Of a DNA stretch of 38,530 nucleotides, positions 1 through 38,530 are shown in pieces. Made by a program: the position numbers and the translations under genes. Below the pieces are notes generated by a model. It saw only the letters and a list, made by a program, of their open reading frames with translations, searched no databases and was not told where the DNA came from. Position 1 is the first letter of the stretch. Each line of letters begins with the position of its first letter. Origin of the DNA: an uncultured Clostridia bacterium (GTDB lineage Bacteria; Bacillota; Clostridia; Lachnospirales; Bianqueaceae); contig CANOUM010000001.1 in assembly GCA_947570515.1 (NCBI GenBank), positions 1 to 38,530 of the forward strand, read 5' to 3'.

Positions 1-1
1 G

Positions 2-697
2 CATACCTATGCGATCGAGTGCTGGGATCTGAATCCGCGTGCCGGTATTCCGCTGGTATTTCCGCAGGTTAAGGATACGGATTTGACAGATGAGGAGAAG
101 GAAGAGCAGCACTACAAATATATCAAATGGATCGATGAGCATAATGATGGCGAAGGATTTAAGCCATGGACCAAATTCCAGCATCCGCAGCTGGGCGAGG
201 TAGAGATTGGCGGTATTGATTATAAGCATATCGTGCAGAATCCTCCGGTTAAATATTTGCCTCAGGAAGTCGAAAAGCATACGCGTTTCTTCCTGCGTGC
301 CGTTAAGACACTTCCGCTCATTCGTTTCACCAATATAACGGCTGAAAATGTCGGCGCAGATGTTTATAAAGTGCAGGCAACGCTGGCCAATCAAGGATAT
401 CTGCCAACCTATATTACGGCAGAAGCTAAAAATGCCAAGATCGTACGCGATTTGACCGTGAGCATTGAAGGCGAAGGCATCGAACTGGTACAGGGCAAGC
501 AGACCGAGACGATCGGGCAGCTGGGCGGCTTCTCCACACTGGGAGCCTCAATGTCTACGCTGGGTCCGTCTACCGGAAACGGTGATGGATGTGAAAAGGT
601 CATCACATGGGTGATCAAAGCCAAAGCAGGCACCACGCTCACCTTCACGGGTGGCAATGCTAAAGTCGGCAAGACAAGCAAACAGATTACGCTGTAA
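2..697 (+). CDS. M14-like metallocarboxypeptidase, C-terminal part (5' end lies outside the window)
   Basis: The frame is open from the window edge (HTYAIECWDLNPRAGIPLVF... precedes the listed TTG at 83). The tail resembles Firmicute M14 peptidase C-terminal regions from memory. No catalytic motif is present in this fragment. A hairpin terminator follows. Confidence 0.45.
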   Translation, partial: HTYAIECWDLNPRAGIPLVFPQVKDTDLTDEEKEEQHYKYIKWIDEHNDGEGFKPWTKFQHPQLGEVEIGGIDYKHIVQNPPVKYLPQEVEKHTRFFLRAVKTLPLIRFTNITAENVGADVYKVQATLANQGYLPTYITAEAKNAKIVRDLTVSIEGEGIELVQGKQTETIGQLGGFSTLGASMSTLGPSTGNGDGCEKVITWVIKAKAGTTLTFTGGNAKVGKTSKQITL

Positions 698-708
698 AGG
701 TTAAACAT

Positions 709-741
709 AAAGAGCGTCCCATCGGAGGGGACGCTCTTTTA
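709..741. terminator. Bidirectional rho-independent terminator between convergent genes
   Basis: Stem AGAGCGTCCC (711-720) pairs with GGGACGCTCT (728-737) around a 7-nt loop. An A-run lies upstream and TTTT downstream. Confidence 0.75.
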
Positions 742-1593
742 TTATGCCTGCAAATAGGCCTGCAGAGCAGGAAACCGTTCGTAAAATGTCTGATACCCCA
801 GCTCATACAGATGCGCCAAAATGGCAGGATCGCTTTCTGTACGGTGTATCGCAAGCGGCTCCTTGGGAGCCAGCACAAAAAGCCGGCCTTCGCGTTCGAG
901 CTGTGCAATGCGCGCCAGCTCCTGATTGTAGGTACGGTATCGATATTGGAGAGCATTGGCAAAGGCAGGGTAACGGCGATAGTGACGGGCCAATAAATTC
1001 ATGCTCCGGCTGGGAGCTTTCTGGTAATCCCGCGGCGGGGTAAGAATGACAATGATTTTATCACAGGCAGCATCCAGCGCCGGCTGGATGGGAATGGAGC
1101 TGACGATACCGCCGTCCATATAGGGCTTGCCATTCAGCATGATCGGCGGGAACAGCAGGGGCAGGGCGCAGGAGGCCTGGAGAACTTTAAAAGACTTATC
1201 ATCCCGTGGAACAGGCAGATATTCAACCTTTCCGGTGTGCATATTGGTCACGGCAGCCATCACCTCGCCGGGATAGGCCTTAAAAGCATGAAAATTAAAT
1301 GGAAGGTGGCGATCCGGCAGCTCTTCAAATACAAAAGAAAGATTGTAGTATGAGCGGTTAGAACGATTCAGCATATGCTTCCAGCCCATATAACGGGGAT
1401 CTGAAAGATAGCGGGTTGCAATGATGTAATTGCGCCGTGCCTGATGGCTGGCATACGATACGCCATTGGCAATGCCGGCTGAAGTGCCGATAATCATGTC
1501 GGACATGATACCTTCGCGTTCCAAAGCCTCCAGCATGCCGCAGGAAAAATATCCCCGGCTGGCACCGCCCTCTAAAACAAGACCTAATTTCAT
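742..1593 (-). CDS. Patatin-like phospholipase family protein
   Basis: Oxyanion motif GGASRG, nucleophile elbow GTSAG (GxSxG) and the Asp of the dyad in MDGG. AGGAGG RBS upstream of the ATG at 1593. Confidence 0.85.
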   Translation of the reverse strand: MKLGLVLEGGASRGYFSCGMLEALEREGIMSDMIIGTSAGIANGVSYASHQARRNYIIATRYLSDPRYMGWKHMLNRSNRSYYNLSFVFEELPDRHLPFNFHAFKAYPGEVMAAVTNMHTGKVEYLPVPRDDKSFKVLQASCALPLLFPPIMLNGKPYMDGGIVSSIPIQPALDAACDKIIVILTPPRDYQKAPSRSMNLLARHYRRYPAFANALQYRYRTYNQELARIAQLEREGRLFVLAPKEPLAIHRTESDPAILAHLYELGYQTFYERFPALQAYLQA

Positions 1594-1610
1594 AAAAACT
1601 TCCTCCTAAC

Positions 1611-1639
1611 TTGCTATTGAAACAAAAAAGGACTATACT
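1611..1639 (+). promoter_or_regulatory. Candidate sigma-A promoter for the vanZ-ktrBA unit
   Basis: TTGCTA (1611-1616), 17-nt spacer, TATACT (1634-1639). Confidence 0.4.
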
Positions 1640-1688
1640 AAAGTTATTGCGGCATGGCCGCGCTAAAGAAAGGATACCATAAATTGAA

Positions 1689-2105
1689 ATGAATGGAAAG
1701 AAAAAATATATAGGTCCTGTGGTTTTGATACTGACGACCCTGCTGATTTGGATCAATTCGATGATGCCGCCCATGCAGTCTTCGCAGATGAGCGGAGGGC
1801 TGACGCTGTGGCTTCAGGAGGTTCTGCGTCTGTCTTTGAGTGAGCATCTGATCCGCAAGGCAGGGCATTTTTGTGAGTATGCGCTGCTGGGGGCAGAATA
1901 TGCGCTGTGCATGGGGAAAGACAGGAGGAGCCTGCAGGCAGTTTTTAACTGCGCGGCCTTAGGGCTTATGACGGCGGTTGCGGATGAATCGATTCAGATT
2001 TTAAGCGGCCGCGGGCCGATGGTGACAGATATATTGCTGGACTTTTGCGGGTTTGGCTGTGGGTTTGTTTTGGTGCTTTTGATGCGCAGGGTATTGAGAC
2101 GGTAA
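1689..2105 (+). CDS. VanZ family membrane protein
   Basis: 138 aa, about 4 TM segments, with the VanZ-like signature IRKAGHFCEYALLG. Confidence 0.7.
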   Translation: MNGKKKYIGPVVLILTTLLIWINSMMPPMQSSQMSGGLTLWLQEVLRLSLSEHLIRKAGHFCEYALLGAEYALCMGKDRRSLQAVFNCAALGLMTAVADESIQILSGRGPMVTDILLDFCGFGCGFVLVLLMRRVLRR

Positions 2106-2120
2106 AGGAGGCGTTTGCAG

Positions 2121-3458
2121 ATGAAAAAAAAGACGAAGAGAGGGATCCGGCCGATTCAGATTTTGCCGCTTGGCTTTTTAAGTGTGATTGTCGCGGGAAC
2201 GCTGCTTTTGATGCTGCCGGCAGCGACGAGGAGTGGCAGCATGACGCTTTTTGACGCGCTTTTTACAGCGACCTCAGCTTCTTGTGTAACGGGGCTGACG
2301 GTGGTTGATACCGTCACCTATTTTACAGGCTTTGGACAGGGCATTTTGCTAGTGCTGATTCAGGTAGGCGGCCTTGGGTTTATGATCATGACGACTTTCT
2401 TATTCTTGATCATGAGGCGTAAGATTTCGCTTCGCAACCGCGTCATTTTGAAGGAGGCTATGAGTGAAGAGAGCCTGATGAGCGCGCAGCAGATGATGCG
2501 GTCAGCCGTGCGGTATACCTTTGCTGTAGAAGGAACGGGAGCTGTGCTGCTGGCAATCCGTTTTGTACCGCGGTTTGGCTGGGCAAAGGGAATCTGGAAC
2601 AGCATATTTCACAGCGTATCAGCTTTTTGTAATGCCGGTTTTGATCTGCTGGGGGCGGAAGGATCGCTGCAGCGCTATGTGGCAGATCCCTTGGTCAATA
2701 TGACGATTATGGCTCTGATTGTGCTGGGAGGACTCGGGTTTGCGGTGATCCATAATGTAGTAAGCTACCGAAGATACCATCGCCTTATGACGCAGGCCCG
2801 AGTCGTGCTTTTGATGAGCGTGGTCTTGATCGTTGCGGGCATGGTGCTTTTTCTGGCTTTTGAATATGATAATCCTAAAACGCTGGGGTCGCTTTCAGTG
2901 CCGGATAAGATATGGGGAGCGGCCTTTCAGTCAGTTACCTGTCGTACTGCAGGGTTTTTTAGCATCTCGCAGGCTGATCTTAGCGGCGCCGGAAAGCTTC
3001 TTTCCTGTATTCTCATGTTTATCGGTGCAGCGCCCGGAGGAACAGGCGGCGGCATCAAGATCACTACGCTGGCGGTGCTGCTGCTTACGATTCGTGCCCT
3101 AGTGCTGGGAAAAAAGGATGTAGAGGTGTATGGAAGACGGTTTGATGTTGCCACGGTGCGGCGTGCTCTATGCCTGTTTATGTTTGCGCTTGGCATATTG
3201 TTTTTGGGACTTCTCTCCGTTTCGGTGGCAGAAAAAGGAATGGACATGCTGGATCTGGCCTACGAGCTTTGCTCTGCGCTCGGGACCGTCGGACTTACGG
3301 CAGGTGTGACAGCAGAGGCCGGCATGTTTACAAAAGCGGTTTTATGCATTTTTATGTACTTGGGGCGTGTGGGACTGATGACTCTGGTTGCATCACTGGG
3401 CCGTGAAGAAACGGAGCCGGTGGTGCAGTATCCCGCAGGCAATATCATGATTGGATAA
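2121..3458 (+). CDS. ktrB: TrkH/KtrB family potassium uptake protein (membrane subunit)
   Basis: About 445 aa and polytopic, with repeated pore-loop-like GGLGF / GGTGGG segments typical of TrkH/KtrB. AAGGAGG RBS 9 nt before the ATG at 2121 (the listed TTG at 2115 is less likely). Adjacent to the RCK subunit gene. Confidence 0.88.
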   Translation: MKKKTKRGIRPIQILPLGFLSVIVAGTLLLMLPAATRSGSMTLFDALFTATSASCVTGLTVVDTVTYFTGFGQGILLVLIQVGGLGFMIMTTFLFLIMRRKISLRNRVILKEAMSEESLMSAQQMMRSAVRYTFAVEGTGAVLLAIRFVPRFGWAKGIWNSIFHSVSAFCNAGFDLLGAEGSLQRYVADPLVNMTIMALIVLGGLGFAVIHNVVSYRRYHRLMTQARVVLLMSVVLIVAGMVLFLAFEYDNPKTLGSLSVPDKIWGAAFQSVTCRTAGFFSISQADLSGAGKLLSCILMFIGAAPGGTGGGIKITTLAVLLLTIRALVLGKKDVEVYGRRFDVATVRRALCLFMFALGILFLGLLSVSVAEKGMDMLDLAYELCSALGTVGLTAGVTAEAGMFTKAVLCIFMYLGRVGLMTLVASLGREETEPVVQYPAGNIMIG

Positions 3459-3486
3459 GGATTTAACAAGAAAGGATATATCAAAA

Positions 3487-4137
3487 ATGAAAAAAAGCTT
3501 TGTTATTATTGGCTTGGGGCGTTTTGGAACGAGTCTGGCCCTTCAGCTGTTTGAAATGGGACAGGAGGTGCTGGCCGTTGATATTGAAAGCGCGAAAGTG
3601 GAGGCCATCAAGGATCATGTCACCGTGGCGGCGCAGGCTGATCTGAGGGACGAACGAGCACTTTTGCAGCTAGGGGTTCAGAATTTCGATGCGGTCATCA
3701 TCAGTATCGGCGGAGACGTGCAGTCCTCCATCATGGCAACGGTGCTCTGCAAGGAGCTGGGAGCACGCATGATCATTGCCAAAGCAGCGGATGCGCTGCA
3801 TGCCAAGCTTCTCAAAAAGGTAGGTGCAGATAAAATCCTTATGACAGAGCGGGAAGCCGGCGCGCGGCTGGCGCGTTCTTTGGTAAGCGAAAGCCTGATT
3901 GACTATCTGGAGCTGTCGGATCAATACAGCGTGAGCGAAATCTCGATTCCTTCAAAATGGGTGGGGCATAGCCTCAATGAGCTGCGCGTGCGTAACATCT
4001 ATGATATCTCAGTCATTGCAATTTGCAGAGACGAAAGCATTATCGTCAAAATTGATCCCAAAGAAGACCTTAAAGCCGGAGACATTCTGGTTGTGATCGG
4101 CGAAAATAAAGATATTTCAAATATTATGAAACGATAG
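3487..4137 (+). CDS. ktrA: TrkA/KtrA family potassium uptake protein (RCK, NAD-binding subunit)
   Basis: N-terminal Rossmann motif IIGLGRFG and a C-terminal RCK_C-like segment (GDILVVIGENKDI). I prefer the ATG at 3487 over the listed TTG at 3451. Confidence 0.85.
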   Translation: MKKSFVIIGLGRFGTSLALQLFEMGQEVLAVDIESAKVEAIKDHVTVAAQADLRDERALLQLGVQNFDAVIISIGGDVQSSIMATVLCKELGARMIIAKAADALHAKLLKKVGADKILMTEREAGARLARSLVSESLIDYLELSDQYSVSEISIPSKWVGHSLNELRVRNIYDISVIAICRDESIIVKIDPKEDLKAGDILVVIGENKDISNIMKR

Positions 4138-4146
4138 GAGACAGCA

Positions 4147-4674
4147 ATGGAGCGTTGGGACTTATATACAGCCAATAGGGAGAAAACTGGAAGAAGCATG
4201 CTGCGAGGCGAGCCCATGCCCGCAGGATATTATCGACTGGTTGTCGGAATTTGGGTTATGAATACGCAGGGGCAGATTTTGCTGACACTGCGGCATCCTC
4301 AAAAGGAGGTATATCCGAATACATGGGAAAACAGCGGCGGAGCCGCGCAAATGGGTGAGAGCAGTCATCAGGCGGCTGCGCGCGAGCTGCGGGAGGAAAC
4401 CGGAATTGCGGCAGCAGAGCAAGAGCTGCAGTATATGGGAACGGTCGTTAGGGAAAGCAGCGATGGTTTGGATGGCTGCTTTGTCGATACCTATTTGCTG
4501 CATCGTGATATAAAGCTGAGCGAGATACAGCTGCAGGAGGGCGAGACAGTAGACGCCCGCTGGGTAACGCCGCAGGAGCTGGACGAACTATGCCGTCAGG
4601 GGGCAGTGGCAAAGCCTGTTGCGGAGCGATGGAAGCAGTTTAAAGAAAAAATTTTGCGAGAAGGAATGTCATGA
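4147..4674 (+). CDS. NUDIX hydrolase
   Basis: Complete Nudix box Gx5Ex7REUxEExGU: GAAQMGESSHQAAARELREETGI. Confidence 0.85.
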   Translation: MERWDLYTANREKTGRSMLRGEPMPAGYYRLVVGIWVMNTQGQILLTLRHPQKEVYPNTWENSGGAAQMGESSHQAAARELREETGIAAAEQELQYMGTVVRESSDGLDGCFVDTYLLHRDIKLSEIQLQEGETVDARWVTPQELDELCRQGAVAKPVAERWKQFKEKILREGMS

Positions 4675-5735
4675 ATCAGCTTGAAGTCGTAGATCCTAAC
4701 TTTCGCCTGAGACAGGTCGGCGGCAGACAGGATGTGGTTTTTTATGATGTACGGCAGGCGCCCTTTCAGATATATGGCCTTCTGAGGCCATCGTGCTCAG
4801 AGGAAGGTTTTTTGCGGATGCCTGCAGAGATTGCCGCGCAGGTGAGCGAAGGCGTTTCCTATCTCAATACGAATACGGCAGGAGGCCGCGTACGCTTTGG
4901 GACGGATTCACCGTATGTTGCGATCCATGCGGAGCTTTATCATATAGGCAGAATGCCGCATTTTGCTTTGAGCGGAAGCGCTGGTTTTGATCTGTATTAT
5001 CAGCGGGAAGGTAAGGAATGCTACGGCGGTACGTTTATGCCGCCATTTGATCTGCAGAGTTCTTATGAAGCGCTTTTAGAGCTTCCGGACGAAGCCGCCG
5101 GGCAGGATATTACGATCAATTTTCCGCTTTACAGCGGTGTAAAAGAATTGAGGATTGGTCTAAAGGCGGGCTGCAGCGTCACAACGGCGGCAGGATATGC
5201 GCATGGACCGGTTGTATTTTATGGGTCGTCCATTACGCAGGGCGGATGTGCTTCCCGGCCGGGGAATGCTTATCAGAGCATTTTGTCGCGTGCGCTGGGG
5301 ATGGATTTTTGCAATCTTGGATTTTCAGGCAATGCGAAGGGCGAGGAAACGATGGGCACGTATATAGCAGGCCTTGCGATGGCGGCCTTTGTGTATGATT
5401 ATGATCACAATGCGCCGAGTGCAGGGCATTTGCAGAGGACGCATGCACGGATGTTTAGGCAGATTCGCAGGAGACAGCCGGAATTACCGGTGATCCTGCT
5501 TTCGCGGCCTAAATTGGTGCTGAATGAAGAGGAGAAGATGAGACGGGCGATCATTCGTGCAACATATGAGGAAGCTTATGCGCGGGGGGATCGAAATGTA
5601 TACTGGATAGATGGGAGCACGATGCTGCGATTAGGAGGAGATAGTGCAACGGTGGATGGGTGTCATCCTAATGATCTGGGCTTTATGTGTATGGCGGAGG
5701 GGCTCAAGGAAATTTTGCAAAAGGTACTTTTATAA
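4671..5735 (+). CDS. SGNH/GDSL-type hydrolase with GxDLY N-terminal domain
   Basis: GFDLYY (GxDLY domain), block I FYGSSITQG and block V DGCHPND. ATGA start/stop overlap with the upstream Nudix gene. Confidence 0.8.
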   Translation: MNQLEVVDPNFRLRQVGGRQDVVFYDVRQAPFQIYGLLRPSCSEEGFLRMPAEIAAQVSEGVSYLNTNTAGGRVRFGTDSPYVAIHAELYHIGRMPHFALSGSAGFDLYYQREGKECYGGTFMPPFDLQSSYEALLELPDEAAGQDITINFPLYSGVKELRIGLKAGCSVTTAAGYAHGPVVFYGSSITQGGCASRPGNAYQSILSRALGMDFCNLGFSGNAKGEETMGTYIAGLAMAAFVYDYDHNAPSAGHLQRTHARMFRQIRRRQPELPVILLSRPKLVLNEEEKMRRAIIRATYEEAYARGDRNVYWIDGSTMLRLGGDSATVDGCHPNDLGFMCMAEGLKEILQKVLL

Positions 5736-5761
5736 GATGCGTTCATAAGCAGGTCAGTATA

Positions 5762-6649
5762 TTATCGCTGGGAAAAAATACATCGGTCAAGTCTTTGGAG
5801 AAATTTTTCGGACGCCTTGGTTAAGACCTGATATTTTTTCCAGATGATATACATATTCGCTTTTAGGCTTGGCTGTAAGGGCCGGAAGCACAGATTGTGA
5901 TCAGCATGGGTGTTGATCAGTTTGTCAAAGCCGATCGCATACCCCATCCCTTCGTCGACCATGAGTGAACCATTAAAGAATAAATTGTAGGTTGCGACGA
6001 TATGAAGCTCTTCCGGCGGACAGGGGAAAAATTTGCGGAAATTTTCATTTTGAAAGGCCTGGCGCGAAAGAATGAGCGGTTTGTCAAGCAGGTCATCGGC
6101 TGTGATGCTCTCTTTTTTGGCTAAGGGGGCATCACGGCGCATGATAACGCCCCAGGTGTCCCGATAGGGGACGGGCATAACTTCATATTTGGAGGCATCG
6201 ACCTCTCCGAATACAAGGCCAAAATCAATGAGCCCGCGGTCCAGATCTTCCATGACCGTCACTCTGTCACCGCTGATAATATGAAGATGGACGAGCGGGT
6301 ACTGCTTTTGCAGGCACTGCATAGCTCTGGCCAGAAACCGGATATTGTCTGTTTCTCCTGCGCCGACTGTAATATCACCGGCAATCAGGTCATCGGAGAG
6401 GGATATCTCATCTTCAGCTTTTTGAACCAGTTCCATGATCTCCTTGGCACGTTTGCGCAGAATCATACCTTCATTTGTGAGAGTGATTTTGCGGTTTCCG
6501 CGAATGAAAAGATCTTTGCCCAGTTCTGTTTCCAGATCTTTTAGCTGACGGGAAAGCGTAGGCTGAGAAAGGTGGAGAGAGGCGGCAGCCCCTGAGATAC
6601 TTTGTTCTCTGGCAACGGCAAGAAAGTATTGTAAGACTCTGAGTTCCAT
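5762..6649 (-). CDS. LysR family transcriptional regulator
   Basis: N-terminal HTH MELRVLQYFLAVAREQSISGAAASLHLSQPTLSRQLKDLE, with a LysR substrate-binding-type C-terminus. 295 aa. Confidence 0.9.
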   Translation of the reverse strand: MELRVLQYFLAVAREQSISGAAASLHLSQPTLSRQLKDLETELGKDLFIRGNRKITLTNEGMILRKRAKEIMELVQKAEDEISLSDDLIAGDITVGAGETDNIRFLARAMQCLQKQYPLVHLHIISGDRVTVMEDLDRGLIDFGLVFGEVDASKYEVMPVPYRDTWGVIMRRDAPLAKKESITADDLLDKPLILSRQAFQNENFRKFFPCPPEELHIVATYNLFFNGSLMVDEGMGYAIGFDKLINTHADHNLCFRPLQPSLKANMYIIWKKYQVLTKASEKFLQRLDRCIFSQR

Positions 6650-6684
6650 GGGAAAATCCTCCTATATTTCATATAGAGTAGATA

Positions 6685-6696
6685 TATCAGATGATA
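6685..6696. promoter_or_regulatory. Small inverted repeat TATCA-GA-TGATA in the LysR/DUF3737 divergent region (possible LysR site)
   Basis: The palindrome is seen directly in the sequence. Assigning it to the LysR protein is a guess. Confidence 0.2.
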
Positions 6697-6736
6697 CTAT
6701 AGTTGTCAAGCATGGATGGGTATTGGATATGAGTAT

Positions 6737-6765
6737 TTGCTATTTTACAAAAGATGGAGTATAGT
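6737..6765 (+). promoter_or_regulatory. Candidate sigma-A promoter for the DUF3737 gene
   Basis: TTGCTA (6737-6742), 17-nt spacer, TATAGT (6760-6765). Confidence 0.4.
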
Positions 6766-6852
6766 ACAAAAGGATATATAATAGAGAGACATATATAGAT
6801 TGACACCTGATTTGGAAAAAGAGCAGAAATAAAATGGAGGAAGGCGACAAGA

Positions 6853-7686
6853 ATGAAGATAATTCAAAATCAAACGTTTGATGAAGAAAGAGCGTTATAT
6901 GCAGCACAGGATCTCGTGGTGAAGGAGTGTAAATTTGACGGACCGGCAGATGGGGAGAGCGCATTTAAAGAAGGGAAAAATATCACGGTAGAGCAGAGCT
7001 TTTTAAATTTGCGCTATCCGTTTTGGCATGATCAAGGACTCAAAATTGTATCATCAGAGATGACAGAGCTTTGCCGGGCGGCGCTTTGGTATTCACACGA
7101 TATTGAAATCCGGGACACCAAGCTGCATGGTATTAAGGCCCTGCGTGAATGCAGTCATGTGAAGATGTATGACTGTGATCTGATCTCTCCCGAATTTGGA
7201 TGGTCGGTTCATGAGATCGAAATGCATAATTGTACGGCGCAGAGTGAGTATTTTATGCTGCGCTCCGACAATCTGCACTTTTATGATGTAGAGCTGAAGG
7301 GAAAGTATTCTTTCCAGTATATCGAGGACTCCGTATTTGAAAATTGTGTGTTTGATACCAAGGATGCGTTTTGGCATGCGAAGAATATCGTGGTCAGAAA
7401 CAGCGTTGTGAAGGGCGAATATCTGGCCTGGTACAGTGAGAATATTACATTTGAGAACTGTAAAATTATCGGTACACAGCCGCTTTGCTATTGTAAGGGG
7501 CTGCGTCTGATCGATTGCGAAATGGTAGATACCGATCTGAGTTTTGAACGATCCGAAGTCGAAGCAACGCTCACAGCGCCCATCATCAGTATCAAGAATC
7601 CGCTGTGCGGACATATCTATGTACCTGCTGTCGGTGAGGTGATCATGGATATGGAAGAAGCCAAGGGTGAGGTTATATGTAGATAA
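6853..7686 (+). CDS. DUF3737 family protein (beta-helix-like repeat protein)
   Basis: 277 aa. The N-terminus MKIIQNQTFDEERALY...C.F.G..DGESAFKE and the repetitive ...C.F/ ..V.. segments match my memory of DUF3737. Confidence 0.6.
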   Translation: MKIIQNQTFDEERALYAAQDLVVKECKFDGPADGESAFKEGKNITVEQSFLNLRYPFWHDQGLKIVSSEMTELCRAALWYSHDIEIRDTKLHGIKALRECSHVKMYDCDLISPEFGWSVHEIEMHNCTAQSEYFMLRSDNLHFYDVELKGKYSFQYIEDSVFENCVFDTKDAFWHAKNIVVRNSVVKGEYLAWYSENITFENCKIIGTQPLCYCKGLRLIDCEMVDTDLSFERSEVEATLTAPIISIKNPLCGHIYVPAVGEVIMDMEEAKGEVICR

Positions 7687-7704
7687 AACACATGAAATGA
7701 AGCA

Positions 7705-7746
7705 TAAAAAACGGTACGCATCGTGTTGACGCGTACCGTTTTTTTG
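7705..7746. terminator. Bidirectional rho-independent terminator (DUF3737 gene / mrp operon)
   Basis: AACGGTACGC (7710-7719) pairs with GCGTACCGTT (7731-7740) around an 11-nt loop, flanked by an A-run and a T-run. Confidence 0.85.
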
Positions 7747-7862
7747 ATACCATTTTTGCTTCTTTATGAGAAAATCATATAGAGCAGGGTAATGCCAATG
7801 CCTATGCAGGCCATGATAAGAGAAAAGGAAAAGTTTCCGAAAATCTGCCGTGTCGTATGGCT

Positions 7863-9767
7863 TTACGCTTCAGATTTGCGGGCAAAGGTAATGGCCGTTT
7901 CATGCTGTTTATAGGGATCATCGGAATCTCCTTCTACATTGGCTCGTGCCCGGTCGGATAGAGATCCTAAGTAATAGGCAAACCGATGATGCGCAATGGG
8001 AGAAACATGACTGCGCGCCTCATGAAACAGGGTGCGGCGCAGGAAAATGATCAAAAGATCCGGCAGATCGCAGAGGATCCGGCACAGGCCGCCCAAAAGC
8101 GAAGGGAGGAGGCGCAGCAGTACAGGGATATAAACAAAACGCTCCAGATCCAGGAACTTGGGCCAGCGGTTTATATATTCGCCTTTTTTCATCAGGCACA
8201 GGCGCACAATGCCAAAATATAAAACGCAGCCAATACCGATGGAAATGAGGGCTCCCTTTAGATTCTCAAAGGAAAAATAGGCAATGCTGCTCAGCGCCTC
8301 GTGACTGCCAAAGAAGGACATGGAGGCAGTAGCAAGGCGGTCCATAGTCAGATGGGGCAAGACGCCCATGATCGGGATCGCCAGTGCCGGCAGGCACAAG
8401 GAGAGCATGGTGAGCTTGGTCATATAGGGAGCGTGAACTTTTTCCGGCTTTGCCGGCCGGTCAATGAAGAGTACAACAAAGAGCTTGATCATATAGGCTA
8501 CCGTAAGGCCGCCGCTGAGCAAAAAGAGCCATTCCGCAGCAGCGTACCAGCCGGAGGCGGCCGTGCCCATATAGTGCAGCAGCGCTTCATGCAGCAGGGT
8601 TTTGCTGATATAGCCGCTAAAGAGCGGGATGCCGCCAAGGCCAAGCGCTGCGCAGAGATAGGCAATCAGCAGTGCCGGTTTCTTGCGGCCGCAGCCCCGG
8701 ATGTCATTGAGTTCAAGACTGCCGGTATTTAGCATGACGATGCCGGCCAGCGTGAACAGAACCTGTTTAAACAGCGTGTGATTGATCATGTGCAGCACGG
8801 CGCCGCTGGCTGCCAGCAGGCTGTGCTCACCCAGCAGACTTGTGCAGGCCAGACCGAAAATCACAAAGCCCATCTGGCTCATAGAGGAACAGGCCAGCGT
8901 GCGCTTGAGATTGACCGAAAAGAGAGCCAGTACGCCGCCGATCACCATGGTTGCGATCGAAAGCGCCAGCAGGATATTGCCCCAGAGCGCGCCGCCGGCG
9001 AGGCCGGCAAAGAGGTTCACGGTTACGAGCGCGATGCCGTAAATGCCGGTTTTAACAATAATGCCGGAGAGGAGCGCACTTGCGGGGGCCGGAGCTACGG
9101 GATGCGCGGCGGGCAGCCAGGTATGCAGCGGAAACATGCCAGCTTTGGCGCCGAAGCCAGCCAGCATGCAGAGCCCGGCAGGCAGTAAAGCCTGTACAGA
9201 AAGAGGCTCACAGGCAGCACGCAGGGTATGAAGCTCCAAGGTACCGGTCTGCTGATAAAGCAGTACAAGTCCCATCAGAATAGCAAGGCCGCCGATTACG
9301 CCATAGGTAAGGTAGCTGGCGGCAGCGCGCAGCGCAGCGGAATCCTCTTCATGAGCGACCAGTACATAGGAGGAAAAGGACATAAATTCAAAGCAAATCC
9401 AGGTTGTGAGCAGATTGGCAGAAAGAAAGACGCCCATTGTGCCAGCCAGCGTGAGCAGCAGAAAGGCATAATAACGGCCAAGGCGGTGAAGCTGACGACA
9501 ATATTCCTTGGAGAATAAGCCGGAAAGAAGCCAGGCCGCTCCTGTTAAAAAGGCGTAGATGGCACGAAATCCATCCAGACGTATATGCAGGCCGCCTAAA
9601 AGAATCGGAGCAATGGTCAGCTCCAGAGGCTGAAAACAGCATAAAAGAGTCGTGAGAGCTGCCTCTGCGAAGAGAAGAGAGGCCAGCAGCCATGGCTTTG
9701 GAAAGCGATAGGCCAGACCAGCGCCCAGAATGGGCAGGATCAGTAAAACAAGCAGCATAAATTCCAT
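7863..9767 (-). CDS. Mrp/Mnh antiporter-like subunit, MrpA/NuoL-type (proton-conducting membrane transporter) with C-terminal extension
   Basis: Polytopic NuoL/MrpA-like sequence (WLPAAHPVAPAPASALLSG motif). Start taken at MEFMLLV (ATG at 9767) with GGAGG 7 nt upstream, not the listed upstream start that overlaps the previous gene. Confidence 0.8.
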   Translation of the reverse strand: MEFMLLVLLILPILGAGLAYRFPKPWLLASLLFAEAALTTLLCCFQPLELTIAPILLGGLHIRLDGFRAIYAFLTGAAWLLSGLFSKEYCRQLHRLGRYYAFLLLTLAGTMGVFLSANLLTTWICFEFMSFSSYVLVAHEEDSAALRAAASYLTYGVIGGLAILMGLVLLYQQTGTLELHTLRAACEPLSVQALLPAGLCMLAGFGAKAGMFPLHTWLPAAHPVAPAPASALLSGIIVKTGIYGIALVTVNLFAGLAGGALWGNILLALSIATMVIGGVLALFSVNLKRTLACSSMSQMGFVIFGLACTSLLGEHSLLAASGAVLHMINHTLFKQVLFTLAGIVMLNTGSLELNDIRGCGRKKPALLIAYLCAALGLGGIPLFSGYISKTLLHEALLHYMGTAASGWYAAAEWLFLLSGGLTVAYMIKLFVVLFIDRPAKPEKVHAPYMTKLTMLSLCLPALAIPIMGVLPHLTMDRLATASMSFFGSHEALSSIAYFSFENLKGALISIGIGCVLYFGIVRLCLMKKGEYINRWPKFLDLERFVYIPVLLRLLPSLLGGLCRILCDLPDLLIIFLRRTLFHEARSHVSPIAHHRFAYYLGSLSDRARANVEGDSDDPYKQHETAITFARKSEA

Positions 9768-9781
9768 AGCACGGTACCTCC

Positions 9782-11251
9782 TTAAAATGTTCCCTGCGCA
9801 ATGGCAGAGACTAGGCGCAGAAAAGGCTGCGGATGGATGCCCATCACCAGAACGAGCACGGCAAACAGACAAAGAGGCAGCAGCATGCGCCAGCCGGATT
9901 CTTTCGGAGAAGGCAGGCCGGGAAGCGTCTGCAGTGGTGAAAAGAAGGCGCGGACGCTGATTGAAAGCATGTAGAGCGCTGTCAGCAGTGCGGAAATCAG
10001 CAAAATACAGATGCCGATCAGCGCAGGTACGCCGCCTGTTTCAAGAGCGGCCTCTGCCAGCTGCCATTTGCTGATAAAACCGGCAAAAAGAGGAATACCC
10101 GTCAGACCAAGACCGGCTACGGTGAGACAGGCAAAGGTAACCGGCATTTTGCGTCCCAGGCCATCGAGCTGAAAGATATATTCGCGTCCGGATTTGTGGA
10201 TGGCTGAACCGGCGCTCAAAAAGCCAAGGATTTTCATCACGGAATGGAAAAGCAGATGAAGCAGACCGGCGGCCATGCCGATCGGGTTCATCATGGTGAT
10301 GCCAAAAAGAATATAGGAAAGGTTGCTCACGGTTGAATAGGCCAGGCGCCGTTTAAAATGCCGCTCTTTAAGCGCCATGGCAGAGCCGAAGAGAATGGTA
10401 AAAATAACGAGTCCCATCACGGTATATTGGGCCCAGGTACCGGCCAGCAGCTCTGTACCGTAGCAATAATACGTGAGCCGAGTGATGGCAAATACACCGG
10501 CCTTTACAACGGCTACTGCGTGGAGCAGAGCGGTGACCGGAGTAGGAGCCACACCGGCGGTTGGCAGCCAGCTGTGCAGGGGAAATACGGCTGCTTTTAC
10601 GCCAAAGCCCATAAAGGAGATCACATAGACGATCAGGAGGGTGCTGAGACGATTGGTACCCAGACTGGGATTCACATCACCGCCTAGGACAAAGGCGGTA
10701 GAGCCGCTGTATACAATGACAAATACCAATCCCAGAAAGGCGAGCGCAGAGCCGCCCAGCGAGAAATAAAGATACTTCCTTCCGGCATACATGGCGTCAT
10801 GTCCGAGCTCATGAATGACCAGCGGCAGTGTAACGAGCGTGAGCAGCTCATAAAAGAGGTACATCGTGAGCATGTTGGCGCTGAGCGCTACGCCGAGCGT
10901 AATGCCGTAGGTCATGGTGAAAAACATAAAAAAGGAATTTTGCCGGTGCTCATGCTCCATGTATTCAAAGGCATACAGCGTGACCAGAGGCCAGAGGCAG
11001 GAGATCATGCCGGCAAACAGACAGCCCAGACCGTCCAGTGAAAAGCTGATATTGAGGTTCTGAGTGAAGTGCAGCAGAATGAAGCTGCCAGAGGGCCGGT
11101 TTAAAATAAGAAGCCAGACAAGCAGCGTGGTGAGCAGTGTAATGGCCAGCGTGTAAACGCGGCGCAGACGAATATGATTTTGAATGAAATAGATGCCAAT
11201 GCCGCCTGCAAGCGGAAGCAAAATAGCAATGAATAAAATTGCAGCATGCAT
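9782..11251 (-). CDS. Mrp/Mnh antiporter subunit D-like (NuoM/N-type), paralog 3
   Basis: 489 aa and polytopic, with HSWLPTAGVAPTPVTALLHA typical of MrpD/NuoN family proteins. Confidence 0.85.
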   Translation of the reverse strand: MHAAILFIAILLPLAGGIGIYFIQNHIRLRRVYTLAITLLTTLLVWLLILNRPSGSFILLHFTQNLNISFSLDGLGCLFAGMISCLWPLVTLYAFEYMEHEHRQNSFFMFFTMTYGITLGVALSANMLTMYLFYELLTLVTLPLVIHELGHDAMYAGRKYLYFSLGGSALAFLGLVFVIVYSGSTAFVLGGDVNPSLGTNRLSTLLIVYVISFMGFGVKAAVFPLHSWLPTAGVAPTPVTALLHAVAVVKAGVFAITRLTYYCYGTELLAGTWAQYTVMGLVIFTILFGSAMALKERHFKRRLAYSTVSNLSYILFGITMMNPIGMAAGLLHLLFHSVMKILGFLSAGSAIHKSGREYIFQLDGLGRKMPVTFACLTVAGLGLTGIPLFAGFISKWQLAEAALETGGVPALIGICILLISALLTALYMLSISVRAFFSPLQTLPGLPSPKESGWRMLLPLCLFAVLVLVMGIHPQPFLRLVSAIAQGTF

Positions 11252-11263
11252 GAGAGAACCTCC

Positions 11264-12715
11264 TTACATAAGCACCGCAGCCAAAGCAGAGACCAGAGGC
11301 TCGGTGAAAATTCCCAGCAGCAGGCTGAGCAGGGTGACGATAAACAGGGGAAGCAGCATCTGCCAGGAGGCCTCCTGCCGCTGAGTCTGTATGCAGCCGG
11401 GGCCGGGCAAAAAGCCGCGCAGAGAAATGGGCAGCAGATAGCCTGCCGTCAAAAGGGCAGAAATCAGCAGAATCACGGGGGCGATGTAGGAAAATGCACC
11501 CAGATCCGCATTTAGCGCACCAATACAGAGAAACCACTTGCTGACAAAGCCGCCTGTAGGCGGAATGCCGACGAGGGCTAATGAAAGGATGGTGAAGCAG
11601 AGCATCGTCCAGGGCATTTTTTTGCCGATTCCCGCAAGTTCATCGACGGTGACAGCGCCTGTTTGAAAGATGATGGCACCGGCTGTCATGAAGAGACCGG
11701 ATTTGATAAGAGCATGAAAAATGCTGTGCAGGAGCGCGCCTGTTGCGCCGTCTGCCGTGAAGCAGCTAAGTCCCAGCAAAATATAGGATACCTGGCTGAC
11801 TGTAGAGTAGGCCAGCCGTTTTTTGAGGCGTTTTTCGCGAAAGGCCATCATAGAGCCTAAGAAAATGGTGAGCAGTGCCAGAATCATCCAGACAGTTTGT
11901 ACCCAGCTGCCGCGCAGAAAATCAGCGCCAAACAAGAAATAGCTGGTACGGATGCAGCAGAGCACGCCGGCCTTGACGATCAGGGCAGAGAGCAGTGCGC
12001 TGGCAGGCGCCGGTGCGACCGGATGGGCAGAGGGCAGCCAGCCATGCAGCGGATAGAGGCCGCATTTGGCACCGAAGCCAAGCAGCATACAAAAGGCGGC
12101 TGTCTGCAGGAGTGCACGGTGCTGCCCTGCAGTAAGCGCGTCCAGTACGCCGCCCAGAGTAAAACTGAGCGTATCTGCATAATGCGCAATCAGGAAAACG
12201 CCGAAGAGGGCCAGAAAAGCGCCGGCGATTGAATAAAATAGATATTTGAGGCTGGCACGGATCGATTCCGGTTTTTGATTATGCAGCACCAAAGGAAAGG
12301 TGGAGAGCGTCACCAGCTCAAAGGCCAGATACATGGTGAGGACGTTTTCTGCAAAATCAAGAGCAAGGGTAAAGGAAAGCGCCAGCAGATAAAAGCAGAA
12401 AAAGCGATCTTCACGCTGCTCGTGCTGCATATAGCGAAAAGAGTAAAGGCCAATGCAGAGCCAGAGAAACGCAGAAAATAAGGAGAAAATCGTACCGACT
12501 GCATCTAAATGGAAGCGGACGGAGAGAGTTTCACTAAAGGAGAAGAGCGTGATGGTCGTTTGATTCTGCTGCAGAGCTGCCGTCAGAACCAGACCGGCTG
12601 TGACCGCAAGGGTAAGGAAAATAAGACTCAGCTTATATGTCCGTTGTTTCAGCGGCAGAACCGGAAGAAGTACACCGACAATCAGCGGCAGAAAAATAGC
12701 AATAAGTAATAACAT
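11264..12715 (-). CDS. Mrp/Mnh antiporter subunit D-like (NuoM/N-type), paralog 2
   Basis: 483 aa with the HGWLPSAHPVAPAPASALLSA motif. Paralogous to its neighbours. Confidence 0.85.
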   Translation of the reverse strand: MLLLIAIFLPLIVGVLLPVLPLKQRTYKLSLIFLTLAVTAGLVLTAALQQNQTTITLFSFSETLSVRFHLDAVGTIFSLFSAFLWLCIGLYSFRYMQHEQREDRFFCFYLLALSFTLALDFAENVLTMYLAFELVTLSTFPLVLHNQKPESIRASLKYLFYSIAGAFLALFGVFLIAHYADTLSFTLGGVLDALTAGQHRALLQTAAFCMLLGFGAKCGLYPLHGWLPSAHPVAPAPASALLSALIVKAGVLCCIRTSYFLFGADFLRGSWVQTVWMILALLTIFLGSMMAFREKRLKKRLAYSTVSQVSYILLGLSCFTADGATGALLHSIFHALIKSGLFMTAGAIIFQTGAVTVDELAGIGKKMPWTMLCFTILSLALVGIPPTGGFVSKWFLCIGALNADLGAFSYIAPVILLISALLTAGYLLPISLRGFLPGPGCIQTQRQEASWQMLLPLFIVTLLSLLLGIFTEPLVSALAAVLM

Positions 12716-12734
12716 ATGACGGATCCTCCTTGAA

Positions 12735-14234
12735 TTAATGGAACAGATTCAGACCTCTTGTGAGGAGATCCACAACCGGCTGAGACTGTAAGCCACAGAA
12801 GAGGTTAATCAGAATAAACCCGGAAGCAGAGAGGGCAAACAGGCCCTGCTGTTTCAAATGTACTTTTTCGCCGGCATAAGGGGAATCCGGTGCGGGTGTA
12901 TAGATACGGATGATTGTCCGGAAGAAATAAAGCGTATTGAGTAAAGTACTGATTGCCAGAGCCGCCATGGTGAGTACAAGCTTGCTGGGTACGACCATGG
13001 ACGAGGTGGCAAACAGCAGCTTGGAGATGAAGCCCATGAGACCGGGAATACCAATCATGGACAGAGCCCCGACCGTAAAGGCAAATCCCGCGAGCCGGTT
13101 GCGGTGCCCTGCACCGGTTAGATCGGAGAATCTCTTGCTGTTTCCGGAGGCAGCTTCCAGGCGGGAGGCAGCCAGAAAAAGCAGAGGTTTGGTGAGTGCA
13201 TGCGTCAGAATGTGGAAGATAGCGGCAAGCGTACCGTCGACAGTGCCGAGGCCGATCCCCATGTAGATATAGCCGATCTGAGCAGCGGAGGAAAAGGCGA
13301 TCATGCGATTGATGTTGTTTTCCTTGATTGCACTCATAGAACCGAGGATCATGCCGAGAATACCGAAGAGGAATAAGATGTTATTGATGCCGGTGCTCAT
13401 AAAAATGTCAAGTCCAATGACACGGTAGATAAATTTGATCAGCACCAGTATGTATCCTTTAGAGATCAGACCGGACAGGATGGCGCTGGAGCTGGGCGTT
13501 GCATATCCATAGGTATCGGGCATCCAGAAATGAAAGGGGAAGCATCCGCTTTTGATGGCGAGGCCAAGGGTAATCAAAGCGATACATACCGTGAGCGGTA
13601 CGCGGTACTGTCCGTTGAAGGCAACCAGTGCCACAGTCTCCTTGATGTTGGGAATCAAAAGATGGCCGGTGATGTTGTAGAGCATGATGATGCCGATCAA
13701 AAACAGACCGGACCCCAACAGGCTAAAGATCATATAACGTGTAGCGGCGGCAGTGGTGCGGCCGATTTGGCGAATCATGAGCAGGCCGCAGGAGGCCAGC
13801 GTTGAGATCTCGATAAATACATATGCCGTGAATACGTCATTGGTATAGAGAAGTGCCAGCAGGGAAACCTGCACCAGATTGATCAGCACAAAGTACAGAT
13901 TGCGCTTGCTTTCGCGGATATCTTCTTTGAGCTTGTGATAGCCGCCAAATACGGATAAGTACAAGATAATACAGAAGATGACGGCAATAGCGGCTTCTAA
14001 GGGACCGATGGAGATTTCGTTGCCCCATGGCGCAGGGAAATGCCCCATTTGATAGACAAAAGGAGCATCCAGATACTGCGTATAAATGAATACGCAGGCT
14101 GTCATGACCGTCACAAGAAGCCCCATGACGGCATAAAGCCGTTTTGCCCATTTGGCGTTTATAATGGAGCTGATGACGGAGCAGAGCAGGGAGAGAACAA
14201 TGGTAAACAGAGGAAAGTTGCGTAGAAACTCCAT
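12735..14234 (-). CDS. Mrp/Mnh antiporter subunit D-like (NuoM/N-type), paralog 1
   Basis: 499 aa with the FHFWMPDTYGYATPSSSAILSG motif. Confidence 0.85.
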   Translation of the reverse strand: MEFLRNFPLFTIVLSLLCSVISSIINAKWAKRLYAVMGLLVTVMTACVFIYTQYLDAPFVYQMGHFPAPWGNEISIGPLEAAIAVIFCIILYLSVFGGYHKLKEDIRESKRNLYFVLINLVQVSLLALLYTNDVFTAYVFIEISTLASCGLLMIRQIGRTTAAATRYMIFSLLGSGLFLIGIIMLYNITGHLLIPNIKETVALVAFNGQYRVPLTVCIALITLGLAIKSGCFPFHFWMPDTYGYATPSSSAILSGLISKGYILVLIKFIYRVIGLDIFMSTGINNILFLFGILGMILGSMSAIKENNINRMIAFSSAAQIGYIYMGIGLGTVDGTLAAIFHILTHALTKPLLFLAASRLEAASGNSKRFSDLTGAGHRNRLAGFAFTVGALSMIGIPGLMGFISKLLFATSSMVVPSKLVLTMAALAISTLLNTLYFFRTIIRIYTPAPDSPYAGEKVHLKQQGLFALSASGFILINLFCGLQSQPVVDLLTRGLNLFH

Positions 14235-14627
14235 TTAATGATTCCCCCCTTCTTCAGAATGATCATTCTGTGCATACATGTAAATTTCATCCAGATTCAG
14301 CGTGTGATAGCGGCGGTACAGACGTACGGTGAGAGAAAGCATGATGGCCGTCACACTGACAGATACTACAATACCGGTGAGTACAAGGCCGGCCGGGATG
14401 GGATTTACATAGTTTTGTGCTGCTGTCAGGTTATCGGTCAGGATGGGAGCCAGGCGTCCCTGAATATAGCCCATGGAGGTTAAAAACAGATAGACACCGG
14501 TATCCATTAAGTTAAGTCCAATAATCTTTTTGAGCAGATTGCGGTTAAACAGCAAAGTAGTAAAGCCAATACCAAATAGGATCATGGCTGTAAGCTCTTC
14601 ATAGTTGATCATAAAATTGGCGCCCAT
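14235..14627 (-). CDS. Mrp/Mnh antiporter subunit C (NuoK-like)
   Basis: 3-TM small subunit. Start chosen at the TAATG stop/start overlap (14625-14629) with AAGGAA 7 nt upstream. The listed start at 14654 is possible. Confidence 0.75.
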   Translation of the reverse strand: MGANFMINYEELTAMILFGIGFTTLLFNRNLLKKIIGLNLMDTGVYLFLTSMGYIQGRLAPILTDNLTAAQNYVNPIPAGLVLTGIVVSVSVTAIMLSLTVRLYRRYHTLNLDEIYMYAQNDHSEEGGNH

Positions 14628-15571
14628 TAGAAGTTTCCTTTCTTGAACATACAATAGAATCCATACATTGTGCAGGCCACTACGAGTCCAACCGCAATGT
14701 TAAGAGGCAAGATGAGACCGCTGCTCAGGATATTGCCGGGAGTTCCTAACGGAATATGACTTTCCAGATGGTTGGCGCCGGTAAAGAAGGAGTAGCATTT
14801 AGCAATGCTGTAAAAGCCCAGAGCGCAGAGGGAAACGGTTTTAAACAGACGAGGCGTAAAGAATCGGCCCGCCGTTTCGGAGCCATAGGCCAGATTAAAC
14901 AGGATCAGGCCGGCGCCGATGATAGCGCCGCCGGAAAAGCCGCCGCCGGGAGAAAGATGGCCATTTAAAATGATATAAATGCCAAACAGAATGATCGCCG
15001 GCAGCAAAACAGCCGCCGTGTATTTTAAAATAGGGTCCTGCGGAAGGTCAAGCAGATGCTCTGTTTCCAGCTGGTGAGAAAGCTCATCATCCCAGGTTTC
15101 GTTGTCATCGATGCGCAGCATGATGAAAACACAGCAAATCGCGGTGAACAGTACATGGGATTCACCCAGCGTATCAAACGCACGGTAATCTAAGATCATA
15201 CCGGCTACATAGTTGATAGCACCGGTTTCCTGAATACCGCTGTTGATATAGCGCAGATAAACCTCGTTAGTATCGGGAGAATAGGGAGCGCCAAAGGCAG
15301 GCAGGTAAGAAACGGCCCAAAGCAGTACACCAATCAGAATGACACAGGTAGCGACAGCGAAGATCTGGTAGATGCGTTCAAAGGAACGAATTTCCAGAAG
15401 TGAAATACCCTTGGGAGCCTCTTTTAAATAGGAGTCATATTCGTGACCGGGCTTGGTATTTTTGATGGGAAGCTGCCGGCTCCCATCCTGCAGGTGCTCG
15501 GAAAGGTCCAGATCGCCATGCCACCAGAGCTTAAATTTTTCAATGATGTTGGGTTGATTCGGATGATTCAT
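14627..15571 (-). CDS. Mrp/Mnh antiporter subunit B-like (MnhB domain) with about 60-aa hydrophilic N-terminal extension
   Basis: MnhB signatures ILDYRAFDTLGE and GHLSPGGGFSGG. GGAGAGGAGG RBS before the ATG at 15571. Confidence 0.8.
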   Translation of the reverse strand: MNHPNQPNIIEKFKLWWHGDLDLSEHLQDGSRQLPIKNTKPGHEYDSYLKEAPKGISLLEIRSFERIYQIFAVATCVILIGVLLWAVSYLPAFGAPYSPDTNEVYLRYINSGIQETGAINYVAGMILDYRAFDTLGESHVLFTAICCVFIMLRIDDNETWDDELSHQLETEHLLDLPQDPILKYTAAVLLPAIILFGIYIILNGHLSPGGGFSGGAIIGAGLILFNLAYGSETAGRFFTPRLFKTVSLCALGFYSIAKCYSFFTGANHLESHIPLGTPGNILSSGLILPLNIAVGLVVACTMYGFYCMFKKGNF

Positions 15572-15824
15572 CGTTTGCTTCCTCCTCTCCTTTAATCAGA
15601 TGGATTTTTCTCAGTGTGATAAAGAAGAGCACGCTGGTGACGCCGGCACCCACGGCAGCCTCTGTGATGGCAAGATCCGGCGCCATGAGAAGCGCCCAGA
15701 TGATGGACATGATGAGGCTATATGACATCAGAATGATCACGGAGGTTAGCAAATTCTTCGTGAAACTGACAGAGATGGCACAGATAACGAGCAGTGCTAA
15801 TAGAATCATTTTAAAGAGTTCCAT
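15540..15824 (-). CDS. MbhD/DUF4040-like small membrane subunit (equivalent to part of MrpA C-terminal region)
   Basis: 94 aa, 3 TM, positioned between mrpG and mrpB as in Mbh-type operons. Assigned by position and hydrophobic pattern. Confidence 0.65.
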   Translation of the reverse strand: MELFKMILLALLVICAISVSFTKNLLTSVIILMSYSLIMSIIWALLMAPDLAITEAAVGAGVTSVLFFITLRKIHLIKGEEEANDESSESTQHH

Positions 15825-16182
15825 GATCGCTTGTTTCCTCCGTTTCTTTGGATGAGCCGGTCATATCGATGAAGCGGCATGTTTTGGACAGATGTTCATT
15901 GGTAATGTATTCCAGCTTAGTGATCAGATGGGAGGATACCGGGCTGGCAAGCCACATAAACAGGATAATGCACAGCAGCTTGAGGAGTGCCAGATTGAAG
16001 CCGTTGGCAATCATGAGCCCTAAGATAATAAATAAAATGCCCAGAGTATCACCCATGGCGGCGGAATGCATGCGGTTCAGCACAAAATGGAAGCGGTGCA
16101 CGCCAAGGCAGGCGAGCACGATGATGCAGAGACCGGCGATGATGAAAATGGCCGAGAGAATAAATAGAGTCCAATCTAGCAT
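15811..16182 (-). CDS. Mrp/Mnh antiporter subunit G
   Basis: 123 aa. MLDWTLFILSAIFIIAGLCII...RMHSAAMGDTLG is typical of MnhG. Confidence 0.8.
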   Translation of the reverse strand: MLDWTLFILSAIFIIAGLCIIVLACLGVHRFHFVLNRMHSAAMGDTLGILFIILGLMIANGFNLALLKLLCIILFMWLASPVSSHLITKLEYITNEHLSKTCRFIDMTGSSKETEETSDHGTL

Positions 16183-16535
16183 GTTGTTTCCTCCTTTTGC
16201 TCTGCATCCGCCGGCTGTTCACCGGCAGAAAGAGTGCGGGCTTCCTGTTTTTCTTTTTTATCAAGATAGACGGTGATATATATTTTACACAGTACGATAA
16301 CGGCCAGAAAGCTGATCATCACATAGATGAGGCAGACGTCCAGCAGATAGCTTTGATGCAGCGCCAGAGCTAAGATGGCGATGGAAAGCATGGTCATGGT
16401 ACCGATCATATTGATGGCGACTACGCGGTCTGCCACGCGCGGCCCTTTGATAGCGCGGATCATAGCCAGAAAAATGCCGATTCCCAATATGATCAAAGAA
16501 ACTTCATATAAAATCTGATACGCTGTCTCAATCAT
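16176..16535 (-). CDS. Mrp/Mnh antiporter subunit F
   Basis: IRAIKGPRVADRVVAINMIGT is typical of MnhF. A charged C-terminal tail is present. Confidence 0.8.
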   Translation of the reverse strand: MIETAYQILYEVSLIILGIGIFLAMIRAIKGPRVADRVVAINMIGTMTMLSIAILALALHQSYLLDVCLIYVMISFLAVIVLCKIYITVYLDKKEKQEARTLSAGEQPADAEQKEETTC

Positions 16536-16996
16536 GATAGCTCCTCCATTTTATGTAGCAGTTTTACGAAAGTGCTGTTCTCGATCCCCTCAGCCAGACT
16601 GGGACGAAGCGCATGAATGGTATACAGGTCGTCATCCAGCGAGATAGTGATCGTACCGGGGGTGAGCGTGATAGAATTGGCCAGAATAGTGCGAGCCAGC
16701 TGCGTTTTGAGAGGAATACGCACCGAGATAATGGAGCTGTCAGTATGGCGCTCGCCGGCAATAATCAGCAGAATGACATTCCAGTTGGCCTTTAAGATTT
16801 CCCAGAGCAGTACGGCGACATAGAGTAAAAACAGCCCCAGCCGCTTAAACAGCTGCCATTCTTTTTTTAAGGTATAGTGAAGATAAGTACGGGCAAACCA
16901 ATATACCAAAGCGCTGAGAAGCAGGCCAAATAGGGTGATTTCCAGCGTAATGCGCCCGTTTAGCATAAACCAGATAAATAGTAAAAATAAATACAT
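16532..16996 (-). CDS. Mrp/Mnh antiporter subunit E
   Basis: 154 aa with the MnhE-like pattern (WFMLNG..., TLTPGTITI). First gene of the operon, with a 4-nt overlap onto mrpF. Confidence 0.8.
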   Translation of the reverse strand: MYLFLLFIWFMLNGRITLEITLFGLLLSALVYWFARTYLHYTLKKEWQLFKRLGLFLLYVAVLLWEILKANWNVILLIIAGERHTDSSIISVRIPLKTQLARTILANSITLTPGTITISLDDDLYTIHALRPSLAEGIENSTFVKLLHKMEELS

Positions 16997-17019
16997 GAGA
17001 GATTTTCACTTCGCTTTCT

Positions 17020-17071
17020 AAAAAAAATGCCTGTTCGTTTCAGGAGGCTCAGGCCCCTTAAAACGAACAGA
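17020..17071 (-). terminator. Rho-independent terminator after the dehydrogenase gene (minus strand)
   Basis: CTGTTCGTTT (17031-17040) pairs with AAACGAACAG (17061-17070). On the minus strand the hairpin is followed by eight U (17020-17027). Confidence 0.75.
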
Positions 17072-17074
17072 CTT

Positions 17075-17103
17075 AATTGTAATAGGTTTGATTTAAAAGT
17101 CAA
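17075..17103 (-). promoter_or_regulatory. Candidate sigma-A promoter for the mrp operon (minus strand)
   Basis: Read on the minus strand: TTGACT (17103-17098), 17-nt spacer, TACAAT (17080-17075). Confidence 0.45.
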
Positions 17104-17131
17104 TAGGTTTTTCGGATTTCTTCCTATTTAT

Positions 17132-18106
17132 TTAGTAGCCGACAGAACGATCCACCAGATGATGCAGCGGCTCCCCCGTAAAATACCGCTTCAGATTGCG
17201 GCAAAACATATCCACGTTCAAATCACAGGTATGCCCCAGAGACATGTTGCCGGAGATATGTGGCGTCAAAATTACATTGGCAGCATCATATAAGGGATCT
17301 TCAATCGGCAGAGGCTCCGGCGTCATCACATCCAGCGCCGCCCCGGCGATACGCCCCTCGTTGAGAGCCGCGATAAGAGCCGGCTGGTCGATTGCAGAGC
17401 CGCGCCCCACATTCACGACAAAAGTTTTTGGGCTAAGCCCGTCAATGATTTCTTTAGAGAAAATGCCATTTGTCTCCTTGGTAGCCGGAAGACACAGCGC
17501 CACAATATCCGCATCCTTGACCGCCTCCGGCAGCTCCGCCAGCGTCAGCACCTGATCATAGGCCGGATCCGAAGGCTTCTTAGTGCGGCGCACGCCGCAA
17601 ACATGAGCGGCGCCGAGCGCCTTGACGCGCCGGGCCAGATTCGTACCGATATCTCCCATGCCGATAATGGTGATGCGGCTGCCCCAAATGGAGCGTACGG
17701 CTCCAATGTTACGCCATTCACGGTTTTGTGTGAGAGCCGTGTATTCCGGCATGCGGCGCAGCAGCATGAGCATGACCATGAGCATATGTTCTGAAATCGT
17801 GGTTCCGTAAGAACCGGCAGAGTTGGTCAAAAGCACCTGATCCGGATGAGCATATACGGCATCCTCCAGAAACGGATCCACACCGGCTGAGGCAGTGGCA
17901 AACCAGCGCAGGCACTCGGCTCGCTTCAGCACAGCGGCAGGATAATAACCATACAGAATCTCACAGTCAGAGATGCCGTTTTCCATCTCCTGTGCAGTAG
18001 AAAAATAGCGGATTTGATATTCGTTTGTATGAGCTCTCACCGTCGATTCGATCTGAGCCCGATGAGCCGGCAAAAGATAGTCGGCATAAATTCCAATGAT
18101 GGGCAT
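17132..18106 (-). CDS. D-isomer-specific 2-hydroxyacid dehydrogenase family protein (NAD-binding)
   Basis: Rossmann motif IIGMGDIGTNLARR and a C-terminal catalytic region with LTPHISG. 324 aa. Confidence 0.85.
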   Translation of the reverse strand: MPIIGIYADYLLPAHRAQIESTVRAHTNEYQIRYFSTAQEMENGISDCEILYGYYPAAVLKRAECLRWFATASAGVDPFLEDAVYAHPDQVLLTNSAGSYGTTISEHMLMVMLMLLRRMPEYTALTQNREWRNIGAVRSIWGSRITIIGMGDIGTNLARRVKALGAAHVCGVRRTKKPSDPAYDQVLTLAELPEAVKDADIVALCLPATKETNGIFSKEIIDGLSPKTFVVNVGRGSAIDQPALIAALNEGRIAGAALDVMTPEPLPIEDPLYDAANVILTPHISGNMSLGHTCDLNVDMFCRNLKRYFTGEPLHHLVDRSVGY

Positions 18107-18111
18107 AGCAA

Positions 18112-20256
18112 TTATCCTTTCTTGGTAAACAGCATTACATAGCTGACAAAATCGCGGCGGGGGAAGAAGGTCAGAGGAAGACCTGCCTGCATTAAGGCGC
18201 TGCCGCTGTAGCTGCGGCCGGCTTCATCGGTGTAGTAGGCAGCTGCGTCCAAACCGCGCAGAAATACACGGGGAGGACAGGGATTGGGTTCGCTAAGCTT
18301 CCGATAGCAGCAGAGCAGCAGCTGATCTTCATATAAGAATTGCCATGCAGCATAATTAGAAGAACCAAACGGGGAAAGAAGGCGTGTAAATTCTCCGTTT
18401 TGCGTAATGCTCCGCAGCGCTTTTACTTTTTCTACAAAGGCTTTGGCGGTTGTCAGATCCTCGTCGGAAAGCCGGCTCAGATCGAGCTCAAAACCGAAAT
18501 TGCCGCCCAGTGCTACATCGCCGCGCATCTGCATGCTGGTCAGGCGTCCGACCTGGTGATTCGGGCTGGCACTGATATGGGCGCCCATGGCCGCGGCAGG
18601 ATAGACAAGGGAGGTGCCGTATTGGATTTTGAGGCGTTCGATCGCATCGGTATTATCGCTGGTCCAGGTCTGCGGCATATAGTAGAGCATGCCGGCATCA
18701 AAGCGTCCGCCGCCGCCGGAGCAGCTTTCAAACAGGATCTCTGGAAAAGCGGAGGTGATTTCCTCCAAAATATGATATAAGCCAAGCATATAGCGGTGCT
18801 GCACCTCCATTTGCCGCTCTGCGGGCAGATAGGAGGAGAAGGCTTCGGTCATATTGCGGTTCATATCCCATTTCACATAGGAAATGGGGGCGCTGCTTAG
18901 CGTGTCCTTGAGCATTTGAATGATGAAATCCTGAACGTCAGGGCGGGTAAGATCCAGAATGAGCTGGTGGCGGGCCTCTGTGCGCGTGCGGCCGGGTGCG
19001 TGCAGGCACCAGTCAGGGTGAGCGCGGTAGAGATCGCTGTCGGGCGAGATCATCTCGGGCTCGAACCAGAGACCGAACTGCAGCCCCAGTGCATTGACCT
19101 TTTCGGCGATGCCGCGCAGACCATGCGGCAGTTTGCGGGTATTGACGTACCAATCGCCGAGTGAGCGGTGGTCATCATCCCGCGCGCCAAACCAGCCGTC
19201 GTCCAGTACAAACAGCTCAATACCGAGCTGAGCAGCAGTCTGAGCGATCTGCAGGATCTTATCTTCATCGAAGTTAAAATAGGTGGCTTCCCAGTTGTTA
19301 ATCAGAATCGGGCGCACCCGATCATTCCAGGGGCTTTTGCAGAGACAGTGACGGTAGATGTGATGATAAATATGGGACATGCCGTTTAAGCCATGCTGTG
19401 AATAAACGAGAAGGGCTTCCGGAGTCTGAAAGCTTTCGCCGCTTTCCAGCAGCCAGTGGTGTGTGGCTGGGTTCAGTCCGATCATCATCGTTGTATTTTC
19501 GCTGTCGTTCACCTGACAGCTGGCGGCAAAGCTGCCGCTGTAGATAAAGTTCATAGACCATACGCTGCCGCTATGTTCTGTGGTTTCAGGGGCAGCAGCT
19601 GCTAAAAATGGATTTTCTTCATGACCGGAGGCACCGCGCTGACTTTCAATGCGATAGGAGGCCTGGCCTAAGGGCGTTCTGACAAGCTGTCGCTCACGCG
19701 CGTGAGCACCGCGCAGATGAATCATCTCGAAATCACGACCATACAGCACCGCCGTCGCAGACGCCATATGCGTGATGCGCAGCGGCTCAGTACCGCGGTT
19801 GGTGAGATGCATGCTGCGCGCCAGTCCTTCACCAACGATGCTGTAGGAAAGCTCAGCCTCCAGGCCGGTAAGCGGATCACGCAGAACAAGAACCAGCGTT
19901 TCAGCGCCGCTTTGATGCACATGGGGAAGGCCCTGCAGCGCCGGTTTCTCATCAAGCAGACGGTAGTCCTGATACTGAAGGCAGGTGAGATGATTGCCGG
20001 CCGCATTCTCAGCCTGCAGCGCCGCTTCGCCATACCAGCCGGTGCCGACAGAGGGAAGCTCATGAGGCAGGCGCTGCGTCAGCAGCGCAAAGGAAGAACC
20101 GGCCGAAAAGCTCTGCAGCAAATAGTCAAGATCTGCATGAGCAAGCGGGGCGCCCCAGTATAGGTTAAATAACTGTCCGTCCTGCACCTTGAGCACATAG
20201 CTGAAAGCAGGACTGGACAAATGAAAAATCTGATTTTGCTTATCAATATCAATCAT
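18112..20256 (-). CDS. Alpha-galactosidase, glycoside hydrolase family 36
   Basis: GH36 hallmarks NNWEATYFNFDE, KWDMNR and CSGGGGRFD. 714 aa with no signal peptide. Confidence 0.9.
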   Translation of the reverse strand: MIDIDKQNQIFHLSSPAFSYVLKVQDGQLFNLYWGAPLAHADLDYLLQSFSAGSSFALLTQRLPHELPSVGTGWYGEAALQAENAAGNHLTCLQYQDYRLLDEKPALQGLPHVHQSGAETLVLVLRDPLTGLEAELSYSIVGEGLARSMHLTNRGTEPLRITHMASATAVLYGRDFEMIHLRGAHARERQLVRTPLGQASYRIESQRGASGHEENPFLAAAAPETTEHSGSVWSMNFIYSGSFAASCQVNDSENTTMMIGLNPATHHWLLESGESFQTPEALLVYSQHGLNGMSHIYHHIYRHCLCKSPWNDRVRPILINNWEATYFNFDEDKILQIAQTAAQLGIELFVLDDGWFGARDDDHRSLGDWYVNTRKLPHGLRGIAEKVNALGLQFGLWFEPEMISPDSDLYRAHPDWCLHAPGRTRTEARHQLILDLTRPDVQDFIIQMLKDTLSSAPISYVKWDMNRNMTEAFSSYLPAERQMEVQHRYMLGLYHILEEITSAFPEILFESCSGGGGRFDAGMLYYMPQTWTSDNTDAIERLKIQYGTSLVYPAAAMGAHISASPNHQVGRLTSMQMRGDVALGGNFGFELDLSRLSDEDLTTAKAFVEKVKALRSITQNGEFTRLLSPFGSSNYAAWQFLYEDQLLLCCYRKLSEPNPCPPRVFLRGLDAAAYYTDEAGRSYSGSALMQAGLPLTFFPRRDFVSYVMLFTKKG

Positions 20257-20321
20257 GGAATCCGTTTATCCTTTCTGAAGATATATATTTTTGTTCACTA
20301 TACAGGATTGATACAGGCATG

Positions 20322-20684
20322 TCAACGGTTTTGAAAAGCAGCGCGCTCTTTTTTTAGCTCCTCATAAAGCTGCCGTGAGGTCCATGACTGATTAGTAGGA
20401 GTGAGCACGGCTTTGAGGGCAATACCGGTGATCTCAAGACGGCGCATAAGATCCAGGAACAGGCTGAGCTGCTCACTGCTCAGGCCGCAGAAAACCATCA
20501 TAGGCTCTTCCAGAGGAGAGGAGGCGGAGGGCAGCACCGCGGGCGAAGTAGAGAGCGAGAGCTGCTGCAGGGGCAGGATATATTCAGCGGGAGTAATATG
20601 GCGATAGGATAATTTGTGGATGGATAGAGCGGCCTGCAGAGCAGGCCAGCAAGGGGTATTTTCAATCTGATACAATAAAATCAT
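20322..20684 (-). CDS. DUF3783 domain-containing protein
   Basis: About 120 aa. The C-terminal KAVLTPTNQSWTSRQLYEELKKERAAF matches my memory of DUF3783. Start set at MILLYQ (ATG at 20684), with GGAGG 7 nt upstream. Confidence 0.6.
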   Translation of the reverse strand: MILLYQIENTPCWPALQAALSIHKLSYRHITPAEYILPLQQLSLSTSPAVLPSASSPLEEPMMVFCGLSSEQLSLFLDLMRRLEITGIALKAVLTPTNQSWTSRQLYEELKKERAAFQNR

Positions 20685-20722
20685 AGATAACCTCCGTGAT
20701 AAAATGAAAACGGACTTTACAG

Positions 20723-20765
20723 GTGACAAGACAGATGCTTGACATATGCTGAATATAGTGTATAA
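20723..20765 (+). promoter_or_regulatory. niaR promoter with overlapping imperfect inverted repeat (candidate NiaR operator)
   Basis: TTGACA (20738-20743), 16-nt spacer, TATAAT (20760-20765). TGACAAG (20723-20729) N7 CTTGACA (20737-20743) overlaps the -35 element. Confidence 0.5.
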
Positions 20766-20797
20766 TGAACAAAAATGAAAGTCAAGGAGGGAGCAGC

Positions 20798-21337
20798 ATG
20801 GATGCAGCGCAGAGGCGTGAAAGGATTATTGCAATGTTGGATGAGAGCGATCGGCCGATTTCAGGCAGTGAATTTGCAAAGCGTCTGGGCGTGAGCCGGC
20901 AGGTGGTGGTACAGGATATGGCGCTTTTGCGGGCATCGAACCGCAATATTTTATCCACAAATAAAGGATACATACATTTTAATCCCGGATTAAAGAAGCA
21001 GCAAAAAAGGCGCTGCATTAAAGTATGCCATCATACGGCGCAGATTAGAGATGAACTGTATACGATTGTGGATGCGGGAGCCAGAGTGCTGGATGTAATG
21101 GTGGAGCATTCGATTTACGGTTCTATCAGTGTGGATCTGCTGATTGAAAACCGGCAGGATGCTGATGAATTTGTTAAGAGGATTGAAGCCGGAGATACGC
21201 GCCCGCTTAAGGAGCTGACCGATAATGTGCATTATCACACAATTGAAGGGGCCTCCGAGGCAGTGCTGGATCAGGCGGTTGCCAATCTAAAGAAAAAAGG
21301 GTATTTCATGGAAGGGGAAGACAGTACAAATGAGTAA
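20798..21337 (+). CDS. niaR: Transcription repressor NiaR (NadR/YrxA type; HTH + 3H domain)
   Basis: N-terminal HTH RRERIIAMLDESDRPISGSEFAKRLGVSRQVVVQDMALLR. C-terminal His-rich 3H-like region (CHHTAQ, VEHSIYG, VHYHTIEG). AGGAGG RBS before the ATG at 20798. Confidence 0.8.
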   Translation: MDAAQRRERIIAMLDESDRPISGSEFAKRLGVSRQVVVQDMALLRASNRNILSTNKGYIHFNPGLKKQQKRRCIKVCHHTAQIRDELYTIVDAGARVLDVMVEHSIYGSISVDLLIENRQDADEFVKRIEAGDTRPLKELTDNVHYHTIEGASEAVLDQAVANLKKKGYFMEGEDSTNE

Positions 21338-22376
21338 GTTTAAAAGTTTTTTAGAGCGGAAGGACATCGTTTTTTCCGCTAAACGGTATGGGATCGATGC
21401 ATTGGGCGCTATGGCACAGGGCCTTTTTGCTTCGCTTTTGATCGGAACTATTTTGAGCACGCTGGGTCAGCAGCTGGGGATTGAGATATTAGAGCAGATC
21501 GGAAACTTTGCTTCTTCCGTAAAAGGAGCTGCGATGGCGATTTCTATTGGATATGCGCTGCATTGTCCGCCTCTGGTACTGTTCTCCTTAGCCGCCGTTG
21601 GCTATGCCGCCGACACGCTGGGGGGAGCAGGCGGTCCGCTTGCAGTGCTGGTGATGGCGATCATTTCAGCAGAGCTTGGAAAAGCAGTGAGTAAGGAGAC
21701 GAAGGTCGACATTTTGGTGACGCCAATTGTAACGATTTGCAGCGGCGCGCTGCTTTCGATCTGGTGTGCGCCGGCTATCGGAGCAGCAGCAAGTTCAGTA
21801 GGCAAGGCTATCATGTGGGCTACAGAGCTGCAGCCGTTCTTTATGGGCATTCTGGTTTCGGTGATTGTGGGGATTGCACTTACTCTGCCGATCAGCAGTG
21901 CTGCGATCTGTGCGGCTCTTTCACTTACCGGATTGGCAGGCGGCGCTGCAGTCGCCGGGTGCTGTGCGCAGATGGTAGGATTTGCAGTGATGAGCTTTAA
22001 AGAAAACCGCTGGGGCGGCTTGGTCGCGCAGGGAATCGGCACCAGTATGCTGCAGATGGGAAACATTGTAAAGAATCCAAGAATCTGGATTCCGCCGACA
22101 CTGGCAGCTGCCATTACAGGGCCGCTGGCAACATGCGTATTTAAAATGCAGATGAACGGCGCGGCTGTTTCCTCCGGGATGGGGACTTGCGGTCTGGTAG
22201 GTCAGATTGGAGTGTACACCGGCTGGGTAAACGATGGAATCGCCATTGGTGCCTTTGAGTGGATCTCTTTGATTTTGATTTCCTTTGTACTGCCGGCTGT
22301 GCTCACATGGCTGATTGCGCTTCCCATGAGGAAAAAAGGCTGGATCAAGGAAAACGATTTAAAACTGGATTTATAA
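21330..22376 (+). CDS. PTS EIIC_2-like polytopic membrane permease (no EIIA/EIIB partners in window)
   Basis: 348 aa, Gly/Ala-rich with about 10 TM. The N-terminus MSKFKSFLERKDIVFSAKRYGIDALGAMAQG resembles proteins annotated as PTS sugar transporter subunit IIC (PF13303), from memory. 8-nt overlap with niaR. Confidence 0.55.
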   Translation: MSKFKSFLERKDIVFSAKRYGIDALGAMAQGLFASLLIGTILSTLGQQLGIEILEQIGNFASSVKGAAMAISIGYALHCPPLVLFSLAAVGYAADTLGGAGGPLAVLVMAIISAELGKAVSKETKVDILVTPIVTICSGALLSIWCAPAIGAAASSVGKAIMWATELQPFFMGILVSVIVGIALTLPISSAAICAALSLTGLAGGAAVAGCCAQMVGFAVMSFKENRWGGLVAQGIGTSMLQMGNIVKNPRIWIPPTLAAAITGPLATCVFKMQMNGAAVSSGMGTCGLVGQIGVYTGWVNDGIAIGAFEWISLILISFVLPAVLTWLIALPMRKKGWIKENDLKLDL

Positions 22377-22391
22377 TATCACATAACAAAA

Positions 22392-22424
22392 CAAGCCTTC
22401 CGGCTCTATACGCCGGAAGGCTTG
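22392..22424. terminator. Hairpin terminator between convergent genes (good U-tract on minus strand)
   Basis: CAAGCCTTCCGG (22392-22403) pairs with CCGGAAGGCTTG (22413-22424) around a 9-nt loop. Confidence 0.75.
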
Positions 22425-22465
22425 CTTGTATGAAGAGAGGGCATAGCTGATGAAAGGTGTGCCTT

Positions 22466-23008
22466 TTATTTTTTTACCGGGCTGTGCGTTAATTTTTTGG
22501 ATAAGTACAGAACAAGATCATCATCATTTTTACAATCCGTATAGGGCTCGCATACCTCCTCCAGATACCATACGCCTGTGCCATCCGGGATATAGCCGCG
22601 TTTTACATACAAGCGCTGGGCGCTTCCGTAGCCGCTGTGCATGCCCACTCCCAAATAAACGGTGTCAGCATAGCCAGCTGCAACCTGCTCAGCCACATCC
22701 ATCAGCTTGCTTCCAATGCCTTTGCAGCGGTATTTTTCCAGTACGCCAAAATCAACAATCTCCGGATATCCTTTGTATGCAAAGGATCCCCACTCTGAGT
22801 TAGGATATACGTTGATATAGCCGGCAATATGATGACGATATTCGGCCACCAGCGTTGTTGCTTTGCCTTCTGCCTGATGACGCAGTCGCATACGGTATTT
22901 TTCAATATCAGCCTGCCAGCCCTGGGCAATTTCTTCGTCGGTGATGATCTGGGCATCTTCAGGCTGCAGGTCACGAACCAGAATATCTTGATCTTGATAA
23001 TAAATCAT
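22466..23008 (-). CDS. GNAT family N-acetyltransferase
   Basis: Acetyl-CoA motif A YRCKGIGSKLM (R/QxxGxG/A). 180 aa. AAGGAG RBS. Confidence 0.8.
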   Translation of the reverse strand: MIYYQDQDILVRDLQPEDAQIITDEEIAQGWQADIEKYRMRLRHQAEGKATTLVAEYRHHIAGYINVYPNSEWGSFAYKGYPEIVDFGVLEKYRCKGIGSKLMDVAEQVAAGYADTVYLGVGMHSGYGSAQRLYVKRGYIPDGTGVWYLEEVCEPYTDCKNDDDLVLYLSKKLTHSPVKK

Positions 23009-23053
23009 GGGTTTCTCCTTTACGACAAGTTTACTTCAAAAAATCAAACGGAT

Positions 23054-23276
23054 ATGTACGCAATTCTTTTTTTGCGTACATGTAAGTATAAGAAATAAAA
23101 GCATTTATGTACGCAGTTTCCCACTTTGCACACATATAACAAGCAATATATTGAAAAGAGTTGTATGCAATAGACGGATTGCGTACATGTGATGTATCAG
23201 TTTTTAAGATGATGTGCATGCAAATCGGCTTACTGCGTACACATGACTGCCCAAATCATACAGAGGCATGTACGCA
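23054..23276. repeat. Array of six copies of ATGTACGCA / TGCGTACAT in alternating orientation
   Basis: Forward copies at 23054-23062, 23107-23115 and 23268-23276. Reverse copies at 23073-23081, 23180-23188 and 23234-23241 (the last is an 8/9 match). Confidence 0.9.
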
Positions 23277-23460
23277 AAAAGTCCATGAACGATTCTTACT
23301 GCCATTTTTACTTAAATATCGCAAGTTTGCTGAAAGCAAGCTTGGAGCGCAGTACAAGTATTTGATTAGCCAAATTATATCTTACTGCGCTTAGTATATC
23401 ATATGAAAGATACGATTTCTACGATAGTTTTGAATATAACAGTTGTTAGTCTGTATACCC

Positions 23461-23489
23461 TTGCAATTTGAAGGTAAACACGGTATGAT
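23461..23489 (+). promoter_or_regulatory. Candidate sigma-A promoter for the C-N hydrolase operon
   Basis: TTGCAA (23461-23466), 17-nt spacer, TATGAT (23484-23489). AAGGAGG RBS at 23517-23523. Confidence 0.5.
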
Positions 23490-23533
23490 AGAGCAGAAAG
23501 TTTGGCTCAGCTGACAAAGGAGGACAAAACCAA

Positions 23534-24358
23534 ATGAAAGATCAAGTCAGGTTAGCGCTTATTCAGTTTGAAAGTAAACTTGGCAGAGTAGCTGAAAACC
23601 GTGAAAAAGCCGAAAAGATGATCCGCACGGCGGCCAATAAAGGGGCGGAGCTCATCTGTCTGCCGGAGCTGTTTAGTACGGGATATAATTTAGATATAAT
23701 TGGAAGAGAGATCAATCAGATGGCGGAGCCGCTCAGCGGCCCGACCATCATCAGGATGCAGAAGCTCGCAAAAGAGCTTGGTGTCTTTATTGTAGTTCCC
23801 ATCGCCCTGCAGCTTGCAGAAGGCAGGCCCTTTAACAGTGCCGTTTTCATCGGCGATCAGGGAGAGATCATCGGTACATACAGTAAGTGTCATCTGTTTG
23901 AGACAGAGCGTCTGTATTTTCAGGAGGGAAATGAATTTCCGGTATATGAGACAAGTCTTGGAAAAGTCGGCATTATGATCTGCTTCGATGCGGGATTTCC
24001 TGAAGCAGCCAGAACGCTGGCACTTCGAGGCGCGGAGATCATCCTGTGTCCGGCGGCATGGCGGATTCAGGACACGCGTATGTGGGAGCTGAATATGCCG
24101 CAAAGAGCGCTGGAGAACAGCTGCTATGTAGGAGCAGTCAATCGTTTTGGACATGAAGATACGCTTTATATGGGGGGATTTTCTATGGCCTGCGGCCCGG
24201 AGGGGGACGTGCTCGAAAAGCTGGAGCAGGAACAGGAGGATATTTTGTATTGCACGCTGGACGGTCAGCGGCTGGCAAATTATCGGGCTGATGGCGGACC
24301 CTATCTGCCCTACCGCCGTCCGGAGCTTTATACAGAGGTAAGCAAACAGGAGGATTAG
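23534..24358 (+). CDS. Carbon-nitrogen hydrolase (nitrilase superfamily) family protein
   Basis: Glu-Lys-Cys triad contexts: LICLPELF, YSKCHLF and GIMICFD. 274 aa. Confidence 0.85.
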   Translation: MKDQVRLALIQFESKLGRVAENREKAEKMIRTAANKGAELICLPELFSTGYNLDIIGREINQMAEPLSGPTIIRMQKLAKELGVFIVVPIALQLAEGRPFNSAVFIGDQGEIIGTYSKCHLFETERLYFQEGNEFPVYETSLGKVGIMICFDAGFPEAARTLALRGAEIILCPAAWRIQDTRMWELNMPQRALENSCYVGAVNRFGHEDTLYMGGFSMACGPEGDVLEKLEQEQEDILYCTLDGQRLANYRADGGPYLPYRRPELYTEVSKQED

Positions 24359-24362
24359 ACAT

Positions 24363-25073
24363 ATGCTGGAAGCAATTTTATTTGATTTGGACGGCACATT
24401 GCTGCCCATGGATATGGAAGGGTTTATCAAGGCCTATTTTGGCGCCATCGCGCAAAAAATGGCGCAGGTAGACATCGATACTAAGAAGCTGCTGGATACC
24501 ATATGGAAGGGAACGGATGCGATGGTCGCAAACGACGGCTCTTGCTTAAATGAAGCTAGATTTTGGCAGGTCTATGAGGAGCATATGGGCACAGAGGCAC
24601 TTCAGTATCAATCTGTATTTGATGAATTTTACCAGACGGAGTTTGAAGCGGCAAGAGCCGCTACGTCGGCGAATCCTCAGATCCGGGAGCTGGTGGACTG
24701 GATCCGGGAAAAGAACATTCCGATGGTGGTGGCGACCAATCCGGTATTTCCTAAGGCAGCGCAGTACAAGAGGATTGGCTGGGCGGGTCTTAGGCCGGAA
24801 GAATTTTGCTATATTACTTCATATGAAAACAGTCATTACTGCAAGCCTAATCCAGCTTATTATCAGGAGATTTTATCGCAGCTGGGTCTGGAAGCAGAGC
24901 ATACGCTGATGGTCGGAAACGATGTGACAGAGGACATGGCAGCCGCTGAGCTTGGTATGCCGGTATTTTTGCTGACGGATTGTTTGTGGAATCCTAAAAA
25001 TAAGCCGATCGACAGCTATCCGCACGGAGATGTGGCTGCGCTTAAACAATATATAGCAGGGTATCAAGGATGA
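24363..25073 (+). CDS. HAD family hydrolase
   Basis: Motif I FDLDGTL, motif II VVATN and motif IV VGNDVTEDM. Confidence 0.85.
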   Translation: MLEAILFDLDGTLLPMDMEGFIKAYFGAIAQKMAQVDIDTKKLLDTIWKGTDAMVANDGSCLNEARFWQVYEEHMGTEALQYQSVFDEFYQTEFEAARAATSANPQIRELVDWIREKNIPMVVATNPVFPKAAQYKRIGWAGLRPEEFCYITSYENSHYCKPNPAYYQEILSQLGLEAEHTLMVGNDVTEDMAAAELGMPVFLLTDCLWNPKNKPIDSYPHGDVAALKQYIAGYQG

Positions 25074-25846
25074 GCGAGATTTTACATATCTGTCTGATTG
25101 CCTGTCCGCTGGTTTTTATTGCCGGCTTTGTTGATTCGGTAGCAGGCGGCGGAGGCATCATTTCCATTCCTGCCTATCTGCTGGCAGGGATGCCGACCTA
25201 TCTGGCACTGGGAACCAATAAGTTGGTCGCCTGTATGGGAACAGCTCTTTCGTCCGTCAAGTATTTCCGAAGCGGAAGAGTCATCGTCAAAATTGCGGCG
25301 CTCGCCGCTGTGGGCTCGCTGTGCGGCTCCTTCATCGGAACCAATCTGGCTTTATTGATCCCCGAGAGGGCGCTGCGCATTGTGGTGCTGGTTGCTTTGC
25401 CGGCTGTTGCACTTTTTCTGATTCGACGGCGTGAGTTCGGGCAGGCAGAAAATGAAAGAAAAGAGATGGAAAATGGCAAGGAGACGGCTTTGGCGCTTGG
25501 AAGCGGCCTTACCATCGGCTTATATGACGGTCTGATCGGCCCGGGTACAGGCACCTTCTTTATCTTAATTTTCAGTGGTATTTTTGGGCTGGATCTTCTG
25601 ACGTCCTCTGGATGTGCTAAGATTTCTAATCTGGCCTCCAATGTCATGTCAACTATCATCTATGTAATCAACGGAAAAGTCTGGTTTGCGGTGGCGGTAC
25701 CGGCTATGATCTGCTGTATGCTGGGCAATTATGCCGGAGCCAGGTATGCCATTAAGGGCGGCAGCGGCAATGTGCGCAAGATTATGCTGCTGGTGCTGGT
25801 ACTTTTATTTGTCAAGATCGGTCTGGAAATGACCGGTATCCTATAA
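25070..25846 (+). CDS. TauE/SafE (TSUP) family anion exporter-like membrane protein
   Basis: 258 aa, about 8 TM, with the two-repeat TSUP pattern (GGGGIISIPAYL... / GPGTGTFFIL). ATGA overlap with the HAD gene. Confidence 0.8.
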   Translation: MSEILHICLIACPLVFIAGFVDSVAGGGGIISIPAYLLAGMPTYLALGTNKLVACMGTALSSVKYFRSGRVIVKIAALAAVGSLCGSFIGTNLALLIPERALRIVVLVALPAVALFLIRRREFGQAENERKEMENGKETALALGSGLTIGLYDGLIGPGTGTFFILIFSGIFGLDLLTSSGCAKISNLASNVMSTIIYVINGKVWFAVAVPAMICCMLGNYAGARYAIKGGSGNVRKIMLLVLVLLFVKIGLEMTGIL

Positions 25847-25861
25847 ATCAGGGAGGAAATT

Positions 25862-27742
25862 ATGGAGATAACAACAAACGGTATGCAGCTTTCCATCAAT
25901 GAAAGCACATTGGGAATTACCATGGCAGCAAACGGAGCGGTATGGATGACGGAGTCCTCCTTTAGACCCCATATTGCCTATCAGGAAGAAACAGTTTATT
26001 TTGATCAGGCAGCGCAGATTCGGCATGAGAGGTGGCAGACCGGCGTAGGCTGCGGTGTGATCAGTCATTATGAAGGCTTTTCAGGAGCAGCGCAGGGCCT
26101 TAGCTTCGAGACAATTATCTGGACGGAGACAGCGACCGGGGTTATCCGCTGTGAATGGGTGCCGCTTTCCGAGGGGAAAAACACCGTGCAGGCTGTATAC
26201 TGGCCAGGCCCGATGGCCTTTGAGGAGCCCAAAAGCAGCTGGTACACCCTGCTCAACTGGGAGCAGGGAATTCGCATTCCCAATACCTGGCCCGTAGAGA
26301 CTGTCAAGCTGCCGTTTAACGGGATGCTTGGTACCGCAGGTGCCTATATGCCATGGTTTGCACAGGTCAAAGACGGCGAAGGATATCTGGCCATCGCCGA
26401 AACGCCATGGAATGCGGGATATGATATCGATCATCCCGCAGATGGCCCTTATACGCATATGAGCATCCGCTGGGAGCCCAGCCTTGGACATATGAACGAC
26501 CGCCGCGTGCTTCAGTACCGTCTGCTGCATAGCTGCGATCACAACGATATCTGCAAGGCATACAGAGCCTATGCCAAAGAAAAAGGCCTTTTGCGCACCT
26601 TGCGTGAAAAAGCGGCCAAAACACCCAGCGTGGACGATCTGATCGGCTGCTGCTTTGTTCACACCGGCATCAAAACCAAGGTACAGCCCAATTCTGATTT
26701 TTATGATCCGGCAGCGCCGGAAAAAAATGACCACCTGACTCCCTTTGCGGTACGGACTGCTGAGGTTAAGCAGCTGCATGAGGCAGGTGTATCTAAGATG
26801 TATTTGCATCTGGACGGATGGGCGGAGCCGGGATATGACAACCAGCACCCGGATTACAGTCCGGCCTGTGAGGAGGCCGGCGGATGGAGCGCTATGAAGG
26901 AGCTGGCAGATACAATGCATGCATGCGGATATCTGTTTGGAATCCACGATCAGTATCGCGATTATTATCGGGCGGCTGAAAGCTTCGATGAAAACTTTGC
27001 CTGCCGCCTGCCGGATGGCAGTATCCCTGAACATCAGAGATGGGCAGGCGGTCCGCAGTCGTATCTGTGCGGAACGCAGGCGCCCTATTATGTAAAACGG
27101 AATTTCAAGGCGATTGAGGAGGCCGGGATCCAGCTGGACGGTGCTTATCTGGATGTGTTTACCTGCAATGAGGGAGATGAATGCGATCATCCGTGGCACC
27201 GCATGACGCGGCGGGACTGCTATGAATACCGCAATACTTGTTTTGAATTTTTGCTGTCTAAGAATATTCTACCCAGCTCAGAAGAAGTCAATGACTGGGC
27301 GATTCCCAGTTTGGTCTTTTGTCATTATGCACCCTATGATTTTATGCTGGCCGCGCCCGGATCGCCAAAGCACGGTATTGCACTGCCGCTGTTTAATTTG
27401 GTTTATCATGACTGTGTGATTGAACCGTGGATGATGGACAAAGTCAGTGAAGATGACGATTATATGCTGTATGCCTTGTTAAACGGAGGAGCGCCGTATC
27501 TGCGGCGTGATGCGGCATATCCGAATTTTGACGGTGCCTTTGACGGAGCAGAAAAGCTGCAGCTGGAGGAGGATATTCAGCGCTGCCGCCTTGTGTCAGA
27601 ACTTCATGAAAAGGTAGCGAAGGCAGAAATGCTGCGCTGCGAGCTGTTGGCAGAGGACGGAAGCAAGCAGCGGACTATCTTCAGCGATGGTACGCGGGTG
27701 ACGGTCGATTTTGCACAGCAGACATATCAGGTTGAAATGTGA
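25862..27742 (+). CDS. Putative cytoplasmic glycoside hydrolase-like protein (TIM-barrel type; possibly DUF5696-like)
   Basis: 626 aa with no signal peptide. The segment YLHLDGWAEPGYDNQHPDY...GYLFGIHDQYRDYY...GAYLDVF resembles glycosidase-like barrels. The family assignment is from memory and uncertain. Confidence 0.4.
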   Translation: MEITTNGMQLSINESTLGITMAANGAVWMTESSFRPHIAYQEETVYFDQAAQIRHERWQTGVGCGVISHYEGFSGAAQGLSFETIIWTETATGVIRCEWVPLSEGKNTVQAVYWPGPMAFEEPKSSWYTLLNWEQGIRIPNTWPVETVKLPFNGMLGTAGAYMPWFAQVKDGEGYLAIAETPWNAGYDIDHPADGPYTHMSIRWEPSLGHMNDRRVLQYRLLHSCDHNDICKAYRAYAKEKGLLRTLREKAAKTPSVDDLIGCCFVHTGIKTKVQPNSDFYDPAAPEKNDHLTPFAVRTAEVKQLHEAGVSKMYLHLDGWAEPGYDNQHPDYSPACEEAGGWSAMKELADTMHACGYLFGIHDQYRDYYRAAESFDENFACRLPDGSIPEHQRWAGGPQSYLCGTQAPYYVKRNFKAIEEAGIQLDGAYLDVFTCNEGDECDHPWHRMTRRDCYEYRNTCFEFLLSKNILPSSEEVNDWAIPSLVFCHYAPYDFMLAAPGSPKHGIALPLFNLVYHDCVIEPWMMDKVSEDDDYMLYALLNGGAPYLRRDAAYPNFDGAFDGAEKLQLEEDIQRCRLVSELHEKVAKAEMLRCELLAEDGSKQRTIFSDGTRVTVDFAQQTYQVEM

Positions 27743-27757
27743 CTAAAATGATAGAAA

Positions 27758-27794
27758 ATATAGGGCGAAGCAAAGGCTGCGCCCTATATTTTTT
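27758..27794 (+). terminator. Rho-independent terminator of the 23534-27742 operon
   Basis: ATATAGGGCG (27758-27767) pairs with CGCCCTATAT (27780-27789), followed by a T-run. Confidence 0.8.
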
Positions 27795-27828
27795 GAAAGG
27801 AGGCTTTATATGACAAGACAGAATCTGA

Positions 27829-27913
27829 ATGGATAGAGAAAAAAGAGTAAGGATTGGTAAATTATCACATCTTACCGGCGTGAAGACAGGAACCATCCGT
27901 TTTTATGAAAAAA
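27829..27913 (+). pseudogene. MerR-type HTH remnant (first ~28 codons only)
   Basis: MDREKRVRIGKLSHLTGVKTGTIRFYEK matches the start of the MerR N-terminal helix-turn-helix. After the A6 tract (27908-27913) the frame yields Arg/Lys-rich sequence unlike any MerR protein. Confidence 0.5.
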
Positions 27914-27934
27914 GATGGAGGAGAGGAAGAAAAT

Positions 27935-28834
27935 ATGAATATACAGGATGCGGAAATCTACTTGAAAAAGAATACAAAAAAACAGCTTACAGGAGGAAAA
28001 AGCGGGGCTTTCGTGTATGATATCGGAGGAAGATATGTTTTAAAACAAGTGTATAAAGCAGCGCTTGAAAATGATGAATTATATGAGGCATACCAAAAAG
28101 AAGCCCAGTGGTATGTCTGCAAAGGAGCAGGGCTCAGCTGTCTGCCGGAGGTGCTTGATCTTAGAAATACGAAAGATGAGATTTCCATTTTGATGAAACA
28201 GTACCGCGTACTTTCAAGGCAGAAGATGAATATGAGTTTATTGCAGAAAATTATGAGGGCGCTTGCGCTCGTTCATACCACGAAAATACCGGAGCTGTTA
28301 AAGAAAGAGCAAGCTGGCAGGCAGCTTCTTTCACAAGAGCAGATTCGTATTTCTGCAGATGGGTTGTATGCTGTACTAAAGGAGCATCCGGGTATATTCG
28401 ACGGGAGGCCATTAGAACATATTGCAGAAACTATCAACAAGATCATTTCCTGGCATGGTTTAGAAGAGAATGTGCTGATTCATGGTGATTTTCATTGGGA
28501 TAACCTGCTGATGGATGATCAGGGCAGGATCATCATCTGTGATTGGCAGGGAGTTGGAGTGGGGGCAGCATCAGGGGATCTGAGCTTTTTCCTGGGAAGG
28601 CTGAGAGGAGAGGGAATACAGCTGAAAGAACAGGAGATTCTTGATATCTATGGGCAGGAGATGAGGCAGATTTCCGGAAAAAAGATTACAGGTGAAGAGC
28701 TATATAGACATATTCAGGCCGCCAATGTGATAACTTCCTTCACCTGCTGGTATCAATATCTCCAAGGGAGCAGTGAAGAAAGGGTCAGAGAAATTTATGG
28801 AAAAATGGCGGCAGACAGCGGCTGTTTCTGCTGA
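27935..28834 (+). CDS. Aminoglycoside/choline-kinase-like phosphotransferase (APH family fold)
   Basis: Catalytic loop HGDFHWDNLL (HxDxxxxN) followed by ICDWQGVG. GGAGGAGAGGAAG lies upstream of the ATG at 27935. The alternative start at 27905 is in the same frame. Confidence 0.8.
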   Translation: MNIQDAEIYLKKNTKKQLTGGKSGAFVYDIGGRYVLKQVYKAALENDELYEAYQKEAQWYVCKGAGLSCLPEVLDLRNTKDEISILMKQYRVLSRQKMNMSLLQKIMRALALVHTTKIPELLKKEQAGRQLLSQEQIRISADGLYAVLKEHPGIFDGRPLEHIAETINKIISWHGLEENVLIHGDFHWDNLLMDDQGRIIICDWQGVGVGAASGDLSFFLGRLRGEGIQLKEQEILDIYGQEMRQISGKKITGEELYRHIQAANVITSFTCWYQYLQGSSEERVREIYGKMAADSGCFC

Positions 28835-28909
28835 AATAAAAATGTGTTGTCAATTCACACACGTCTGATATAATAGAATTATGGCAGATTGAAACCAAGC
28901 GGGCTGTAG

Positions 28910-30127
28910 TTATAGCAGACACCAGCGCTCACAAATGGGGCGGAGGATTTCATCTTGCAGCCCCATTTTTTCGATTAGATGCACGATAGTGACGCGAGGC
29001 CGCCCGTCGGTCATATGAGCGAAGCCATAGCGAATCGTTTCGGGCGTAATATGAAGCTCGGAGGGATAAATGGGGCCGCCGGCTTTCAGAATACGGCGTG
29101 CAATGGCATCTTGTTTTGCATACAGGGCATCTGCCTTTTCCTTGAGCTCATCCCAGTGAGCTAAAATGATATCATAGCGAATACCATTCAGTGCCGTTTC
29201 GGGAATCCGTTTTTCTTTAAAAAATTCGTGATATACCTCGCAAGCGATCAGGGTGCCAATGCCGACCTTATCGCCATGAAGATGTGAGGGCTCCTGATGC
29301 TGTATACCATAGTTTTCCCAAGCATGAGAAATCAGATGCTCCATGCCGGAAGCAGGGCGCGAAGTGATGTTAAGCTGCATCGCCAGACTGGAAAGCATCA
29401 GTGCCTCAGCCAAGTTCTGAATCGCATTCGGATCGCGGTCTGCAAGACCAAGACAGGCAGCCTCACAGCGCTCGACAGCGTCCATGGTCAGACGGCAGAT
29501 TTCAGGACAGTAAGCTTCTCCGGTTGCCAGATGCCCCAGATACCAGTCCAGTGTGGCCACATGCTTGCCCTCGATATCGGCAAAGCCTGCGGCGATCATG
29601 GCCTGCGGCGCGGCCGCCATGATATCCAGATCAAAATAGATTGCGTAAGGGGCAGTCGCCGGATAGGTTGTTTTGAAGCTATGGTGAATCAGAGGAGAGT
29701 GGCAGGAGGCAGCGCCATCCATGGAAGGAGCCGTACAGACGTTGATAAAAGGCTTATGGAGAATATGAGCGATATAACGCGTGCTGTCACCAATTGTGCC
29801 TGATCCGAGCGCAATTAAATAGTCAAACGGCTGTGAAGCGGTCTCAATGAGCAGATCCCCCAGTGTATATTCATCCGCCTCCAGGGGCTCATGGGTGAGA
29901 ACATAATGTGGCAGCGTTTGCCAGCTTTGCGGCGCGAGAGGCCATGTGTTGGTATCTGCTACGATGAAAGGCGTACCGGCAAGGTCGCTATTGAAGACCT
30001 CCTGAAGCGCGCCGTGGGCGATTACAAGTTTTTGGGTGTGAATGGTGTGCTGGCGGCCGCAGGAACAGGTAAAAGTACGGCCCGCTAAAGCGGGAATTGA
30101 TTCCGATAAAAAGATAGAGTCAGACAT
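28910..30127 (-). CDS. Iron-containing alcohol dehydrogenase superfamily protein (glycerol-1-phosphate dehydrogenase/AraM-like)
   Basis: 405 aa. Nucleotide-binding GSGTIGDSTRY and metal-ligand-like HLISHAWE...HGDKVG. The subfamily call is tentative. Confidence 0.65.
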   Translation of the reverse strand: MSDSIFLSESIPALAGRTFTCSCGRQHTIHTQKLVIAHGALQEVFNSDLAGTPFIVADTNTWPLAPQSWQTLPHYVLTHEPLEADEYTLGDLLIETASQPFDYLIALGSGTIGDSTRYIAHILHKPFINVCTAPSMDGAASCHSPLIHHSFKTTYPATAPYAIYFDLDIMAAAPQAMIAAGFADIEGKHVATLDWYLGHLATGEAYCPEICRLTMDAVERCEAACLGLADRDPNAIQNLAEALMLSSLAMQLNITSRPASGMEHLISHAWENYGIQHQEPSHLHGDKVGIGTLIACEVYHEFFKEKRIPETALNGIRYDIILAHWDELKEKADALYAKQDAIARRILKAGGPIYPSELHITPETIRYGFAHMTDGRPRVTIVHLIEKMGLQDEILRPICERWCLL

Positions 30128-30200
30128 GGTATAGAGGCTCCTTTATTCGTTTGCCTGATTGTATCATAAAATCAAATAAGAAAAAAGAGGAGATGCGGAT

Positions 30201-31067
30201 ATGTGGCTTATTATGGCTGTTTTATCAGCTTTGTTTGCAGGACTGACATCAATCCTTGCAAAATGCGGAATTAAAAAGACAGATTCAGATGTGGCGACAG
30301 CGCTGCGTACGGTGGTGGTGCTGCTCTTTTCATGGCTGATGGTGTGGATTGTAGGGTCCGGGGACAGTATAGGCGAGATCAGTGCAAAATCGTTTGTATT
30401 TTTAATTTTGTCGGGCCTGGCGACGGGGGCATCCTGGCTGTGTTATTTTAAGGCTTTGTCACTTGGGGACGTGAATCAGGTGGTTCCGATTGATAAGTCG
30501 AGTACCATTCTTTCGGTGCTGCTGGCGATGGCTTTATTTCAGGAGACGGAGCACTGGGGAATTAAGCTGGTCAGTACGGCTATGCTGGCGATGGGCATCT
30601 TTTGGATGATTGAAAAAAAGCAGAGCGGCGCAAAAGGTCAGAATGGGCAGTGGATGATCTATGCTGTGCTTTCTGCTGTATTTGCTGCGCTCACTTCTAT
30701 TTTAGCTAAGCTTGGGATTAGCGGCGTGGAATCAAACCTGGGGACAGCTATCCGAACAGTGGTGGTGCTGGTGATGGCATGGCTGATGGTCGGAGTCAAG
30801 GGCAAGCAGTCGCAGCTGAAAAATATAGATGCCAAAGAGCTGGCTTACATAGGATTGTCGGGGCTGGCAACGGGGGCGTCTTGGCTTTGCTATTATTATG
30901 CGATTCAAAACGGGGTTGTCAGCGTGGTTGTGCCTATTGATAAGCTGAGCGTGGTTGTTACGGTGATTTTTTCGTATTTTGTTTTTAAGGAACGGCTGAG
31001 TAAGAGGGCGCTGGCAGGTCTGCTGCTGATGGTGGCGGGCACACTACTGATGGCGATTGCTGCGTAG
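30201..31067 (+). CDS. EamA/DMT family transporter
   Basis: Two homologous 5-TM halves (LSALFAGLTSILAKCGI / LSAVFAALTSILAKLGI; GLATGASWLCYF / GLATGASWLCYY). Confidence 0.85.
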   Translation: MWLIMAVLSALFAGLTSILAKCGIKKTDSDVATALRTVVVLLFSWLMVWIVGSGDSIGEISAKSFVFLILSGLATGASWLCYFKALSLGDVNQVVPIDKSSTILSVLLAMALFQETEHWGIKLVSTAMLAMGIFWMIEKKQSGAKGQNGQWMIYAVLSAVFAALTSILAKLGISGVESNLGTAIRTVVVLVMAWLMVGVKGKQSQLKNIDAKELAYIGLSGLATGASWLCYYYAIQNGVVSVVVPIDKLSVVVTVIFSYFVFKERLSKRALAGLLLMVAGTLLMAIAA

Positions 31068-31087
31068 GTTAAAATGTAGAACGATCA

Positions 31088-31124
31088 ATACATGCCATGT
31101 ATGCAAAAAAAGAATTGCACCATG
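31088..31124. repeat. Palindromic element related to the 23054-23082 element
   Basis: 31096-31118 (CATGTATGCAAAAAAAGAATTGC) matches the reverse complement of 23060-23082 at 22 of 23 positions. ATACATG-c-CATGTAT (31088-31102) adds a further arm. Confidence 0.85.
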
Positions 31125-31140
31125 GTAGAAATGGAGAAAA

Positions 31141-32043
31141 ATGTGTGATACAATCAGTTTAAAAGCATGCCGGTTATGTCCCAGACAATGCGGGGTCAAT
31201 CGTCTGGAGATGACTGGCTTTTGCGGTGCAGGGGCTGACATGCTCGTGGCAAAGGCAATGCTGCATTTTGGCGAGGAACCCTGTATTGGGGGAGAGGCTG
31301 GAGCAGGCGCCGTGTTTTTTAGCGGCTGCAACCTGCGCTGTGTATTTTGTCAAAATTATGAGATTAGCTGGGAGCATCATGGCTGGCCGGTTTCGGAGCA
31401 AAAGCTGACGGAGATTTTGCTGCGCCTGCAAAAGCAGGGAGCGGCCTGTATCGATTTAGTAAGCCCGACACCGTATACGCTGCAGCTAAAGCGTGTGCTG
31501 GAAGAAGTGAAGCCGAAGCTTCAAATTCCGGTTGTCTACAACTGCGGAGGATATGAAGAATCGGAGGTACTTCGTCAGCTGGAAGGCTTAATCGATGTTT
31601 ATCTTCCGGATCTGAAATATTTTGACAGAGCGGCAGCGGCAAGGTATTGCGGCTGTGCCGATTATTTTGAAAAGGCGCAGGCGGCGCTGCGTGAGATGTA
31701 CCGGCAGGTGGGCGCCTGTAAGCAGGATGAGCAGGGGATGCTCCGAAAAGGGCTTTTGGTGCGGCATCTGATATTGCCGGGGGCTTATAAAGATAGTATG
31801 GAGTTGATGAAATGGCTGGGGACAGCTTTCCCTGAGGGGAGTATTCGTATCAGTCTGCTGAGTCAGTATACGCCGTTTGGGCGGGCGGAGGAGTTTCCGG
31901 AGATTAACCGCCGCGTAACGACATATGAATATGAAAAGGTAATCGATCAGGCGCTTGCGAGCGGGCTGATTGGATACAGACAGGAAAGAAGCTCGTCTAC
32001 GATGGCGCTGCGGCCGGAGTTTGACGGTGAGGGAATTTTATAA
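31141..32043 (+). CDS. Radical SAM protein, PflX/PFL-activase-like (no SPASM domain)
   Basis: CNLRCVFCQN (CX3CX2C) plus the N-terminal Cys motif CRLCPRQCGVNR...GFCG. 300 aa. Confidence 0.85.
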   Translation: MCDTISLKACRLCPRQCGVNRLEMTGFCGAGADMLVAKAMLHFGEEPCIGGEAGAGAVFFSGCNLRCVFCQNYEISWEHHGWPVSEQKLTEILLRLQKQGAACIDLVSPTPYTLQLKRVLEEVKPKLQIPVVYNCGGYEESEVLRQLEGLIDVYLPDLKYFDRAAAARYCGCADYFEKAQAALREMYRQVGACKQDEQGMLRKGLLVRHLILPGAYKDSMELMKWLGTAFPEGSIRISLLSQYTPFGRAEEFPEINRRVTTYEYEKVIDQALASGLIGYRQERSSSTMALRPEFDGEGIL

Positions 32044-32061
32044 AAGGAAGGAGCAAAGAGA

Positions 32062-33513
32062 ATGGCAAAGCGTAAGAATGTGCTGTTGATTTTGTCGGAT
32101 CAGCAGCGGCTGGATACGGTGAGTGCCTATGGCATGAATGATATTGTGAAAACGCCGCATATTGATGAGCTGGCAGCGGAGGGAATGAAGTTTACGAATG
32201 CATACACGACGTCGGCGATCTGTGCGCCGGCCAGAGCCAGTGTCATGACGGGACTGTATCCGCATAAGCATGGTGTGATTGATAATTTTACGGATATCGT
32301 GGAGGGGACACCGCTGTTGGGTGAGTGCATGCGGGAAGCAGGGTATTACTGCGGCTATGCCGGAAAATGGCATGTGTCTCCGTCAAAGACGCCGGAGGAA
32401 TGTGGATTTCATGATGGAAAGCCGTTTATGGGATATGCATTTCCGGGCAGTCAGGTGTTTCGGCATCTGATTTTTAATCAGCCGCCGGATAATGAGCCGA
32501 ATTATTATGAGGAGTACCTGAAGGAGAATGGGTTTGAAGGGACGGATGTGTCGCATGGCTTTTTGGGAGACAATCCGGCGCTGCAGATTCAGGAGATGTT
32601 CTGCAAGCATGAGGGTCCGATTGAGAGTACGATTGAATATTTTGTAGCGCAGGAGACAAAGCGGATTATCGACATTGCGAAGAATCAGGATAAGCCGTTC
32701 TTTATCTGGTCCAATTTCTGGGGGCCGCATAGCCCGAGCATTGTGCCGGAGCCGTATTATTCGATGTATGATCCGGCGAGCATTCCGGAGCATCCGAGCT
32801 ACTGTGAGACGTTTGAGGATAAGCCGTACGGATATTATCTGTCAGAGAAGATGTGGGGCCTTGGAAATTATGGCTGGAAGGGCTTTCAGGAGATTATCGC
32901 CCGCTATTACGGTCATTGTACGATGATCGATGATATGGTGGGAATGATCATTGACAAACTGAAGGAAGAAGGGCTGTATGAGGATACCATCATTATTTAT
33001 AGTGCGGATCACGGCGACTGTCTGGGAGCACACAAGCTGATTGAAAAGGGCGCCTTTACGTTTGAGGAGATCTATCATATTCCGATGGTGGTAAAGGGAG
33101 CCGGCATTAAGGATAATGAAAGCTTTGTCACGCTGCAGGAGCTGATGCCGACGATTCTGGATATTGCCGGCGCGCAGCCGCCGAAACCTGTGGATGGCGA
33201 GAGCATCCTGCCGCTGATGATGGGAGAGAAGGAGAGCAATGGACGCACGGAAGTATACGGAGAATATCATAATCATTTCTATATTGCGCGGCAGCGCATG
33301 GTGCGGGATCATGACTATCAGCTGACGTTTAATGAGAGTGAGCGCGGTGAGCTGTACGATTTGAAGAAGGATCCGTATCAGCTGCATAATGTGTGCTATG
33401 ATCCGGCTTATGCTGAGGTGAAGAAAGAGTATCTGGAGAAGATGTCCCGGTATATGAAAGAGACGAATGATCCGGCTGGCGTTTGGTTCCACCGGATTAA
33501 AGAGTTTTATTGA
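32062..33513 (+). CDS. Cys-type sulfatase (arylsulfatase family), apparently cytoplasmic
   Basis: LLILSDQQR metal-binding start, formylglycine motif CAPARASVMTG (C-x-P-x-R) and SADHGD. No signal peptide. Confidence 0.9.
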   Translation: MAKRKNVLLILSDQQRLDTVSAYGMNDIVKTPHIDELAAEGMKFTNAYTTSAICAPARASVMTGLYPHKHGVIDNFTDIVEGTPLLGECMREAGYYCGYAGKWHVSPSKTPEECGFHDGKPFMGYAFPGSQVFRHLIFNQPPDNEPNYYEEYLKENGFEGTDVSHGFLGDNPALQIQEMFCKHEGPIESTIEYFVAQETKRIIDIAKNQDKPFFIWSNFWGPHSPSIVPEPYYSMYDPASIPEHPSYCETFEDKPYGYYLSEKMWGLGNYGWKGFQEIIARYYGHCTMIDDMVGMIIDKLKEEGLYEDTIIIYSADHGDCLGAHKLIEKGAFTFEEIYHIPMVVKGAGIKDNESFVTLQELMPTILDIAGAQPPKPVDGESILPLMMGEKESNGRTEVYGEYHNHFYIARQRMVRDHDYQLTFNESERGELYDLKKDPYQLHNVCYDPAYAEVKKEYLEKMSRYMKETNDPAGVWFHRIKEFY

Positions 33514-33533
33514 TAAAGGAATAATATACAGTA

Positions 33534-33575
33534 AGAGAGCAAAAGCATCAGATGCTTTTGCTCTCTCGTTTGTTG
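33534..33575. terminator. Bidirectional hairpin terminator (16-bp perfect palindrome)
   Basis: 33534-33549 pairs with 33551-33566 (AGAGAGCAAAAGCATC / GATGCTTTTGCTCTCT), followed by CGTTTGTT. Confidence 0.75.
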
Positions 33576-33585
33576 CGGAAGCAGC

Positions 33586-34182
33586 TTATGTTTGGGGATT
33601 AGCCATATTTTTCATAGGGTCTCCCCATTTTCCGAGATATCTTCCGTCAATGGAAGAATATGTTTCTTCACCCGGACATAGTACTGGGGCGGCCTGCATC
33701 AATCGTTCTGTAAAGGGGATTGTCATATCCAGCAGTTTTTCATCCTGCGTTACATTACGGATTAAACAAAGAAAAATGTCGGATCCATCTCCCATAGGGA
33801 TGGATTCCTTCACTTCCAGTTCAAAACTTACAGGGCTTTCTGCAATGGTTGGCACATCTAATACTTGTCCCCGTTCTACAGCAGGCAGGTATTTCATTTT
33901 ATCAGGGGTGCTTCTGCCATCGGTACACCCATAATAATCTGCCAGAGGCAGCAACTGTTCAGATACGAGATTGGCCGAGAATACACCATTTTTGCGGATC
34001 AAATCCTTGGTCAGCTTCTCCTCGCCTATACAAGTCATTACTCCGAGTCCTTCGGCGAGATGGCAATATCCAAACCAGCAGAAAAGACCAAAATGGGGCT
34101 GCCCGTCTTCCTGCTTTGTGCCATAAAGAAATAATGTCTGTGGGCAGAAATTATTATCAATCTTAGTTTTTATCTTTGCCAT
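33586..34182 (-). CDS. Flavin reductase-like (FMN-binding split-barrel) family protein
   Basis: 198 aa. The pattern ...FSANLVSEQLLPLADYYGCTDGRSTPDKMK... resembles flavin reductase family proteins, from memory. Overlaps the marR stop by 20 nt. Confidence 0.55.
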   Translation of the reverse strand: MAKIKTKIDNNFCPQTLFLYGTKQEDGQPHFGLFCWFGYCHLAEGLGVMTCIGEEKLTKDLIRKNGVFSANLVSEQLLPLADYYGCTDGRSTPDKMKYLPAVERGQVLDVPTIAESPVSFELEVKESIPMGDGSDIFLCLIRNVTQDEKLLDMTIPFTERLMQAAPVLCPGEETYSSIDGRYLGKWGDPMKNMANPQT

Positions 34183-34642
34183 TATGTATATCCTTTCCTT
34201 TTTTCAATGCTTGTTCTGCTCGATCCAGATTGGAAACGATGCGATCAAGATACTGTTCTAATTCTCTGATCTCGGTCTTTTCAAAATCCATAAAAAACAG
34301 ACTGTTCATCTGCTGGGAGACTTGATTATAACGGCTCTCCAATGCACGGGCTTTTGGTGTCAGGCTTATCAGGCTTTGACGCCGATCAGAAGCTGAAATT
34401 TCTCGATAAATTAAACCGTTTTCTTCCATTCTACAAAGCATGACGGTAAGTGTATTTTTGGCTAATCCTGTCTTTTGAGCAAGTTCTACAATAGGAATCC
34501 CTTCACTTTTCCATAACACATAAAGAATATGTCCTTGTGGTCCGTTAAACTCCTCGACGCCGCATGTCTGCAAAAGCCGTTCAAAAACTCTCCCCTGAAT
34601 CTGTTTAATATGGGAAATTAAAAAGCCTGTTCGTGTTTCCAA
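34163..34642 (-). CDS. MarR family transcriptional regulator
   Basis: Winged-helix core GIPIVELAQKTGLAKNTLTVMLCRMEENGLIYREISASDRR. TTG start with GGAAGG upstream. Confidence 0.85.
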   Translation of the reverse strand: METRTGFLISHIKQIQGRVFERLLQTCGVEEFNGPQGHILYVLWKSEGIPIVELAQKTGLAKNTLTVMLCRMEENGLIYREISASDRRQSLISLTPKARALESRYNQVSQQMNSLFFMDFEKTEIRELEQYLDRIVSNLDRAEQALKKGKDIHNGKDKN

Positions 34643-34920
34643 CGTTGTTATACCTTCCTTGCTTACCGCTTCGCAAGGATAGAAGCGGTAGTTTTGCTGT
34701 CAGCATAAAAAAGGACGTCTCCTTTTCATAATAAAATAGTACTATATAGAACTTATTTTGTCAAGGAGTAAAATTAGTAAAGGGTAAAAAATAGGGAAAA
34801 GAAAGAATAAGATTGTAGAATTGTCTAATCTTGTATGATAAAATATGTATGTTGAAAATCCAAGACATGCATTTTAGAGAGCAATAGGTGTAATCAATAA
34901 TGAGTTGCGGAGGATTAGCA

Positions 34921-35400
34921 ATGATTAGAAAAGCAGAAGAAAGAGATTTACAACGGATAGCCGAAATCATTATATTTGGGAAACGTGTCGCATATTGTTC
35001 TATTTTTCAAAATGATATGGTGTCATTTAACGAGCTGAGAGTCGTAGCTCTTTATAATGAATTATATAATGATTCAGAGAAATGGAAAAATATGCTGGTG
35101 TATGATGATGGAATTGTAAAAGCGGTTATCAACTATATTGATACGGAAAATAAAGACACTATTGAAATACTTGATTTTTATGTGGAGCCATTTTTTAAGG
35201 GAGAGGGAATAGGAAGAAAGCTGATAAATCAATTATGTAATAAAGTAAAAAGGCAATATAATACCATTATTTTGTGGGTAATTAAAGACAATATTTCGGC
35301 AAGAAAATTTTATGAACGGAATGGATTTCAAAGGACGGACAATGAGCGTTTGATTGAAGGAACAAATAAATTAGAGATGCAGTATGTCAGATATTTGTAA
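34921..35400 (+). CDS. GNAT family N-acetyltransferase
   Basis: Motif A FKGEGIGRKLI. GGAGG sits 8 nt before the ATG at 34921 (the listed start at 34900 is less likely). Confidence 0.8.
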   Translation: MIRKAEERDLQRIAEIIIFGKRVAYCSIFQNDMVSFNELRVVALYNELYNDSEKWKNMLVYDDGIVKAVINYIDTENKDTIEILDFYVEPFFKGEGIGRKLINQLCNKVKRQYNTIILWVIKDNISARKFYERNGFQRTDNERLIEGTNKLEMQYVRYL

Positions 35401-35464
35401 TGGGATGATATCTAAATACAAAGTTTAAGTCTGAAAATGAGAAAGTTTAGGAGTGTGAAAAGGT

Positions 35465-35701
35465 ATGTTTAGTTTAAAGAAAGAACAGAGAAAAAAGAAT
35501 ATATTTCTAATTTTATCCATTATTTCTGCATTTGTATTTATTGCAGGAGTGATGTGTACCATCATGGGAGAATTAAGTCCGGTACAATTTATAATCAATG
35601 AAAGTCCCATTAAATTAGTTGTTCTCCCTGCGCTTATATTTTTTGTAGCATTTGCATTATATAAAAATAGTAAAAAAGCAATAGAAGAAAACACAAAGTA
35701 A
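35465..35701 (+). CDS. Hypothetical small membrane protein (2 predicted TM)
   Basis: 78-aa ORF with two hydrophobic stretches flanked by Lys-rich ends. Weak RBS and no recognisable family. Confidence 0.4.
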   Translation: MFSLKKEQRKKNIFLILSIISAFVFIAGVMCTIMGELSPVQFIINESPIKLVVLPALIFFVAFALYKNSKKAIEENTK

Positions 35702-35744
35702 TTTTAATCTAAATTTGAAAATCGCAATTTTATAAGTGGTTATT

Positions 35745-35810
35745 GCTCCTCATAGGGTTTCAATAAAATCCTTCAAAAGTCTTGAAAATAAAGGATTTAT
35801 CGGAATGTGT
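35745..35810. repeat. Junction repeat unit copy 1 (A-like CTCATAGGG plus B module)
   Basis: 35781-35800 is identical to 37262-37281 (CTTGAAAATAAAGGATTTAT). Hairpin AAATCCTT (35766-35773) / AAGGATTT (35791-35798). Confidence 0.85.
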
Positions 35811-35861
35811 TCGCTTTACCCCTTTATATAATTTCACACAAGTTTATTCTTACTCTGATTG

Positions 35862-35888
35862 CTTATAAGGGCAAAATAAAGGGCAGTT
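35862..35888. repeat. Junction repeat A module copy (CTTATAAGGGCAAAATAAAGGGCAGTT)
   Basis: Similar to 37202-37222 and 37802-37826. Contains tandem ATAAGG / ATAAAGG. Confidence 0.7.
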
Positions 35889-35998
35889 AATCTGATGCTA
35901 TCTATAGAATGTATAAGTCAAATATGCATGCAAGCGTAGATATTTTTATCATTGTTTGGAACGAATGAAAAACTAAGAAATATGAGGAGGAATAAAAA

Positions 35999-37024
35999 AT
36001 GCAACTACGAATATCGAGTATACCCATAATGCTTGAATATTTATCAAAAATGAATGCAGAATCCGTCGATAAAGCTGTGGTTGAAAAAATTTTCGAGCAT
36101 GAAGATTATCAGTTCGAAATGAGGCGGTACGGTTTACACTCTGCGGACCCGCTTATATCTTATTTTTCACACCTTAGAAGCATCAAGGTGGGGGACATTC
36201 CTGATTTAAGCAATGAACGAAAAAGTGCATTAAGAGATAAGCATAAACTGTGGTTAGACTGTTCAACTAATCTACAAAAATACTACAATCGTTATGAAAA
36301 GGTAAAGCATATTCTTTGTGATGACAATATTCAATCTCTACAGCATAAGCTCTTTGCTGCATTTCCAAATGAAGTTGCCATAAACGATATAAGTATTATA
36401 TCAACACTAAGTTTTGGACCTTCCTTCGGATATGTTTATGAGAATGCATTGCATATAGATTTGTTTGGTATTGAAGATATCTGCACAATTGAAGAGATGC
36501 CATACATTATTCTTCATGAGATGCACCATCTACAAGTTCAAAAACTAATTGGCAGTTATCATTCTTTCACTCGGAATTTTGGTTTACTGGATGACTACAT
36601 ATTTAGATTTAGTGGTGAGGGCTTGGCAATTAAGTTCTGCAATAACGCCGAAGGCGTTGTATCAAAGAAATTGGATAACCATTTGAATGCCAATATAGGT
36701 ATTCCTGCAATGTCCATACTTAACAATCATTTTAAGGAGCATTTCAATCTTTTCAATGATACAATTAAGAGAATTAAACAAAATTCAATTACTGCAAGTG
36801 AAATTGATGAACAGTTCAAGTCTTATTGGTGGAATCCATACCTTTATAAAGATGAGAATCCATTTCTAACACAAACGCCAATATACAGCTTTGGAAATGA
36901 AATTTTTGGATGTATTTTTGATGCTTTTGGAATGGAAATATTGTTTGAATGTTTTTATAACCCCGCTAAAGTTATTGAATATTTTAATAAGACAAACTGT
37001 GGGTATATTATTTCGGAAACATAA
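35999..37024 (+). CDS. Putative Zn-dependent protease-like protein with HExxH motif (DUF2268/DUF5700-like)
   Basis: 341 aa with the LHEMHH motif. GAGGAGG RBS. The family name is from memory and tentative. Confidence 0.55.
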   Translation: MQLRISSIPIMLEYLSKMNAESVDKAVVEKIFEHEDYQFEMRRYGLHSADPLISYFSHLRSIKVGDIPDLSNERKSALRDKHKLWLDCSTNLQKYYNRYEKVKHILCDDNIQSLQHKLFAAFPNEVAINDISIISTLSFGPSFGYVYENALHIDLFGIEDICTIEEMPYIILHEMHHLQVQKLIGSYHSFTRNFGLLDDYIFRFSGEGLAIKFCNNAEGVVSKKLDNHLNANIGIPAMSILNNHFKEHFNLFNDTIKRIKQNSITASEIDEQFKSYWWNPYLYKDENPFLTQTPIYSFGNEIFGCIFDAFGMEILFECFYNPAKVIEYFNKTNCGYIISET

Positions 37025-37201
37025 TCTCGGAAGAGGTAAAAAATACTCTTCAAATAGTGAACCTGCTCTTCATAAAGCGAAATACTCTATTGTACAAATT
37101 GCAGGTTTGTGCGATGAGTGCACTTCGTTCGCAAATTTCGAAGGCTTATTACTCTCTGAAAGAGTATTTTGTATTCAGATAAATAAATTTTCTTGTTTTG
37201 A

Positions 37202-37291
37202 CTCATAAGGGCAGAAATAAGGAAAAATACATAAGGTTGGGAAACCAAATGGTCGAAATTCCTTGAAAATAAAGGATTTATTGCAATGTGT
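37202..37291. repeat. Junction repeat unit copy 2 (A module with three ATAAGG, then B module)
   Basis: ATAAGG at 37205, 37217 and 37231. The B module 37254-37291 ends in the ATG at 37286. Confidence 0.85.
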
Positions 37292-37807
37292 AAAATAGTA
37301 AAAATGATTGAAATTCACGGTGTAAATGCACATAAAGCTTTTACTAAAACGCGTGTGGGATGTAGAGGAATTGTAATAAAAGATTCTCGTATGCTTATTT
37401 CACACGAAGTAAATGCTGATTATTATTTGATCCCGGGTGGTGGTTTGGAAGCAGGGGAAACACCCGAAGAATGTTGTATTCGTGAGATTTGTGAAGAAAC
37501 AGGATATATTGTAAAACCTAGTATTCATTTTCTTACGATACATGAATACTACGAAGAGTACAAATTTATAAGCCACTACTTTCTTTGTGATATTATAGGG
37601 GAATCAGAGCAAAACTTAACCGCCGATGAAATCAAACGAGGATTGATTCCCGAATGGATAAGTCCAGATAAAATGCTTGAACTATATTCGAAGCATGGTG
37701 ATTTTGCAATACCTAACCAGAAGAAGCAAGGAGCATATTTGCGGGAGTATATTACACTCAAAGAATATCTCAGAAAATCCAACATTATTTCACCTTTATT
37801 TCTGTAA
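37286..37807 (+). CDS. NUDIX hydrolase
   Basis: Nudix box GGLEAGETPEECCIREICEETGY. The start at 37286 lies inside repeat module B. The alternative ATG at 37304 lacks an RBS. Confidence 0.8.
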   Translation: MCKIVKMIEIHGVNAHKAFTKTRVGCRGIVIKDSRMLISHEVNADYYLIPGGGLEAGETPEECCIREICEETGYIVKPSIHFLTIHEYYEEYKFISHYFLCDIIGESEQNLTADEIKRGLIPEWISPDKMLELYSKHGDFAIPNQKKQGAYLREYITLKEYLRKSNIISPLFL

Positions 37808-37924
37808 TAAAGGCGGTAAGGCAGTTCTGGCTATTCAAATCCTTGAGCCTGCTGCAGGGCATCAAACCCCGACATTGTTATATAGAACGATCGCAAGAAT
37901 CCTGAAGGGATTTCTTGCAATGTA
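37802..37924. repeat. Junction repeat unit copy 3 (A module overlapping the Nudix stop, GC-rich insert, degenerate B module)
   Basis: A: CTGTAATAAAGGCGGTAAGGCAGTT (37802-37826). B: GCAAGAATCCTGAAGGGATTTCTTGCAATGTA (37893-37924). Confidence 0.75.
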
Positions 37925-37985
37925 AAAAAGCTGTATCTGAAAAATTTAAAACGGTTATTAGACATCCGATGAAAGAGATATAATT

Positions 37986-38530
37986 ATGAAACTAATACAA
38001 ATCATGGCACTTGCCGTACTTGCGCTATTCTATACCGCATACTTTACTAAAATGATTTTACAACGCCGAAAGGGTGTGAAAACAGACCAAATCGGCAAAG
38101 GCAGAAAGCCCCGAAAGGTACTTGTGACTGAGATACTGATGAAGCTCGCAACCTACTCTATTGTCATTGTGGAAGTGGTCAGTATCGTCATGAATTTCCG
38201 TATGTGGAAATCCTCTTATGCGCGGATTGGCATAGGCGTTGCAGCTCTTGGCGTTCTTGTCTTTATCGTAGCTATGGTAACGATGAGGGATAGCTGGAGA
38301 GCGGGCATACCGGAAAAAGATAAAACCGAGCTTGTAACAACGAAAATATACCGTATCAGCCGCAACCCCGCTTTTCTCGGTTTTGATGTAATGTATCTTG
38401 GTATGCTAATTGCATTTTTCAATTACTTGCATTTGATTTTTGCGTTTTACGCCATTATAATGCTTCATTTGCAGATATTACAAGAGGAAAAGTATTTGAC
38501 CGAAGCCTTTGGAGAGAAATATACCGAATA
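37986..38530 (+). CDS. Isoprenylcysteine carboxyl methyltransferase (ICMT)/phospholipid methyltransferase family membrane protein, 3' end outside window
   Basis: My own translation is open from the ATG at 37986 to the window edge: MKLIQIMALAVLALFYTAYF...TTKIYRISRNPAFLGFDVMYLG...LQEEKYLTEAFGEKY, the typical ICMT-family core. Confidence 0.75.
   Translation, partial: MKLIQIMALAVLALFYTAYFTKMILQRRKGVKTDQIGKGRKPRKVLVTEILMKLATYSIVIVEVVSIVMNFRMWKSSYARIGIGVAALGVLVFIVAMVTMRDSWRAGIPEKDKTELVTTKIYRISRNPAFLGFDVMYLGMLIAFFNYLHLIFAFYAIIMLHLQILQEEKYLTEAFGEKYTE

Follow-up and report, generated by a model that had tools for sequence, protein, structure and literature searches.

Pneumococcal BOX elements and mycobacterial MIRUs are dispersed intergenic repeats in which internal tandem units of about 45-77 bp vary in number; they are often located in transcribed spacers, and neither is known to have a linked cognate protein gene. 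The sopC centromere of F consists of twelve 43-bp units, with an inverted repeat in each. The REP/REPIN-RAYT systems of Proteobacteria combine short, genome-specific extragenic palindromes, with conserved stems and variable loops, many dispersed copies and regularly spaced clusters, with a single- or few-copy protein gene flanked by cognate repeats (PMC3116915, PMC5581495), and Group 1 RAYTs have been reported in Clostridia (PMC5581495). The NIMEs, reported as Neisseria-specific, contain the dyad dRS3 (ATTCCC-N8-GGGAAT) flanking RS elements, and the enzyme for dRS3 is a proposed filamentous-prophage transposase or recombinase (PMC1797815).

Here we describe an array of short dyads in a stretch of 38,530 nt (hereafter the window) from an uncultured Clostridia bacterium, a mouse-gut Lachnospiraceae. 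This array and its relatives likewise show short, genome-specific extragenic palindromes with conserved stems and variable loops, in regularly spaced clusters and in several dispersed copies, and in other genomes a single- or few-copy protein gene is linked to such repeats. In contrast to the REP/REPIN-RAYT systems, the linked protein is predicted to have a PD-(D/E)XK fold rather than being an HUH/Y1 (IS200-like) transposase, the arms are just 9-10 bp and lack a GTAG-type flank, the strict 53.5-bp arrays lie upstream of the gene and not on both sides of it, the copy number is modest (about 5-10 contig pieces), and the host is a Firmicute. With the NIMEs the locus shares arrayed short dyads whose 8-bp centre is free, with AT-richer repeat segments in between, a wave of G+C content along the array (here 43% in the arms and 30% in the linkers), and the position of the arrays at syntenic intergenic sites, flanking genes. 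The sequences are unrelated to those of NIMEs (here TGTAYGCAA / TTGCRTACA), and the hosts differ; the RS spacers of 19-214 bp, in more than 100 families, differ from the fixed 53.5-bp period found here, and the candidate enzyme has a predicted nuclease fold. All three have conserved arms around a free centre, are specific to the genome and come with a cognate enzyme, either linked or proposed; the present kind of array differs from both known systems in its fixed 53.5-bp period, in lying upstream of the gene and in the fold of the enzyme.

The units of BOX and MIRU are direct repeats and not arm-conserved dyads, and in contrast to their variable unit number no such variation is seen here among four assemblies. 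As in sopC and iterons, tandem dyad-bearing units adjoin the gene of an expected binding protein; here, however, they are chromosomal and present at several loci, with chromosomal housekeeping genes as neighbours and a nuclease-like candidate as the linked protein, and no par or rep genes are found in the window.

Anatomy of the array

The array lies in a 525-bp region between a GNAT gene (22466-23008, minus strand) and a CN_hydrolase gene (23534-24358, plus strand), with which a CN_hydrolase-HAD-TauE-GH101-like operon begins at 23534 (plus strand). The original prediction had described six copies of a 9-mer in this region, and its inventory is borne out: five exact copies of ATGTACGCA are located at 23054, 23107 and 23268 (plus) and at 23073 and 23180 (minus), and the sixth is an 8/9 match, GTGTACGCA, at 23234 (minus). 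The flank subtypes GCAAT, GCAAA and GCAGT, the copy spacings of 19, 34, 73, 54 and 34 nt and the relatives CTTACTGC(G) at 23229, 23295 and 23381 were recovered as well. Only the extent of the opposite-strand ACTTGTACTGCGC needs correction, as this element is present but spans 23347-23359, one base beyond the end at 23358 that had been given. The number of copies was said to be far beyond chance, and indeed the five exact copies of ATGTACGCA compare with an expectation of 0.19 +/- 0.39, with five or more in 0 of 100 shuffles. Exact ATGTACGCA is confined to 23054-23276, with zero copies in the remainder of the 38.5 kb.

What had gone unnoticed is that every strong 9-mer pairs with a weaker, degenerate inverted partner 8-9 nt away. 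The copies are the arms of 28-29 bp dyads, aTGTAcGCAA-N8/9-TTGCGTACAt, which start at 23054, 23107, 23161 and 23214 and are followed by a lone arm at 23268, giving start-to-start distances of 53, 54, 53 and 54 bp. The arm consensus is TGTAYGCAA / TTGCRTACA (9-10 bp), around a free spacer of 8-9 bp, and the unit of about 53.5 bp consists of a dyad and then an A/G-rich linker of about 25 bp (GTAAGTATAAGAAATAAAAG in the window). G+C content is 43% in the arms, 38% in the spacers and 30% in the 25-bp linkers. The sum of hexamer self-matches at 52-55 bp is 10 for the window array (null mean 0.95, 99th percentile 8). Tandem Repeats Finder did not detect the array, because only the arms are conserved and the units are too diverged. 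The features of the window are as follows, with a strand where one applies.

23022..23392 (371 bp): whole repeat insert, from BLAST and alignments against the sister species L040; paralogous contigs match 23040-23392
23054..23081: dyad A, ATGTACGCAA-ttcttttt-TTGCGTACAT, with perfect 10-bp arms
23107..23135: dyad B, ATGTACGCAG-tttcccact-TTGCACACAT, with a degenerate right arm
23161..23188: dyad C, TTGTATGCAA-tagacgga-TTGCGTACAT, with a degenerate left arm
23214..23242: dyad D, GTGCATGCAA-atcggctta-CTGCGTACAC, with the outermost pair altered in both arms (G...C)
23268..23277, plus strand: lone left arm E, ATGTACGCAA, which keeps the phase (+54) but has lost its partner
23295..23392: decayed tail of the array, containing CTTACTGC(G) copies and GCGCAGTACAAGT at 23347-23359
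23393..23421, minus strand: candidate GNAT promoter, TAGAAA-17-TG-TATACT, a positional match to TTGCAA-17-TATACT of the sister species
23461..23509, plus strand: promoter and leader of the C-N hydrolase operon, TTGCAA-17-TATGAT with leader GGTATGATAGAGCAGAAAGTTTGGCT; context, not repeat
31094..31125: lone degenerate dyad of the same type, CATGTATGCAA-N7-TTGCACCATG

The insert at 23022-23392 corresponds to about seven units of 53.5 bp, the first 4.5 of which are well kept and the final 2.5 decayed; the decayed tail includes an inverted repeat (23346-23354 / 23383-23391). Elsewhere in the window there are no dyads of the array type except the degenerate one at 31094-31125. The EamA and radical-SAM/sulfatase genes that enclose this dyad are 73 bp apart here and 23 bp apart in the sister species, and the dyad has zero paralogs at 80% likeness.

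Genomic context and comparison with a sister species

The largest ORF in the 525-bp region is at most 77 aa, and translations of the ORFs in the array have no relatives apart from two unrelated low-complexity proteins. Rfam contains no family for the region (best sub-threshold match RAGATH-23, E = 0.39), and blastn searches of plasmid and phage collections returned no similarity to the array.

Three other assemblies of the same species carry the array with 100% identity and in the same orientation; a fourth overlaps its right edge only. In a sister species (L040-L043; hydrolase 89% identical) the gene order is the same, and 27 bp takes the place of the 371-bp insert. Both flanking promoters are retained in this array-less species. 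In the window and the sister species alike, the candidate GNAT promoter is on the right-hand side of the insertion point, so the array would sit inside the presumed GNAT 5' leader, between the promoter and the ribosome-binding site. On the other side, the hydrolase promoter TTGCAA-17-TATGAT and its 26-nt leader GGTATGATAGAGCAGAAAGTTTGGCT do not vary between the window, L040 and L044, and two relatives thus conserve this promoter and leader without the array. The array is dispensable for the conserved promoter architecture. In other relatives unrelated hairpin clusters occur, for example at 5100-5330 in L040 and in L044.

A multi-copy family in mouse-gut metagenomes

Logan contigs of mouse-gut metagenomes were aligned to 23030-23330 at 80% likeness. 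Further array contigs were found in five runs (X1, X2, X3, X4 and X6; five to ten per run), and a single one in a shallower run (X9). These paralogous contigs align over 36-127 nt at about 80-88% identity, through arms and linkers, and then diverge into unlike DNA (for example 23054-23180 with 19 mismatches and 23068-23171 with 18). As the linkers are included in the aligned stretches, the copies share descent and not merely a binding motif; the linker of the window family in the paralogs is GGTTAAGAAAAG. The loose ends of the contigs bear further arms (TTTTGCGTACAA, CATGTATGCAATTTC and TTTGCATGCA), and one paralog displays the 54-bp period directly, in a joint from 23083 to 23064 with 34 extra letters. 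At positions 23116 (A) and 23131 (T), both in dyad B, the paralogs have the consensus arm letters. Further matches of the paralogs, to 23316-23374 and 23357-23392, agree with where the insert ends on the right.

The same paralogs are seen repeatedly, in at least five studies, and their depths resemble that of the window contig. Zero paralogous array contigs occur in four runs of these studies in which the locus was not found, and a control locus in the window has zero paralogs. With the paralogs assigned to the same genome by co-occurrence and similar depth, the window array belongs to a family that is dispersed in multiple copies within the same organism. What is known of the paralogous arrays comes from Logan contigs, as pieces that align and loose ends of 30 nt, and at least 5-10 further contig pieces per metagenome (pieces, not a whole-genome count) carry the 28-29 bp extragenic palindromes. 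A 30-mer from the flank of one paralog is absent in the viral and JGI collections.

Arrays upstream of a gene for a ~250-aa protein

Upstream of the same C-N hydrolase operon, at the position of the window array, L045 and L115, two relatives at a greater distance (68-69% identity in the hydrolase), have a repeat-rich stretch and an ORF of 251/252 aa. The dyads of L045 are CCATGTAG-N15-CTACATGG, and its first units are 53.5 bp apart. Homologs of the ORF (40-99% identical over the full length) were found in unrelated neighbourhoods, and there too, in other Firmicutes genomes, the gene is directly preceded by arrays with the same period, four of which are built as follows.

L120: six units, 54/53/54 bp apart, TGTGCGCAA-N9-TTGTCGCACA
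L118: six units, GTCACCCAC-N15-GTGGGTGA
L121: six units of 54.5 bp, CAGCATGCA-N11-13-TGCATGCYG
L122: five to six units of 54 bp, GGGTKTGCA-N-TGCAAACMC

Upstream self-similarity peaks at 52-55 and 105-109 bp in five of the seven gene loci (L045, L118, L120, L121 and L122), with 75 hexamer matches at 54 bp in L120 and 22 in L121. L115 gives a weak or irregular signal and L119 none. The score is 0-1 in control intergenic regions, and 8 marks the 99th percentile of 1427 null windows.

The arm sequence varies with the gene copy, and the arms differ even between two paralogous genes of one assembly (L118 and L120), whereas arrays within a genome share their arms, as in the two arrays of L045. The second of these (11414-11735) has the same arms as the first but no gene, lies between two convergent genes, and together with the first brackets the hydrolase/GH101-like operon. 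In some units of L122 and L121, as in dyad D of the window, both arms change together, which hints that it may be palindromy itself, in the form of a hairpin or cruciform, that is maintained; in other units the arm mismatches are uncompensated.

The left arm of the window array is one letter from TGTGCGCAA of L120 and the right arm two letters from TTGTCGCACA, and the L118 linker GAAAGTTAAGAAAAG resembles the window-family linker GGTTAAGAAAAG. The window array probably belongs to the gene-linked class, an assignment made through period, dyad, linker, near-identical arms and position and not through alignable homology. A tblastn search with 92 family members placed neither a ~250-aa gene nor a remnant of one in the window (best E = 0.007, a chance match of 23 aa), and a cluster look-up of the protein yielded no sample accessions that would link the gene to the metagenomes of the window. 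Having no family gene immediately downstream or in the window, the array would be an orphan like that of L045 at 11414-11735. It could also be that the upstream arrays are simply the autoregulatory region of the ~250-aa gene.

The ~250-aa protein itself has no match in Pfam, NCBIfam or the PDB at the level of sequence. The motifs VRSKSE, YE, PDFT and WEHLG are invariant in the family, and the C-terminal 120 aa match the C-terminus of the PADLOC candidate PDC-S68 (E about 1e-33). In the AlphaFold model (pLDDT 83) an N-terminal helix is followed by a three-stranded sheet and a long helix, and a disordered linker then leads to an alpha/beta domain. This C-terminal domain models as a PD-(D/E)XK nuclease fold, with modest Foldseek matches to R2 RLE, VRR_NUC, TnsA and NucS in the PDB (E 0.006-0.1) and to phage homing, Vsr and TnsA-like endonucleases among viral models (E from 1e-4). 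The N-terminal domain alone gave no significant Foldseek match, and an AP2 or integrase arm-binding-like fold, which we considered for it, is accordingly unsupported. Relatives on viral contigs that have the C-terminal nuclease domain alone are not accompanied by arrays.

Interpretation of the array

Given the dyad anatomy, the presence of several copies, the lack of the array in the sister species and the association of gene and array observed here, we lean toward reading the window array as an orphan copy of genome-specific, multi-copy palindrome arrays, of a class linked to a nuclease-fold gene, and not as a dedicated operator. It is probably a selfish or recombination-related element rather than a switch for the neighbouring genes. 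Among the three options that the original prediction had offered, a cluster of REP-like palindromes comes nearest, the array being multi-copy and absent at the sister site; a multi-site operator is not borne out, since the promoters are conserved without the array. An iteron or recombinase binding array survives in a new form, as a binding array for a recombinase or nuclease is possible in view of arrays that lie upstream of, and vary with, a PD-(D/E)XK-fold gene elsewhere.

In the mechanism that we consider, about seven units would have been inserted between the GNAT promoter and the ribosome-binding site, upstream of an unchanged C-N hydrolase promoter. The ~250-aa protein, presumably dimeric, would recognise the arms of its own arrays either in duplex DNA or in extruded hairpins and might cleave there, and the module would spread or promote recombination. 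Arrays without a gene, such as that of the window, would be non-autonomous sites served in trans, and any influence on the genes next to them, for example by making the GNAT leader longer and structured, would be incidental. Such a mechanism would be analogous to that of REP with RAYT, or of NIME arrays with a site-specific recombinase.

More tentatively, and at rather less than the confidence we place in the orphan reading, we propose that the arrays and the ~250-aa protein together make up a two-part system of Firmicutes that has not been described before. The protein would combine a putative DNA-binding N-terminus, a coiled-coil-like helix and a PD-(D/E)XK fold, acting in cis and in trans on arms that are specific to the genome, and the window array would be an empty or non-autonomous site. 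The system could be a selfish element of a homing or transposition-like kind, or alternatively a system of recombination hotspots by which the gene blocks that they flank are exchanged (compare the bracketed operon of L045). Within limited searches of the literature, no description of such a module was found.

Alternative explanations

The strongest competitor, which we nevertheless regard as unlikely, is a generic palindromic repeat of the REP, BIME or BOX kind that has nothing to do with the ~250-aa gene and spreads via slippage, recombination or a transposase such as RAYT, its likeness to the gene-linked arrays being convergent or incidental. The array is multi-copy and species-specific, with conserved stems and free loops, as such repeats are, and there is no gene of the ~250-aa family in the window; Group 1 RAYTs do occur in Clostridia (PMC5581495), and hairpin clusters of unrelated sequence are present in other relatives, namely those at 5100-5330 in L040 and in L044. 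Incidental likeness is harder to reconcile with the recurrence of the unusual 53.5-bp period and of the build of dyad and purine linker beside the gene at at least five loci, and with arms one letter from those of L120. A RAYT (Y1/HUH) transposase gene is absent from the 38.5 kb, and the dyad flanks share no conserved tetranucleotide of the GTAG type.

A multi-site operator is improbable. On this reading a dimeric transcription factor would bind the four in-phase dyads cooperatively and control GNAT, the hydrolase operon or both, with the dyad at 31094 as a further site of the regulon. Conserved arms with free spacers, a 53.5-bp spacing of about five helical turns, the location between divergent genes and the weak dyad upstream of the sulfatase-maturase operon would all suit an operator. 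Yet the linkers, too, are shared between loci at about 80%, the sister species has the same promoters and no dyad, and the -35 element of the hydrolase promoter is about 220 bp from the nearest dyad and about 185 bp from the lone arm, both of them upstream. The L045 array of the same class lies, moreover, between convergent 3' ends. The sole regulator encoded nearby, NiaR, uses its own site, and no other regulator gene is adjacent. The type I motif of NiaR (YrxA) has a TGT-N4-ACA core (PMC2330245), and a type I-like site, TGACAAGACA, is present at 20724-20733, upstream of niaR. Binding of NiaR to the array was considered and rejected, TGT and ACA being 20 nt apart in the dyad versus the TGT-N4-ACA core.

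Slightly less probable still is a role at the level of RNA, in which the array would be transcribed, whether as GNAT 5' leader or as an RNA of its own, with hairpins that would stabilise, process or sequester something. The candidate GNAT promoter does lie beyond the array, both strands fold well (z = -4.3 and -5.2 against mononucleotide shuffles), and in some units of related arrays both arms change in concert. On the other hand, no Rfam family covers the region, the loops are unconserved, and wobble pairing does not consistently accommodate the mismatches of dyads B-D, whichever strand is read. The single true RNA-seq run (X29) covers GNAT codons (22847-22999) and not the array; four further runs (X25-28) cover the whole window sparsely and look like low-coverage DNA.

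An inverton, or recombinase switch, between opposed copies has very little in its favour beyond the repeats themselves, that is, a perfect 14-bp inverted repeat (23069-23082 / 23267-23280) with arms 184 nt apart and several more inverted pairs. One orientation is seen in the window, in the three array-spanning assemblies and in eight DNA runs (at the level of contigs, where rare variants could escape), and zero strand-change joints occur in the contigs. The dyad spacers differ, which the crossover of a tyrosine recombinase would not tolerate, and a recombinase gene is absent from the window. A decayed CRISPR array, suggested by regular palindromic repeats of about 28 bp, is scarcely credible, with unconserved repeat centres, "spacers" of about 25 bp that are homologous between loci, a short period of 53.5 bp and no cas genes in the 38.5 kb.

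Implications and further observations

For annotation, the array is best treated as repeat DNA and not as a regulatory site of the GNAT or C-N hydrolase genes. If the link with the gene is true, a second enzyme class, with a PD-(D/E)XK fold, would join the systems that pair a host gene with genome-specific palindromes, of which REP-RAYT is best known. The specificity between protein and DNA would be directly testable, because each gene copy has its own arms and the period stays close to five helical turns. Likewise, arrays that bracket glycan-use operons in gut Lachnospiraceae could then be sites of gene exchange, as proposed for the NIMEs of Neisseria.

A scan for the dyad pattern TGTACGCAA-N8/9-TTGCGTACA returned 35 loci in GTDB genomes, 63 in JGI metagenomes and 0 in viral contigs (5 with the Y/R pattern). 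As candidate members of the family these matches were rejected, all of them being single hairpins, unrelated repeat families or chance matches, and none coming from this organism; examples are the rpoC-rpsL spacer of a rumen Clostridia and a perfect 54-bp tandem in a Cenarchaeum MAG. Arrays of the kind described here also explain the assembly breaks of MAGs at this locus, as several contigs begin or end inside the array.

Repeats outside the array

A lone degenerate dyad of the array type was located 7.6 kb downstream of the array, with the operon block in between:

Window 31094-31125: lone degenerate dyad in the spacer between the EamA and radical-SAM genes

This spacer measures 73 bp in the window versus 23 bp in the sister species (L040), so the window carries an insertion of ~50 bp here, roughly one unit.

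A more distant relative (L045) carries two arrays with the same arms:

L045 3913-4290: array with CCATGTAG arms
L045 11414-11735: array with CCATGTAG arms

Together they flank a block of ~7 kb that contains the nuclease-like gene and the C-N hydrolase and GH101-like genes, an arrangement similar to that of repeat-flanked cassettes. A single genome, GCA_052834405.1, has the ~250-aa gene twice (loci L118 and L120). The two copies have diverged, their products sharing 60% and 40% identity with the L045 protein, and each copy has a separate array type. Many members of the ~250-aa family are found on contigs of only 1-3 kb, as expected if flanking repeats break the assembly.

A perfect 54-bp tandem repeat, each unit of which contains TGTACGCAA-N9-TTGCGTACA, is found in a Cenarchaeum MAG (L020, 4231-4419). 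It has the arm sequence and the period of the window array, and its N9 spacer is that of dyads B and D; we treat this likeness as a coincidence.

Relatives without the array also contain repeats. In the sister species, the spacer that separates the 3' end of niaY from that of the GNAT gene holds a cluster of three GCTGAA-N3/4-TTCAGC hairpins particular to this species (L040 5100-5330); the matching interval in the window is only 89 bp. In another species (L044), direct repeats with a 43-bp period (containing CACTGAACAGTGTCAGTAAT) occupy positions 1-200, upstream of the shared hydrolase promoter, and are unrelated to the window dyads.

Candidate regulatory sites

In the C-N hydrolase operon, a 26-nt stretch, GGTATGATAGAGCAGAAAGTTTGGCT, spans the -10 element and the first part of the leader:

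Window 23482-23509: GGTATGATAGAGCAGAAAGTTTGGCT stretch
L040 5998-6025: same stretch, sister species
L044 247-274: same stretch, third species

The stretch is invariant across the three species, although their hydrolase proteins are just 79-89% identical, and it is a better candidate than the array for a real regulatory site of this operon.

A second putative site was observed at the niaR (HTH_11+3H)/PTS_EIIC_2 operon, directly upstream of the -35 element of its promoter, which it abuts:

Window 20722-20735: NiaR type I-like site, TGACAAGACA (reverse complement of TGTCTTGTCA)

As a guess, the PTS_EIIC_2 gene of this operon may encode the NiaY niacin transporter.

Gene content and composition of the window

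An APH/EcKL-family kinase gene (27905-28834), located between the GH101-like and Fe-ADH_2 genes, is present in the window but absent from the sister species. In the last 4 kb, the G+C content falls to 29-38%, versus ~50% elsewhere:

Window 34700-38530: low-G+C end with GNAT, small membrane ORF, DUF5700 peptidase-like and NUDIX genes

This end may be foreign DNA.

What the first reader, a model, noticed from the sequence alone, without database searches (positions are those of the whole stretch)
34700..38530. AT-rich segment organised like a gene-cassette array: unrelated single genes, one orientation, homologous junction repeats, no recombinase in view
- **Composition:** from about 34.7 kb the sequence shifts by eye from about half G+C to about one third.
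- **Gene layout:** gene density drops. Five small, functionally unrelated genes (GNAT, 2-TM peptide, HExxH protein, Nudix, ICMT-like methyltransferase) all lie on the plus strand, separated by 180-300-bp spacers.
- **Homologous spacers:** each spacer has an A module with ATAAGG repeats (degenerate at 34777; clear at 35862, 37202 and 37802). Each also has a B module (35765-35810, 37254-37291, 37893-37924) that includes a 20-nt exact match.
- **Resemblance:** GNAT and Nudix genes are classic cargo of chromosomal integron cassette arrays. Homogeneous inter-cassette repeats recall the homogeneous attC repeats of chromosomal integron cassette arrays.
- **Why it may be new:** I find neither an IntI-like gene, nor the attC core sites (RYYYAAC/GTTRRRY), nor CRISPR-like regular spacing. 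Integrons are not expected in Firmicutes. This may be a cassette-shuffling system that uses a different recombination site and enzyme, possibly encoded beyond the right edge of the window.
Basis: partly seen in the sequence, partly recalled or inferred. Interest (0 to 1): 0.75.

Follow-up and report, generated by a model that had tools for sequence, protein, structure and literature searches.

The report
Gene-less remnant of a mobilisable element
The "junction repeats" are the left and right ends of a widespread gut-Firmicutes integrative mobilisable element, and here they bracket a single cargo gene in a 1.6-kb derivative with no mobility genes of its own, so this is decayed mobile-element DNA and not a new cassette system.

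Summary
GC falls from about 0.50 to about 0.32 at 34.7 kb, five small unrelated plus-strand genes follow, and two spacers share significant homology, including a 20-nt exact match.

The shared modules are not a new cassette recombination site. They are arm motifs of a 6.5-7.5 kb integrative mobilisable element (IME): left end, tnpV, variable cargo, MobA/MobL relaxase, XRE regulator, tyrosine integrase, right end. Its B core occurs in at least 120 species-representative genomes.
- Spacer 2 (35704-35887) is an IME left end (E=6e-51).
- Spacer 3 (37187-37283) is an IME right end (E=5e-16).
- 37077-37148 matches the conserved hairpin block upstream of the IME relaxase (E=5e-11), a putative oriT.

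So DUF5700 sits in a 1.6-kb derivative that keeps the cis sites and has lost every backbone gene. That fits the definition of a CIME. A collinear copy (80.6% identity, intact 13-bp direct repeats) lies at an unrelated site in another organism.

Spacers 0 and 4 are not supported (spacer 4 has a weak 25-nt fragment). There is no attC site and no integron integrase, and no recombinase in the 1.5 kb beyond the window edge. This is a new member of a known kind, of moderate interest.

The parts
34643..34899 (.). Spacer 0 (MarR / GNAT intergenic region). It contains the left limit of the strain-variable segment at about 34790. It is not an IME end.
   Evidence: L009 (94.6% identical relative) loses homology at 34790, right after GTAAAGGGTAAAAA. 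No hit to the left-end, right-end or oriT profiles. No significant similarity to the other spacers.
34900..35400 (+). GNAT acetyltransferase gene. AT-rich, outside the mini-element.
   Evidence: Pfam Acetyltransf_1, E=2.4e-14.
35465..35701 (+). 78-aa two-TM ORF. Its stop codon lies 3 nt before the mini-element left end.
   Evidence: ORF list. Only sub-threshold Pfam hits.
35704..35887 (+). IME left end (attL-side arm). Order: core-like TTTAATCTAAATTTG, then a variable hairpin, then the B motif (35780-35809), then the A motif (35861-35885). It is truncated before the tnpV leader.
   Evidence: nhmmer profile of 78 IME left ends: E=5.8e-51, model positions 31-214. Alignment with 9 IMEs. Left-junction consensus CAAAT-N4-ATTTG in 15 elements.
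35999..37024 (+). Cargo gene: DUF5700 putative Zn-dependent peptidase (HExxH).
   Evidence: Pfam PF18958, E=5e-11. Homologues at 72-85% identity sit in at least 7 other contexts; only L134/L135 carry IME ends.
37077..37161 (+). oriT-like block: a nested inverted repeat homologous to the conserved non-coding block upstream of the IME relaxase gene.
   Evidence: blastn to 15 IMEs, 73-77% over 70-88 nt, located 106-241 nt upstream of the relaxase start. Profile built without the window: E=4.8e-11 for 37077-37148. Window 37025-37170 folds with z=-4.0. Consensus hairpin of 29 pairs with a UA-to-CG covarying inner pair. The oriT function is inferred, not shown.
37187..37291 (+). IME right end (attR-side arm): A motif (37199-37236) then B motif (37261-37290). 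The terminal ~30 nt and att core of a canonical right end are missing or not recognisable.
   Evidence: Right-end profile from 6 IMEs: E=4.7e-16 for 37187-37283. Enlarged profile: E=1.2e-17. Alignment with six IME right ends. The left-end profile also hits the B part, 37247-37291, at E=2.7e-8.
37286..37807 (+). Nudix hydrolase gene. The annotated start codon, the first ~3 codons and the Shine-Dalgarno AAAGGA (37271-37276) are supplied by the element's B motif. Native gene sequence begins at about 37293.
   Evidence: Pfam NUDIX, E=7e-16. Homologues cover only 91-94% of the ORF. The L118 homologue starts MMVKTIEIHG and nucleotide homology starts at GTAAAAATGATT. 89% nt identity to the L146 gene over window 37307-37782 only.
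37893..37929 (+). Weak B-like fragment in spacer 4 (hairpin GCAAGAATCC..GGGATTTCTTGC followed by AATGT). Possibly a very decayed IME arm; unproven.
   Evidence: 21/25 match to the spacer 3 B motif, z=5.0. No hit to any family profile. No significant similarity to the right-end remnant next to the L146 Nudix gene.
37986..38530 (+). 5' part of a 555-aa ICMT/PEMT-type methyltransferase fused to a beta-lactamase-fold (serine hydrolase) domain. It continues about 1.12 kb past the window edge and is the last gene of the AT-rich block.
   Evidence: Pfam ICMT, E=3e-9. Identical contig L001: gene 3533-5200 with ICMT+PEMT+Beta-lactamase, then a hairpin and a GC-rich minus-strand gene.

Best explanation
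WHAT IT IS
The repeats are the two ends of an integrative mobilisable element (IME) family that is common in gut Clostridia.
- A full element is 6.5-7.5 kb.
- Gene order: left end, tnpV (putative excisionase-like factor), a highly variable AT-rich cargo slot, MobA/MobL relaxase (minus strand), a conserved hairpin block (putative oriT), XRE-type regulator, tyrosine integrase, right end.
- Both ends carry the same two arm motifs in direct orientation but mirrored order. A is ATAAGGGCAAA..CAAGGG. B is CCTTGAAAATAnAGGnTTTA.
- Left end: core, then B, then A. Right end: A, then B, then core. The core is CAAAT-N4-ATTTG.

WHAT IS IN THE WINDOW
35704 to about 37291 is a 1.6-kb deletion derivative: left end, one cargo gene (DUF5700), the oriT-like block, right end. 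It has no tnpV, relaxase, regulator or integrase. That is a CIME-type non-autonomous element.

HOW IT WORKS (INFERRED)
- An integrase, probably helped by TnpV, supplied in trans by a full-length relative recombines the att cores to excise and integrate the unit.
- A relaxase supplied in trans nicks the retained oriT for conjugative mobilisation.
- The window copy has a diverged left core and no recognisable right core. It is fused to the start of the Nudix gene, so it is probably now fixed in place.
- It has been co-opted: the B motif provides the Nudix ribosome-binding site and start codon.

THE REST OF THE BLOCK
GNAT/2-TM, Nudix and ICMT-beta-lactamase are strain-variable accessory DNA with cargo-like composition. 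They are not demonstrably bounded by recombination sites.
For: SHOWN
Its flanks are conserved, and many hits lie at contig ends, as expected of a multi-copy mobile sequence.
2. Architecture: downstream of it lie TnpV (PF14198, E=1e-45) in 60 loci, a MobA_MobL relaxase in 24, an XRE regulator in 15 and a Phage_integrase protein (E=6.5e-28) in 16. Unrelated cargo genes lie in between.
3. Element boundaries and the shared core were defined from near-identical elements in different genera.
4. Profile hits: window spacer 2 = left end (E=5.8e-51); spacer 3 = right end (E=4.7e-16); 37077-37148 = the block upstream of the relaxase (E=4.8e-11, profile built without the window).
5. A second copy of the same unit lies in L134/L135: left end E=2.5e-59, oriT-like block E=7e-13, right end E=1.4e-26. 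It is one collinear 1582-nt alignment at 80.6% identity, with unrelated flanking genes and a perfect 13-bp direct repeat AAATCGGAATTTG at both boundaries.
6. Other deletion derivatives and tandem remnants of the family exist: L070, L109, L063, L105, L040.
7. IME cargo is AT-rich (0.31-0.41 GC) against 0.45-0.49 for the backbone, matching the island.
8. The same locus is identical in several independent assemblies, so it is not an assembly artefact.

LITERATURE
- Definition of a CIME, and of tandem accretion and decay: PMC5704250 and PMC12084326.
- TnpV + MobA/MobL mobilisable transposons, with TnpV postulated to be Xis-like: PMC3158075.
Against: - No excision, integration or transfer has been observed. 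Trans-mobilisation rests on two insertion sites only.
- The window copy lacks a recognisable right att core (right-end alignment stops at model position 111 of about 146), and its left core differs from consensus. This particular copy may never move again.
- The oriT assignment is by position and structure only. The block could instead be a promoter or operator of the relaxase/XRE divergent region.
- Most DUF5700 homologues examined have no IME ends: 6 of 7 other contexts. The gene is therefore not obligatorily tied to the element.
- No full-length helper IME is known to exist in the host of this window. The genome was not available.
- The origin of the remaining three quarters of the AT-rich block is not explained by this model.
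Confidence: 0.85

Rival explanations
1. An integron-like or otherwise novel gene-cassette array: each small gene is a cassette bounded by a homologous recombination site and shuffled by an unidentified recombinase.
For: - Same-strand, unrelated small genes in AT-rich DNA.
- Two spacers share homology.
- The DUF5700 ORF plus about 14/47 nt of flank recurs in many unrelated contexts with sharp homology breakpoints.
- The Nudix gene is 89% nt-identical to a gene in another organism with unrelated flanks.
Against: - Only 2 of 5 spacers are significantly related.
- Those two are a left end and a right end of a known type of element, not copies of one junction site.
- No attC cores.
- No recombinase in the window genes tested or in the 1.5-kb rightward extension.
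- No repeat family within the window beyond these pieces.
Confidence: 0.04
2. An in-situ fossil only. A full-length IME integrated here once and decayed by three deletions. The 1.6-kb unit has never moved as such, and the L134 copy is an independent decay product of a related IME that carried the same cargo.
For: - The window copy has degenerate or absent att cores.
- Decayed derivatives with pseudogene remnants exist elsewhere, e.g. L070.
- Remnants are common in Firmicutes composite islands (PMC12084326).
Against: - The two copies are collinear over the entire 1582 nt in a single alignment. They share the same backbone/cargo junctions, and neither has gene remnants. Three identical independent deletions are unlikely.
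- The L134 copy has a perfect 13-bp direct repeat, as after a recent integration.
- No full-length IME with DUF5700 cargo was seen among about 120 loci.
Confidence: 0.15
3. Paralogous regulatory regions. The shared modules are promoter, operator or 5'-UTR sequences duplicated in front of co-regulated genes, for example operators of the adjacent MarR regulator.
For: - The B motif contains a good Shine-Dalgarno sequence plus ATG and now starts the Nudix ORF.
- In full elements the left end lies directly upstream of tnpV, so it probably carries its promoter.
- The B motif contains a small inverted repeat.
Against: - The same sequences are conserved as terminal segments of a mobile element in at least 120 unrelated genomes.
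- The hairpins are not thermodynamically unusual (z -0.2 to -1.7).
- The promoter-like scan is not enriched in a useful way (33 found versus 23 expected, none in the modules).
- Spacers 0, 1 and 4 lack the modules.
Confidence: 0.05

Closest known systems
CIMEs (cis-mobilisable elements) and ICE/IME remnants in Firmicutes composite islands (review PMC5704250; Faecalibacterium survey PMC12084326)
   Same: - Retains sequences of both element ends (attL and attR sides) but has lost the integration and transfer genes.
- Derived from an IME by deletion.
- Lies in strain-variable, cargo-like DNA.
   Different: - Very small (1.6 kb, one gene).
- Also retains the putative oriT.
- A collinear copy sits at an unrelated chromosomal site in another organism. 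That suggests movement in trans via a low-specificity core (CAAAT-N4-ATTTG), and not cis-mobilisation by accretion at a fixed tRNA or gene-end site.
- The window copy itself lacks a recognisable right core.
Tn4451/Tn4453 and Tn6104-Tn6106 mobilisable transposons of clostridia (PMC3158075; PMC5704250)
   Same: The parent element shares the tnpV gene next to one end, a cargo slot after tnpV, and (with Tn6104) a mobA/mobL mobilisation gene.
   Different: - The parent family here uses a tyrosine integrase (PF00589) with arm-type repeats and a ~13-bp core. Those transposons use a large serine recombinase (TnpX) with a 2-bp crossover.
- The window unit has none of these genes.
iOriT / relaxase-less mobilisable islands and the tiny MGIs MTnSag1 / tISCpe8 (bioRxiv 10.64898/2026.01.13.699239; PMC5704250)
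   Same: A minimal hitch-hiker that keeps an oriT-like site and relies on other elements' proteins. Its size is comparable to MTnSag1 (1.7-2.0 kb).
   Different: - Those elements still encode their own integrase or DDE transposase; this unit encodes no mobility protein at all.
- The cited survey found integrative elements essentially always larger than 4 kb.
- oriT function here is untested.
Chromosomal integron cassette arrays / CALINs
   Same: Same-orientation, small, unrelated, AT-rich accessory genes. Recombination-site sequences without an adjacent integrase.
   Different: - No attC structure or R'/R'' cores.
- Sites are ~100-180-nt left and right element ends, not one repeated junction.
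- Only one gene is bracketed.
- The cognate recombinase is an IME integrase with arm-type sites, not an IntI.
MITEs (miniature inverted-repeat transposable elements)
   Same: Conceptually analogous: an internally deleted, non-autonomous derivative that keeps only the ends recognised by an enzyme supplied in trans.
   Different: - The ends are not terminal inverted repeats, and no DDE transposase is involved.
- It carries a passenger gene and a transfer-origin-like site.

Membership tests
Integron cassette array / CALIN | attC sites (imperfect palindromes with R'' RYYYAAC ... R' GTTRRRY) at each cassette junction | tested here: not met
   In the island plus extension there is only 1 GTTRRRY and 6 RYYYAAC, at or below shuffled expectation (7.4 and 5.1). 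No pair 40-160 nt apart in either orientation. The IntegronFinder attC model itself could not be run.
Integron cassette array / CALIN | IntI-type tyrosine recombinase adjacent to the array (for a complete integron) | tested here: not met
   No recombinase among the island genes, among 10 further window genes, or in the 1.5-kb rightward extension L001.
Integron cassette array / CALIN | Every cassette bounded by the same type of site | tested here: not met
   Only spacers 2 and 3 are significantly related, and they correspond to different (left vs right) element ends.
CIME (decayed ICE/IME retaining attL and attR, lacking integration and transfer genes) | Flanked by attL- and attR-side sequences of an identifiable ICE/IME family | tested here: met
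   Left-end profile E=5.8e-51. Right-end profile E=4.7e-16. Both are in the orientation and order of a full element. Caveat: the right att core itself is not recognisable in the window copy. It is intact (13-bp direct repeat) in the L134 copy.
CIME (decayed ICE/IME retaining attL and attR, lacking integration and transfer genes) | No integrase, excisionase, relaxase or other transfer genes inside | tested here: met
   Between 35704 and 37291 the only ORF of gene size is DUF5700. No blastn or profile trace of tnpV, relaxase, XRE or int.
CIME (decayed ICE/IME retaining attL and attR, lacking integration and transfer genes) | Can be excised or mobilised by the cognate element's integrase | not testable with these tools
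   Needs experiment or read-level data. The only indirect support is a second copy at an unrelated site.
Parent IME family (tnpV - cargo - MobA/MobL - XRE - tyrosine integrase) | Encodes its own tyrosine integrase and MobA/MobL relaxase | tested here: not met
   Both are absent from the window unit. They are present in full elements such as L036, L043, L071, L024 and L111. The window unit is a derivative, not a member in the autonomous sense.
Parent IME family (tnpV - cargo - MobA/MobL - XRE - tyrosine integrase) | Conserved non-coding blocks: left end, block upstream of the relaxase, right end, in that order on one strand | tested here: met
   35704-35887, 37077-37148 and 37187-37283, all on the plus strand.
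iOriT-type hitcher (integrative element with oriT but no relaxase/MPF) | Carries a functional oriT related to that of a helper | tested here: inconclusive
   Sequence and hairpin homology to the block 106-241 nt upstream of the relaxase genes. Nicking and transfer were not tested, and the block's oriT identity is inferred from position.
MITE | Terminal inverted repeats and target-site duplication made by a DDE transposase | tested here: not met
   The ends are non-identical left and right arms carrying direct-orientation motifs. The boundary repeat is a direct repeat of an att core.

The most novel reading that the evidence does not exclude
The 1.6-kb unit (att arms + oriT-like hairpin + one cargo gene, no mobility protein) is a living class of miniature, protein-less IMEs, the IME counterpart of MITEs.
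- Full-length relatives would supply the tyrosine integrase/TnpV for excision and integration, and the relaxase for conjugative mobilisation, all in trans.
- Such units would then spread single AT-rich accessory genes between gut Firmicutes at a size below anything counted in current surveys of integrative elements.
- A related open point: cargo segments with sharp boundaries (ORF plus about 14/47 nt) appear both inside and outside such elements. That hints at an unrecognised way of loading cargo.
Probability: 0.25. Interest if true: 0.6.

Novelty: new member of a known kind. Interest (0 to 1): 0.35.

Why it matters
- It removes a false lead. There is no integron-like cassette system in this Firmicute, and the 'junction repeats' have a concrete, checkable origin.
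- It shows that short intergenic repeats in AT-rich accessory regions of gut Clostridia can be diagnostic scars of a very widespread IME family. Profile models of the element ends and the oriT-like block find derivatives that gene-based tools would miss, because no mobility gene is left.
- If the miniature unit is mobilised in trans, single-gene transfer between gut bacteria could occur through elements too small to be counted in present mobilome surveys.
- The element has been domesticated locally: its arm motif now provides the ribosome-binding site and start codon of the neighbouring Nudix gene.

Tried and rejected
- Megablast of the island against the plasmid and phage collections: no match.
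- tRNA scan of the window, looking for a tRNA integration site: none.
- Rfam at E<=1 over the identical contig L001: no family, so the modules and the 37025-37170 hairpin are not a described RNA.
- Promoter/terminator consensus scan: uninformative (33 promoter-like sites vs 23 expected, none in the modules; 2 terminator-like sites vs 3.4 expected).
- Folding of the three B modules as RNA: not unusual (z -0.2, -0.6, -1.7). A structured-RNA reading of B was dropped.
- My first hand-drawn structure for the oriT-like block was mis-registered (52% of cells paired, no better than slid controls). It was replaced by the RNAalifold consensus.
- Multiple alignment of all five spacers: mean column identity 35%, so there is no common spacer architecture.
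- Spacer 4 as a decayed right end: no hit to the original or enlarged right-end profiles. No significant similarity to the right-end remnant beside the L146 Nudix homologue (score 19 vs shuffled mean 17.5).
- Search for an empty site by exact look-up of the MarR, flavin-reductase and 2-TM proteins: this returned only the same strain (99.8-100% identity) plus one relative whose contig ends 50 nt past the breakpoint.
- Island proteins as cargo of the ~120 sampled IMEs: not found. There was only a Nudix homologue 6 kb from an element in L118 and weak ICMT hits.

Full report
1. THE OBSERVATION

The composition shift is real. GC in 1-kb windows is mostly 0.47-0.56 across the window and drops to 0.29-0.39 from about 34.0-34.7 kb to the end.

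The five plus-strand genes are as described:

| Gene | Coordinates |
|---|---|
| GNAT | 34900-35400 |
| 78-aa two-TM ORF | 35465-35701 |
| DUF5700 (HExxH) | 35999-37024 |
| Nudix | 37286-37807 |
| ICMT/PEMT-type methyltransferase | 37986 to the edge |

They follow a divergently oriented MarR gene (34163-34642, minus) and a flavin reductase gene.

Repeat analysis confirms the 20-nt exact match (35781-35800 = 37262-37281). It also confirms a 45-nt B module at 80% identity and a 21-nt A module at 81% identity between spacers 2 and 3. Their local alignment is far above shuffles (z=11.7).

The claim that every spacer has both modules does not hold:
- Spacer 0 is unrelated to the others (z<=1.9).
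- Spacer 4 has only a 25-nt, 21/25 B-like match to spacer 3 (z=5.0).
- The 64-nt spacer 1 has nothing.
- The module order is reversed between spacers: B then A in spacer 2, A then B in spacer 3.

No attC-type core pairs exist. No tRNA gene is present. No Rfam family matches.

2. EXTENSION BEYOND THE EDGE

An identical metagenome contig (L001, 5609 bp) continues 1.5 kb to the right.
- The last gene is a 555-aa fusion of the ICMT/PEMT domain with a beta-lactamase-fold domain.
- It is followed by a hairpin, then GC-rich DNA with a minus-strand gene.
- The AT-rich block is therefore about 5 kb and contains no recombinase.
- Ten other window genes tested are ordinary chromosomal functions.
- All other contigs recovered by exact-protein look-up are 99.8-100% identical to the window, so the sequence is not an assembly artefact.
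- One relative (L009, 94.6% identity over the MarR-flavin reductase pair) loses homology at 34790 on the island side and also at the other flank. The block is therefore strain-variable.

3. WHERE THE REPEATS COME FROM

- Hosts: Lachnospiraceae, Oscillospiraceae/Ruminococcaceae, Erysipelotrichaceae, Peptostreptococcus, and single MAGs labelled Bacteroides and Coriobacteriia.
- There is one hit per locus, and many are at contig ends.
- The flanks are conserved too. The whole of window spacer 2, with B followed by A, is one contiguous ~180-nt conserved sequence.

Gene clustering around the hits and Pfam give this architecture:
- conserved left region;
- tnpV (PF14198, E=1e-45; 60 loci);
- a slot of unrelated cargo genes (TetR + CPBP protease, ArsR + permease, ABC transporters, sigma/anti-sigma pairs, and others);
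- MobA/MobL relaxase on the minus strand (24 loci);
- XRE-type regulator (15 loci);
- tyrosine integrase (PF00589, E=6.5e-28; 16 loci).

Near-identical elements in Dorea, Oliverpabstia and Peptostreptococcus define the boundaries.
- The left junction reads CAAAT-NNNN-ATTTG followed by AAAA.. in 15 elements.
- The right end terminates in TAAAY-NNNN-ATTTG.
- This is an inverted pair of core-type sites, as expected for a tyrosine recombinase.
- The right end, downstream of the integrase, reads CTCATAAGGGCAAAAACAAGGGAAAATACATAAGG...CCTTGAAAATACAGGGTTTAC...core. That is A then B.

The literature places TnpV + MobA/MobL elements among clostridial mobilisable transposons, with TnpV postulated to be Xis-like (PMC3158075). 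Those use serine recombinases, whereas this family uses a tyrosine integrase.

4. WHAT IS IN THE WINDOW

Profile searches give the following:

| Profile | Window hit | E-value |
|---|---|---|
| 78 left ends | 35704-35887 (model 31-214) | 5.8e-51 |
| 78 left ends | 37247-37291 (B motif of spacer 3) | 2.7e-8 |
| 6 right ends | 37187-37283 | 4.7e-16 |
| enlarged right-end profile | 37179-37283 | 1.2e-17 |
| oriT-like block, built without the window | 37077-37148 | 4.8e-11 |

Window 37077-37161 lies inside a stretch that folds unusually well (z=-4.0). It matches a conserved non-coding block 106-241 nt upstream of the relaxase start codon in 15 IMEs. That block forms a nested hairpin of 29 consensus pairs, with one inner pair covarying UA to CG. 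By position and structure it is a candidate oriT; this is an inference.

The three conserved non-coding blocks of the IME are thus present in the right order and orientation around a single gene, DUF5700. No trace of tnpV, relaxase, regulator or integrase remains. [quoted passage not shown]

5. IS THE UNIT MOBILE?

The closest non-identical DUF5700 homologue (85% aa identity) lies in L134/L135.
- It sits between a LysR regulator gene and an amino-acid ABC transporter operon, a context unrelated to the window.
- It is flanked by the same three blocks: left end E=2.5e-59, oriT-like block E=7e-13, right end E=1.4e-26.
- The two copies align as one collinear 1582-nt segment at 80.6% identity with unrelated flanks. 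They share the same internal junctions, so they descend from a common miniature ancestor and not from independent decay.
- The L134 copy is bounded by a perfect 13-bp direct repeat, AAATCGGAATTTG.

Other derivatives of the family exist:
- L070: tnpV pseudogene, two cargo genes, int 3' remnant, right end.
- L109: 3.3 kb from left end to right end.
- L063, L105: tandem left-end remnants.
- L040: inverted left ends.

This fits the tandem-accretion and decay pattern described for Firmicutes (PMC12084326).

Two points argue for caution.
- The window copy has a diverged left core and no recognisable right core.
- Nucleotide homology with Nudix homologues that lack the element starts at about 37293 (GTAAAAATGATT...). 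The element's B motif supplies the Shine-Dalgarno sequence and the annotated ATG of Nudix. Homologues cover only 91-94% of the ORF.

The window copy is therefore probably immobilised and partly domesticated.

6. THE REST OF THE BLOCK

- DUF5700 homologues at 72-83% identity occur in at least six further contexts without IME ends.
- In L156-L160 the homology to the mini-element copies runs from 14 nt upstream of the start codon to about 47 nt past the stop. Those are the backbone/cargo junctions.
- The Nudix gene is 89% nt-identical to a gene in another organism (L146-L150) with unrelated flanks. There, an IME right-end remnant (E=7.6e-17) lies just downstream of it, and strains differ immediately beyond the remnant.
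- Window spacer 4 shows no significant similarity to that remnant.
- IME cargo is AT-rich, 0.31-0.41 GC against 0.45-0.49 for the backbone, like the island.
- These facts suggest the block is an accumulation of horizontally acquired accessory genes in which IME-family elements have repeatedly been involved. Only the DUF5700 unit is demonstrably delimited by recombination-site sequences.

7. COMPARISON AND VERDICT

The integron analogy fails on each defining feature tested. The closest known category is the CIME or remnant of an IME.

The unit differs from described CIMEs in four ways:
- its size (1.6 kb, one gene);
- retention of the oriT-like block;
- a low-specificity core;
- occurrence at two unrelated sites.

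A recent survey found integrative elements essentially always larger than 4 kb, and attributed that to the need for an integration module (bioRxiv 10.64898/2026.01.13.699239). A protein-less unit is below that range, but its activity is unproven.

I classify the finding as a new member of a known kind. Interest is moderate to low (0.35).

The most novel reading not excluded is that such miniature, protein-less IMEs are actively mobilised in trans. I give this a probability of about 0.25 and an interest of about 0.6 if true.

Noticed in passing
window 33601-34790; L009: The MarR-flavin reductase gene pair is conserved at 94.6% in a relative (L009), but both flanks differ. L009 has a Peptidase_S66 gene where the window has the sulfatase, and unrelated sequence beyond 34790. 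The pair behaves as a module in a mosaic region. GC there is intermediate (0.42).
   Followed up: partly
L156 2987-4073 (= L134 7987-9074; window ~35985-37068): The DUF5700 ORF with only about 14 nt upstream and about 47 nt downstream is shared at about 90% nt identity between an IME-derived mini-element and a context with no IME ends. The breakpoints fall exactly at the backbone/cargo junctions. How cargo segments with such sharp boundaries are exchanged is unexplained.
   Followed up: partly
L146 7001-7654 (also L147-L150); window 37307-37782: The Nudix gene is 89% nt-identical to a gene in another organism with unrelated flanks. There, an IME right-end remnant (E=7.6e-17) lies 47 nt downstream of it. 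Strains differ immediately beyond the remnant: a 160-aa GNAT, a 52-aa stub, or nothing.
   Followed up: partly
window 37986-38530 and L001 3533-5200: The last gene of the block is a 555-aa fusion of an ICMT/PEMT-type membrane methyltransferase with a beta-lactamase-fold (serine hydrolase / PBP-like) domain. This is an unusual domain combination and its function was not examined.
   Followed up: no
L040 (oriented: left ends at -86..72 and 3644..3480): Two truncated IME left ends in inverted orientation bracket about 3.5 kb containing a MATE-like transporter and other genes. This is a composite-transposon-like arrangement of IME ends.
   Followed up: no
L063 (-1056..-859 and -79..214); L105 (-980..-900): Tandem left-end remnants lie upstream of full elements, each followed by a different gene. 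This is consistent with repeated integration next to a resident end (accretion) followed by deletion.
   Followed up: no
IME left end, ~40 nt between the core and the B motif (e.g. window 35722-35765): This segment differs between IME subgroups but keeps hairpin potential. Examples: ACCACGATTTTATAAGTGGT, GACCTCTCAACAGAGGTT, AACCATAAAATTATGAG..CTCCATAGGTT. It may be a covarying structural or binding element. It was not analysed formally.
   Followed up: no
L031 (Bacteroides sp. MAG) and L064 (Coriobacteriia MAG 'Coprovicinus'): Near-consensus copies of this Firmicutes IME occur in MAGs assigned to other phyla. This is either cross-phylum transfer or binning contamination.
   Followed up: no
many loci (e.g. 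L041, L056, L060, L088, L092, L094, L100, L102, L103, L122): Independent assemblies break at the same point, 30-58 nt after the B core (...GGTTACACACAAG). The left end therefore behaves as a multi-copy repeat within those genomes or metagenomes.
   Followed up: no
window 22466-23500: A second low-GC pocket (0.41-0.42) contains another GNAT acetyltransferase on the minus strand. It was not examined for IME-end remnants beyond the whole-window profile scans, which found none.
   Followed up: partly
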